From assembly GCA_026770705.1 (NCBI GenBank), contig JANJGN010000036.1:3286001-3350000 (forward strand): 64,000 nt of DNA. Direction: 5' to 3'. The notes under the pieces were generated by a model. The model was not told the origin of the DNA and did no database searches. It saw only the letters and a list, made by a program, of their open reading frames with translations. Shown here one piece after another: positions 1 through 64,000 of this stretch. Each line of letters starts with the position of its first letter. Positions within the stretch are counted from its first letter, which is position 1. Made by a program: the position numbers and the translations under genes. The stretch comes from Isurus oxyrinchus (taxonomy: Eukaryota).

Positions 1-130
1 TCGAAGGGTCATGAGGACTCGAAACGTGAACTCTTTTCTTCTCCGCCGATGCTGCCAGACCTGCTGAGTTTTTCCGGGTAATTCTGTTTTTGTTTTGGAT
101 TTCCAGCATCCGCAGTTTTGTTTTGTTTTT
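1..130 (+). mobile_element. Penelope-like element terminal (pLTR) fragment, cut by the window edge
   Basis: Reverse complement of the terminal segment at 12730-12850 that is attached to GIY-YIG-coding sequence. Confidence 0.8.
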
Positions 131-1289
131 ATCAACCATGTCCATTCTATTTCCAACATTGTTGCCCTCGCAGTCAAAACCTGCAGAGGGAGCACTTGTC
201 CAGAGAGATTTCTTTTCCATAAAACAAAGGAAACTGCGGATTTCTTTTCCACTCTGTCTTGTGTTCACATCTTCTCTCGCTGTCAATAGAAGTTCTTGCA
301 GATCTTTCCACACAATGAAATGATTCATTCTTCCGAAAGAGGGAGAGAGAGAGAGAAAATAAATTGGCTACAAAATATCAAAAGATTCAGATGAAATTTG
401 AATCAGCAAGATTCAGCAATCTGCATAACAAGAGCCAAAGCTCCATTTGTAATTTCCATACATAATCTCCCTGTACCTGCCAAATATCAGCAAATATCAT
501 CTCCCAATCTACATATACGTTCATATAAACCTAATATTCCCTAAAATAAATTATGTTCAATCACGAAATATTATTGTCCATCTCTCAACGGGCATTCATT
601 TCAAAGTCTTCCACCATCAGTCAAACTCATTTGAATCCCTAAATATTTCTTGTCCTTCTCTCAAAGTATGTTAATCGAAAACTCTTCTGTTACTTTGTAA
701 ACGCATGCAATTCCCTAAATATCCTTGTGCTTCTTCCTCTCTCTACCTGCACCGGCCATTAAAGACTCTGAGATAATTGCGTTATTCTAATTCTCTCCTC
801 CTGCGCACCCCTTGCCTTAATTGTTCCAAGGTTGCCTCCTGTGCCTTTAGCTGCTTTAACACTAAGCTCTAGAATTAGTTTCCCGAACATCTCCACATCC
901 CTAAATCTCTTTCCTGTTCTAAGCTGTCCCTTTAATTCTGAGTTTTATCAAGTTTCCAGTCACCTGACCTTATATCAACTTGTGTAGTTCAATGTTAAGC
1001 GTTCAATAACATTCTGCAAGAAATAATGTTTTTGCAAAGCGCCTAGGAACATTTGAACAGGTGAAGGCCATTCAGCCCATCGAGCATGCACCACCAATCA
1101 AAGCTATCATAGCCGATCTAACACTTCAATGCCGTTTACCCACACCATCTCCATAGCTCTTTACATTATGGTTAATCATAAATCTATCAATCTGAGGGTT
1201 TTTTGCTGCTTTAAACACATTTTACAAATGTAAACTATTGTTACCCTGGTCAAATAAATTCTAAAAGTACTGGCAGAATATGGAATGCA

Positions 1290-3100
1290 TACAGACTGAA
1301 CTCAATCTATGGTGTACCATCAATTCTCCTCATGGCAGGAACGGAATTAGTTACATCAAGATTAAAGCTCCCTTTGCAACTCCCAGTCAAATGGCCCAGG
1401 GAAAGAGTGTAGCGTAAATGCAGATATGTGCACCCTCAATTATAACCAATGAAAGAGTTCTATGAAATGTAAAAGTGCATGTGTTAACTGCAGAGTTTAG
1501 TTCCTTGTACACAGTCACCTCAAAGTATTCCAATTAGATACAGCACTATTAAAACATAGAGAATCCATTCCATGCTCTCCTATTTAACACTAAATCTCAA
1601 AATGTACAATGCAGGTTAGATGCATATTAATCATTCTTCTAAAATCTAAGATCGTAAAGCATAACATAAGTATAGATTAATCTTCCCCAGAAATGTCACA
1701 TCAACCATGATCCGAGCAAGGGTTCAATTCTGATTTAAACTCCATTTGCATCATCCCATCAAATTATGCAAGAACAGGTGAAGCACAGGTTAGATACAGA
1801 GTAAAACTGCCTCTATACACTGCTCCACTAAACACTCCTCTGGAAGGAACAACAGGGGTTGGATACAGAGTATATTCCCTCTATACACTGTTCAATAAAG
1901 CACCCCATGGACATTTAGCAGGGGTTAGACATAGCTTAGGTACAGAGGCATGTCTGTCCCTTCAAATGCTGCCAGGAATGGTGCAGAACTGGATAGGTGC
2001 AGCGTAATATTCCCTCTACACTGGATGACAATTACAAGGGCAAGTAAAACATGGCTTTGATGCAGTGCACAGTTCACTTTTAAATGTCACAACATCAAAT
2101 CATGGACAGGTATAGCTTGATGATAAATTGCTTACAAGAACTTCAGCACTTCCCATTACATTTATGACATGTACAGCTGGGTACACATAGAAGTATAATG
2201 CCTCATTTACACTATCTCTGAAACATCTCAGGGCAGGTGCAGCGCCACGTAGGCACACAGTAACGTTGTCTCTATTTTGTCCCATCAAACACCCAGTTCA
2301 GTTACAGAACAGTTTAGATGCAAAGTAAATTTCCCTGGATGCTCTAAGATCAGCTTCATGGAAAATCAAGCAGCTATTGGAAAGAGAATAAATCTCCTGC
2401 TGTACCGTCCCAACAAACAAAACCAAGGCGTGCTGATCTAACACAGATGGATAAAGAATAAAACTCACTCAACAATGTCACGTAAAACACTTCCAGGACA
2501 GGCACAGCAAGTGGTTAGATACAGACTGAATCTCCTTCAACACTGCCCACATCACCTCCCTCAGGACAGCTGCAGCACAGGGTTAGATACAGAGTAAAAC
2601 TCCCCCTGCGCTGTCCCCATCAAACACTCCCAGGGCAGGTATAGATCGGGGTTAGAAACAAAGTAAATCTCCCTCTACACTGTCCACATCAAACTCTCCG
2701 AGGGCATGTAAAGCACAGGGCTAGATACAGAGTAATTCTTCCTCTACATTGCCCCCTTCAAACACTAGTAGGGTAGATACAGCATGGGGTTAGATGCAGA
2801 GCAAAGATCCCTCTACACTGCCCCATCAAATACTCCCGAGCGGGTACAGTAGCGGTTAGATACAGAGTACATCCTCATCGACAATGCCCCATCGAACATC
2901 GATATGCTCGGGACCGAATGGGTCGGATATACAGACAAGCTTCCTCTACTCTGTCCCATGAAAAATGCCAGGACAATTACAGCACGCTTGAGACATAGAA
3001 TAAAGCAACCTCCATATTGTCCCACCAACATTCACATGAATGGTCAAGAAGAGTTTCAATGTAGGTTAAAACTCATTCTCTAATGCCACATCAAGCGATC
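1290..3100 (-). repeat. Degenerate tandem array of the ~68-bp shark SINE-tail-like unit
   Basis: Repeated GGGTTAGATACAGAGTAAAACTCCCTCTACACTGTCCCCATCAAACACTCCCAGG; best conserved at 2480-3030. Confidence 0.85.
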
Positions 3101-3303
3101 CTCGATGAAGTACCACTCCACGGTCAGCACTGCCTGGTTCCGCGCTCCAGTCCAGTAAGGAGATCTTTGTAACAAGCTGTTTCACCAAATATGTCCAATC
3201 TTAGACCCAGGGAATGTGTCCAGTCTCTGCTAATCAAAAGAAGTGCTCATGACGGAGTCCTATTGCCCAAAGCGAGATCTTTGCCTGAGATAATTCCAAT
3301 GTG

Positions 3304-3508
3304 AAACAAAACCAGAATTACCTGGAAAAACTCAGTAGGTCTGGCAGCATCGGCGGAGAAGAAAAGAGTTGACGTTTCGAGTCCTCATGACCCTTCGACA
3401 GAACTTGAGTGAGTCCAAGAAAGGGGTGAAATATCAGCTGGTTTAAGGTGTGTGGGGTGGGGGGAGAGAGAGTGAAGTGGAGGGGGTTTGTGTGGTTGAA
3501 GGGACAAA
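3304..3508 (-). mobile_element. Short Penelope-like insertion (terminus only)
   Basis: Same terminal sequence as the copies at 9506 and 12720; flanked by the direct repeat CAATGTG (3297-3303 and 3509-3515), a probable TSD. Confidence 0.82.
3367..3405 (-). ncRNA. Minimal type I hammerhead ribozyme motif in PLE terminus
   Basis: AGUU-CUGUCGA-A-GGGUC-AUGAG-GACUC-GAAAC-GUC-AACU: stem I AGUU/AACU, stem II GGGUC/GACUC, GAAA and a GUC cleavage triplet. Confidence 0.68.
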
Positions 3509-5329
3509 CAATGTGGTTGGATGACTGTGTTTAGTGGTCTCGAGTGCGTCTGGAACCACTTCTGCTTCTGCTATTTCATACGAAGTGATGCAAAGACACT
3601 TGCTATCTCTCCAAAACTGTCCTCAGCTCTTTTCAACTCCTGCAATTCTGAGGTATGGAACTCGCAACCGACCAATGAAAAACAGTAAACTGGGTAATAA
3701 TAGAATTTGTCAGCCTTATTAATATATTTTATATGCCATATCGCCTCCTGCATGCGGTCCCCTACTTGTCCACTCTCCCTACTGTGTAAAACATTGAAGT
3801 GAGGCAGCTGGAGGCGGTTTGAAGATGCTTTTGAGATTCCTACTGGGCATTGCACAGAGGGACAATGGCTTGAGTGGGGATGGGGTGGGGGTGGAGATCT
3901 GGGGATATTATTATGCAGCACTGTCAGTCTGGTCTCTGTAACACAACGCCTCAGAGAATGCTTGATATGAAATAAGAATTGTAAATCTAGCCAATGTATA
4001 AATGTATTGATGACCCTCAGAGTGCCACACACTAAATTGAAAGAGAGTGAACTGTATTGCACTTTATGTCAACGTGGGAGCCATGTAATGCACCCTCACA
4101 GATTGCCTAAATAAAGTGGATTCTTTGGAAAGCTAGTTGCAGTTCCCAGCCTTCTCGTNNNNNNNNNNNNNNNNNNNNNNNNNNNNNNNNNNNNNNNNNN
4201 NNNNNNNNNNNNNNNNNNNNNNNNNNNNNNNNNNNNNNNNNNNNNNNNNNNNNNNNNNNNNNNNNNNNNNNNNNNNNNNNNNNNNNNNNNNNNNNNNNNN
4301 NNNNNNNNNNNNNNNNNNNNNNNNNNNNNNNACAGGGTCCTCGGGGATGAGCCTGGGCAGAAACCAATGCAGCTCGATCCCGGGCAGCTTGGTAAATGTA
4401 CATCGCAGCATTTCACCTGTCCTGTTCCTCCATCTGATCACAGGGCATCTGCACTTTAATTCTTCCCCCCTCCCCCGTCCCCACCTCCTTGTGTCCAATG
4501 TTTTCAGTATCTAAACTCCTGCCAGCACTGATCTGAGATCCCTGTCCTGAAACATGAAGCCAGTTGCAATCTCATTGGCACCGGTACAGTTTGAACTAAA
4601 AAGAGCTGCACTCACTCAGCATGTCCAATGGACACAAGAGGCTGTCCAATGGACACAAGAGGCTGTCTGGTCATTGGAAATATAATCAGTAACAAACACT
4701 ATTGGAAGAAAATGATGAAGTTTGAACCTTATGGAATGTAATATAATCTTTACCTGGTTTAACCCAGTGGGAACAAGTTGTGGAAGGAATGTTCCTGAGC
4801 TGCTCTCTGCTGAATTTAAAGTTGCATCTCTCTCAACTCCATTGTTCGTGGGGTGTGAGGCTGGTGTGGAGGGCAGACTGGGGGAAGGGAGAAACAGACA
4901 GAGAGATTGCCCTGGGCTAAACCATTTGCCTGGTGGTTTTCACCCCTCCCAGTCACACAGAGATTCCTGTTGGGCTGTTCCCCACCTTGGGTAGGGGTGT
5001 CTCAGGTGTAGAGAGCTGTAAACTGGTTGGATGGGGTAGATTTGGGCGGTGTGGTGTGCTTGAGAGACAGATATGGGGATATAAAACGCCTGGAGCATCC
5101 ATTGTTTGTTCTTGGGTAAGTAACATTGTCTGAGGTGAGATTTGTATATCTGTCTGTCTGTCTGTCTGTTGCCTGAACCAAGTCCCAGCTCTGGTCTTTT
5201 AAACTCCCCACCCAGCCCAAACCCCCAGGCCCAGGGTCTCTCTCTGCACCAAGGGAGGAGATGGGAGGAGTGTGGGCCCATCAAAGGATGTCAGAACCTA
5301 TATATTGGTGAGTATGAAATGCTTTAATT

Positions 5330-7960
5330 TCTCTGCCTCTCACTGTCTCTGTCTCTCTGCTGCACTCTCTCTATCTCTCCCTTTTTTTCCTTTCTCTCTC
5401 TCTGCCTCTCTCTATGTCTGTCTCTCTCTGCCTCTCAATCTCTCTCTCTGCCTCTATGTCTCTGTCTCTCCATCTCACTCTTTGTCTTTCTCTCTCTGCC
5501 ATACTCTCTCTGCCTCCCCCTGCCACACTTTCTCTCTCTCTCTGCCTCACTCTGTCTTTTTCCTTTTCCTTCTGACTTTTCTCTTTTTCCCTCTGACTTT
5601 TCTTTTTCCCTCTGAAATTTCCCCTCTGAATTTTTTCTTTTCCCCGGCTTTCCTTTCCCCTCTGACTTTTTCCTTTCCCCTCTGACTTTCCCCCTCTGTC
5701 TTTACCCCTCTGTCTTTTCCTCTCTGTCTTTCCCCCCCTGTCTTTTCCCTCTGTCTTTTCTCTTTTTCCCTGACTTTTTCCCTCTGACATTTTCCCTCTG
5801 ACTTTTCTCTTTTTCCTTCCGTCTTTTACCCTTTTTCCCTCTTGCACTCTATTCCCTCTCTCACTCTATTCCCTCTCTGTCTCCCTTCACTCCTCTCTTT
5901 CTGTCTAACTCCCATCCTCTCTAACCTCCCTGCTTTACTCCTCTCCCCCTTCTCCAATTCTCCCGTGTCTAACTCCTCTCAATCTCCACCCCTTCCCTGT
6001 CAAACTCCACCCCCACTTCCCTGTCCAAATCAGGGTCCCCCATTCTGTGTCCAACTCCACTGCCCCCCTCCACTTTCCGGCCAAACTCCACCCCCATGCC
6101 CTGTCCAACTCGAACATCCCCTTGCTGTGTCTAATTCCCTCTCCTGTGTCTAATTCCCTCTCCTGTGTCTAATATCCTCTCCTGTGTCGAACATCCTCTC
6201 CTGTGTCTAATTCCCTCTCCTGTGTCTAATATCCTCTCCTGTGTCGAACATCCTCTCCTGTGTCTAATTCCCTCTCTCCAATTCCCTCTCTCCAATTCCC
6301 TCTCTCTCTGTTTAATTCCCCCCTCTCTAATTACTCTCTCTCTCTCTGGCTAATTTCTCTTTTTTCCTCAGACTGTTCTCTTTTTCCTTCTGGCTTTTCT
6401 CTTTTTCCCTCTGACTTTTCCCTTTTCCCTCTGACTTTTCCCTCTGTAGTCTTTTCCCTCCCTTTATTCCCTCTCTATTCCCTCTCTATGCCTTCTCTCC
6501 CTCTCTCTATCCCCGCTCTCTAACTCCACTTCTCTTTCTGTCTAACTCCTGTCCTCTCTCTGTCTAACTCAGTATCTCTGTCTAACTCTCCTTCCTCTCT
6601 CTCTGTCTAACTCTCCCTCCTCTCTCTCTGTCTAACTCCCCTCCCCTCTTTCTGTCTAACTCCCCCTCCCCCTCTGTCTAACTCCCCCTACTCTCCCTAA
6701 CTCCCCTCCTCTCTAACTACCCTCCCCCTTCTCTTCCCCCCATCTAACTCCTCTCCAACTCCCTGTCCAAGTCCACAACCCCTCCGTCCAACAACCCCCT
6801 CTTTGTTTCATCCCCATCCTCTGTCTCATTCCCTTGTCTAATTCTCCCCTCCTGTCTAATTCTACCCTCTTGTGTCTAATTCTCCCCTCTTGTGTCTAAT
6901 TCCCTCTCCTGTGTCTAATTCCCTCTCCTGTGTCTAATTCCACTCTCTCCTGTGTCTAATTCCACTCTCTCCTGTATCTAATTCCCTGTCCTGTGTGTAA
7001 TTCCACCCTCTCCTGTGTCTTAATTCCACTCTCTCCTGTGTCTAATTCCACCGTCTCCTATGTCTAATTCCACCCTCTCCTGTGTCTAATTCCACTCTTT
7101 CCTGTGTCTAATTCCACTCTCTCCTGTGTCTAATTCCATTCTTTCCTGTATCTAATTCCACTTTCTCCTGTGTCTAATTACTCTCTCTGTCTAATTTCTC
7201 TTTTTCCCTCTGATTTTTCTCTTTTTCCCTGTCTTCTTCCCTCTGACTTTTCCCTTTTCCCTCTGTAGTCTTTTCCCTCCCTCTATTCCCTCTCTATTCC
7301 CTCTCTCCCTCTCTCTATTCCCTCTCTCTAACTCCCCTCCTCTTTCTGTCTAACTCCTGTCCTCTCTCTGTCTAACTCAGTCTCTCTGTCGAACTCCCCT
7401 TCCCCTCTCTCTAACTCCCCTCCCCTCTCTCTGTCTAACTCCCCTCCCCCTCTGTCTAACTCCCCTCCCCTCTCTCTAACTTCCCTCCCCTCCTCTGTCT
7501 AACTCCCCTCTCCTCTGTCTAACTTCCCTCCCCTCTCTCTGTCTAACTCCCCCTACTCTCCCTAACTCCCCTCCTCTCTAACTCCCTCCCCCCACTTCTC
7601 TAATTCCACCCCTGTCCAACTCCTCTCCAACTCCCTGTCTAACTTCAGCCCGTCCCTGTCTAACAACTCACATTGTCTCATCCCCATCCTCTGTCTAATC
7701 CCCTTGTCTAATTCCCCCTCCTGTCTAATTGCCGCTCCTGTCTAATTCCCCTTCGTGTCTAAATTCCCACTCCCCTCATCTAATTAACCCTCTCTTTCTA
7801 ATTCCACTCTCTCCAATTCCCTCTCTAACTATAATTCCCCCTCTTTAATTATTCTCTCTCTCTGTGTAATTCCCTCCATCTCTGTGTCTAAATCCTCACC
7901 CTATCTGTCTAATTACTGCCCCCCCTTGTCTAATTCCGCCCCTCCTGTGTATAATTTTAA
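5330..7960 (+). repeat. Pyrimidine-rich low-complexity/minisatellite block (TCTAAYTCC units) with internal duplication
   Basis: Repeated TGTCTAATTCC / TGTCTAACTCC units; about 6330-6900 recurs at about 7175-7740. Confidence 0.9.
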
Positions 7961-8314
7961 TGACCCCTCTAACCCGACCCCAGCCCCCAGTGAGGGAGCA
8001 GAGACGTCAAGAGGGAAAGATGAAACTGGGCTGGAATTAGGCTCGGTGTCATGGTGCAAACTGGATGCTTGGCAATGTCTGCTCCCTTTACACATCCCTC
8101 CCCCTGTTTCCACAACCTAATGGGAATAAACCTCGGCAGAGATGGCAAACAGGATGATCTGAATCATTCTCACCCCTATAATACCGTGGCAACGAGTCCA
8201 ACTCTCCCCCAGACAGAGGGACAGAGACACACAAAGAAGAGAGTTCCAGGGAGATAGGCAGAACTGAGAGCGACAGAGATAGTTTCCCTCTCCCTGCCTG
8301 AGAGCAGAGAAAGC

Positions 8315-8605
8315 GAGAGATGGGCAGACAGAGAGCAAGGGATGGGCGAACAGAGAGAGCGTGAGATGGGCAGACAGAGAGAGCGCGAGATGGGCAGACA
8401 GAGAGAGCGTGAGATGGGCAGACAGAGTGAGTGAGAGATGGGCAGACAGAGTGAGTGAGAGATGGGCAGACAGAGAGAGCGCGAGATGGGCAGACAGAGA
8501 GAGAGCGCGAGATGGGCAAACAGAGAGATCAAGAGATATACAGAGTGAGAGTGAGAGATGGGCAGAGAGTGAGAGCGAGAGATGGACAGAGAGAGCGAGA
8601 GATGT
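8315..8605 (+). repeat. 24-bp purine-rich minisatellite (GAGATGGGCAGACAGAGAGAGCGC)
   Basis: About 11 tandem copies; produces the RWADRESA repeat ORFs. Confidence 0.9.
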
Positions 8606-9505
8606 AGAGACAGAGCATGCTGCTGTGATGTAGATCAAAACAATGATCCACAGAGAGAGAGAGAAAGATGTGCAGAGAGAGAAAGATGCTGAGAGGCTGA
8701 GAGACAATGTGAGATGTAGAGAGAAATAGAGGAGCTGAGGTGGGGGGAGATTGGAAAGAACTGAGTGACAAAGTTTCAGAGAGAGAGATGCAGAGAGATT
8801 TGTAGGAAGGGATAAAAAGTGAAACTTATCATAATTCAGAGAGGTCGAGATACAAAGGATGTGGAGAGATGCGATTTGAAAGAACGATGTGAGGAAACAG
8901 TGAGGAACATGGAGGGAGGAGCAGAGATAGAGTCGCAGGAAGAGGTGGAGGGATTGAACTCAGTGGGATTATATTGGGATCGCTGCAGCACTGTCTCTTA
9001 ACCTGGACCCCCTGAGTAACATCCCCCTTCCCCAACCTCCTGACACTGAACCCAAGCACAGTGTGAAAATTCCACAAGTCCTTTCTCTGGGAATAGGAAT
9101 GAGTGACAAAGACACGGATACATTTTTATTATTAGTTTTCTCTCTGGTTTTAGCTCTTGTCCGAGGATTCCTCGCGGCAAATCGATTCCCTCTCTGCATC
9201 GTCAATGCTCAGCTTCCAAATCCATTCTCCTTGGGACAGAGAGAGAGAGAAATGGAAATTGTTTAAAATAAAGCAAAGATTATTGAAACAAAAAGGACAG
9301 AGCAAGATCCCAGGGCTCTTCTCACTCACTTACATCCACAATCTCGGACAGGGCGGTGGACGGGGGGAGAGGCACCATTTGAAAAACACATCCCCTGTTA
9401 TTAAACACAGAAAATTGGGAAGAGATTTAAAAGCAGATAAAGGTGTAAATGCCTCGTGACCACCCGTCTCCCTCTGTCTTTAACCTGCCAGCTCCAGCTG
9501 CTTTA

Positions 9506-10567
9506 AAACAAAAACAGAATTACCTGGAAAAACTCAGCAGGTCTGGCAGCATTGGCGGAGAAGAAAAGAGTTGACGTTTCGAGTCCTCATGACCCTTCGA
9601 CAGAACTTGATTTCGAGTCCAAGAAAGAGTTGAAATATAAGCTGGTTTAAGGTGTGTGTGTGGGGGGGCGGAGAGATAGGGAGAGAGAGAGGTGGTTGTG
9701 TAGACAAACAAGCAGTGATAGAAGCAGATCATCAAAAGATGTCAGCGACAATGGTACAATAGAACACATAGGTGTTAAAGTTAAAGTTGGTGATATTATC
9801 TAAACGAATGTGCTAATTAAGAATGGATGGTAGGGCACTCAAGGTACAGCTCTAGTGGGGGTGGGGGGAGCATAAAAGATTTTAAAATATTTAAAAATAA
9901 TGGAAATAGGTGGGAAAAGAAAAATCTATAAAATTTATAGGGAAAAAAAAGGGGAAAAAGGGGGAAACAGAAAGGGGGTGGGGATGGGGAAGGGAGCTCA
10001 CGACCTAAAGTTGTTGAATTCAATATTCAGACCGGAAGGCTGTAAAGTGCCTAGTCGGAAGATGAGGTGCTGTTCCTCCAGTTTGCATTGGGCTTCACTG
10101 GAACAATGCAGCAAGCCAAGGACAGACATGTGGGCAAGAGAGCAGGGTGGAGTGTTAAAATGGCAAGCGACAGGGAGGTTTGGGTCATTCTTGAGGACAG
10201 ACCGCAGGTGTTCTGCAAAGCGGTCACCCAGTTTACGTTTGGTCTCTCCAGTGTAGAGGAGACCACATTGGGAGCAACGAATGCAGTAGACTAAGTTGGG
10301 GGAAATGCAAGTGAAATGCTGCTTCACTTGAAAGGAGTGTTTGGGCCATTGGATGGTGAGGAGAGAGGAAGTGAAGGGGCAGGTGTTACATCTTTTGCGT
10401 GGGCATGGGGTGGTGCCATAGGAGGAGGTTGAGGAGTAGGGGGTGATGGAGGAGTGGACCAGGGTGCCCCGGAGGGAGCGATCCCTACGGAATGCCGATA
10501 AGGGGGGTGAAGGGAAGATATGTTTGGTGGTGGCATCATGCTGGAGTTGGCGGAAATGGTGGAGGAT
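9506..10567 (-). mobile_element. 5'-truncated Penelope-like retroelement with GIY-YIG endonuclease coding region
   Basis: ORF 9998-10327 FTCISPNLVYCIRCSQCGLLYTGETKRKLGDRFAEH...VACHFN...GLN shows the PLE GIY-YIG signature. TSD GCTGCTTTA at 9497-9505 and 10568-10576. Confidence 0.92.
9569..9607 (-). ncRNA. Minimal type I hammerhead ribozyme motif in PLE terminus
   Basis: Same 39-nt motif as 3367-3405. Confidence 0.68.
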
Positions 10568-12815
10568 GCTGCTTTACTGCCTCTTTGTAAAAAACACACA
10601 AACACTCATTAATTCCCCCTCACCGTCCCGCTCCCATTCACTGCCCCCACCCCCTCTATCTGCTCACTCCAGGGCTGCTGCTGTTTGGACACAAAATATT
10701 CACATTGCACTTTCCACTTCTAACACTGTCACCTCTCCCTCTCCCTTTCTCACTCTGTTTCTCTCCCCCTCTCTCTGTAAACATCTAGCCCACTCCATCC
10801 CTGCTAATATTTCCCTCTCGCTCTCTCTCCCGCTTGATAATCTGTCGCTATCTCTGTTCTTTTTCCATTCTTCAGGATTGAACTTGATTGAAAGGCACTC
10901 TGAAAAGTACCTCTCTGACCATTTGAAATAATGATGCACTGTGGCCATGTTTTATATTTATCGATGATTTACTGAGAAATGGGGGGGGCGGAAATGAGAA
11001 CAATCCTTAATCAGCTCGTCAGTAAACTGAACTCAGGGAAGGTAGCCATGGTTGCAGTGCAGGACAGGCTGCAGGCCAGACATGCACAGCAAGATCCCAT
11101 AAGCAAGGTGATTGTAGCCATGTATCCTTCCCCCCGCCCCACGCCCAGAAATGCCTAATCTTCCTCTTTTAGACTGGGGTCAGGTGGGGTGGGGAAATGA
11201 TTGTTTTGCAAAACGTTTGAAGACTTCAGAGAAAACACTGAGTGGAATTAAACCCACAATCCCCACCCCGTCTTATTCATCACCTGGCCTTCAACACAGG
11301 GAAGATAACAATAAATAAACAATTTAAAAATAACTAGCACAGTGGCACATTTAGACATTCAATTCAAGGAGCTCAAACATTGGACAGTCAATACATTAAT
11401 GTTTACAATTGCAGCGCACAGCAGGATCCCACAAAGAGCACCACGAGGGACATGGCCACAATGCAGAAACTCCAGATCCTGTGTCTCCCTCATAACCGCC
11501 CCTCCTTCCATCTGTTACCTCTCCACTCAATATTTCCCTCAATCTATCCTCTTTCCCACCTCTCCCCCTCTCTCCCGCTCTCTGTTTCTCACATGCCAGA
11601 ATATGGAGAGGCAGAGAGAGAGAGAGAGAGAAAACCACAGTCAGGGCCTCAATAAACTCCGTTCAAAATGGTTCCTGCACATTTCATTAAAGCCTCAATT
11701 CATCGCAGTGTCTAAAACAGCAGCATTATTCAGGGAAACAGCTTCATGTGAACAAGTTTCACTTCAGGCCCTCCTGCCTGCTTCACCAGTCAGTGAATTA
11801 ATTTTCAAATTGTGCTCCCTGCTGGTCATTTGGGAAACCCTGTTGGTGTTTGCGCACAGAAAGATCCCACACATTGCAGTGTGCTCACAGTCTGATCAAA
11901 ATGGTTTAGGTTGAGAATTGGTGAAAAGGCAAGGCAGGGAAATATCTTTAAACAAAATAGCACAGATTGGCCCCTCAGTGACACAGTTTCTTTTCACAAA
12001 TCCAACATTCTGGATGGTTGAGATTGAGGGTCTTTTCTCCAGAGACTGGGAGCCGGGCAGTGACTGCACGCCAGAGACCCCCAAATCCTCATCTCTTCCA
12101 TCCCTGCCCCTCCATCTCCCTGTTTCCCTCCCTCTCCCCTTTCTCTCCCCCTCCCTGATAACTCACAATTGAAAGAGAGAGAGGCAGCAAGAAAACGCAC
12201 AATCACATCCTCAATCAAATGAATTCAAGAGGCTGCTGCACATTTTGTTTCACCGTCATATTCATCTCCTAAAACACGGGCCTTATTGGGAAGTTCAGAC
12301 AATGCTCAACCCCTCCCCCAAGGGCCCTGAAATTAGGTCGTGAATTGGGCCCAGTCACAGATTGTGCATTAAATCTCAGGGACAGGAACAGGCCCCAGTC
12401 TAACAGAACATTCCTCTCCCTCCACAGCTCAGCCCAAACCTCACAGACAGGGCTGGAGGTCGTGAGAGGAAAATGGGACCCACTCCCCATCAACCCCCAC
12501 TCCAACCCCCTCACACCCCACCCCCCACCCCAACCCCCTCCACCCACCACCCCACAATTCAAATAAAGACAAATCACACTGGGACTTTTCTATCAGTTTA
12601 CTACAAGATGAAGTAGAGAAAGAAATGTCTGGAAAGAGAGAGGGAGAGAGAAAGCTGGAGTGACAGAGACAGGGAAAATCCACCCCCTCCCCCAGAAACC
12701 CTCAACCTCCCACAAAGACAAAAACAAAAAAACTGCCGATGCTGGAAATCCAAAACAAAAACAGAATTACCTGGAAAAACTCAGCAGGTCTGGCAGCATC
12801 GGCGGAGAAGAAAAG

Positions 12816-12854
12816 AGTTGACGTTTCGAGTCCTCATGACCCTTCGACAGAACT
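12816..12854 (-). ncRNA. Minimal type I hammerhead ribozyme motif in PLE terminus
   Basis: Same 39-nt motif as 3367-3405. Confidence 0.68.
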
Positions 12855-13472
12855 TGATTTCGAGTTCAAGAAAGAGTTGAAATATAAGCTGGTTTAAGGT
12901 GTGTGGGATTTTAAAATATTTAAAAATAATGGAAATAGTTGGGAATAGAAAAATCTATATAATTTATTGGAAAGAAAAGGAAGGGGGAAACAGAGAGGGG
13001 GTGGGGATGGGGGAGGGAGCTCACGACCTAAAGTTGTTGAATTCAATATTCAGACCGGAAGGCTGTAAAGTGCCTAGTCGGAAGATGAGGTGTTGTTCCT
13101 CCAGTTTGCGTTGGGCTTCACTGGAACAATGCAGCAAGCCAAGGACAGACATGTGGGCAAGAGAGCAGGGTGGAGTGTTAAAATGGCAAGCGACAGGGAG
13201 GTTTGGGTCATTCTTGCGGACTGACCGCAGGTGTTCTGCAAAATGGTCGCCCAGTTTACGTTTGGTCTCTCCAATGTAGAGGAGACCACATTGGGAGCAA
13301 CGAATGCAGTAGACTAAGTTGGGGGAAATGCAAGTGAAATGCTGCTTCACTTGAAAGGAGTGTTTGGGCCCTTGGACCCCCTCCTCTCTCTCCGCACCCC
13401 CCCCCCCCCCCTGCCCCCCCACACACACCTTAATCCAGCTTATATTTCAACTCTTTTCTGGACTCAAACTCA

Positions 13473-13511
13473 AGTTCTGTCGAAGGGTCATGAGGACTCG
13501 AAACGTCAACG
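13473..13511 (+). ncRNA. Minimal type I hammerhead ribozyme motif in the inverted pLTR
   Basis: agttCTGTCGAagggtcatgaggactcGAAACGTCaacg; stem I is one pair shorter. Confidence 0.64.
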
Positions 13512-16500
13512 CTTTTCTTCTCCGCTGATGATGCCAGACCTGCTGAGTTTTTCCAGGTAATTCTGTTTTTGTCCCACAAAGACGATCCTGGAGTTTAGAA
13601 CAAGCCTTTACCCGGGATCAGGGCCTTTTCATTTGAATGACAGTCAATGAACTGGTTTATCTTTAACATCGTGTGGTCCCTGTTGGAGTCCAGGAAAAGC
13701 TGCAGGCCATTTCTGCACAGGGGGATCCCACAGGCAGCAATGTGATGATATCTGGATGGGGACAGGGAGACAGATTCCTTCCCCATCCTCATGCCTGCTG
13801 TAATCCTCCCTCTCCCTCTACCCCGGGCACCATGTGTGGTCTGAGTCTGGACATATCCCCAGGAAGGCCTAAACTCCCTCTTTAAACTTGGAACAAGCTG
13901 CTGCTTCCTTGTTGAGACTTTTTGAAATCTCCATCCCAACTTCAATTTTTACAAACCAGGTGTCCCCAGGAGGGTGTGACTGAGGCTTTTCTGCAGGGAC
14001 TGGGAGCTGGGCACTGACTCCACATTGGAGACCCCCCCCTCCCCATATCCTATGTCTCGTCCTCACCCCTAACACCCTGCCTCTGGTTCACTGTCTTTTC
14101 CTGTTTCCCTCACTCTCCCCTCTCTCTCTCTCTCTGTTGTAACGTCGGTACATATCATAGAGAGACAGACTGAATCCAAATGACTGCTCCAGCTTCCAAT
14201 TCATCGCCCTGCCTAAATCACCAGCATTATTCAGGAATTATCACAATCTTTTACACACTTTCACAGTTTGGAATTGGTAAAGGACTCCTGATGGACTGAA
14301 AATCAGTCCAATCAGCACATTTTAAAAACTTAACTCATTGTGGCACAGTATGAAACACTGCAGGCATATTGTGCAGAGCAAGATCCCACAGGGGGCAGTC
14401 AGTTTTGGTTAGCACTTCTTAAATTGGGCAAATATTTACACACAGAGAGAGGGAGCAATTTGGAGAGAGACTTAGACAGTGCAGACCTCCCCCTTCAGAA
14501 GCTCACAAAGACTGAGTGCTTTACAGTGAAGGAATTAATTTTAAAAATACACTCATTGTTAGTGAGTCACTTGCGTCACCGCCCCTGGCTTCATTTTTGC
14601 AATTCAGCTTTTCTAGAAGGAGGTGACTGGGAGCTGGGCAGAGTCTACACATTGGAGACCCCCAGACCCTGTGTCCATTCACCCCCGTCTTGTTTTGCTA
14701 TCTCTGCCCCTCTGTTTCCCCTCACTCACTCCCCCTTTGTTTCTCTCTCTCTCTTCACCCATTTCTCTTATTCAGGGAGAAAGATGGAGAGACGAGGGAG
14801 AGATAAGAGGCTGAGAATTTTACAATCAGATCAGTGAAGTGAATTAAATTGGCTATTGAGCCTTTACCTTTCACTGTTACATTAATTGCTCTCAGGAACG
14901 CGCCCTGTGTTCTTGGTGAATTAGACCCGGGTACAAGTTCTGGCTTTTTTAATCCCACACCCCTGTGAGTGCAGGATAGAAATGCACTCTGGAAAGTTCC
15001 TGTTTTACTATCTCAAACAAAAATGCACACCACACTGGCCATGTTTTATATTGACAATTCCACAATCTGATCCCCCCCCCTCCCCCAGTCAATGAAATAG
15101 TTATTAGAGTTGCAATTAAGGCATTTCTGCACAGCAGGATCCCATAAGCGGTCCCACAATGAAGGAGTACACCCCCCTGATCCTGTGTCTCCTTCCCCTG
15201 CCCCTGAGCCCCCAACTCCCCCACCCCCTCTCTGTCGAATTCTCCCTCATTCTGTTCCTCTTTCTCTCTCTGCCCCCACCTCTCCCTCCACACCCTCCTC
15301 CTTCCCCTCATTCTTTCATTTTTAAAGTGTGGTCACTCTTGTGGTCAGGGTGGGGGGGGTGGGGCGCAGACCATGTACACAGCAAGATCCCACTCCCCAC
15401 CTGCTTGTGCCCAGTTAAAAATGTTTTAGCTGAGAATTGGGGTAAAGTGAGTGGGGAATGGGCCTCACCCCCTCTCTGACCCCCAACACCCCCCCCCCCA
15501 ATTAAAATAACTACAAATCACATTGGTGTTTTTATACATTTTATTGAAATATGAAATATGGACAGAATTGGCTGTAGAGGGAGAGAGAAAGATGGAGAGA
15601 CAGAGACTGAGGGCTGCTCTCCCCTCACACTCACCACCAGCACCCCCTGATCTATATTAAACTGAATTCAAATGGCTGCTGCCCCTTCCATTTAACCCAG
15701 GAAATCCCTTGGCCCGGCCTGTCTTACACACACGAACATGACTCTGGGGATGAGAAGAAACCTTCACAAAGGCTCCGGATTCTCATTTCATATCCCCTCT
15801 CTCTCTTGCCAACTGCTTCACCCTCCATGAAGCCATTTTTATCAAGTGTGGTCATTGTTGCAGTTCAGGAAAGGCTGACGGCCTCTGTGGTTTTATTTAC
15901 ACAGCAGGATCCCATGACATTCCCTATCTCCACACCTGCAGTGAAAGCCTCTCTCTCCCCCCCTTCCCTGTGTGGATTCGCCAGTTTGGAGCCATCCCCT
16001 CAGTCCCCCACACCCCCACCACAACCCCCTGAAAGGGCTGAAACTCAAACTGGGAAGCAGCTGGATTCTCTCAGGAGACATTTTTAAAATCACTCCCTCA
16101 GGATTTTAGTTGGTGTAAAATCCCACTTTCTGGAAGGCCCTGACTGGGAGCTGGGCAGTGACTGCAAACAAGGAGCCCTCTCACCCCCAGGACCCTGTGT
16201 CTTTTAACCCCCCCAACCCAACTCCGCTCTGTTTTGTTATCTCACCCCCTCTTTCCCCTGACCTCTCCTTTCTCTCTCTCATGTGGGAAAAGGCCACAGG
16301 CCACTGTGGGCACAGCAAGATCAGCTGGATGGAGAGAGAGAGAAATCCACAAACAGAAGCAGCAAAAACTGTGTTAAAATGGTTCCCTCTGTCCTCATCT
16401 GTCTCCAGAAGGTGCTTAACTCCCTGTCTTATTTTGGAATTATAACAAGCTTTTAAACAGCTTCAGGTTTCAGATTTTTAATCTCTTTCTCACACACCAA

Positions 16501-18664
16501 AGGTTTAATGTGTTTGTGATTAATTGCAAGGCCGTGCTATTTTAAAGAGCCCAGGATTCCATCCCCATCCTTCACAGTTACACTATCTCTCAGCAACATC
16601 CTAATACAAAAATATCCCAGTTATAAACCAGAGGCTAAAACAGATTGAGAGACCGGTCGGTCCCTCCCCTATGTTTCTCTTTGTATCTCTCTCTCCTTAA
16701 CTCACTCACATCCCAGTCCCCCTCACACTGTCTCTCTCTCTCTGTCTCAGAGATAAAAATTAAAACTTGATCGGGATAATAAACAGACACAACTCACGTG
16801 GGCGAAGCCTGTGGACCAGGCCTCAGTCTATCCCCCTCTGGAAGATGCTCCTTGTCCTTGTCTCAAACTTTCCCTCTTTGTATCCTCACCTTCCAGGTTT
16901 CAGATTACAAATTTCTCAGTAGAAAAAGAGATAAAATTTGTTAAAAAGACAAAAACAAGGACATTTTTTCAAAACAATATAGCACAGCCAGAGTTTCCAT
17001 TCTCAAGTCAATCTCTCAGCAACTTCCCAACACAAACAAATCACAGTTTGAAAGCGGAATGAGACACATAGAAACACACACAGACATTGAACCAGAGTGG
17101 GGAGGGTGTTCATTCTCTCCAGAGAGAGAGTGTACAGGGAGTTTGTTGGATTGGGACTGGTTTGGGAATATCTTGATCCACATTGATCCTGAGTGAGCTC
17201 TATACAGACTCCACCCCCTTATTCTCGGATATGTTTGGAATGTCTCAGTCTCGTCCATTGAATGTTAATCCCAGGACAGACATGGTTTCAACAAGGGTCT
17301 GTCTTTATTTTTGGGTTAATTTTAAATCTATATTTCTTTCCCCTATTGGTTGTGTTACTCCAGTTCCAAACCCTGATCCCACACAAAGCCCTAAAACACT
17401 GGCAGTAACACTCGCTCCCCCACGACACACAGGAAGTAGACAGAGAATGGGGCTTTTTACTGAGGTTGTGTCTGTGGATGTTTTACTGACCTCACTGTGG
17501 ATTGTACAGTTTGTGAGTTTGTCCCTCTGTGTGTGTCCCTCTGTGTCTGTGTGTGTGTGTGTGAATCTGTGAGTAGTGTGTGTGTCTCTGTGAGAGTGTG
17601 TGTGTGCATGTCTTGTCTGTCTGTGTGCATCTGTGTGTCTGTGTACGTGTGTCTGTGCACATCTGTCTTCTAGAGTATCTCCCTGTCTCCTGACACTTCC
17701 TGCGCTGCCTGGTGAAGACATGTAAAGAACTCGAGTTAGACACAACCTCATTCCCCTGCCCTACATTTTAAGAGTAATTACTCCCTTTCTTACCACCCAT
17801 TACCCACTTTCTTCTCACCCAGATGAAAGATCATCCTCACTGTGAGGGGTAATAGATTATCTCATCTCATTTCTTACTCATCTCTCTCTCTCCCTCTCAC
17901 CCCAACTCTTTCTCCCTCTCACCCAACCCAAACTCTCTCTCTCTCACCCAAACTCTCTCTCCCTCTCACCCCAACCCTCTCTCCCTCTCACCCAACCCTC
18001 TCCCCCTCTCACACCAAATCTCTCTCTCCTTCTCACCCCAACACTCTCTCCCTCTCATCCCCATGCTCTCTATCTCTCCCCACTCCCTCTCTTTCATCCT
18101 ATCACTCTCTTTCCCTCCCACCCCATCTCTCTTTCCCTCTCACCCCATCTCTCTTTCCCTCTCACACCATCCCCCGCTCCCTGACACACCATCTCTCTGT
18201 CTCGCCACATCTCCCTCTCGCCTCACCTCATCTACCTCTCGCTCCCACACACACATCCTCTCTCTCTTTCTCTCTCACTCTCTCACTCACACACACACAC
18301 ATTCTCTCTCACACACAAACACACACACACAGATATATTCTCATACACAGACACATGAACACACATACACATACACACAGTCACACACACAGATATTTCT
18401 CACTTTCACATACACAAACGTATACACATTCTCTCTCTCCTTACACACTCACACACACACATTCTCTCTCTCGCTCACACACGCATACACGTTCTCTCTC
18501 CCGCTCTCTCTCTCACGGCACACACACACACATGCATACACACTTTCACACAGACATGTCTTCTGATACACAAACTCGCACACTCTCCCTCTCTCAAGTT
18601 CACTCCTGCAATCTCTCACACACAGTCTCTCACACAATCTCTCTCATGCTGTCACTCAGACACA

Positions 18665-20165
18665 AGCCCTCTCAAACGCAATCCCTCTCACATGCAATCC
18701 TTCTCACACACAATGCCCCTCAAACTTAATCCTTTTCACATGCAATGCCCTCACAAGCAATCCCCCTCACACACAATCCCTCTCACACACAATCCCTCTC
18801 ACACACAATCCCTCTCACACAGAATCCCCCTCAAACTTAATCCCCCTCAAACATAATCCCCCTCAGACACAATCCCTCTCACACAGAATCCCCCTCACAC
18901 ACAATCCCCCTCACACACAATCCCTCTTACACATAATCCATCTCACACACAATCCCCCTCACACACAATCCCCCTCACACACAATCCCTCTTACACATAA
19001 TCCATCTCACACACAATCCCCCTCATACACAATCCCCCTCACACACAATCCCTCTCACACACAATCCCTCTCACACACAATCCCTCTCACACAGAATCCC
19101 CCTCAAACTTAATCCCCCTCAAACATAATCCCCCTCAGACACAATCCCTCTCACACACAATCCCCCTCACACACAATCCCTCTTACACATAATCCATCTC
19201 ACACACAATCCCCCTCATACACAATCCCCCTCACACACAATCCCTCTCACACACAATCCCCCTCACACACAATCCCCCTCATACACAATCCCCCTCACAC
19301 ACAATCCCTCTCACACACAATCCCTCTCACACACAATCCCTCTCACACAGAATCCCCCTCAAACTTAATCCCCCTCAAACATAATCCCCCTCAGACACAA
19401 TCCCTCTCACACACAATCCCCCTCACACACAATCCCTCTTACACATAATCCATCTCACACACAATCCCCCTCATACACAATCCCCCTCACACACAATCCC
19501 TCTCACACACAATCCCTCTCACACACAATCCCCCTCACACACTATCCCTCTCACACACAAGCCCTCTCACACACAATCCCTCTCACACACAATCCCCCTC
19601 ACACACAATCCCTATCACACACAATCCCTCTCACACACAATCCCTCTTACACATAATCCCTCTCACACACAATCCCCCTCACACACAATCCCTATCACAC
19701 ACAATCCCTCTCACACACAATCCCTCTTACACATAATCCCTCTCACACACAATCCCCCTCACACACAACCCCTATCACACACAATCCCTCTCACACACAA
19801 TACCCGTCGCACACAATCCCTCTCACACACAATCCCTCTCACGCACAATCCCTCTCACACACAATCCCTCTCTCACACAATCCCTCTCACACACAATCCC
19901 TCTCACACATAATCCCTCTCACACACAATCCCTCTCACACACAATCCCTCTCACACATAATCCCTCTCACACACAATACCCCTCGCACACAATCCCTCTC
20001 ACACACAATCCCTCTCACACACAATCCCCCTCACACACAATCCCTATCACACACAATCCCTCTCACACACAATCTCTCTCACACATAATCCCCCGACACA
20101 CAATCCCTCTCACACATAATCTCTCTCACACACAATCGCCCTCACCACAATCCCTCTCACACACG
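18665..20165 (+). repeat. 16-bp minisatellite (ACACACAATCCCTCTC)n
   Basis: About 90 tandem copies with diagnostic variant units. Confidence 0.95.
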
Positions 20166-21049
20166 CTCTCACACATTTTCTCTCTCTCTCACACAGACTC
20201 TCTCTTCCCCCATGGTCTCTCTCCCAACACACCCCCACACTCCACCCCTCCCCCCCCCCCTCCATCTACCCCTACGGTCTCTCCATTTTTGGATGAGAGA
20301 GAGATGGTGACAGAGTCTGGAGATCCCTTCTCACCCCATTTCTCAGCCTCTTTCTCCTGCACCCCTTCTTTCTCTCACTGTCTGTCCCACTCTCTCTCTC
20401 TCTTGCACCATCTCTCCCTTGCCCTGGCTCCTTGACGCTTTCTGTCCCTCTCTCTCACTCCATCTCTCTCTCCTCAGTCCTCGGTCACTATCGCTCCCTC
20501 TCTCTCTTCCCCATCTCTCTGTCACTCCTTGTCCTTTTCTCTCTTACACCGTGTCTCTCTCTCTTGCACTGTCGCACTATTAGTCTCTCCCTACTCCGAA
20601 TCTCTCTCTCTCTCCGCCCCTCTCTCTCTCACCCAGTCTCTCTCTCTCTCTCTCTCTCTCTCCCTTTCTCTTTCTCTGTCTCTCGCCTTCACCCTCTTGC
20701 TCTGTCCAGATCTATCTCTCTCTCTCTCCCTGTCTCTCTGTTTGACTCTATCTTTCTCTCTCTCATCCTGTCTTGCTCCCTCTGTCTCTGTCCCTCTCTC
20801 TTGCCCAGTATTTTTTGATCACAAATTGGATGTGAAGCTGAGGGGAAAATATGTGCAGAGTTACGGGGAAAGGGTGGACAAGTGAGGACAGCAAAACTGC
20901 TCTTGCAGAGAGTCGACAGTAGCTCGATGGGCTGAATGGCCTCCTCCTGTGCTGTAACCGTTTTGTGATACACACAAAGATTATGTTTTCGTTCTCAAAT
21001 AAGCTTTACTCCTTCCTCCATTGGAGGTTCCAGCACTTACACGTCACAT

Positions 21050-21725
21050 GTGGGGAAGGGATCTCCCTCTACTTTTAAGGATGGAGCAGGGATCTCCCTC
21101 TATTTTAAAGATGGAGAAGGGATCTCCCTCCATTTTAAAGAGGGATAAGGGATTTCCCTCCATTATAAAGACGGAGAAGGAACCTCCCTCCATTTTAGAG
21201 ATGGAGAAGGGATCGCCCTTCATTTTAAAGGTGGAAAGCGATCTACCTTCATTCTAAATATGGAGAAGGAATCCCCCCCATTTTAAAGGGGGATGAGGGA
21301 TCCCCTCAATTTTATAGAGGATGAAAGGGTCTCACTTCATTTTAAAGATGGAGAAGGGATCTCCCTCCATTTTTAGGATGGAGGAGGGATCTCCCTCCAT
21401 TTTTAGGATGGAGGAGGGATCTCCCTCCATTTTTAGGATGGAGGAGGGATCTCCCTCCATTTTAAAGATAGAGAAGGGATTTTCCTCGAGCTCAAAGATG
21501 GAGAAGTGGTCTCCCTCTATTTTACAGAGGGGGAAGGGACCTCCCTCCATTTCAAAAATGGAGAAAGGATTTCTCTCCATTTTTAAGATGGAAAATGGAT
21601 CTCCCTTCATTTTAAAGAGACAGAAGTGATTCCCCCTTCATTTTAAAGAGGGAGAAGGGATTTCCCCTACATTTTCAAGAGGGTGAAGGGATCTCCCTCC
21701 ATCTTAAAGATGGGAATTGATCTCC
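21050..21725. repeat. 30-bp quasi-palindromic minisatellite, array 1
   Basis: About 22 copies of GAGAAGGGATCTCCCTCCATTTTAAAGATG. Confidence 0.95.
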
Positions 21726-23489
21726 TTCCATTTCCTATATTGCTCTGCTTCCCTATCTCATTCTCCCTCTCTCCCTGTTTTCTTTGCACACACACAGTCA
21801 CAATCACACAGATGCATTCTCACACACACACATTCTCTCTCTTACAGACACCAATTCCCTCTTTCTCTCTCTTTCCAACACACACACCAACACCTTCACC
21901 CAGACAAACAGTCACACACATATACATACACTCTCTCTCACTCACACTCACGCACCCGCTCAGATACATTCTTCCTTACATGCACACAGATTCTCTTACA
22001 GACACCAATTCTCTCTTTCTNNNNNNNNNNNNNNNNNNNNNNNNNNNNNNNNNNNNNNNNNNNNNNNNNNNNNNNNNNNNNNNNNNNNNNNNNNNNNNNN
22101 NNNNNNNNNNNNNNNNNNNNNNNNNNNNNNNNNNNNNNNNNNNNNNNNNNNNNNNNNNNNNNNNNNNNNNNNNNNNNNNNNNNNNNNNNNNNNNNNNNNN
22201 NNNNNNNNNNNNNNNNNAAACACCTTCACACATGCACACAGTCTCACACACACATTCTCTCTCTCACACACACACATTCTCTCTCTCTCTCATTCACGCA
22301 CACACACATATGCACACTCTCTCTCCATCTCTCTCACACACACTCTCACACACATGAACACCTTCACACACGCAAACATTCTCACACACACACATACACA
22401 AATATTATCTCTTTCTCTCTTACACAAACATTCTCCTTTCTCTCACACACACAGTCACACTCACACAAATATATTTTCTCTCTCTCACACACAAACACAA
22501 ACAAAGGTGAGATGGCAGCTAACCATTGAATTGAAGGTGTGAGTCTTGTTCACAATGTGTTCAAATCTGGAAAACAGGGCTGACCCTGAAAGCACAAATG
22601 TATCAATAGCCGCATTGGGCTGCTGTGAATTAAAATACTGTTTTCTCTAAGAATGAATATATTATAAAAGAAATTGTCCTGGATGGAGTGATTCACTACC
22701 GTCTGCCACTGCATGAAGCATTTGGCCATTTTAAGTTGGTTCGTGGTGGCAATTTTTACACCAAGTTCCAGTTTCATCACAGCAAGACTTCCTTAATATT
22801 GTAGACCAATTGATGGGACAGTGTAGAGGGAGCTTGACCCTCTGTATAACCCTGTGTTGTTCTTCTACATTATCAATATTATAACATCTTCTTGTAACAT
22901 TAGGTTTCCCTGAGTACTGGAGTGTAACATTTGCAGCAGGCCAAAGTATATTATTCCTGGTGTTTGTATTGTCTGAATCCAGCTGTCAATTCTCTCCTAA
23001 TATTACTAATTTTTCACTGACAGGCAGGGGAATAGAGTTCAGCCTCTCAGTGATTTTCCAGATTTAACAATTAAAGGTTGCAAATGGGTTTTTTATGGGG
23101 GAATGTTGCAGTGATGAGGGTGGGGACCTCCAAAATTTAGAGCCCCTTTGATGTCAAGGAGCGTGGAACACAGGAGAAGGCAAAATAGGGAAGCTTATAT
23201 CAGATACTGAGAGCTCAAACACACNNNNNNNNNNNNNNNNNNNNNNNNNNNNNNNNNNNNNNNNNNNNNNNNNNNNNNNNNNNNNNNNNNNNNNNNNNNN
23301 NNNNNNNNNNNNNNNNNNNNNNNNNNNNNNNNNNNNNNNNNNNNNNNNNNNNNNNNNNNNNNNNNNNNNNNNNNNNNNNNNNNNNNNNNNNNNNNNNNNT
23401 GCAGCCAACCATCAGGAAGGCACATGGACTGAGTGACTTTATTGTTAAAGAATTGGCACACATGAGCAAGGAAAAGTTTGATGTGGACT

Positions 23490-24050
23490 ATTTATAGGGA
23501 GCTTTATTCTGCAGGTACCCCATTCTCTACATGCCCTGGGAATGTTTGATGGGGACAGTTTAGAGGGAGCTTTACTCTGCATCTAAACCCATTCTGTACC
23601 CGTCCTTGGAGTGATTGATGGGGACAGTGCAGAGGGAGCTTGACTCTATATCTAACCCCATGCTGTACCTCTCCTGGGAGTGTTTGATGGGGACAGTATA
23701 GAGGGACTTTACTCTGTATCTAACCCCGTGCTGCACCTATCCTGGGATTGTTAGATTGGGACAGTGTAAAGGGAGCTTTCCTCTATATCTAACCAATTGC
23801 TGTACTTGTCCTGGGAATGTTTGATGGAGACAGTATAGAGGGACTTTACTCTGTCTCTAACCCCATGCTGTACCTGTCCTGGGAGTGTTTGATGGGGACA
23901 GAGTAGAGGGTGCTTTACTTTGTATCTAACCCCATACTCTACCAGTCCTGGCAGTGTTTGATGGGGACAGTGAAGAAGGAGCTTTAGTCTGTATATAACC
24001 CCATGCTGTACCAGTCCTGGGAGTGTTTGATTGGGACAGTGGAGAGGGAA
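23490..24050 (+). repeat. Tandem array of the ~68-bp unit
   Basis: About 8 copies of GGGAGTGTTTGATGGGGACAGTGTAGAGGGAGCTTTACTCTGTATCTAACCCCATGCTGTACC. Further arrays at about 24980-25330 and 27505-28030. Confidence 0.9.
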
Positions 24051-24114
24051 AAACTCCTACACGCAAAGGGTTGTGGAAGTTTGGAAAAGTCCTAACCAAT
24101 TATAATTGATGCTC

Positions 24115-24510
24115 AGCTTAGAAGAATGAGGGGGAATCTGATTGAAACTTACAGAATACTGAGAGGCCTGGATAAAGTGGACGTGGGGAAGATGTTTCCA
24201 TTAGTGGGAGAGAATAGGACTCAAGGGCACAACCTCAGAGTAAAGGAAAGACCTTTTAGAACAGAGATGAGGAGAAACTTCTTTAGCCAGAGAGTGGTGA
24301 ATCTATGGAATTCATTGTCACACAAGGCTGTGGAGGCCAGGTCATTGAATGTATTTAAGACCAAGATCGATAGGTTCTGGATTGGTGAGGGGATCACAGG
24401 TTACGGGGAGAAGGCGGGAGAATGGGGTTGAGAAAATTATCAGCCGTGATTGAATGGCAGAGCAGTCTCGATGGGCCAAATGGCCTAATTTCTGCTCCTA
24501 TGTCTTATGG
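24115..24510 (+). mobile_element. CR1-type LINE 3' fragment
   Basis: RGNLIETYRILRGLDKVD...MRRNFFSQRVVNLWNSL followed by the typical 3' UTR. Confidence 0.92.
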
Positions 24511-25339
24511 CTTATAAGTCATTTTTTAATTTTCATATCTACAATAAACCTGATCTGATGCCTTTCATAAATCCAAATATTCCTCTATTCCTCTCTGTCC
24601 CTTGCTCAGTTTGTGTATGTGTGCATGTGTGTATTTTTGTGTGTATGTGTGTGTTTGTGTGTGTGTGCCTCTTTCTGTGTGTCTGTGAGCATGTGTCTGT
24701 GCACCTCTTTCTGTGTGTATCTGTTTCNNNNNNNNNNNNNNNNNNNNNNNNNNNNNNNNNNNNNNNNNNNNNNNNNNNNNNNNNNNNNNNNNNNNNNNNN
24801 NNNNNNNNNNNNNNNNNNNNNNNNNNNNNNNNNNNNNNNNNNNNNNNNNNNNNNNNNNNNNNNCCTTTTGCTCTCTCCAACACACTGGAAGCCTTCACAT
24901 ACATCATTTGGCCATTTTAAGTTGATTCATGGTGGTCATTTTCACACTGAAATTCTGTTTTTTCACAGCAAATCTTCCTTAATATTATACACAAATTGAT
25001 GGAACATTGTAAAGGGAGCCTGCCCCTCTGTATAACCCTGTAGTGTACCTGTTTTGCAGGTGTCTGTTGGAAAGTGAAGACGAAGGTTTACTCTGTTTAT
25101 TACATGTGCTGCATCTATCGTGAGTGTGTCTGATGGGGACAGTGCAGAGAGAGATTTACTCTGTCTCTAACCCTGAGCGGTATCTGCCCTGGGAATGTTT
25201 GATGGGTCAGTATTGAGGGAGCTTTATCTGTGTCTAAACCCGTGGTGTGCCTTTCCTGGGAGTGTTTGAAGGGACAGTGTAGAGAGAGATTTTCTCTATT
25301 ATTAACCCTGTGCTGCACCATCTCTGGGGGTATTTGTTG

Positions 25340-25935
25340 GCAACATTCTCACCCAACACGAAAGCATTCCACCAAGCAGGGCTCACAAAGTGAAAATGAG
25401 TTTCCTTGTTTGATTCTCCTGGGTCTGTTCTGATTCTCTGATAGATACCTGGTGCTTATCCTCCACATGAGCAGTTGTCCTAATCCCGTGTACCTGTCCT
25501 GCTCCCAAACACGGCATCCGACTCCAATAATGCAAGTGATACAGGAGCGTCTCAGTGAGTAAGACAGGTTAGTCTTGAGCCTGACCTGGTTGTATGTGAG
25601 TGACTCGGGTTAATCCGACACTCCAGGGACAGTTTAGACAGTTTGAGTGCTACACAACTTTGCCAGAATGAGACCTGGATTCCAAGGGTTAAATGACAAA
25701 GTGAGATTGCACATACTCGGGTTGTATTCCCTGAAATTTAGCAGCATCAGGGGTGATTTGATCAAGCTGTCACAGTATGAGCCCTTTTCCTGTGTAACAA
25801 CCTTTCGTCAGACACCTTATGGATTCATTCTTGAAAATCCAAGTATCCTTCCATCACCAGCTCTCTGTCTCTCGCTCACCGTCTTGAACTGTATCTCTCT
25901 CATCATCTCTCTGTCTGATGTTTAAAATTTTAAAC
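25340..25935 (+). repeat. Segmental duplication, copy 1 (copy 2 at about 28070-28670; partial copy 3 at about 52600-52880)
   Basis: Collinear, highly similar ~600 bp offset by about 2.74 kb. Confidence 0.92.
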
Positions 25936-26019
25936 CTCTTCACAGCTGCATTCACACAATACAGACAGCAATGTGTGTTAGATTTTGGAAATGCTGCAAA
26001 TGTTGTCAAACTCAGCACG

Positions 26020-26230
26020 CAGGGAAACATCTTAAATATGGAGAAGGGATCTCCCTCCATTTTAAATATGGAGAAGGGATCTTCCTCAATTTTAACGATG
26101 GAGAAGGGATCTCCCTCCATCTTAAAGATGGAGAAGGAATCTCCCTCCATTTTAAAGATGGAGAAGAGATCTCCCTCCATTTTAAACTTGGATAAGTGAT
26201 CTCCCTCCATTTTAAGTTTGAAAAGGGATT
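26020..26230. repeat. 30-bp quasi-palindromic minisatellite, array 2
   Basis: About 7 copies of the same unit. Confidence 0.93.
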
Positions 26231-29200
26231 TTTAATGTTCAGGGTTGTTCTTGCTCCATTTCGGCCCTTCTCTCTCTCTTTATCTTCCTCTCTCATTGTA
26301 TGTTTTGCCTTCTCTCAACTCATCTGCCTGACTCTCTCTCTCACTACTCACCGGACCTCTTTTTCTTCTCTCACCCCTTCTCTCCCTCTCCCTCTCTTGC
26401 CATCCCTCTTCTCTCTCCCCTGTCTGTTTCTTTCTCTCTCTCTCTCATCCCAACACATTTCCTCTCTTTCACCCTGACTCTGTCTCTCTATCTCTCCATT
26501 TCCCTCTCTTGTCCTGTCTCTGTGTGTGTGTCTCTCTCTCCCTCTTGCCCAATCTTTCGCTCACATCCCACTGCTTTTTCTCTCTTGCATGTCTCTCTGT
26601 CTCTCCCTAACACTTGCCCCTTCCCCCTCTCTCACTCCTGCTCTGTCTCTCTCTCTTACCCTGTCTCATTCCTTCTGTCTCTCTCCAGCCCCTTTTCTCT
26701 GCCACCCTAAACCCTTAATTCTGTTTCTCTTTCTAGCTCACCTCACTCCTTTAGCTATCAAACCTTCCCATCTATCTGTCTCTCTCTATCACTACATCTC
26801 TTCTTCTGTCACTTAATCACGTCTCTTTAACTCTCTCCTTCACCCTGTCTCTCTGCCCCCTTTCCCTCTCAACCCGTCTCTCTGTCACTCTCTCTCTCTC
26901 ACCCTGTCTCTCTGTCGCCCTCTCTCTGGCCCTGTCTCTCTCTCTCTCTTTCTCACCCATTCTCTCTCTGTCTCTCTCTCATTGTCCCTCTCCCTTTCCC
27001 TGTCCCTTTTTATCCAAAATTGGATGTGAAGATGAAGGGAAAATATTTTCAGGGTGATGGAGAAAGGGCAGAGGAGTGCATTGTACAGTATGTGTGAATG
27101 TGTCTCTGTAAGTGTGTATGTGTGTTGTTGTCAGCGTGTGTCTGTTNNNNNNNNNNNNNNNNNNNNNNNNNNNNNNNNNNNNNNNNNNNNNNNNNNNNNN
27201 NNNNNNNNNNNNNNNNNNNNNNNNNNNNNNNNNNNNNNNNNNNNNNNNNNNNNNNNNNNNNNNNNNNNNNNNNNNNNNNNNNNNNNNNNNNNNNNNNNNN
27301 NNNNNNNNNNNNNNNNNNNNNNNNNNNNNNNNNNNNNNNNNNNNNNNNNNNNNNNNNNNNNNNNNNNNNNNNNNNNNNNNTATGTCTGTCGTGTCTTCTG
27401 ACGTATCTCCCAGTCTCCTGTCAATTCCTGCCCTGCCTGGTGAAGACATCTAAAGAATTCAAGTTAAATACAACCTCATTTCCCTCCCTCCCCTCTGAAC
27501 TCTGTTTCTAACCCGTGCTGTCCCAGTCCTGTGAGTGTTTGATGGGGAGAGTGTGGAGTGAGATTTACTCTGTATCTAACCCCGTGCTGTACCTGTCCTG
27601 GGAGTGTAAGATGGGGACAGTTCAGAGTGCTATTTAAGATGCTTCTAACCCTTTGCTGTACATGGCCTGAGAGTGTTTGATGTGCACAGGTTAGTGGCAA
27701 TTTTGCCTGTCTGTAATCCCATGTTGTAACAGCTCTGGGAGTGTTTAAGAAGACATTGTAGGTGGAGATTCATTCTGTATCTAACACTGTGCTGCATATG
27801 CCCTGTGAGTGTTTTATCCAGGGAGGTTAACTCTGTATCTAAACTCATGCTGTAGCTCTCCTGAGAGTGTTCGATGAGGACAATTTAGATGGAACTTTAC
27901 TCTGTATCTAATCTCATACTGTACACGTCCTGGGACAGTTTCACAGGCTAGCTTGGACAGACAGAGCTTTCCGCTGTACCAAACCTATGCAATATATGAG
28001 CTGGGAATTTTGATGGGACAGTGTAAATGGAGAGGTCTGGGATATCTTCATGTGGAGGAGATAACATCTCACATTCTCACCCAACACAAAAGCATTCCAC
28101 AAAGCAGGGCTCACAAATTGAACATGAGTTTCTGGGTTTTCTTGTTTGATTATTCCTGGTCTGTTCTGATTCTCTGATAGTTTTGTGGTGCTTATCCTCC
28201 ACATGAGCAGTCGTTCTAATCCCTGGTACCTGCTCTGCTCCAAAACACACCATCTGACTGCAATAAGGCAAGTGATACAGGGGCGTCTCAGTGAGTGAGA
28301 CATGTGAATCTTGAGCCTGATCCAGGTGTATGTGAGTGACTCCGGTTAATCCGACACTACAGAGACAGTTTAGGCGGTTTGAGTGCAATGCAGCTTTGGC
28401 AGAATGAGACCTGGATTCCAAGGGTTAAATGACAAAGTGAGGATTGCACAATCTCGGGTTGTATTGCCTGAAATTTAGCAGCATCAGGGATGATTTGACC
28501 AAGCTGTCACAGTATGAACCCTTTTCCTGTGAAACAACCTTTCGTCAGACACCTTATGGAATCCCTTTTGAAAATCCAAGTATCCATCCATCACTAGCTC
28601 TCTGTCTCTCGCTCACCCTCTGGGGCTGTATCTCTCTCACCATCTCTTTGTCTGATGTTTAAAATTTTTCTCTCACCTCATTTTGGATGTGTGGCAATAA
28701 CAATTGTGAAACAATATTCTAAATCTGCTTTAACTGTATTTACTGCGCATGTTCGCAACTTGTCAGAGACAGAAAAAAAGAGAGAGAGAAGGGGAGAGGA
28801 AGACAGAGAGGGAAGGAGAAATTGAGTTAGAAATGGAGAGGGAGAGAGAAGGGAATGAATGTGAGGGGGGAGAGAAAGAGAAAAGTACAGAGAGAGAGAG
28901 AAGGAAGTATAGACGGACGGAGAGTGAGGAGAAACTTCCATGGAAATCCCATTTTCTGATCAGTGATCTCCTTCAGAATTACAATCACATCAGTCAAACA
29001 GGATTTCCCTTTAACAAAACTATACTGGCGTCCACTGCTCAGTTCACATTGCTGAAGACTCCATCCGCCCTATCCTTAATGACAGATTCTAAAAACTCCC
29101 CCACAAATGGCGATACACTGAGAGGTCCGTGGTTACCTGGTCGTCCTTTCCCCCGCCCCTCTTAAGCCTGTCAGATCGGAAAGATTGTGTATAGTTCCCG

Positions 29201-29835
29201 ACACCTCATTACATAAAGCATCCATTGGAAGGGGCGCAGCACAGATTAACCATCGTGTTACTGGGAATCCATGGTTTAAATTACGAGGGGGAGTTACATA
29301 GTTTGGCTTCGCTGAACTGGGGATTATTAAGGGAGGATATGAGAGAGATTTTGAGCATTTGGGAAAAAGTAAAGGGGTAAATAGAGAGAAAATACTCTCT
29401 TGATAAGGGGGACGTCCAAAACCAGGAGACATGTCTTTAAAATTAATAAATCCAATGGGGAATTCAGGAGAAATTTATTAAACCAGAGAATGGTTAGAAT
29501 GTGGAATTCGCTCCCCAGGGAGCGGTTGAGTCCGACGCACAGACACATATTTCCCTATTTCTCTTTTATGTAATTCTATGTATTATTGCCTGAGCTGCCA
29601 TTATTCTCTATCAGTCCTCTCAATGTCTCTTTAAGTGTTGAATAATAATGGAGAACTCTTAAGTTCATGGCTGTATTTCATGTTTATTCGGAGCTTCTGT
29701 TCACAAACACTACAAGGTCGTTGTCTAAAGAGGGAATTTATTCCCATCCTACAAGCAGAGAGAATTTACACTGGGGACAATTCGACAGGATATTTCGAGT
29801 CACAAAGTCGGACACTCATTTCACTCGCTTCCGAT

Positions 29836-29841
29836 TTTATT
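29836..29841 (-). terminator. Candidate polyadenylation signal of the light chain gene
   Basis: AATAAA about 145 nt after the C stop codon. Further AATAAA at 29742-29737 and 29688-29683. Confidence 0.6.
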
Positions 29842-29985
29842 CAACATTCAGGTTGTTCGCCAAAACCTGACATTGCCACAGCCACTACATTGCAGTAAAA
29901 AAGAGGCACGTTTTGCACACATGGAATCTTCTGCGGAATTACAAGAAACATGAATAAATGAAACTCTAACTCCAACAAAAGTCTC

Positions 29986-30314
29986 TCAGAGTGAGCAATC
30001 GCTGAAGCTGATGGTGTTGAGAAGGGGTGAGTTCAGGGAGCCGTGGTTGACACTGCAGGAATATCTGGAGCCCTTCTTCCAGTCAGTGGCTGGGACTCTC
30101 AGGTAACTGCTCAGGCTGTAGGTTTGATCGCTGTCCGGGGACACAACGCTTGTCCTTACTCCGCTGTCTGTCTCTTTGCCATCCACACTCCAGAGGACCC
30201 GCACGAAACCCGGCTTAAAGCCACTCACCAGGCAGGACAGAGTGGCCGAACCTGAGTCTATCTCTTTCGAAGAAGGAGGGAGAAGAAGGACGGATGGCCT
30301 TCGATCCTCAGTAC
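29986..30314 (-). CDS. Ig light chain constant exon (C1-set), type I / sigma-cart-like
   Basis: CAG acceptor ending at 30315; phase-1 join with J gives Ser. TEDRRPSVLLLPPS...ATLSCLVSGFKPG...W...YSLSSYL...W...YSCSVNH...SDCSL* includes the near-terminal interchain Cys; TGA at 29988-29986. Confidence 0.96.
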
Positions 30315-31793
30315 CTGTGTGTGTGAGAGAGTACAGAAAATATATTAATATAAAGAAGACTCTGACCTTGCATTTGAAGAGAGAGAGGGGAGAATGCCCC
30401 TTAACGTATAGAAAACACTGACGTGTGTGTGAGAAAGACAGGAAGAAATTCATTACTATATAGGAGGCTTTGACCTGTTTTTATCTTTGAAAGAAAGTTC
30501 ATTTAAACACATAACACTCTTACCTATGTGCGCACGTGTGTGTGTGTGCATGTGAGAGAGAGAGAGAGACATGGAGAGATTCATTATATAGGAGGCTTTG
30601 ACCTTCCTGTGTCTTTGAAAGAAAATTCATTCAAACACATAACATTCGTATCTATGTGTGCATATGTGTGTGTGAGAGAGAGAAAAATAAATAAGTCATT
30701 AATATAGAGAACACTCTGACCTGTGTGTTTGTGTGCGTGTGTGAGAGAGAGAGAGACGGAGAGGGGAGAGAGTGAGAGAGAGAAAGAAAGAGAGAAAGAG
30801 AGTTCTGTAATATGTAGAACACTGTTGAACTGTGCGTATGCGAGAGAGGGAGGAGAGAAAATGCATTCATATATAGAACACTCTGAACTGTGTGTGTGTG
30901 TGAGAGAGAGAGAGACGGAGGGGTGTGAGTGTGAGAGAGAAAGAGAGGGTTCTGCAATATGTAGAACACTGTGAACTGTGCGTATGTGAGAGAGGGAGGA
31001 GAGAAAATGTATTCATATATAGAACACTCTGATCCCTGTGTGTGTGTACATTTTTGTGTGAGATGGAAATAGTTCATTAATATAAGGTAAGCTCTGACCT
31101 GCGCATGTGTGAGTGAGAAAAAATCTCATTAATACATAGATCTCGCTGATCTGAAATCGGACTGGACGCCAAAAGTCAATCACGAATCATTTTAACTTTA
31201 ACTTAAATTATTGATTAAAACACGTGTTCCAACAACTTCTTATTCCCATAATTCCCTGTCCAATCTTTAAATCCCTTTGCTGACATTGTAACAGTGACTA
31301 GGTGAATAATAGTTCGTTGCTTATTAATCTTTTGGGCGCCTTGGGGGGTGCTGAAGGCTCTGGAAGAAACTCAAAGAATCAGAGGCTGACCCAGCAAAAT
31401 AAGAGGTCATGCGGCTCCTCACGCCTCTGCTAGTTCTTGTAAGAGCTTTCCAAGTAGTCCCACTCACCGCCTCTGCTTGCAAAGCACTGCAATTTTTCCC
31501 TTTCAAGTATATATCGACTTACACTTTTGAAAGTATCTATAGAATCTACATCCACCTGCCTTTCTGGAAGCCTGTTCTTTCATAATTTAATTTATAATTT
31601 GACCCTGATTCTCTCGTTATTTTCTCCCGGTGCAGTTCAATTCCAAGTCTGACTCAATTAACAATTCTGGATATAAATTGATCGGATCAAAATTTACGAA
31701 ATGGGGATTTGACGTCCGCTGGAGAATGATGTCGCCTCTAAATTAATAATAATAGAAATAATGTGAGTTAGAGAGAGAGGGGGAATCACTTAC

Positions 31794-31830
31794 TTCGAAC
31801 ATTCAAGGTGGTCCCACCTCCGAAGATCCA
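31794..31830 (-). CDS. Ig light chain J segment (WIFGGGTTLNVR-S)
   Basis: FGxG motif, 12 codons plus 1 nt, followed by a consensus donor GTAAGT at 31793. Too short for the ORF track. Confidence 0.95.
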
Positions 31831-31869
31831 CACAGAGCGGCGGTGCAATCGGACGGGTCATCTGAAACT
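31831..31869 (+). other. J recombination signal sequence (23-bp spacer, non-consensus)
   Basis: Reading away from J: CACAGAG (31831-31837), exactly 23 nt, then TCTGAAACT (31861-31869; 5/9 match to ACAAAAACC with the central AAA-C kept). Complements the V 12-RSS. Confidence 0.82.
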
Positions 31870-32188
31870 CAGGCTGCGGGGAAAAGTACAGGATGAAATA
31901 TTAATAACCTCTCTTTTATCACATTCCCTGTCACATTCTGCCTTTCACATGGGCTAGAACACAGAGAACAAGAGAGATATTTCAAAAATAGCGTGAAACC
32001 CTGATAATAGTCATCGTTACTGACCAGGGTAATATTGAGAACCGCTATTGAGAAAATGCAAATTAACCCTTGGAATCTCAGTTAAATTTCTCAAGAACTT
32101 ACACAAGGAACACTTTGGAAGTTGATGACATATTCTCGGCCAGGAACACTGCAGCTGCTGTTGTAATTCTGAGCGGTTTTCTACATAC

Positions 32189-32216
32189 AGTTTTTGTATG
32201 GCTCTGTCTCACTGTG
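32189..32216 (-). other. V recombination signal sequence (12-bp spacer)
   Basis: Minus strand reads CACAGTG (32216-32210), 12 nt (32209-32198), then ACAAAAACT (32197-32189). Confidence 0.96.
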
Positions 32217-32542
32217 CACGCCTGCTGAGCTATCCCAGACCTGACAGTAATAGACGGCGGAGTCACCGGACTCCAGGCTTCCAATGGTCAAAATGAAATT
32301 GTTCCTGGAGGTATCTCTCGAAGGTTGAAAACGGTCGGTGAAGCCGGTGCCTCGAATGACGCTCCCACCTGTGCTCTGATATAGCACCCAGACGGGAGCT
32401 TCACCGGGTCGCTGCCGGTACCAGCGCACATTGAAGCTCCCCACATTCCCGTTCTGCATCCCGCACTGTAATCGGGCGGTCTGACCAGCGGAGACTGGGT
32501 CGGAAATTGGGGACTGATTGAGGACGGGAACCGCCAGGACAC
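32217..32542 (-). CDS. Ig light chain V exon, type I / NS5 / sigma-cart-like
   Basis: Pyrimidine tract and AG acceptor ending at 32543. Open frame VLAVPVLNQSPISDPVSAGQTARLQC...WYRQRPGEAP...DRF...LTIGSLESGDSAVYYCQVWDSSAGV has both cysteines, WYxQ and DxAxYYC, and is directly followed by an RSS heptamer. The isotype call comes from recalled similarity to shark type I chains, not from an alignment. Confidence 0.96.
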
Positions 32543-32688
32543 CTTCAATTAAAAAGAGACAAAAGAAAATATTCAATAATCTGGAGCAAATCTGTCGTTA
32601 ATGCATCAATAAACATGGGTCTTTACCGGACCGTTCTCGGTGTTTAACGGATTCTCTGTAATCAAAACCCACTCCTCCAATATCTGAC

Positions 32689-32737
32689 CTGTTAAATGGA
32701 GCAGCAGAGCCCACACGAGATGCAGCACTGGAGCCAT
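32689..32737 (-). CDS. Ig light chain leader exon (MAPVLHLVWALLLHLT-G)
   Basis: ATG at 32737, 16 mostly hydrophobic codons plus 1 nt, then donor GTCAGA at 32688. Phase-1 splice restores Gly (G|GT) with the V exon, the standard split-leader arrangement. Confidence 0.92.
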
Positions 32738-32840
32738 TTCCTCTGGATGAGCGCCTGCCCAAATTTCCCACTGTACCGGTTGTTGTCAACTCCGAGAGCG
32801 GCTCCGGTTCCAGTGCCAGTTTTACCGAACACTCCAGCTC

Positions 32841-32863
32841 CATTTATGTAGCAGAATGCAAAT
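32841..32863 (-). promoter_or_regulatory. Ig light chain V promoter: octamer and TATA-like element
   Basis: ATTTGCAT on the coding strand (32863-32856, light-chain orientation), then TACATAAAT (32850-32842), about 105-125 nt upstream of the leader ATG. Confidence 0.85.
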
Positions 32864-34049
32864 GAGTGGGAGCGGCCAGGGAAACGGTGCAGGCGAATTT
32901 ACATTTCGAGTTGTTTTTTTTTGGCTGGTAAAGTTATTGTTAAAATCTTAACCTTTGATTTATAAATATTTAATCTGCAATTGGAATTTCTGTTTTGGGA
33001 AGATTCCAATATTTCTAAGATCATTGCATATATATACATATATATTATGTATATATATGTGTGTATATATATATATTTCTGCCGCCCCTGAAGATTATCT
33101 CACTTCAATGTTACATCATTATTTAACAAATATGCATTTGCTTTCAAACTTATATCTCCCGCCAACCCATCCATCAAGAATTTAATGCATTTCCCTTTGA
33201 CCCCCAATTACTTGATATAAATTAGATTGAATTTCACTTTTAGAAAGACGAATCAAAACTCAGCATGGAGACATTGAGGTATACACCAGGGAGATTTGGA
33301 GTCATGGCAGAGCCTTATTGAAACATATAATATTCTAGGGACGGTGGGATTTGACAGGGCAGGTGCTGTGAGAATGCTTCCCTTTGTGGGGTCACAATTT
33401 CAAATTAAGGGGTACACAATTTAGAAATTAGATGGGGTTTCAACTGCCAGCAGTGGAGCCTGGGTCATTGGCTATGTTCAAAGCTGAGTTAGATATATGA
33501 TTGATTTACAAGGGAGTCAAGGGTTATGGGGGCAGGCAGGTAAGTAGAGTTGAAACAACAACCAGATCAAACATGATCTTATTGACTGGTGGAGTGGGTT
33601 TGAGGGGCTGAATAGCCGGCTCCTGCATGTGTTCTTATGTCCCAGAAACTTCTGACCCTGCCGTCTTTTAAGTCACACAGGGTTTGCAAGGAGAACTATA
33701 CACGTTAAAATGAAGCAATGGAAAGGCAAAATGTCATTTAAAAATATTGTGCCAACTTTTAACGACCTTGTAGTGCTTTAGAATGAGCAACTCAGGCTAT
33801 GCTGTATCAAATTCCCTCTGCTCAGTATCAGGATCTATCATGTCGCTTTCCCCCTCCCTATGCAGAGTTATTCAATCTCTCTGGGAGTTTCAACTACTTA
33901 ATTAAGAATCTGGTTTTCAGAAGATTGAAATAGCTGCTTTTCATGGAGCATTATAAAGACACCTTCCTCAGTATTGTTTTACTCCACATTGAGAGCTGGT
34001 GAATGAGATAGTTATAAGCGTTCATTTCTATCTAAGTGGAGATTGTTTT

Positions 34050-36610
34050 CCTGGTTTTTCCCTTTAATTTAGCATTTAAGTAACATTACTCCATAAGTTA
34101 GAAGTTAAGTTTTATTCCGGCCTTAAAACAGGGGTATGCCAGCTTCCTGGGAGAGCTGCAGCTATTTAATTAAGTAGCAAGATTAAGCTGGATTTCAGAT
34201 CACCGAATTAGTTGCTTTCCAGGGTGTGAGGACTTCCTCAGTGCTGCCCTGTTTGCACTGAGTGCTGCCTTGTGTGCACAGTGTGTAAAGTGAGAGTTCG
34301 TTGAGAGAGGGAATTCAGTGAAGAGGGTCAGGAGGTGATGCTATCTTTTCCTACCTTTTTTGAGCCTCCAGTAGCCGGCTCTTACTGTGGTTCAGGGGAA
34401 AAAAAAGCTGACCAACGAGTTACTGGTAAAGTATTCTGTTCTACTTATTCTAACTGTAATAAATGTTAAAGTTATGGTGTGGCAGGTCAGGTGTTCTGAG
34501 AGGAATGTACGTCCTCTCATGTGGGAAGTCAGGAACAAACCATATGTCCTTGACAAACACATCTGCAGGAAGTTTCACCAGCTGCAGAGGCTTGGGCGCT
34601 GTGTTTCAGAAGGCCAGTGCTGACTGGAGCCACTGTTGTGCAGAGAAGTGCGTGGGTAGCAGGTTTAGTGAGTTCTTCAGGCCGCAGGTTCGGAGTGAAC
34701 AGGCAGGGAGGGAATGGGTGACCGCCAGGCAGACTAAGAGAGTGTAAGAGAACCAGACAGGCAGTTCAGGAGTTCCCTGAACCTACCTTGCTTCGTAAAC
34801 TTTTTTTAAAAAATGGATGCTGTGAGGGAAATGGTTTGTCAGAGGTATGCGAGGAGACCCAAATCTATGGCAGCACAGGTGGCTGATCTACACCAGACGG
34901 GAGGAAGGAGAGTGGAAGAGCAATGCTTACAGAGGATTCTACAGCCAGGGGATCAGACAAGCCTTTCTGCTGCAGTTAACGTTACTGCAGGGAGGCGTGA
35001 TGCCTCCCTGATGCTGGGATCAAGGATGTCACGAGCAGCAGTAGGGCATCCCCTTCTGGGGGAAGGTGAACAGCCAGGGATCGTAGTCCACATTGGTACC
35101 AATGATATAGGAAGGAAGAGTGAAGAGGTCCTGAAAGCAGATTTTAGTTTTTTAAACAGGACCTCAAGAGCAGTAATCTTAGGATTGCTCCCAGTGCCAT
35201 TTGGTCATGAGCTCGGGGATAGGAAGACTGATCGATTGAATGCGTGGCAGTAGAATTGGTGTAGGAGACAGTGAAACAGACTCCTGAGGCGTTGGGACTG
35301 GTTCTGGGGCAGGTAGGACCTGTATAAACTGGACGGATTACAGCTTAACACGATCAGCACTAATATCCTGGCAGGGAGATTTGCTCGGCTGTTGGGGAGG
35401 TTTGAAACTAGCTTGTCAGGGAGATGGGGACCTGAGGGGTAAGTCAAGTTTGAAGGACATCAAGCCCGTAATGGGAAGTTGGAAATTGGCAAGTGAAATT
35501 AGAAGGCAGGTGAACGAAGGGCAGCATCAATTAAGCTTAGAATGTGGAAAAATTTGTGTCACAGACACAAACTTAATGGCTCTCTACCTGAATACACCAA
35601 ACATTCCCAAGAAGCTAGATAGTTTAAAGACTCAAATAGAGGTAAATTGGTATGATCTGATTGTCAATGCATGGCTGCAGTGTGAGTAAAATCTGGGGCC
35701 GGATTTAATATTTTCAAGTTCACAAAGCTAATTGGAAAGTTTGTTGCGAGGAAGAGGCAAAGCAGCTTCATGATGATTTGGTTAGACTTGGTGAGTGGGC
35801 AAGGACACAGCAGGTGGAATAGCATTTGGAAAAATTTCAAGTCATCTAATTTGCTTGGAGGAAAAGATGTGCTTAATATTTCTTAAATGGTAAGAGATTT
35901 GAGAGTGTAGATGTACAAAGGGCCGTGGGTCTCCCATCTAATATGTCCCTGAAGGCTCACATGTAGGAGCAGCAGGCAATTAGGAAGGCTAATGTAATTT
36001 TAGCCTTTATCACAAGAGGATTTGAGTGCAGGGGTAGTGAAGTCTTGCTTCAATTATATAGAAGCTTAGTCATATCTCACCTGGAGTAGTGTGTGCAGTT
36101 TTGGTCCTCTTACCTTGGGAAAGATGTTACTGCCATAAAAATAATGCAAACAATGTTCACCAGGCTTGTTCCCGTGATAACGGCACGATTCTATGAGGAG
36201 ATATTGGTGAAACTTGGCCTGTGTTCTCTGGAGTTTTGAATAATGACAGGTGATCTCAGTGCATCATACAAAATAGTTATTGGGGTAGACAGGGCAGATG
36301 AAGGAAAGATGTTTCCCCTGTTTGGCGAATCTAGAACCAAGGGACACAGTTTTAACATAACGGGGAAGCCACCTTGGACCAAATTAGGATATTTAAGTTT
36401 TCCTTTTAACTCCCGGGATTGTGGAACTTTAGAATTCCCAACCCAGGGGGCTGTGGAAGGTCAGTCATTGAATATGTTTCAAATACAGATTGACAGGTTT
36501 CTAAATACCAATGAAACAAAGATGTGGTGATAGTGCGGGAAAAAGGCATTGAAGTGGATCATCTGCAAAGACAGAATTGAATGGTGGAGCAGGCTTGATG
36601 GGCTTAATCC
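34050..36610 (+). mobile_element. Internally deleted CR1-type LINE retaining ORF1 remnants
   Basis: Cys/His ORF1 N-terminus (MWEV...HICRK..QLQ), SGNH-esterase motif GEQPGIVVHIGTNDIGRK, endonuclease start (LMALYLN...IEVNWYDLI), then a jump to the RT C-terminus and 3' UTR. The 5' boundary is approximate. Confidence 0.85.
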
Positions 36611-37399
36611 ATAGAACCATGGCAAAGTTACAGCACAGAAGGAAATTCTCCCCATCTTGTGCATGCCAGCCCGAGGACACCCACGTGCCCTTACTAATCC
36701 CACCTTCCAGCACCCGGCCCTTAGCCCTGCAGCTAACAGCACTTTAGATGTAGATCCAGTTACTTATTAAAAGAGTTTAAAGTTCCTGCCTCTCCCACCA
36801 ACTTGGGCAGTGAGTTCCAGACACCCACTGCACTCTGTATAAAAAAGTTCTTCCTCATGTCCCCCCTACACCTTCTGCCAAATGCAGGAGGGATTTTTTA
36901 AAAAGTGTTTGATGAATCCAATTTTGGCTCAATGATGATTGGGAAAAATTAATGTCATTTCAATATGAAATGTGTGTTTTAGGGAGGCAGAACAATTTAA
37001 AATGTGAAGCAGGATTTCCGAGAGGAACACAATGTTATCGCAATGATTCAGGGTGAGGTGTATCAGTGAATCCACATCTCTGCATTCGACAGCTCACATT
37101 TCTGTGGCACAACAAATTTATTATTAACCTAGTCAGTGCTGACGCTGGCACTTCCTGACAGTCGAAGCTTTCAGGACAGAACATTGGCTCTAATGCGCAC
37201 TGAACCTCAGGATCCACAAGGAGATTTTCCAAAAGCAGAAGGCATCATTGAGGTACTAATGAAATACATTGCATTTCTCTGCACTATAGTCCCGCAGTGT
37301 ATCATTACACAGAAGCAACTAATTCGCAAAACGATAGGTGAAAGGAAGAGCAGCAAGATGGATACAAGATTGGCTCAGATAAAAGCAGAGAATAGTAAA

Positions 37400-39470
37400 G
37401 AGTTCTTTCTTATATCAATGGAAATAAACAGTGGGCTTCCCCCGGGGACAGTATTTTATGCATAATAATGACTTGGAATTTGTCACATAGGCATAATTGT
37501 AATGTTTTCAAAAGATACACTTGCGAGTGCAGTACATGATGAGACAGTAAGCAATGGATTTCAAGAGGGCAGAGGCTGACACATAGCAGATCACTTTTAA
37601 AACAGAAGAATTCAGTGATACATTTTATTATGAAGCATTGGAAAGGCAATGGAAATAAATGCTGCAACTTTAAAAGAAGATGCAGGAATACACACAAACA
37701 ACAATCTGACAGGGGAAATTCCTCCTCATTTCTAATAGACACCGTGTGTGGCAGCTTTGAATGTGGCCGGATGAATTAAGACGATTTTTTCAAAAACAAA
37801 AAAGATCCCTTGTCTTTAAATAGCAGAGGAATTCAATACAAAAATAAGCACGGAATCTACGTGAAACCTTTGCAAAACACTGGCTAGACCACAAATGCAG
37901 CATTGTGTACAAATATGTCCCCACACTCTGGGGACTAGTCAAGGCCTTGGAGATGGGTTAGATGTGATTTGCCTGCTTGACTCCATGAATGAGGAACGTC
38001 AGTATTGTGGAAAGACTTGAAAAATTGTATTTTTCTCCTGAAAGCACAGAAGATTAAGAGGAGATTTGATCGAGCCTTTCACCTGCTGCAGATTCTGTGA
38101 CTGTGAACAGTCACCTACTTTAGAGGGAATGACTGTGAACAGTCACCTAATTTAGAGGAAGTGATTGTAAACAGAGGTGCCTATGATAAAGTGGCTAACT
38201 GTGAATTGAGAGACCTGCGATAGAGGGACTGACTGTGAACAGAGACACCTACTGTGGGGGGAGTGAGGATGAACAAGGAGACAAATGATATGGAAATAAA
38301 ACAGGAAAGTGGAGTCGAAGAAGTAAGGACAGATCTACTGAGCACAGAGATCTCCAATGGGGCCCAGAGAATCACATGTGTTAAAGGGGTCACTCCCTCA
38401 ACCCACCGTCAATTGTGTGCGTTAACTTCAGAGAAAATGTTTCTTCACATAACAAAGAGCATAATTAGAGGTCATCAATATAACACAGCAACTAATAAAT
38501 GCAATAGAAAATTCAGAAGAATCTTCTTTACCCAGAAAGTGGTGAGAATGTGGATGTCACTACCAGAGGGAGTGGCTGGGGTGAATGGAAGAAGAGTTTT
38601 CTAGGAAATTAGACACCTATTTGAGTGAAAAGGGTGGTTGTTAAATTTAGATTTAAACAAGAAAAAAAATGGAGGAGGCTTGAGTGGAGAATGAGCACTG
38701 GCTTGGACTGGTCAGGCAGAATGGTCTGTTTGTCTATTATACACCCTTTCTAATCCTGTGTAATAATTAATCATCTAATGGAGAGAAGTGAAAAGCAGAT
38801 TTTTTTAAAGTTTAGGGGCCAGTCAATGTTGGCAATCAGAGGCTTTTTTGAGTGCCCATGTGCACAAATCACAGGCAGTTAACATTCAATTCAGCAAGAT
38901 TTTGGCAAATATTATGTCAGTCGTTATTTGCAAGGGCGTTGGAATGTAAAAGTAAGGAAGTATTACTGCAATTGTACAGGGCTGTGTTCAGATCATACCT
39001 GGGCACTTTCAAGGTGGAAGATGTGTCATGTGGAGTACGAAAAGGAACTTTGAGAGGGCTTCAACTATTTATAATCTCTATTAATAACTTAGATGAAGAG
39101 ACCGAGAATAATACATCTAAGTTTAATGACAATGTAAAGCTCTGTTGGAATGCAAACTGTGAGGAGGACACAAAGAGGCTGCAAAGAGAGGTCATCAGTT
39201 TAAGTAAGTAGTCAACAAGGTGGCTGAAGGGGCATAATATGGGGAAGTGTGACATTATTCACATTGGTTGCAAATATAGACAAAAAGGCACATTTCTTTG
39301 CTTCTCCTCATCCAAGGGACTGAGATTGATCTATTTTTGGACTCTATGTGAATCAAGGGATCTGGGGATAGTGCGGGAAAGCGGAGCTGAGATAAGAGAT
39401 CAGAAGAGAACTTACTGAATGGTAGACTAGGCTGTAAAGGCTGAAAGGCCTCCTCCTGTTCCTGTTCCTT
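37400..39470 (+). mobile_element. Patchwork of old CR1-type LINE fragments
   Basis: RRIFFTQKVVRMW, KEVLLQLYRAV, INNLDEETENNTSKFND remnants and several CR1-like 3' UTRs. Boundaries approximate. Confidence 0.7.
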
Positions 39471-40169
39471 CTGTGGAGGCAGAGCCTAACACGTCAAATG
39501 GTTTTGGAAAATCTGGATGTCAGCCAGGGGTGGAGTTAAGACAGGGCAATACATTTTACTCATGTTTGGATCACGCTGCTGGTTTAATTTATGTTTGAGT
39601 TGTGCTGGGGTTGCAGTGAGCTGTTTGGCTGGTGTGTGCTACAAGTTATCAGAGTTATGTTAATGGAGGGCCAATCACTCATGCTGCATCTTGCAACCCT
39701 CTTTTCTAGAGATCAGACCCCAGCAGCAAATGGGGTCCCTCTTCCTTGGACAGGATTTCCACACTCAGTAAGTGGCTTTTGACAGGATGTTGTAAGGTGA
39801 TCAGTTGTTTTGAGGGTGGATGTGGCATTATCTACGCAGCCTGCAGGTGATGACAGCCCAAGCCATTCAGCCCATTGATCTGTGTTATCCCTCTGAAATA
39901 GCTCCCTGCTCACCCTTAGTCTACACTCCCCTCAGCTCTTAAACTGTTATTTTTGAAAAACTGTTCAATTTCCTTTTAAGATGTATTCGCAATTCTGTTC
40001 CAAGAGAGCAAGTCCCTGACTAGTAACCCATTGTCTAAAAGATATTATCCTCTCCTCTTCCTCAATTATTTTTGGCAATGATTTTAACTCAATAGTGGCC
40101 AATGTAACCATCTCTGAAGAGAGCTCGGGTGGAGGGGGGGCGGTGATAATAAAAAGCTCTGACTGAAAG

Positions 40170-41160
40170 TAAGCAGTAATGAGGAGATAAAGAATCCGCA
40201 AAGGGAGCTAAACTGCTCAGTTGATTGGGTGAGAAAGTGGCAGAATGAGTGTAATGTTATGAAATGTGACGTTTTGCTTGGGGGTGCAAAGAATAGATAC
40301 GCAGGGTCTTTGTAAAAGTTGAGGGACTTGGAAATACTGGTACTCTGAGGGATTGGGTGCCCTTGTAAACTTAACGCAGGAACGAACAATCAGGGACAGC
40401 AAGCACATTAGGGAGGTAAATCGTTTGTTCAGGCTCATTGCGAGGAGGGTTGGAGTAGTTTAAGATTAAGGGGAATCTGAGTGTAATTGTAGAATGTGTT
40501 ACTGAGACAGTACCTGGACCTTATCTGGAATAATGTGTGCAGTTTTGCTCTACTTACCTAAGGAAGGATGCACTTGCCTGAGAGGGAGTGCAATGCGTGT
40601 TCACTGGGTTGATTCCTTGGATGAGAGGATTGTCATATGATAAGAGATTGAATAGAATGGTTCTATATCCTCAGGAGTTTAGAAGAAATATTGATGATCT
40701 CATTGAAAAGTGTAAAATTATCGGAGAGTTTGACTGGGCAGATGTTGAGAGGCTTTTCCAGCCCCGTTATCCCCAGCCCCCCAACACCGCCTCCCTGCCT
40801 TGGCTGGTGTGTTCAGGACTCAGGATCACAGTCTCAGGATTATGAGTCAGCTACTTAGGGCTGGGTTATGGAGAAAATTCTTCACGCAGTGTTGTGAAGC
40901 TTTGGAATTCTCCATCCCTGGGAGCTGTGGGTGCTCAGTCACTGAGTATATCCAATGCAGAGATACGAGAATATAGAGTTGAGTGACTGCGTATATTCAA
41001 TGCTGACATCAATAGATTAATACACACTAAGGGAATTAAGGGATGTGGAGATAAGGCAGGGAGGTGGCGTTGAATTAGACGATCGCCCATAATCTTATTG
41101 AATGGTGGAGAAGGCGCAAAGGGCCAAAAATCCTCCTCCTGCTCTAATTCCTGATGTTCT
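40170..41160 (+). mobile_element. CR1-type LINE 3' fragment
   Basis: FTGLIPWMRGLSYDKRLNRM...DLIE remnant plus 3' UTR. Confidence 0.82.
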
Positions 41161-41430
41161 TTTGTGTGAAGGTCGGTGTGGGGTGTACAATAAGTCTTGT
41201 TGATTTAAAGACTGCTTTAGACCTTCATACATTTATCAGTCCAGTTGAAACCACGACAGTGATGATTCACATTTTCCAGCAACCAGGCCCCAGTCTGTAG
41301 CTGAAAGCAGCACTGAAAGCAGCTCAGCCCCTCTCTATCCACTCACACACAACGTGGCTGGTGCTTCAAAGGTCTTAATTTAGCTCCTAATACCGAATGG
41401 TTGCTTTTTTTGGCCTGTTTGTGAAGTAGT

Positions 41431-41584
41431 GCAGGTGTTGTGGTCATTCACCTCAGGCAAAGGGGGAGAGCGTCACAGGAGGAGGAACTGAAACCTTTCT
41501 GTTCACTGGCCGATTAGCAGCCAAGGGTGACAGCATCTGTCCCCAGCTTCCACACTCTGAAATTTCACAGAAGCGGCTGTGGTT
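41431..41584. promoter_or_regulatory. Candidate B-cell enhancer (EICE, E-boxes, RUNX)
   Basis: GCAGGTG 41431-41437, TGTGGT 41439-41444, CGTCA 41471-41475, GGAACTGAAA 41484-41493, CATCTG 41534-41539, TGTGGTT 41578-41584, in an island between repeats. Function is inferred from motifs only. Confidence 0.5.
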
Positions 41585-41904
41585 TCACACAGGAAAACGA
41601 CAGAAATCTCAGAGGCACATTTGAACCCGACATTCTTGGACACCTTGCACTTTACAGAAACTGACAACCCAATGTGGGCCGGGCCACACAAAAACAACCA
41701 GCAAAACTCCTATTATTTATCCCCTGGACTGTCTCACTCTTCACTTCTCGACGCTGTTTCCAAACAAACCTGCCTCATAACCTAACTCGCACCAAGTATC
41801 ATTCACTCATCAAACCACCCCAGCCTGTGGTCCCTGCTTTGCTTAGGCTCGCAGTTATGCCATGCCTTGATTTTAAACTGTTCATCTTTGCTTTGAAATC
41901 CCAC

Positions 41905-42860
41905 TAGTCTCTCTCCCCTCCCTATCTCTGTAAAAGTTTTCCAGCCCCTACAGACCACCCTGTTCCTGTAACCTCCTCATGCCTCCATACATCTTCTAAT
42001 CTCTGTGACCTGATCAAGCACTGCACACCTCTCAATCTCTGTAACTTCCTCCAGACCCTACATCATTCCCTCTCTGTGACATATTCAAACCAGTACAAAC
42101 CTCCCTATCTCTGTAACTTTATCCAGCACCCACCCNNNNNNNNNNNNNNNNNNNNNNNNNNNNNNNNNNNNNNNNNNNNNNNNNNNNNNNNNNNNNNNNN
42201 NNNNNNNNNNNNNNNNNNNNNNNNNNNNNNNNNNNNNNNNNNNNNNNNNNNNNNNNNNNNNNNNNNNNNNNNNNNNNNNNNNNNNNNCGTTCTCCCAAAC
42301 CTATATCACTCCCTATCTCTTTAGGCTTCCTCCATCTCCTAAAATACTCCCTCTCCCTGTAACCATCTCAGACCAGTACACCCCTCAGAATCTCTGGAAT
42401 CCTCTAAGACACCAACTGTTTCTGTAAACACCTTCAGTCCTTACAGCCCTCCATATAACTGTATATTCCAATAGCCCCTACACCACTCCTTTTCTCTGTA
42501 ATGACCTCCAGTGCCAAAAACCCTCCCTACCTCTATAACCTGATGCAGCAGCTACAATGCTCCCTATCTCTGTGACTTGATTAAGCCACTGCAGCCCTCT
42601 TTACCTCTGTAACGTTCTTCAGACCTTTCATCACTCCCTTACTCTGTGAATTCCTCCATCCCCTCAATCCTGCCTCCTAATTCTTTAACTTTCTCCAGCC
42701 CACACCCCCCAAACAGCCCGGTCTCAGTATCCCTGCTCCAGCCGCTACACACCTCCATATCTGTCTAACCTACTAGAACCGCTCTAATACTCCTTATTCC
42801 TGTACCCTCTGCAACCATCACAACTTTCCCTATGCATGTAACCTCCTCCAACCACTGAAA
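41905..42860 (+). repeat. Degenerate ~35-40-bp tandem repeat (CCCTATCTCTGTAACCTCCTCCAGCCCCTACA-like), interrupted by the CR1 and resuming at about 44790-44970
   Basis: Recurrent CTCTGTAAC...CTCCAGCCCC motif on both sides of the LINE. Confidence 0.8.
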
Positions 42861-42864
42861 CAAT

Positions 42865-44785
42865 ACAAATTGGCCAGAAAAAAACAACAGACCTGAGGAT
42901 TGGGAGCAGTTTAGAATTCAGCAATGGAGGACCAAATCATTGATTAAGAAGGGGAAAATACATTACAAGAGTAAGCTTGCAGGGAACATAAAATCTGCCT
43001 GTAAAAGTTTCTATAGGTAGTGTGGAGAAAAAGATTGGTGAAGACAAATGTAGGTCCCTTACAGTCAAAAACAGGGGAAATCATAATGGAGAATAAAGAA
43101 ATAGCTGACCAACTAAATACATACTTTGGTTCTGTCTTCACAAAGGAGGACACGAATAACATATCAGAAATGTTGGGGAACACGGGGTTTAGTGAGAGGG
43201 AGGAATTGAAAGAAATCAGTATTAGTCGGGAAATGGTGTTGAGAAATTTGATGGGATTGAAGGCCGATAAATCCCCGGCACCTGATAATCTACATCCCAG
43301 AGTAATTAAGGAAGTGGCCCAAGAAATAGTGGCTACATTGATGGATGGTCATCTTCCAAGATTCTATAGACTCTGGAACAGTTCCTACAGGTTGGAGGGT
43401 AGCTAATGTAACTCCACTGTTTAAAAAGGGAGACAGAGAGAAAACAGGGAATTATCGACGAGTCCGCCTGACGTCGGTAGTGGGGAAAATTCTAGAGTGC
43501 ATTATAAAAGATTTAATAGCTGAGCACGTGGAAAGCAGTGGCAGAATCAGACATGGTCAGCATGGATTTATGAAAGGGAAATCATGCTTGACAAATCTAC
43601 TGGAATTTTTAGAGGATGTAACTAGTAGAGTTGATGAGGGGGAGCCAGTGAATGTGGTTTATTTGCACTTTCATAAGACTTTCATCAAAGTCCCACATAA
43701 GAGATTAGCACGTAAAATTTAAGCACATGGAATTCAGGGTAGTGTATTGAGATGGACAGAAAACTGTTTGAAAGACAGGAAACAAAGAGTGGTCTTAAAC
43801 GGTTCATTTTCTGAATGGCAGGCAGTGACTAGTGGGGTACCACAGGGATCGGTGCTGGGACCCCAGTTATTCACAATATATATTAATGATTTAAATGAGG
43901 GAATTCAATGCAATATTTCCAAATTTGCAGATGACACAAAGCTGGATGGGAAGGTGAGCTGTGAGGAGGATGCAGAGATGCTTCAGTGTGATTTGGACAG
44001 CTGAGTGATTGGGCAAATCCATGGCAGATGCAGTATAATGTGGATAAATGTGAGATTATCCATTTTGGTAGCAAAAACATGAAGGCAGATAATTATCTGA
44101 ATGCCGAGAAATTAGGAGAGGAGAATGTGCATCGAGACCTGGGTGTCCTTGTACTCCAGTCACTGAAGGTAAGCATGCAGGTGCAGCAGGCGCTAAAGAA
44201 GGCAAATGGTATGTTGGTCTTCATAGCCAGATGATTCGAGTACAGGAACAGGGATGTCTTGCTGCAGTTGCACAGGACCTTGGTGAGACCACACCTGGAA
44301 TACTGTGTGCAGTTTTGGCTCCTTATCTGAGGAATGATGTTCCTGCTATAGAGGGAGTGCAGCAAATGTTTACCCAACTGATTCCTGGAATGGCGGGACT
44401 GACATACAAGGAGAGATTGATTTGATTAGGATTATATTTGCTGGAGTTCGGGACAAGACAGCGGCGATGATGGTGGAGTCGAGAATCAGGAGTCACAGTC
44501 TGAGGATATGGGGTAGACCATTTAGGGCTGAGATGAGGAGAAACCCCTTCACCCAAAGACTGGTGAGCCTGTGGAGTTCGTTACCACAGAAAATAGATGA
44601 GACCAAAACATTATATCTTTTCAAGAAAGATGTAGATATTGCTCTTGGGGTGAAAAGGATCAAAAGATATGGGGAGAAAGTGGGAGCAGGCTATTGAGTT
44701 GATCAGCCATGATCATAATGAATAGTGGGGCAGGCTTGAAGGGCCGAATGGCCTACTGCTGCACCTAGTTTCTATGTTTCTATGA
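42865..44785 (+). mobile_element. CR1-type LINE, 5'-truncated, degenerate ORF2 (reverse transcriptase)
   Basis: Frameshifted ORFs contain KSPAPDNLHPR, WRVANVTPLFKKG, QHGFMKGKSCLTNL, SGVPQGSVLGP, SKFADDTKL; 3' tail TTTCTATGTTTCTATG. Confidence 0.95.
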
Positions 44786-45487
44786 TTATCTGAACCCCTC
44801 CCTATCTCCATAATCACCTCCAGCCCCACCGTGACCTTCTCTGTGACCTTCTCCAGCAACTGTAAACCTCCATATCTCTGTCAGTTTTTTGCATCCTTAC
44901 AACAATCTCTGCAACATTCACCAGCCACCACAACACTCACCTATCTCTGTAATCTCCTCCAGCCCCTGAAATTCTTATCCGTTTGCGTGGCCGAGTGGCC
45001 CACTCCTGCTCCTATTTTGTATATTTGCGCGTTTATATACGCTGCAGGAATTCACCAAGGCTCCTTCATCAGCACCTTCCAAACCCATGACCACTGCCAC
45101 CTAGAAGGGCAAGGGCAGCTGATGCATGGGAACATCCTTGCAGAGAGAGAGAGAGAGTGAAATAGACAAAGGGAGGCCAATAGCCAGGGAGCACCGATCA
45201 TTAAAAGGGGCATAGAGCACAAGAGCAAGGAGGTTATGTTGATTATTTATTAGGCACGAGTTAGGCCTCAGCTCGAGTATTGTGCCCTGTTCTGGGTGCC
45301 ACAATTTAGGAAGGGTGTGAAGCCACAGGGCAGAGTGCAGTAAAGTTTTACGAGAATGGTTCCATGGGTGAGGAACTTCAGTTATGGTGATGGATTGGGG
45401 AATTTGGGACTGTTTTCCTTGGAGAAAAAAAAAAGAATGAGGGCAGAATCTATAGAGGTACACAAGATCCTGTTGGGGTGTTTGTGA

Positions 45488-45730
45488 CACACTGGTTAAT
45501 GCCCCTACCTCTGAGCCAGTCGCTCCAAGTTCGAGTGCCACTCAGGACTCGATGGCCATGGAACGTGCGTCCATAACGTGGCCGAACTGGTTTATTATCA
45601 GCCTGGAAATCCTTCCAATGTGTCAGATGGCAGACGGTAGAAGTGGGAGAGACTCCAGGTCAGCCAGAACCTGCTGAAGGCAATGGCAAAGCACTGCAAC
45701 ACCTTGTCAAGCATAACCATGGAGTAAGGC
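45488..45730 (+). mobile_element. tRNA-derived SINE
   Basis: Pol III A-box-like TGGTTAATG and B-box-like GTTCGAGTG, with a downstream GAAGGCAATGGCAAAGCACT motif resembling RTE-related SINE tails. Confidence 0.6.
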
Positions 45731-46156
45731 ATGGAAGGCAAAGGCCATCTTAGGACAGGGTACCTGAAGAAGGAGAGATTTAAGATCATGAGGATTCTGG
45801 ACACTCGGAGACGGTGAGAAACTATTTGTGCCTTTTGAGTATAACAACATTGTTAGCATCTTATCAGTCAATACAGGCTGCAAAATATATTCTATGAATC
45901 CAGGCTTGTAATATCCAGACAAGCAGATACACACAAACTCAGGTATACAAATACAGACAGACAGACACAGACACACATGAGAGAATAATTCCCATATGTC
46001 ACATATCTGTTTTCCTTCCTTAGGTCTGGGGATGAAAACTCTCCTCAGTAATCCAGGTGTTCTCTCAGCAAAACACTTGCAGCAAGATGTGCTTACTCTT
46101 AAACTCCAACCCCTTTGCAATGAAGGCCAAAAGTTCATTTACCTTTCTCTTGGTTA

Positions 46157-46362
46157 CCCCTCGATTAGATTCTAGTCTGTAACTCACTCCCAGGTACCTG
46201 TTATTCTACATATTAACCATCCCGAACCCCTTGATTAGATTCTAGTCTGTAACTCACTCCCGGGCATATGTTAACTGATATATAAACCACCACAAACCTT
46301 TCTATTAGATTCCAGTCTGTAACTCACTCCTGGGTATCTGTTATTCTATATATAAACCACCT
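46157..46362 (+). repeat. ~70-bp tandem repeat, 3 copies
   Basis: GATTAGATTCTAGTCTGTAACTCACTCCC.GG...TGTTATTCTA.ATATAAACCA x3. Confidence 0.88.
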
Positions 46363-46395
46363 CGAGGAGATTCCAGCACTTCCACATCACAAGTT

Positions 46396-46738
46396 GAGAA
46401 AGGGATCTCCCTCCATTTTAAAGATGAAGAAGAGATCTCACTCTAATTTTAAGGTTAAGAAAGGATCTCCTTGCATTTTAAAGATGGGGATGGGATCTCC
46501 CACAATTTTCAAAATGGAGGTGGGACCTCTCTTCAATTGAAAGAGGGAGAAGGGATCTCCCTCCATTTTAAAGATGGGAAAGGAATCTCGCTTCATTTTA
46601 AAGATGGAGAAGGGACCTCCCTCCATTTTAAACATGGAGATGGGATTTCCCTCCATTTTAAAGATGTAAGACGGATCTCGCTCCATTTTTATGATGGAGA
46701 AGGGATCTCCCTGCAATTTCAAGATGGGGAATGGATAT
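46396..46738. repeat. 30-bp quasi-palindromic minisatellite, array 3
   Basis: About 11 copies; the upstream flank TTCCAGCACTT matches that of array 1. Confidence 0.93.
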
Positions 46739-47359
46739 GTCACAGGATATGTTACTTTATACCCAGTAATGATTACAAATCTTTGAACATTTCCACTTTT
46801 CCCCTGCTCTGCCTCTTTCCTTCATCCTGTCTCATTCCTTCTCTTGCTTTCCCACCCCATCTTCCAGTCACTCTCACCACATTTCTCTGTTTCCCTGTCT
46901 AACCCCATCTCTTTATCCCACACTCGCTCCCCTCTTTTCAGCTCTTACTCTCTCACCCCATCCCTGTTTTTTGGCGCGATCCCCAATATCTATCTCACTT
47001 TCTCGTCCCATCTGTCTTTCTCTCTCACCCTGTCTTTCTGCTACTCTGTCCCTCTATCTCTTGTTCCATCTATCATTCTCTCTGTCACTCTCTTCCTCCG
47101 TTGCTCTACTCCTCTCTCTGTCACGCCCATCTCTCCCCCTCTCCCNNNNNNNNNNNNNNNNNNNNNNNNNNNNNNNNNNNNNNNNNNNNNNNNNNNNNNN
47201 NNNNNNNNNNNNNNNNNNNNNNNNNNNNNNNNNNNNNNNNNNNNNNNNNNNNNNNNNNNNNNNNNNNNNNNNNNNNNNNNNNNNNNNGCCAAAATTGGAT
47301 GTGAAGCTGAATGGAAAATATTTTCAGGGTCACGGCGAAAAGGCAGATGAGTGAGACCA

Positions 47360-47930
47360 GTGAAACGTGGATACAAAATTGGCTGAGGGATAGCTTGGGT
47401 ATTTATCAGGCTGGAAGTTGGATTGCAGTGGAGTTCCCCAGGGGTTGATATTGGGAGATTTGATTTTCCTGATTTAGATCATGGTGTGCAGGGGACCAAT
47501 TCAGAGTTTGTGGATGGCACAAAACTTGGGAGAATTGTAAACACTGAGGGGGACCGTGTAGAGTTTCAAAATAATATTGACAAGTTGGTGGAGTGAGCAG
47601 ATAGTTGGCCAATGATGTTCAATGTGGAGAAGTGTGAGGTGATGCATTATGGTAGGAGGAACATGGACAGACAAAATAAAATGAGGGGTGAAATTTTGAA
47701 GGTGGTGCAGGAGCAGAAAGACCTGGGTGTATATGTGCAAAGATCATTGAAGGCTGCAGGACAGGTTGAGAGAGTGGTTTATAAAGCATATCGTATTCGG
47801 GGCTTTATTAATAGGGGCATTGTGTACGAGAGCAGGGAGGTTCTGCTGAATTTGTATAAGACACTAATTAGACCTCAGCTGGAGTATTGAGTACGGTCCT
47901 CAGAGCCAGACTACAGGAAGGATGTGATTC
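47360..47930 (+). mobile_element. CR1-type LINE RT fragment
   Basis: MMFNVEKCEVMHYG...EQKDLGVYV...LYKTLIRPQLEY. Confidence 0.88.
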
Positions 47931-49878
47931 CTGGGGCAGTGTGATTACGTGGGATGGAATTGAATTTTACACCTCTTCTGTGTTTGATATTGGAGTCATC
48001 TTCACTTGGGGTGTGTTGTGTTTTGTAGACATTTTCATATATTTGTAAAATAATTCCCTTTTTTCATAGGCTGCATCAGGTTCACTGTGAACTGGAGCTT
48101 TGCATGCATTTTAAAAATTGTTTGAAAATATTTTTAAACTTTGGCCCCTAGTTCCAATCTCTCCCACAAGGGGAAACATCCTCTCCACATCCACCCTGTC
48201 AAGTCCCCTCAGGGTCTCATTCTTTCACTAAGATCACCTCTCCAAATTCTAAACACCAGTCGATACAGGCCCAGCCTATCCAACCTTTCCTCATAAGAAA
48301 ATAAGAATCATTTCCTCATAAGATCGGAGATGATGAGAAATGCCTCACACAATTGGCCTTGTCCTTAGCTTCATTGTTTTCTGAGCAACAATCATTTTCT
48401 ATTCTGACTGCACTAAACCAGGCCTCTGTTTCTATTACACGAGACCCTGCCTCAGTTATCACTGCACGAGACATTCTCTAAGTCGATATAACATGCGGCC
48501 ATGTTTCTGCAAATGTTACATTTCACCCGGTCTCTGCTTGGACTGCACATTTCCCTGCATATCACACAATAGGCCCTGTCTATACTTGGTATCTAACCCC
48601 ATGCTGCCCCTTCCCTGGACCTGGTTGACAGGACAGAGCAGAGGGAATTTTTGTCTCTATTGAACCCCATACTCTATTTGGGTTGGTTGTGTTTGTTGAA
48701 CAGTGTGGATGAAGCTTTACACTGGAATTTAGGTGAGGGGATGATTTGATGAAATATTTCAGGTTAAAAATGGAAATAGAGGTGGTTGATAAAGAGTAAC
48801 TATTTCTGCCGGTTTGGGGAGTCAAAGCCTTGGGTCCATGGTTTTTAGACGATGTTTAGAAGTTTAGAATTTCAGGAGAGAAACTAAGAAACACTTTAAA
48901 ACATCAAGAGTAGTATTAGTTTGGAACTCTCTCACGTGAATAGAAATTGACGGTCAGCCACCAGTCCATGTTTAAAACTGAGGTTGATAGATTTCTGAAA
49001 CCTAAAGGGTACAGAGATATGAGACAAAGCGGTTCGATCACAGATCAGGCAGGATCTCATTGAATGCCAAAACAGGGTTGAAGGGTTAATTGGCCTCTCT
49101 CCCTTTCCATGTGCTATGAATAATATCCGTTATTCACTCTCTGGCTCTCAGTCACCCACTCAGTCTGACGGTCTCTATTTCTCATTCACTGGATCTGTGT
49201 CTTCTCTCCCTCCCTCTCTTATCCTGAGAATCTAGTCTACAAACACCAGTCAGCCAGTTTAGGTTAGTTCACAGTGACCATTTTATGTTCCCACAGCACT
49301 GGAACTAGGCCAGAGTGACCCCTCACTCATCTAACTACTTTAAACGTGACAGAGTCACAAGTATGGAGACATAAATTCCACAAGTATTCCTTGGAATATA
49401 CTTGGGCGTTCAGTCCCACACTTTGCTGTTGTGAATTTGAATCCTGAATTATCTAAAATTGAATCTGGAATTAAAGCCCCCAGGATGGAATGATTCACAT
49501 TCTGTCTGCTGCTGCAAAGCCTGTGTGTGTCTCAGTTTCTCGGTATATATTAATAGTTTAAGATAACTGGATAGAATGCCATAAATCAACTCAGTCATAA
49601 GTGTCCCAATACTCTGACCAATATCATTCTTTCATTGTCTGCCTCTTCATCCCCTCTCACTCTGTGTCTCCCTCTTTAACATTCCCTCGTTCTGCATCTT
49701 CTATGCTTCTCTCTCTCTCTCTCTCTCTCAGATTCTGTAAGATAAATCCCCAAACACCAGTCAGCTATTTCAGGTCTGTTCACATTGGCCATTTTATGTT
49801 CCCACAGCACTGGGACATTTATGACAGAGTTGATTTCTCACGAATGTGCAATTAGCACTCTCAATGTGACAGAGACAC

Positions 49879-50052
49879 AGGGATCTCCCTCCATTTTGAA
49901 GATGGGGAAGGGATCTCCCTCCATTTAAAAGATGGGGAAGGGATCTCCCTCCATTTAAAATATGGAGAAGGGATCTCCCTCCATTTTAAAGATGGAAAAT
50001 GGATCTCCCTCCGTTTTAAAGATGGAGAAGGTATCTGCCTCCATTTGAAATA
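49879..50052. repeat. 30-bp quasi-palindromic minisatellite, array 4
   Basis: About 6 copies; the downstream flank (GGGTYGTTYT.GCTCCATTTC) matches that of array 2. Confidence 0.93.
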
Positions 50053-50403
50053 TTGAGGGTCGTTTTCGCTCCATTTCATCAGTTTTCTCTCTCCCTGCCA
50101 CTTTTGCCTTTCCCCGACTGTCTCTCTGATTCTCTCTCGCTCTCCATGTCTATTTCGGACACTCACTCCTCTCTCTCTGTCTCTCTCCCTCACCACATCC
50201 ATTTTTCTTTCACTCAATTGCCTCTCTCTATCTCTTTCTTTTGCCTTCTCTCTCTTTCTCTCACATCCCATTTCCCTGTCACTATGTCCCACTCTCTCTC
50301 TTGCCCCATTTCTCTGCCTCTCATCCTCTCTCTGTCACTGCCTCTCACTCTATCTCTCTGTCACTCTCTGACCGTCTGTCTATTCTGCCCCTTAGACACC
50401 AAT

Positions 50404-50436
<33 letters not shown>

Positions 50437-53400
50437 AACACCCTCACATACACACACGCACACAGACTCACAAAGATATTTTCTTCCTCTCGCACACATA
50501 CACACACATTCTCTCTTTCACACACCCACACAGGTATGTTCTCTCTCATGCATAGGCACACACACACACAGAGACAGGTATATTCTCTCTCACACACACA
50601 AACACACCAACACAGGTATTTTCTCTCTCATGCATAGAAACAGGCACACACACAAGTTTATATTCTCGCTCTGACATAGACGTTTTCTCTCTCTCCCAAG
50701 CACACATGCACTCACAAACTCGCACAGATATATTCTCAAAAACAAGCAGACAGACACTCATTCACATACCCTCACACACACATTCTCTCTCAACACACAC
50801 ATATAAGCTCGCACAGATATATTCTCTCATACACACAGACACATAAACAAACATACCCTCACACATGCACAGTCACACTCACAAATATATTCAGAAATAG
50901 TGATCAGAAAAGGGTCATAGTTACAGTCCTAGAATAGTCCAGCACAGGAAGAGGCTATTCGGCTCATCCAGATGTGCTGGCTCTTTGGAAGAGGAATCCA
51001 GTTAGTCTCACTGCCACACTCCTTCCCCTATAATACTGCATGTTATTCTCATTCAATGATTTATCCGATTCTCCTTTTGAAGGATCCTATTGAATCATTA
51101 GCAACCTCCCCAGCAGACAATGCATTATATATTTGTGTTCTGAGGTATTTTGGTGCCTGTGTACAGAAATCAGATAGAAAGTTAACATACAGGAACAGCT
51201 AACCAGGAGGAAGGCAAATGTAGTGTTGGCCTTTTTGCAAAGGGATTGGAGTACAAGAGTAAGGAAGTCTTACTGCAAGTGTTTTGCTGAGACCACGCCT
51301 GGAATATTGAGGAGGGTTAACAGATAATTGACATATGTGAATTATTTTCTTATACACGTGTGTCTGTCTGCTTGGATATTTCAATGTTGGATTCATACAG
51401 CATAATTTGCAGTCAAGATTGTCTGATCTGATGCTGCAAGTTTTGTTATACTCAATAATCGATGTTCCCTGGTTATTGTCCTCTCTTTGTCTCTCTCTCT
51501 CTCTCTCTCTCTCTGTGCATCTGTAAAAAGGAAAATTCACCAACATCAGTCAGCCATTTTAAGTTTCTTCATCATGGCTATTTTCTCCTCAAATCCAAGT
51601 CTCATCGGAGCAAGATTTACTCTTGTGCACCAAATATTTGACAATGTAAACCAAATGCAATTGATATAAAGTAAGATCACAGATAGCCAGTGATCTCATT
51701 CAGTGCCAGAACAGGATTGAGTGATTAAATGGAATCCTCCTCTTCCCTTGTGCTCTGACCAATATCCTTCTTTCACTCTCTGTCTCTCGGCCCCCCCTCT
51801 CTTTTTTACACTTGCACAGCCTGTGACTTCCCTAAGTCTCTCCCCTTCCCTCTGACACATTAATGACAGATTTGTCTCCTCACTAAGATATCATTAGTAC
51901 TTTAAAAATGACAGAGACAAAGCTATGCAGACATAAACGCTGATTGTATTCCCTGGCATATTGAATGATTAGGTGCAACTTGAGCAAAGTTTACAGGAAA
52001 ATAATGGAAACTGATAGGTAGATAGAGAGAAATGCTTTCTGGTTGTGGAGCTTAAGACGAGGATCATAATCTAAAAATTTAGCAATAGTCTGAAACCCTT
52101 TCAAGAGTGAATTGAAGAAACACTTCTTCACACAATGGGATGTAGAAATTCTGTAAATTCTGTAAATGGCCACACCCTATCTCCTGTCCTACCATCCTCC
52201 AATATCAGTTTTCCATTAATTCCTGCTCTCTGAATTCTCAGACTAGAAAATTAGCTGGAACCTTTCTTTCCTGAAATCTGTGTTTGCTGTTTGTTTCCAC
52301 TCTGCCCGTTCTCTCTTTCTAGGCCTCTAAGTCCTTCTGTCTCTCCCTGCCATAAGAATGTAAGAATCTAGAAATGAGGGCAGGAGGAGCCCATCCGACC
52401 CTTCCCCCTCCCTCCGTCATTCCTTATTGAGCCTTTGGTTTGCTGCCTCTGGGTAGATTCATACAACACACACGGCAAAGTCTTTTATACGATGGGAAGC
52501 AGCCAACACTGTTTCACTCAGTGCACATGCTACATTCATGATGCAATGTTATAATATCATTTCAGACAACTGTCATCACACAGGGGCTAAATTTCACTGG
52601 GTCAACATTCTCACCAAACACTAAAGCTTCCCACAAAGCAGGGCTCACAAATCCAACACGATTTTCCTTGTTTGATTCTGCCTGGACTTTTCTGATTCTC
52701 TGATGGATTCCTGGTGAATATCCTCCACATGAGCATTCGCCCTAATCCCGTGTACCTGTCCTGCTCCCAAACACGGCATCCGACTACAATAAAGCAAGTG
52801 ATAGTGGACCGTCTGATTGACTAAGACAGGTGAGTATCCATCCTGACCCAGGTGTGTACGTGACAAGGATTAATTCCAGAGACAATAGAAACTGGGCTTC
52901 ACTCTGCACATAAACCGTGCTGTATCTTCACTCAGAATTGGATGGGATGGTGCAGATGTGGAGACGTTAATCCTTCAAAATCATATCAAAGTGTGTTTGA
53001 AATGTGCTGAGGGTTTTTGCCTATCCCATCCATTCAGAGAGTGAGTCGCTGATCCCCACCAGCTGATGGGTGAAAATATTACTCCTCTGTTCCAATTAAA
53101 CCATTCAATCAATGCTCCCTAGTTATTGACCTCTCCGCTCAGGAAGGAAGGATCCTCCCTATCCACACTCTGTAGGCCCCTCATCATTTTATATCATCAA
53201 TTCTTTGGTAATCGGGTTTCAGCAGGACTGGAGTTGGGAGAGAATCCTGACCTGAGCATCACAACCTGTCCTAACCTTATACACCTTCGAGCAAACCGCC
53301 CCTCAATGGGATCAAACCCAGTTTCTCCAAACTCAGCATGGAGCTAAAATCCCTCATTTCTGCTGATTTTTCCACTCTCAAATATTCTAAGGATCTCGAT

Positions 53401-54929
53401 ACTTCCCCTCTCAGTCTTTGTTTTCCACACAGTATTCCTCACTCCTGCTCCTTTTCCAAAATGTCTGCATCGCTCCACTGCCCTTTGCAAACACAGACAC
53501 AGGGGAATTGGATGTTAGAGCTTTAAACTTTTATGAGCGAAATTTTGAAACATTTCTAAACACAAAAGATGGTAGAAATTTGGAAGTGACTTCCCCAAAT
53601 GCTGCTTCTTGATCAGTCCCAAGTTGTTAAGGGAACAATGGACAAAGTTGTCCAAGTGTTAAGGGGAACTGATGGGATATTATTTCGGAAGTGTCTTCCC
53701 CAGGCAGCAATTGATGCTGAGTCACTGGCTGATTTTTAAATCTAAGGTTGACCTTATCTTCGCATACCTGTCACCAAATCAATACTAAAATAAAAATATT
53801 TCACAGCTGGACTCACACAACACAGACAGCAATGAATGTTACATTTTGGAAATGCTGTTAATGTTGTTAAACATCACTGCCTTTTCTGTAAGAACCATTT
53901 TGAAATGTCTATAACGTTTCTTTTATTGTATTGAAGCACCTCAGAGTGCTCCATGATTTAAGTAGAAAAACTGAATATCATTGCACTTTCTGAAATGTTT
54001 TGTAATCTTGCAAATATTTTATGAATAAAGAATAATTTTGCAAAAAAAAGTTTCTATGTGAGTGTTTCTGAGATTCAATGTATCTATTCATGATTTAAGA
54101 TGGTATGATAGAATGCTTGCTGAAATACCATAAAGCTACAAACAGCGGACAGTGGATGTTGAAAGAGAGTTGAGGGTCCATACATTTTAGCGCCGGGCAG
54201 CTTTACTCAAATGATACCAGGAAGGGGTAAATTACAAAGTGGGATTACACAAGGTCGGAATATATTCCCTGGAATTTGGAAAGATCAGAGGTGATTTCAT
54301 CCTGCACTTCAACACGCTTGGGTCGGAGAAGTTTAGTACTGTATTCTACAAGTGTTGATTGATGCTCAGACAATTGTTAATTTTTAAATATAATATTGAA
54401 CTAAATTTATTCTGTCACTCTCTGTCCCCTGGTGTGTGTGTGTGTGTGTGTGTGTGTGTTTCACTCCCCATTCTCTGAATCTCTGTAAATCTCCTCATAC
54501 ATCGATCAGACATTTTGTGTTTGTTTATGGTGGCCATTTTCTCCCTAAAGCTCTGTATATTCACAGAAAATCAGAAAGTTTCGATCCCAGGGTTAGAACA
54601 GTAAAGGTGTGCATGTAGGTGATTATGAGAGTGTCTAGCAGAGGGTAGATTGGTAAAGGTGTGTGTGTGATTCTGATATTATCCAGCAGGGGTATGGAAC
54701 AGTGAAGGTGAGTGGGGTAAACCAGCGCTCTACTGTAGGTTGATATAAACTGTGTTTTAAACATTTTTTGCCTGGGGAAATTTGCACCAGTGCCCCCATT
54801 GTTGTGTCCGGTCCTTATTAACCTGATTAATATTGAAAATGATGTGTCAACCTGTACCACCCTCTCCCTGCAGGCGGCAATCCAGTGACTTAGTTGTTGG
54901 GGAAGCAATGTGGGCACATTTTCCCACAA

Positions 54930-55260
54930 TCCCCCGCGGGGCGGGAACGTCATCTATCAGTTACACGGGCCGCGCTGCACTCTGGGAGGGAGAGACCAGC
55001 GCACAAGCGCAGCTCCGCTCCCCACTGCACGTACTGGTTTTTATTTATTATTAATAATCATTATTTATTGTTAACAATAATAATCACATACCGGCCGGGT
55101 CATAATCCCAGTTCCCGGCTCATCGTGAAGAGTCGCTTTTTCCTTTTCGCTTTACTATTTAAAGGGGAGGAGCCGTCGGTGACCTCAGGCCAACATGGCG
55201 GAGAAAGCACCGCCCCCTCAGCAGTTGGAAAGAGCAGCAGCGGGCCGGGGTGTGGTTTAG
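54930..55260 (+). promoter_or_regulatory. CpG-rich promoter-like segment
   Basis: Local CpG enrichment, GC box GGGGCGGG 54938-54945, TATTTAAA 55156-55163, YY1/Kozak-like CAACATGGCGG 55191-55201. Confidence 0.45.
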
Positions 55261-55765
55261 AGATGTCCAAGGGATGAGCAGCCGGTGGAACAGTAGGTCT
55301 TGAGGAGAGTGAGACCGGCCCCTAGCGGACAGGAGTGGAAACAGCAGCAGAAACTCTCTCTTCGCAAAGGCTCCAGTTCAGTTGTTAGAGGCTCTGGGAA
55401 CCTCTTCAAATATAAATTTCAGCTTCTAAATCCATCACCAACAAGAACCATTCCCTCTGCAGAGCAGCTTTACTCTCCATTCCCAGCCTGTATTCCACCT
55501 TGTTCGCAACAACTGTGCTTCCAGATACTTTACACCCTGAGATATTTACAGCAAAAACTAGTCCTGAATCACATTTAATAATTGTTTTGGGGTCAGAATT
55601 CAGTCATATCATCAATTACATTCCCAACTTGGGCTATGGGGATATATTTGTATTGTCTCATTTCACAAGAAAAAACAACGAGATTTTCAACTCTGCTTAT
55701 GTTATTCTTTTAATAACTTACCTGGGTTGACTCGACTGATATTGACATTAACCCTCCCTGCTCTC

Positions 55766-55807
<42 letters not shown>

Positions 55808-57769
55808 GGTGTGCGGGTGTGTATGTGTGAATGTGCCTATAGGTGTGAGGGTATGCGTTTGTATGAGTGTATGCCTGAATGTGTTTATGACTGTGTGTAC
55901 CAGTGAGTGTCTGTGTATCTGATTGTGGATGAGTGTGTCTGTGTATGCGACTGTAAGTGTGCAAGTGAGTGTGTGTCTGTGTAAGAAAGTATGTGTTTCT
56001 TTATACATGTGGGTGACTGTGTTTTGTGTGTGTGTGTCTTTGTATGCAAGTGCATGTGTGCTTGTCTGTGTGTCTGCAAGACTGAGTGTGTGTGTATGAA
56101 CATGGCTGAGTGTGTGTGAGGTTGTCTGTGTATGCGAGTGTGTACTTATGATTGTGGGTGAGAGTGTATATGTGCTCGGCTACGCGAGTGTGTGCGTGAT
56201 TGAGTGTGTCTGTGTGAGATTGATATTATAAAGCAGCAGCACATGCCACCTTTGGAACAGAATCACTTTACCCACCCTGTGCCCAGTTTCTGTTTACAGT
56301 ATACAGAAATAACTAAGATATCATTCGGCCTCTGTGTGGTTATTGTGGTTTGGAGAAGGGTCACCAGTTTCACCAGAGTCAACACTGCTTTATGAAAGTT
56401 AAAGTTTCTTCGTTGGAGCTTTTTTGATGTTTGTGGCTGGCAGGGAAAATAAGGGGCAAGAGTGGAGTTATTGCATTTGGATTGCAAATCAGCTGGCCTC
56501 TCTCTGTGTCACCGAAACCTACAGGGGTTCAGATCAAGAGATGAAAAATGGGAAAAGATTGCAGAGCTCTTCACTTCAGGGGCAGCACGGACACAATGTG
56601 AATAAAGGCTGCAAGGAAGTGAACATAAATTCTCTCACACATTTTCTTTGTGTTTTCAATTAGTTTTTTTTTTCCTAGGGCAAAGAATCTGTGTGATAAA
56701 TTGAGAAAACTATCTTGGAAACATAATTAACAAAAACCTTTAGCAAAATCCAACGTGTCGTCTGGTTAAAGATTGACAATGTATTGTAGAGGAGTTACAG
56801 AGTACAGCAAAGTTTATCTCTCCCATTCTGAATGAGATTACAGTCTGATAACTGAACCAAACGTGCACATTGCAGTCTGAAATAATTCCCAACTACCATC
56901 GCTAGACAATATTTCCAATGGGGAATAAGCAGAGAGCTCATGCAAAGGTCAGGTAGTAAAAAAGGCGAATACACCACCCGAGAGAACTGTGCACCCGGAT
57001 TGAAACTTCAATCCCTTACACTATTGGTCAATATTCACTCTTCATCAGTCTGTTTCCAGATGCAGCCACGCAGCAGCTGAACTTCTCTGAGACTGCCAAA
57101 GCGCAGCACCTGTAGTGGGGGTGAGCAGCCAGCAGAGGGTGGGCTTGTATCACTTTAATCACAAGACAGTGAAACTGGTTTGAGAAGAGGCCTTTTAAAA
57201 TTCATTCCTTCATCAAACGATAACAAGAGACAAAACACTGACAAACGATGCGAGTCCAGGCTGCATCACTGCCTGTGCAGAGGAAGACAGAAATCCCAAT
57301 CAAAACACCTGGTACCCTGTAGAATGCACAATGAACACCGTGCATAAGGAGATGAAACTGTTCAGAAATCTCTCATGTGTCACAATCCGAGGCCTCGTTT
57401 CAGTTTGACATCCTGATTGCCATAAATGTGTGAGCAAACGTTCCAGGGTAAAACAATTAATAAATCTATCTGTGAACCGCTAGCTCCAGCGCTCTGAACC
57501 ACGTCCCAACTCTTCCTATTTTGGGTTCTAATTGGGGCATCTTGGTGAAAGTGACACCGAGCTCACTGCGCGCAGTGGGAGCATTGACCAAATAAAAATA
57601 ACTGAACAGAATCTCAACACAATGACATCCCTGCAGCTGGGAAACAATTGTAGAATTATCCAAACAAACTAGCTGACAAGAGTCTAAAGATTTATTCTCC
57701 ATTTATATTGCATGTCTGTTATATTGTATAGTGTCACATGGAAAAGGTCGGTTTTCTTCTTTACGGAGC

Positions 57770-60308
57770 TCAATTGTTTTTATTCTTAACAAATTTAACA
57801 ATCACCAGAATCGGATATATCAACACGCTCTTGAACTGTTCTCTGAACCTGCTCTGGATCACTCCATAAATAAAGGTGTTTGTGCAGGAACTGAAATTCA
57901 GCAGCATAAACCTGATATGCTCAAAAAAGTAATCTAAGAGAGTTGTTCCTTCTATGTTATAATATAAGAATTCTGCAACAAATGGCAGCCACATGAGAAA
58001 GAAGCTGCCTAAAATTGTGAAGAGTAAAATAACGGACTTCCTTCTGCTCTTCATTTCTGGGTCACTGCGGCTCTCTCCATTGTTCTGACCCCTCAGAGCC
58101 TTACAGACTCTGCTGGCTACTAATATGTGTCTGACTGTAAGAATATTAAGCAGTAATATTAGAACACATGGGAGAAATGGTGCTAACATTATATCAAACC
58201 AGTCCAAAGCCATCCAACCAAGCTCAATAAAAAGTTTGGCTTAACAGAACAAAACCAGGGCGTATTGTCAATTATCTCCACAGGTTCATATATAAAATAC
58301 CAAGCAGCGCTTTTTAAACTCATCAGAATGCACGTCATTGCTATAATTATAGACACAGTTTCCTTTGTGCAATATTTTGTTCTCTGCTTTTGGCAACAGA
58401 TGGCGATGAAACGATCAAACGAGAAACTAATGGTTAACCAAACTGAGCTCGATGCATGAGTCAGAACAGCGATAGCACTGCACACATGGGTAAGGGAGAG
58501 TAAAGACCCAGGTATAGTTAATAACCCACCGAAATAATATGATTTCATTCATACTAACCAGTAGATCCGTCACCACCTTTGCCAGCATGTAGCTAGTGAT
58601 ACATTTGGAAAGACCACACTTTCCCCGGGTCAGTGTCACCATTGCAATGAAGTTAACTGTAAAAGAGAATGAGAGAGAAGTTGGGGGGAGGAGAGAGAAA
58701 TGATACAGGAAGTTAATGATACATCTCAACAGCGAATTCTAAAAACCTGATTCTAAAAATATTGCGTTTGACTTTGGGGAGATTTCAGTCTTTCCATCCA
58801 AGTTTATAAAAGCGCACTGAGGTAGATCATTCAGAAAGATTAGAAACAAAACTCTGAGTCTCTCAGATTCCTGTTTCATTCTCAATTACTGGCTGGTCTC
58901 TTCAACCTAAGACCATGCCTCAAACTAATTCTTCAAACTAATGAATGTGGAGATTGTTCAGATAATTTCAGAATGTAGTGAAATGCATTTAAATGTATTA
59001 TGTTGCATTTTAGTAAGAAACCGTTGAAGTAATATTATTAGTATCATGGAGAACAAAAGTGGTTCTTGATCACTTTAGAAAAAAATCACTAAATTTGGAG
59101 GTCCATGTTCATAAATACATTACACGTATAAAGAGTAGCATCTGGAATGATATATCTGGAAAGATACAATTGAAAAGAGGGAAATATATGTTAAAGCTGC
59201 TGACGAATCTTGTTTAGACGACATGCGGAGTGTTGCTTGCATAAGGGCGCTTTGGAGAAACAGCAAAAATGATTTATAAGGAAATGAATGATTATTTCTA
59301 TCGTGAAGGAATTAACCGACTGTTTTCCTTTCTCGAATATAAGCGGCTAGAGATGACCTAACCAAAGAATTCAGTTGGAGAAACTATGATTGTTTCAGTG
59401 AAGAAAGTCTATTGTGGAAAGCTTTCTTGGAGATTGACAAAATTGTGTTAGGAATAGACACGTGAGGCAATGGGAATTCAGCCCCTATTGACAGAGGTAC
59501 AAAGACTACTTCATGCTGTGAGTGGTAATGACCTGGAACTCACATTCCAAGGATGGTGGCAGCGGAGAGAATGAATTATTACAAAAAGACATTCACTGAG
59601 GCAAATAATCTGACAGGCAAACACCGGAGTCAGGGTTTTACATGCGTTACTCTAATATAACGGGTATGCTCTCCATGGTCGAATGACCTTCTTCCGTGTT
59701 TTAATAATTCTATGGGTCTATGATTCTGGGAGACACCTGGACCTGTGTCAGATACGCATATAATAAAATAAGATTTCATCCGGGGTATAAACCCTAAACA
59801 CACTGAATACCCAATTAAACTGAATACCATGATTTGGGAGAGATTCCTGATCTCGGCTTCGTAACACTGAGACCGTGTGATTTTCAATTAACTATCGCTG
59901 GAAGCATATTTGTGAAGAAATTTTTCAGAAATGCTGCGTTGCTCAATATGAAACCGCATTAGCCCCTGATAATTGTCAGATAATTGTTCCTCTGCCAGGA
60001 TTTTGTTCCCAGTGCATTTAATATCGAGGCTAATCCAGTTGCATCATCAGAGTTGGAAATACACAGATAATTTCAAATCTTATGGGGAGATTAAAAGAGC
60101 GAAGAAGAGCGTTAATTCCTTTCATCTTGCACCAACTGAACAGAGCAAAGAGCTGAGAGGGGAAAAATGAGGCGACAGAAATATTGCCACTTGCATCAGC
60201 ACAATTATACATCATTAACAGATTAAATAAAAACTCACCAGGAACTCCAACTGCTGCGAGACAAGGATAGTAAATGTGCTCTATCGGAAGAATGGATGCA
60301 TATCCCAT
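57770..60308 (-). pseudogene. GPR139/GPR142-like class A GPCR, two coding exons, frameshifted
   Basis: Exon 1 60308-60239 (MGYASILPIEHIYYPCLAAVGVP-G|gtgag). Exon 2 from 58656 (VNFIAMVTLTRGKCGLSKCIT...SVWLTISFSFDRFIAICCQK...KSRRKSVILLF...SSCTNTFIYG...FREQ) to the stop at 57770. The frame is broken at about 58513 and about 58231, so three ORF-track entries tile one 7TM protein. Confidence 0.88.
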
Positions 60309-60899
60309 GGTTGAGAAACACTGAAGCCGGTTGTGCTGAATCCACAGCTCCAATGGGCGCGCCGAGATTCAGCATTTGAAGAAGCCTTGATTTAAAGACA
60401 TCTTAAACCTGCTCTGGTCCGGCTAATCCCCAGATCATTGCTATTAGATACACTCACATAAACAAACAATTTGCATCAGAAGCTTTGATTGCAATGCGAA
60501 TAACAATGTCGTGCAAAACACAAACATCTCCAGCTGCAGGTTGTTATTTTTAGAAACCATTTAGTTGGAATCGCGCTAAAAAACTAAGCCTGCAGAGTCG
60601 ATCCAACAATAATTAATCAATCGCATTGGGCTTTCATTCTGTGAAGCCCCTTCTCTCCTGCGGGCACATTGTTAAATGTTAATGATCACTTCGTAAATTG
60701 TACATTGTGCCCAGGGATCTGTTCCACTGCTTCCATGTCAAGATGCAACGTCTCAGATCCTGACCCGAAGTCCATTGAAGGCCTGGTCCATGAGCGTAGT
60801 CTAGAAATTACTGCCATTGATGCCAGGAGGAGAACAATGAACACACTCTGTTGACATTCCTCTCTCCGTCACATCCCTGCTGCTTCCACATTAGCTCAA

Positions 60900-61700
60900 A
60901 TTTCCAGGACGATTGGGACTATGATACCACATGACTGCATTCCTCGGGTTCAATCATTGTCGAACGCTTTTCACCCTTCCTCCTGCTCTCTTTGTGGCAT
61001 CAGCAAATTTACCAACCATACCTTCAGCCCCTCCATTAAAGTCATTTATATAAACTGGAAAATGTTGAGTCCCGGGTACTGATCCCTGTAGCGAACAGCT
61101 CGCTAGAACCTTCCAACCAGCAAATAAATACCCATTTATGGTTACCCTCTGTTTCTGGTTAGCCTGATAATCCGCTAGCCATGTCCATATGTCACTCCAT
61201 CCGCCATGAGCTTTTAACTATCGCAATAACCTGTGATGTGGCATCTTATCAAATGCCTTCTGCCAATCCTAGTTCAGTATATTTACCAGTTCCCTTTGAT
61301 CCACAGCACATGCAACTCCTTCAAAGAACTCCATTAAATTGATTAGACATCATTTCCCTCTCACAAACCCATGTTGACTGTGTGGAATTGCAATGAAGTT
61401 TCCTCAGCGTCCTGCCATCACATATTCAATAATATATACCCACATTTTCCCACTGACAAATGTTAAGCTATGTGGCCTGTAGTTTACTACTTTCTGTCTC
61501 CTTCCCTTTTTGAATAAATTCCTTGCATTTGCTGTTTTCCAATCTCATGACACCTTCCCTGATTCCAGGGAATTTTGACAAATTAAAACCAAAGCAACAA
61601 CTATCCCGCTAGCCACTACTTTAAAAACCCGAGTTTGAAGTCCATCAGGACCCGGGGATTTGTCAGATCACAGGGCCAACAATTTGATAGTGATTGCTAT
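60900..61700 (-). mobile_element. CR1-type LINE RT fragment (antisense)
   Basis: Reverse complement shows degenerate QHGF.RGK.CL.NL and LDxQKAFDK.PH segments. Confidence 0.75.
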
Positions 61701-61759
61701 ATACTTGAGTTCATCTCTCCCTCCCAAATCCTGATTTACAGTTATTTCTGGCATTTACT

Positions 61760-62360
61760 TATCGGGAGAAGTGATGCAAAATGTGGACGTGGACTCCTTC
61801 AGTGTTTGCGGAGTTGCGAATGGTGCTGAACATTTTGTAATCACCAGTGAACATCCCCACTTTTGATCTTAGGCTGGACGCAGGGTCAACAAAGAAGCAG
61901 CTGAAGATGTTTTGGCCTAGGACATTACGCTGAGTAACTCATAAAATGATGTCTTGAAATTGAGATGATTAAACTACAACAACCACAAGCATCTTCCTTT
62001 ATTTTAAGCATGACTCCACACAGCGGAGAGTTTTCCGCCTGATTCCCATTAATTCCAGTTTTGCCGGGGCTCAGTAATGCCACAGAACGTCAAATGCTAC
62101 TTTAATTTCAAAAGCAGTCGCTTTCACCTCACCACTGGAGTTCATTTCTTCTGCCAATGTTTGAACCTAGGCTTTAGTAAGGTCAAAAGTTGAGTGACCA
62201 TGGCGGAACACAAATTGAAAGTCAGTGAGCAGGGTATTGATAAGCAGTGCCGCTTCATAGCACTGCTGATGACCCCATTGCATCGCTTTAACGATGATGG
62301 AGAGTACAAAGATAGGGCAGTAAATGGCCGTTTGCATTTGAACTGTTATTTCGTATACAT
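61760..62360 (-). mobile_element. Degenerate RT fragment of a second non-LTR retrotransposon family
   Basis: Antisense SVLGQ.IFSCF and DIKVAFDV.W-like segments. Clade not determined. Confidence 0.55.
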
Positions 62361-62854
62361 GACGTACATGAGCAATGTTCCACATTGGCAGAGAATGATA
62401 CAGCCCAAAATGAGGCCATTCAGCCCATTGTGTCTGTGCTGCCTCTTTGGAAAAGTGCCACTGTCACACGCCTCTGAGAATAGAAAACCCTCCTCACTCT
62501 CCTCTGAAATGAGACACCTCTCATTATGAAGCTCTGCCAGCAAATTCTAGATTGGCCCCGCGAGGAGCAGATCTGGTCGATCCCTCTCAGAATGGTATAT
62601 GCTTCCGTTAGATCTGGTCCATCCCTCTTAGAATGCCAAATGCTTCAGTAAGATCACCTCTCATTCTTCTAAATCCGATATTTGTGGCTCCATCCGGCTC
62701 AAAGTGTTCTGCAAAACACCCCTTCATCTCACTGAGCCTTCACAGAACTGCCTCCCATGTGAGTCATACACATGCACCTACAAACACACACATACACACA
62801 CATTCACATACAGAGTAGTATGCACACAGATAAATACAAATACATCAAAAAGGA

Positions 62855-63115
62855 CAAAGGCAGCAGATGCATGGGAACACCACCACCTGCACTTCCCTTC
62901 CAAGTCACACACCGTTCTGAGCTGCAGTGAAATCGCCGTTACTTCCCAGTCGTTGGATCAAAATCCTGAAACTCTCTTCCAAACAGCACTGTGGGCGCAC
63001 CTACATTACATGGACTGCAGTGGGTCAAGGAGATGGCACATCACCAGCTTCTCAAGAGGAATTAGGGATAGGCAACAAACACTGACCTGGCAAGGAACGT
63101 TCACACCCCATCAAT
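62855..63115 (+). mobile_element. 3' end of a common shark non-LTR retrotransposon family
   Basis: GCAGATGCATGGGAACACCACCACCTGC...AATCCTGAAACTCTCT...; an overlapping fragment occurs at about 45045-45135. Confidence 0.65.
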
Positions 63116-64000
63116 AAATAAAACATGCATATACACACAGATACACTCTCACTTATGTACAAACAAGGGCAAAAAGGCACACACATGAACACGGACATAT
63201 ACAGAGATATAACTGCATACTCAAATCTTGTATAACACTGCAAAATGTGACTTCCTCTAACAAACAGAACCGGCAGGGATAACACTCTAGATCAGTGTCT
63301 GTTGAAGGAATTACTCAGTGATACTTACCTGACCCTTCTATTATTAGATGTCAATGCGGTTTCCAGTTAGAACGATAATGGGGACCGGATGCAAATAAAG
63401 GTGATGATCACAGACTAATGTCCTCTGTTAACGGGGAGACACGTCCCTTGCAATCTGGAGCTAAATACAGAGAAAAGTGTCGAACAAGCAATGCTGGTTA
63501 TAAATCTAAGAATGAGAGATAATCTCAATGAATCATATAAGATTCTGAGGGAGCTTTGATAGGGTAGGTGTTGAGAGACTGTTTGCACTGGTGGGGAATC
63601 AGGAACTAGTGTCCATAGCTTCAGAAAGAGCGTTTTCTCAATTCCGACTGAGATGAGGAGATGTTTCTCCTCTTAGATTGATTTTTGAATTGTCCTGCCC
63701 AGGGAGCAGTTGAAGCTGGGTCAGGGAACTAGCTGAAGTCTGAGTCAGACAGGGTTTTCATTGACAAGGTCGTCCTGAAGTAAGAATTCGTGATTCGACA
63801 AACCTGGCGCCCGGCAGCAAGTCAATGTGGGTAAATTGCTGAATTTCTGGGTTAAAGCGACACTGGGAATCGGATTCCTTCCTCCACCCGCACCACCACC
63901 CACCCAGCCGCCGCCACCCCCCCCCCCCCCCCCCCCCCCCCCCCCACCCCCACCTCCATCCGAGCGGCGGAAATGATAAATCGACGAGAGTTGTGCAAAT

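What the first reader, a model, noticed from the sequence alone, without database searches (positions are those of the whole stretch)
41431..41584. Candidate shark light-chain enhancer with a mammalian kappa-3'-enhancer-like EICE + E-box core, upstream of V
Seen: within 155 bp of apparently unique sequence between decayed repeats lie GCAGGTG, TGTGGT, a CRE half-site, GAGGAACTGAAAC, CATCTG and TGTGGTT. Established: GGAAnnGAAA is the PU.1/Spi-B-IRF4/8 composite element, and the mammalian Ig kappa 3' enhancer uses the same GAGGAACTGAAA core next to an E2A-bound CATCTG E-box; RUNX and E2A co-occupy lymphocyte enhancers. Inference: this is a cluster-specific B-cell enhancer about 8.6 kb 5' of the V promoter. 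If so, PU.1-IRF/E2A control of light chains would date to the jawed-vertebrate ancestor, with the enhancer here on the opposite side from mammals. I do not know of a described enhancer for shark IgL clusters, but cannot search for one.
Basis: partly seen in the sequence, partly recalled or inferred. Interest (0 to 1): 0.72.

Follow-up and report, generated by a model that had tools for sequence, protein, structure and literature searches.

The report
Candidate shark antibody light-chain enhancer
A short non-coding element sits upstream of all nine intact copies of one shark antibody light-chain gene, keeps the DNA words that B-cell factors read in mammalian light-chain enhancers, and has a look-alike at a second light-chain class, so it is likely (activity untested) a B-cell enhancer copied with each gene cluster.

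Summary
All motifs are present as described. The element lies 8.6 kb upstream of a type I (sigma-2) light-chain V promoter. It is not a dispersed repeat: 9 full copies exist in the genome, one per open-V cluster; two older clusters with broken V lack it. The EICE, both E-boxes and both RUNX words are unchanged in 9 of 9 copies, and 41414-41816 is the least variable 400-bp window upstream (scan p 0.007-0.10). A second species keeps the EICE, E-boxes and first RUNX in two copy classes about 8% apart; the CRE half-site and second RUNX are not conserved. Kappa-like clusters carry a non-homologous RUNX-EICE-E-box element upstream of V (27 of 28 copies). Against: gene conversion may explain the low variation; IgM-, IgW- and lambda-like loci showed no such composite; one kappa cluster lost it yet keeps an open V; no activity or chromatin data exist. 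The E-box spacing (40 bp) fits mammalian lambda enhancers better than kappa 3'E. The scan earlier noted EICEs at kappa clusters of another shark genome. Verdict: likely per-cluster B-cell enhancer (0.62); ancestry with mammalian enhancers unproven.

The parts
41399..41514 (.). Conserved core of the candidate enhancer (E-box, RUNX, EICE)
   Evidence: One contig shared by both copy classes of organism B in runs X6 and X7; few variable columns among 9 own copies
41414..41816 (.). Wider low-variation block among the 9 own copies
   Evidence: 20 variable columns, lowest 400-column window of about 10 kb upstream
41431..41437 (+). E-box GCAGGTG (E2A-type)
   Evidence: Unchanged in 9 of 9 copies and in organism B
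41439..41444 (+). RUNX word TGTGGT
   Evidence: Unchanged in 9 of 9 copies and in organism B
41471..41475 (+). CRE half-site; not conserved, probably a late change
   Evidence: Broken in 3 of 9 copies and at 41473 in all four organism B runs
41482..41494 (+). Ets-IRF composite element GAGGAACTGAAAC
   Evidence: Unchanged in 9 of 9 copies; in organism B no change listed, one unlisted change within 41485-41514 inferred to be 41510
41534..41539 (+). E-box CATCTG, 40 bp after the IRF half-site
   Evidence: Unchanged in 9 of 9 copies and both organism B classes
41578..41584 (+). Second RUNX word; not conserved in the second species
   Evidence: 9 of 9 own copies but changed at 41581 and 41582 in organism B class 2
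41175..41445 (.). Left flank with four old 74% paralogs elsewhere on the contig, which lack the motifs
32856..32863 (-). Octamer of the V promoter (predicted target)
32689..32737 (-). Leader exon
32217..32542 (-). Type I (sigma-2) light-chain V exon, open, followed by a 12-bp-spacer RSS at 32216
31794..31830 (-). J segment (WIFGGGTTLNVR), unjoined
29986..30314 (-). Light-chain C exon, open

Best explanation
This is a low-copy non-coding element duplicated with each intact type I (sigma-2) light-chain cluster, and it likely works as that cluster's own B-cell enhancer. Shown: position 8.6 kb upstream of the V promoter, one copy per open-V cluster, and retention of the E-box, RUNX and EICE words. 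Inferred from mammalian and chicken light-chain enhancers: PU.1/Spi-B with IRF4 or IRF8 would bind the EICE, E2A-type factors the two E-boxes and RUNX the adjacent word; the complex would contact the octamer promoter and open the small V-J-C unit for transcription and V-J joining, and possibly also target hypermutation. A place upstream of V survives deletional V-J joining and gives each cluster an autonomous switch.
For: 9 full copies (95-100%), all in C36:1.9-3.7 Mb, matched one-to-one with the 9 open V and C exons. Two older clusters (V 81-83%, stop codons) align to the window only up to 39525 and lack the element. Deletions between V and the element in 4 of 8 other copies spare it. 39 motif bases show 0 variable columns against 10.4% background (p 0.014-0.03; 1 of 44 with the CRE half-site, p 0.05). 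41401-41800 has 21 of 397 variable columns (nominal p 1e-4; scan-corrected 0.007-0.10). Organism B: two classes about 8% apart in the near flanks share one 117-bp contig over 41399-41514 in X6 and X7 (p 8e-5 if neutral and unconverted). Kappa-like clusters on C16: 28 copies of an unrelated element with RUNX, EICE and CAGCTG 14 bp later; core EICE intact in 27 of 27 that hold it; upstream of V in the 3 of 4 fetched clusters where a V was found; 11 copies share only a 440-bp island around it in the near flank. Among 120 fetched 10-kb stretches the composite occurs in 12: 8 sigma-2, 3 kappa, 1 other. The genome encodes IRF4-subfamily DNA-binding domains; shark B cells express irf8 (PMC11372145, passage) and plasma cells Irf4 (PMC10529500, passage).
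Against: No chromatin, binding, reporter or RNA evidence. The copies are young (95-99%), so power is low, and the scan p rises to 0.10 with 50-bp blocks; windows centred on the EICE rank only in the lowest 4-9%. In run X9 the organism B classes differ at 3-4 sites inside the core (p 0.05), and the shared tract differs in length between runs, which fits gene conversion. The link of organism B copies to light-chain genes rests on collinear flanks only. CRE half-site and second RUNX are not conserved. No NF-kB site; MEF2 only with one mismatch. No composite in the IgM-like (90 kb), IgW-like (80 kb), lambda-like (200 kb), C326/C38 light-chain-like (90 kb) stretches or upstream of the C783 V. The IgNAR-like intron site has a full EICE in only 2 of 11 copies. 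One kappa cluster has lost EICE and E-box yet has an open V and C. LINE coding sequence spells the same 12-letter core, raising its background. The two element-less pseudogene clusters are probably one event.
Confidence: 0.62

Rival explanations
1. Neutral passenger: a chance motif cluster in unique DNA carried along by recent segmental duplication, with low variation caused by gene conversion or rate noise.
For: Young copies; scan p up to 0.10; other windows nearly as low (42811-43213, 45857-46262); conversion-like tract differences between organism B runs; EICE words occur every 324 kb and are seeded by LINEs; 93 unrelated EICE-plus-CATCTG pairs elsewhere; patterns chosen post hoc.
Against: Low variation falls on the motif block in both species; kappa-like clusters have an independent composite on the same side of V (chance about 0.04 over nine locus types with the loose rate); the element is not recognisably repeat-derived (depth; no hit to other loci).
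Confidence: 0.22
2. A real PU.1-IRF8/RUNX enhancer, but myeloid or pan-leukocyte, serving another gene of the duplicated unit (the GPCR at 57770-60368 or nearby V-C1 immunoglobulin-superfamily genes).
For: Irf4 and Irf8 also mark shark myeloid clusters (PMC10529500, passage); a GPCR gene lies 16 kb away and V-C1 genes lie elsewhere in the array.
Against: The V promoter is nearer (8.6 kb); the window's GPCR second exon is spread over three frames; no V-C1 gene other than the light chain was found in the window; the kappa-like element repeats the grammar on another contig; flanking E2A-type boxes point to lymphocytes (established knowledge).
Confidence: 0.09
3. A light-chain cis-element whose main role is targeting somatic hypermutation or recombination access rather than raising transcription.
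For: In chicken cells Ig enhancers with E-box, PU.1-IRF4 and putative CBF sites activate hypermutation with negligible transcriptional effect (PMC3972084, abstract and passages).
Against: Those elements also need NF-kB and MEF2 sites, which are absent or imperfect here; same-site transcriptional role is the default for EICE light-chain enhancers.
Confidence: 0.07

Closest known systems
Mammalian and chicken Ig lambda enhancers (mouse E-lambda 3-1 and 2-4, human and chicken IgL E; PMC3972084 text and Fig. S4 passages)
   Same: Upstream E-box, PU.1-IRF4 composite (13 letters identical to mouse 3-1), second E-box 36-45 bp after the IRF half-site (40 bp here)
   Different: No NF-kB site, MEF2 only with a mismatch; a RUNX word beside the first E-box; lies upstream of V instead of 3' of C; one copy per cluster; no alignable homology beyond motifs
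Mammalian Ig kappa 3' enhancer (PMC3972084 Fig. S5 passages; PMC13757776 passage)
   Same: Identical 12-letter PU.1-IRF4 core to mouse and the same CATCTG E-box downstream
   Different: E-box 15 bp away in mouse, 40 bp here (the shark kappa-like element has 14 bp); 3' of C in mammals; the CRE half-site here is not conserved
V-region enhancers of mouse Igk (E88, kRE1; PMC9263370 passages)
   Same: Enhancer on the V side of J-C, active from the pre-B stage
   Different: These organise a 3.2-Mb translocon; the shark element serves a single V-J-C unit; motif content of E88 not compared
Kappa-like cluster element of this same genome
   Same: RUNX, EICE and downstream E-box upstream of V, one per cluster
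   Different: No blastn homology; GGAAGT instead of GGAACT; same orientation as the gene, 1.9-8 kb from the V exon

Membership tests
[quoted passage not shown]
   41482-41494; consensus from PMC13757776 passage
Ets-IRF composite element (EICE) | Cooperative binding of PU.1/Spi-B and IRF4/IRF8 | not testable with these tools
   Needs EMSA or ChIP
Ets-IRF composite element (EICE) | IRF4/8-type factor encoded in the genome | tested here: met
   Two IRF loci with IRF4 as best solved-structure match; IRF4 vs IRF8 not resolved for the second
Ets-IRF composite element (EICE) | PU.1/Spi-B factor encoded in the genome | not tested
   Presence in cartilaginous fish is recalled, from no call; paper search returned nothing
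Mammalian Ig kappa 3' enhancer | GAGGAACTGAAA core plus CATCTG | tested here: met
Mammalian Ig kappa 3' enhancer | E-box about 15 bp after the IRF site | tested here: not met
   40 bp here
Mammalian Ig kappa 3' enhancer | Position 3' of a kappa C exon | tested here: not met
   Upstream of a sigma-2 V
Ig lambda enhancer | E-box upstream and E-box 36-45 bp downstream of PU.1-IRF4 | tested here: met
   41431-37 and 41534-39
Ig lambda enhancer | NF-kB site | tested here: not met
   None at up to 1 mismatch in 41150-41850
Ig lambda enhancer | MEF2 site upstream of PU.1 | tested here: inconclusive
   One-mismatch word about 100 bp upstream, in a variable stretch
B-cell enhancer (functional class) | Sequence constraint above flanks | tested here: inconclusive
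   Lower variation in both species, but conversion not excluded and scan p 0.007-0.10
B-cell enhancer (functional class) | B-cell-specific accessibility and reporter activity | not testable with these tools
   No such data reachable
Dispersed repeat | Many copies unlinked to Ig loci | tested here: not met
   13 of 13 matches on C36; 9 full copies beside light-chain clusters; low depth in organism B; the DNA search skips very common words
Type I / sigma-2 light chain (target gene) | V closest to named type I light chains; split V and J | tested here: met
   64% to skate 'type I immunoglobulin light chain', 74-77% to horn shark chains; type I = sigma-2 = NS5 (PMC5192425 passage); no tree built

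The most novel reading that the evidence does not exclude
Shark light-chain clusters of at least two isotypes each carry their own RUNX-EICE-E-box enhancer upstream of V, so PU.1-IRF/E2A control of light chains predates the shark-bony fish split, the per-cluster upstream enhancer is the unit that makes clusters autonomous, and its loss starts cluster decay; mammalian kappa and lambda 3' enhancers would be relocated or rebuilt versions of the same code.
Probability: 0.3. Interest if true: 0.75.

Novelty: new variant of a known kind. Interest (0 to 1): 0.55.

Why it matters
Shark antibody genes lie in many small V-J-C clusters, and models of how one cluster is chosen per B cell invoke a promoter-enhancer complex (PMC2435157, passage) without a mapped enhancer in the papers I could search. 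This gives two concrete, short, non-homologous candidates (sigma-2 and kappa-like) plus natural element-less clusters as controls, so the question becomes directly testable by ATAC-seq, reporter and cluster-usage data. If active, the PU.1-IRF/E-protein code for light chains would be shared by sharks and tetrapods.

Tried and rejected
Non-coding RNA: one weak Rfam match outside the element (E 0.053); rejected. Coding exon: longest stop-free stretch 74 aa, no lead. LINE origin of the EICE: LINE coding sequence holds the same core, but the element's flanks do not resemble it and depth is low; not supported. IgNAR-like intron site as a third EICE: first noted as conserved, corrected on re-reading; only the PU box and CAGCTG are kept. 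A 13-letter spacer resemblance to mouse lambda 3-1 is not kept in mouse 2-4, human or organism B class 2; treated as chance. Old paralogs L010-L013 as remnants of light-chain clusters: no light-chain gene found at the expected place in the two regions fetched. Homology of the element to other Ig loci: best blastn E 0.07. Conserved island 3' of C: none in 28001-29600. Run search: no RNA holder listed; no evidence either way. No relatives' genomes are held, so distant sharks could not be compared. The reversed-pattern controls are not composition-matched and were not used. The original papers on the kappa 3' enhancer were not held. Literature searches for a described shark Ig enhancer listed none; most subscription journals and bioRxiv supplements are not covered, so a prior description may exist.

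Full report
Observation. All six motifs are at the stated coordinates. The window holds one light-chain cluster on the - strand: octamer 32863, leader 32737-32689, open V 32542-32217 with a 12-bp-spacer RSS, J 31830-31794 and open C 30314-29986. Named relatives of the V are shark and ray chains including skate 'type I' (64%); type I equals sigma-2/NS5 (PMC5192425, passages). The EICE is 8,619 bp upstream of the octamer, in opposite orientation to the gene.

Chance. The 13-mer occurs once, 0.18 expected at up to one mismatch. A strict EICE with an E-box within 60 bp and RUNX within 100 bp occurs once in the window and in 0 of 150 simulated windows. Genome-wide, RGGAASTGAAAS has 15,340 matches, EICE plus CATCTG within 10-40 bp has 102, of which 9 are these copies. 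Using flank rates from fetched DNA, the composite is expected within 10 kb of a given promoter with p 0.001-0.004. The patterns were chosen after seeing the site, and LINE coding sequence seeds the same core, so this is suggestive only.

Copies in the genome. A search with 41170-41760 gave 13 matches of 13 candidates, all on contig C36: 9 full copies (95-100%) and 4 partial (74%, left part only). The 9 full copies pair with the 9 open V and C exons. Two older clusters with stop codons in V align only up to window 39525 and lack the element; they are near-identical to each other, so count as one event. A 72% remnant cluster also lacks it. Four of the 8 other copies have gaps between V and the element that spare it. 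The four partial paralogs align up to about 41445 and carry none of the motifs.

Constraint among copies. Over 12,086 columns aligned in all 9 copies, 10.4% of non-coding columns vary; 41401-41800 has 21 of 397 (nominal p 1e-4, also without CpG sites). It is the lowest 400-column window of about 10 kb upstream, with scan-corrected p 0.007, 0.035 and 0.10 for blocks of 1, 20 and 50; at 150 and 300 columns it is not significant, and windows centred on the EICE rank in the lowest 4-9%. Five motifs (39 bases) are unchanged in 9 of 9; the CRE half-site is broken in 3 of 9 (p 0.014-0.05).

Second species. Sixteen rows of the run search are not the top four holders; 15 belong to organism B. I laid 5 of these 15 runs (X11, X6, X10, X9, X7). 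They show two copy classes, about 2% and 10% from the window in the listed pieces (180 of 1,774 for class 2). In X6 and X7 one 117-bp contig covers 41399-41514 for both classes, although they differ at about 20 of 255 flanking sites (my count from the tables; p 8e-5). In X9 the classes differ at 3-4 sites there (p 0.05), and in X10 the shared contig is longer, which suggests gene conversion. No change is listed in either E-box, the first RUNX or the EICE. One unlisted change lies in 41485-41514, where the tool lists nothing near contig ends; I infer it is 41510, the state of 5 of 9 own copies, not an EICE change. The CRE half-site is broken in all four runs and the second RUNX in class 2. Only 40 of 387 differences were shown.

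Other Ig loci (isotype labels below are my reading of the translations, from recall). Kappa-like clusters on C16 carry a non-homologous element: RUNX word, EICE 75 bp later, CAGCTG 14 bp after it. It has 28 copies; the core is intact in 27 of 27 that hold it, though copies are 97-99% alike. In 4 clusters fetched a V was found in 3, with the element or its remnant 1.5-8 kb upstream; 1 of these 3 also has a promoter EICE. Eleven copies align only over -272 to +168 around the EICE in the near flank. One copy has lost EICE and E-box yet keeps open V and C. Among 120 fetched 10-kb stretches, 30 strict EICEs occur and the composite is in 12 stretches: 8 sigma-2, 3 kappa and 1 site 25.6 kb 3' of a C783 C exon. 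IgM-like, IgW-like, lambda-like and C326/C38 loci showed none in the stretches fetched (one to a few clusters each). IgNAR-like clusters have a PU box (10 of 11) and CAGCTG (11 of 11) 2 kb after J, but a full EICE in only 2 of 11. The chance of one composite hit among nine locus types is about 0.04 at the loose rate.

Mechanism. Shown: place, copy linkage, motif retention. From established work: PU.1/IRF4 bind EICEs at the kappa 3' and lambda enhancers and aid light-chain recombination (PMC13757776, passages); E-box, PU.1-IRF4 and putative CBF sites drive Ig enhancer and hypermutation activity (PMC3972084, abstract, passages and passages of supplementary files 4 and 5). The genome encodes IRF4-subfamily domains; irf8 and Irf4 are expressed in shark B, plasma and myeloid cells (PMC11372145, PMC10529500, passages). 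Inferred: binding, looping to the octamer promoter, and a role in opening one cluster. PU.1/Spi-B was not tested here.

Comparison. The mouse kappa 3' enhancer has the same 12-letter core and CATCTG, 15 bp apart; mouse and human lambda enhancers have an E-box 36 and 45 bp after the site and another upstream. The window's layout (40 bp, E-boxes on both sides) is closer to lambda but lacks NF-kB and a clean MEF2. The shark kappa-like element matches the kappa 3'E spacing within one base. Mouse Igk also has V-region enhancers (PMC9263370, passages). It works like an EICE light-chain enhancer but is not a member of the kappa 3'E family by position or spacing. Other papers: PMC2435157, PMC3014032, PMC3308330 and PMC2192671 were seen as passages only. 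Seven searches listed no described shark Ig enhancer, with the library's gaps.

Verdict. Observation confirmed; interpretation partly supported. Likely a per-cluster B-cell enhancer (0.62); neutral passenger 0.22; other target 0.09; mutation-targeting role 0.07. New variant of a known kind; interest 0.55.

Noticed in passing
G000:C16:85.8-88.5 Mb (L104-L132; e.g. L092:2150-2400): Kappa-like light-chain clusters share a RUNX-EICE-CAGCTG element upstream of V in 27 of 28 copies; one copy (86622047-86622453) has a 190-bp deletion removing EICE and E-box; one cluster also has a promoter EICE beside a CRE and an octamer variant; one fetched cluster showed no V.
   Followed up: partly
G000:C38:7639753 and L154-L164: IgNAR-like clusters keep a PU box plus CAGCTG in the J-C intron 2 kb after J, in copies down to 71% identity; a candidate intronic enhancer without a conserved IRF half-site.
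   Followed up: partly
G000:C783:120969 (L099:969): Strict EICE with E-box and RUNX 25.6 kb 3' of a sigma-like C exon; single copy examined.
   Followed up: no
G000:C36:3750354-3751079 (L167-L168); also 1732652 and 3172453: V-like plus C1-set immunoglobulin-superfamily genes, about 30% identical to the light chain, interspersed in the light-chain array.
   Followed up: no
window 57770-60368, - strand: Two-exon rhodopsin-family GPCR gene whose second exon is spread over three frames; its coding sequence holds the window's only other GGAACTGAAA (57887).
   Followed up: partly
G000:C36:1.49, 1.59, 1.67, 0.70, 1.06, 2.26, 3.18 Mb: Older broken or partial type I light-chain clusters (46-95% protein identity) in both orientations.
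   Followed up: partly
window 41175-41445; L010-L013: Low-copy segment with four 74% paralogs in inverted orientation 38-50 kb from light-chain genes; function unexplained.
   Followed up: partly
window 43017-44697: LINE fragment with reverse-transcriptase match; in related copies its codons spell the EICE core, inflating that word genome-wide.
   Followed up: yes
window 31862-31870: The J recombination signal has a non-canonical nonamer and heptamer.
   Followed up: no
G000:C326:546729-551270 and C38:9608333: A further light-chain-like V-C family (45-47% to the window's V) with many V copies on C38, C42, C49 and C100; isotype not determined.
   Followed up: no
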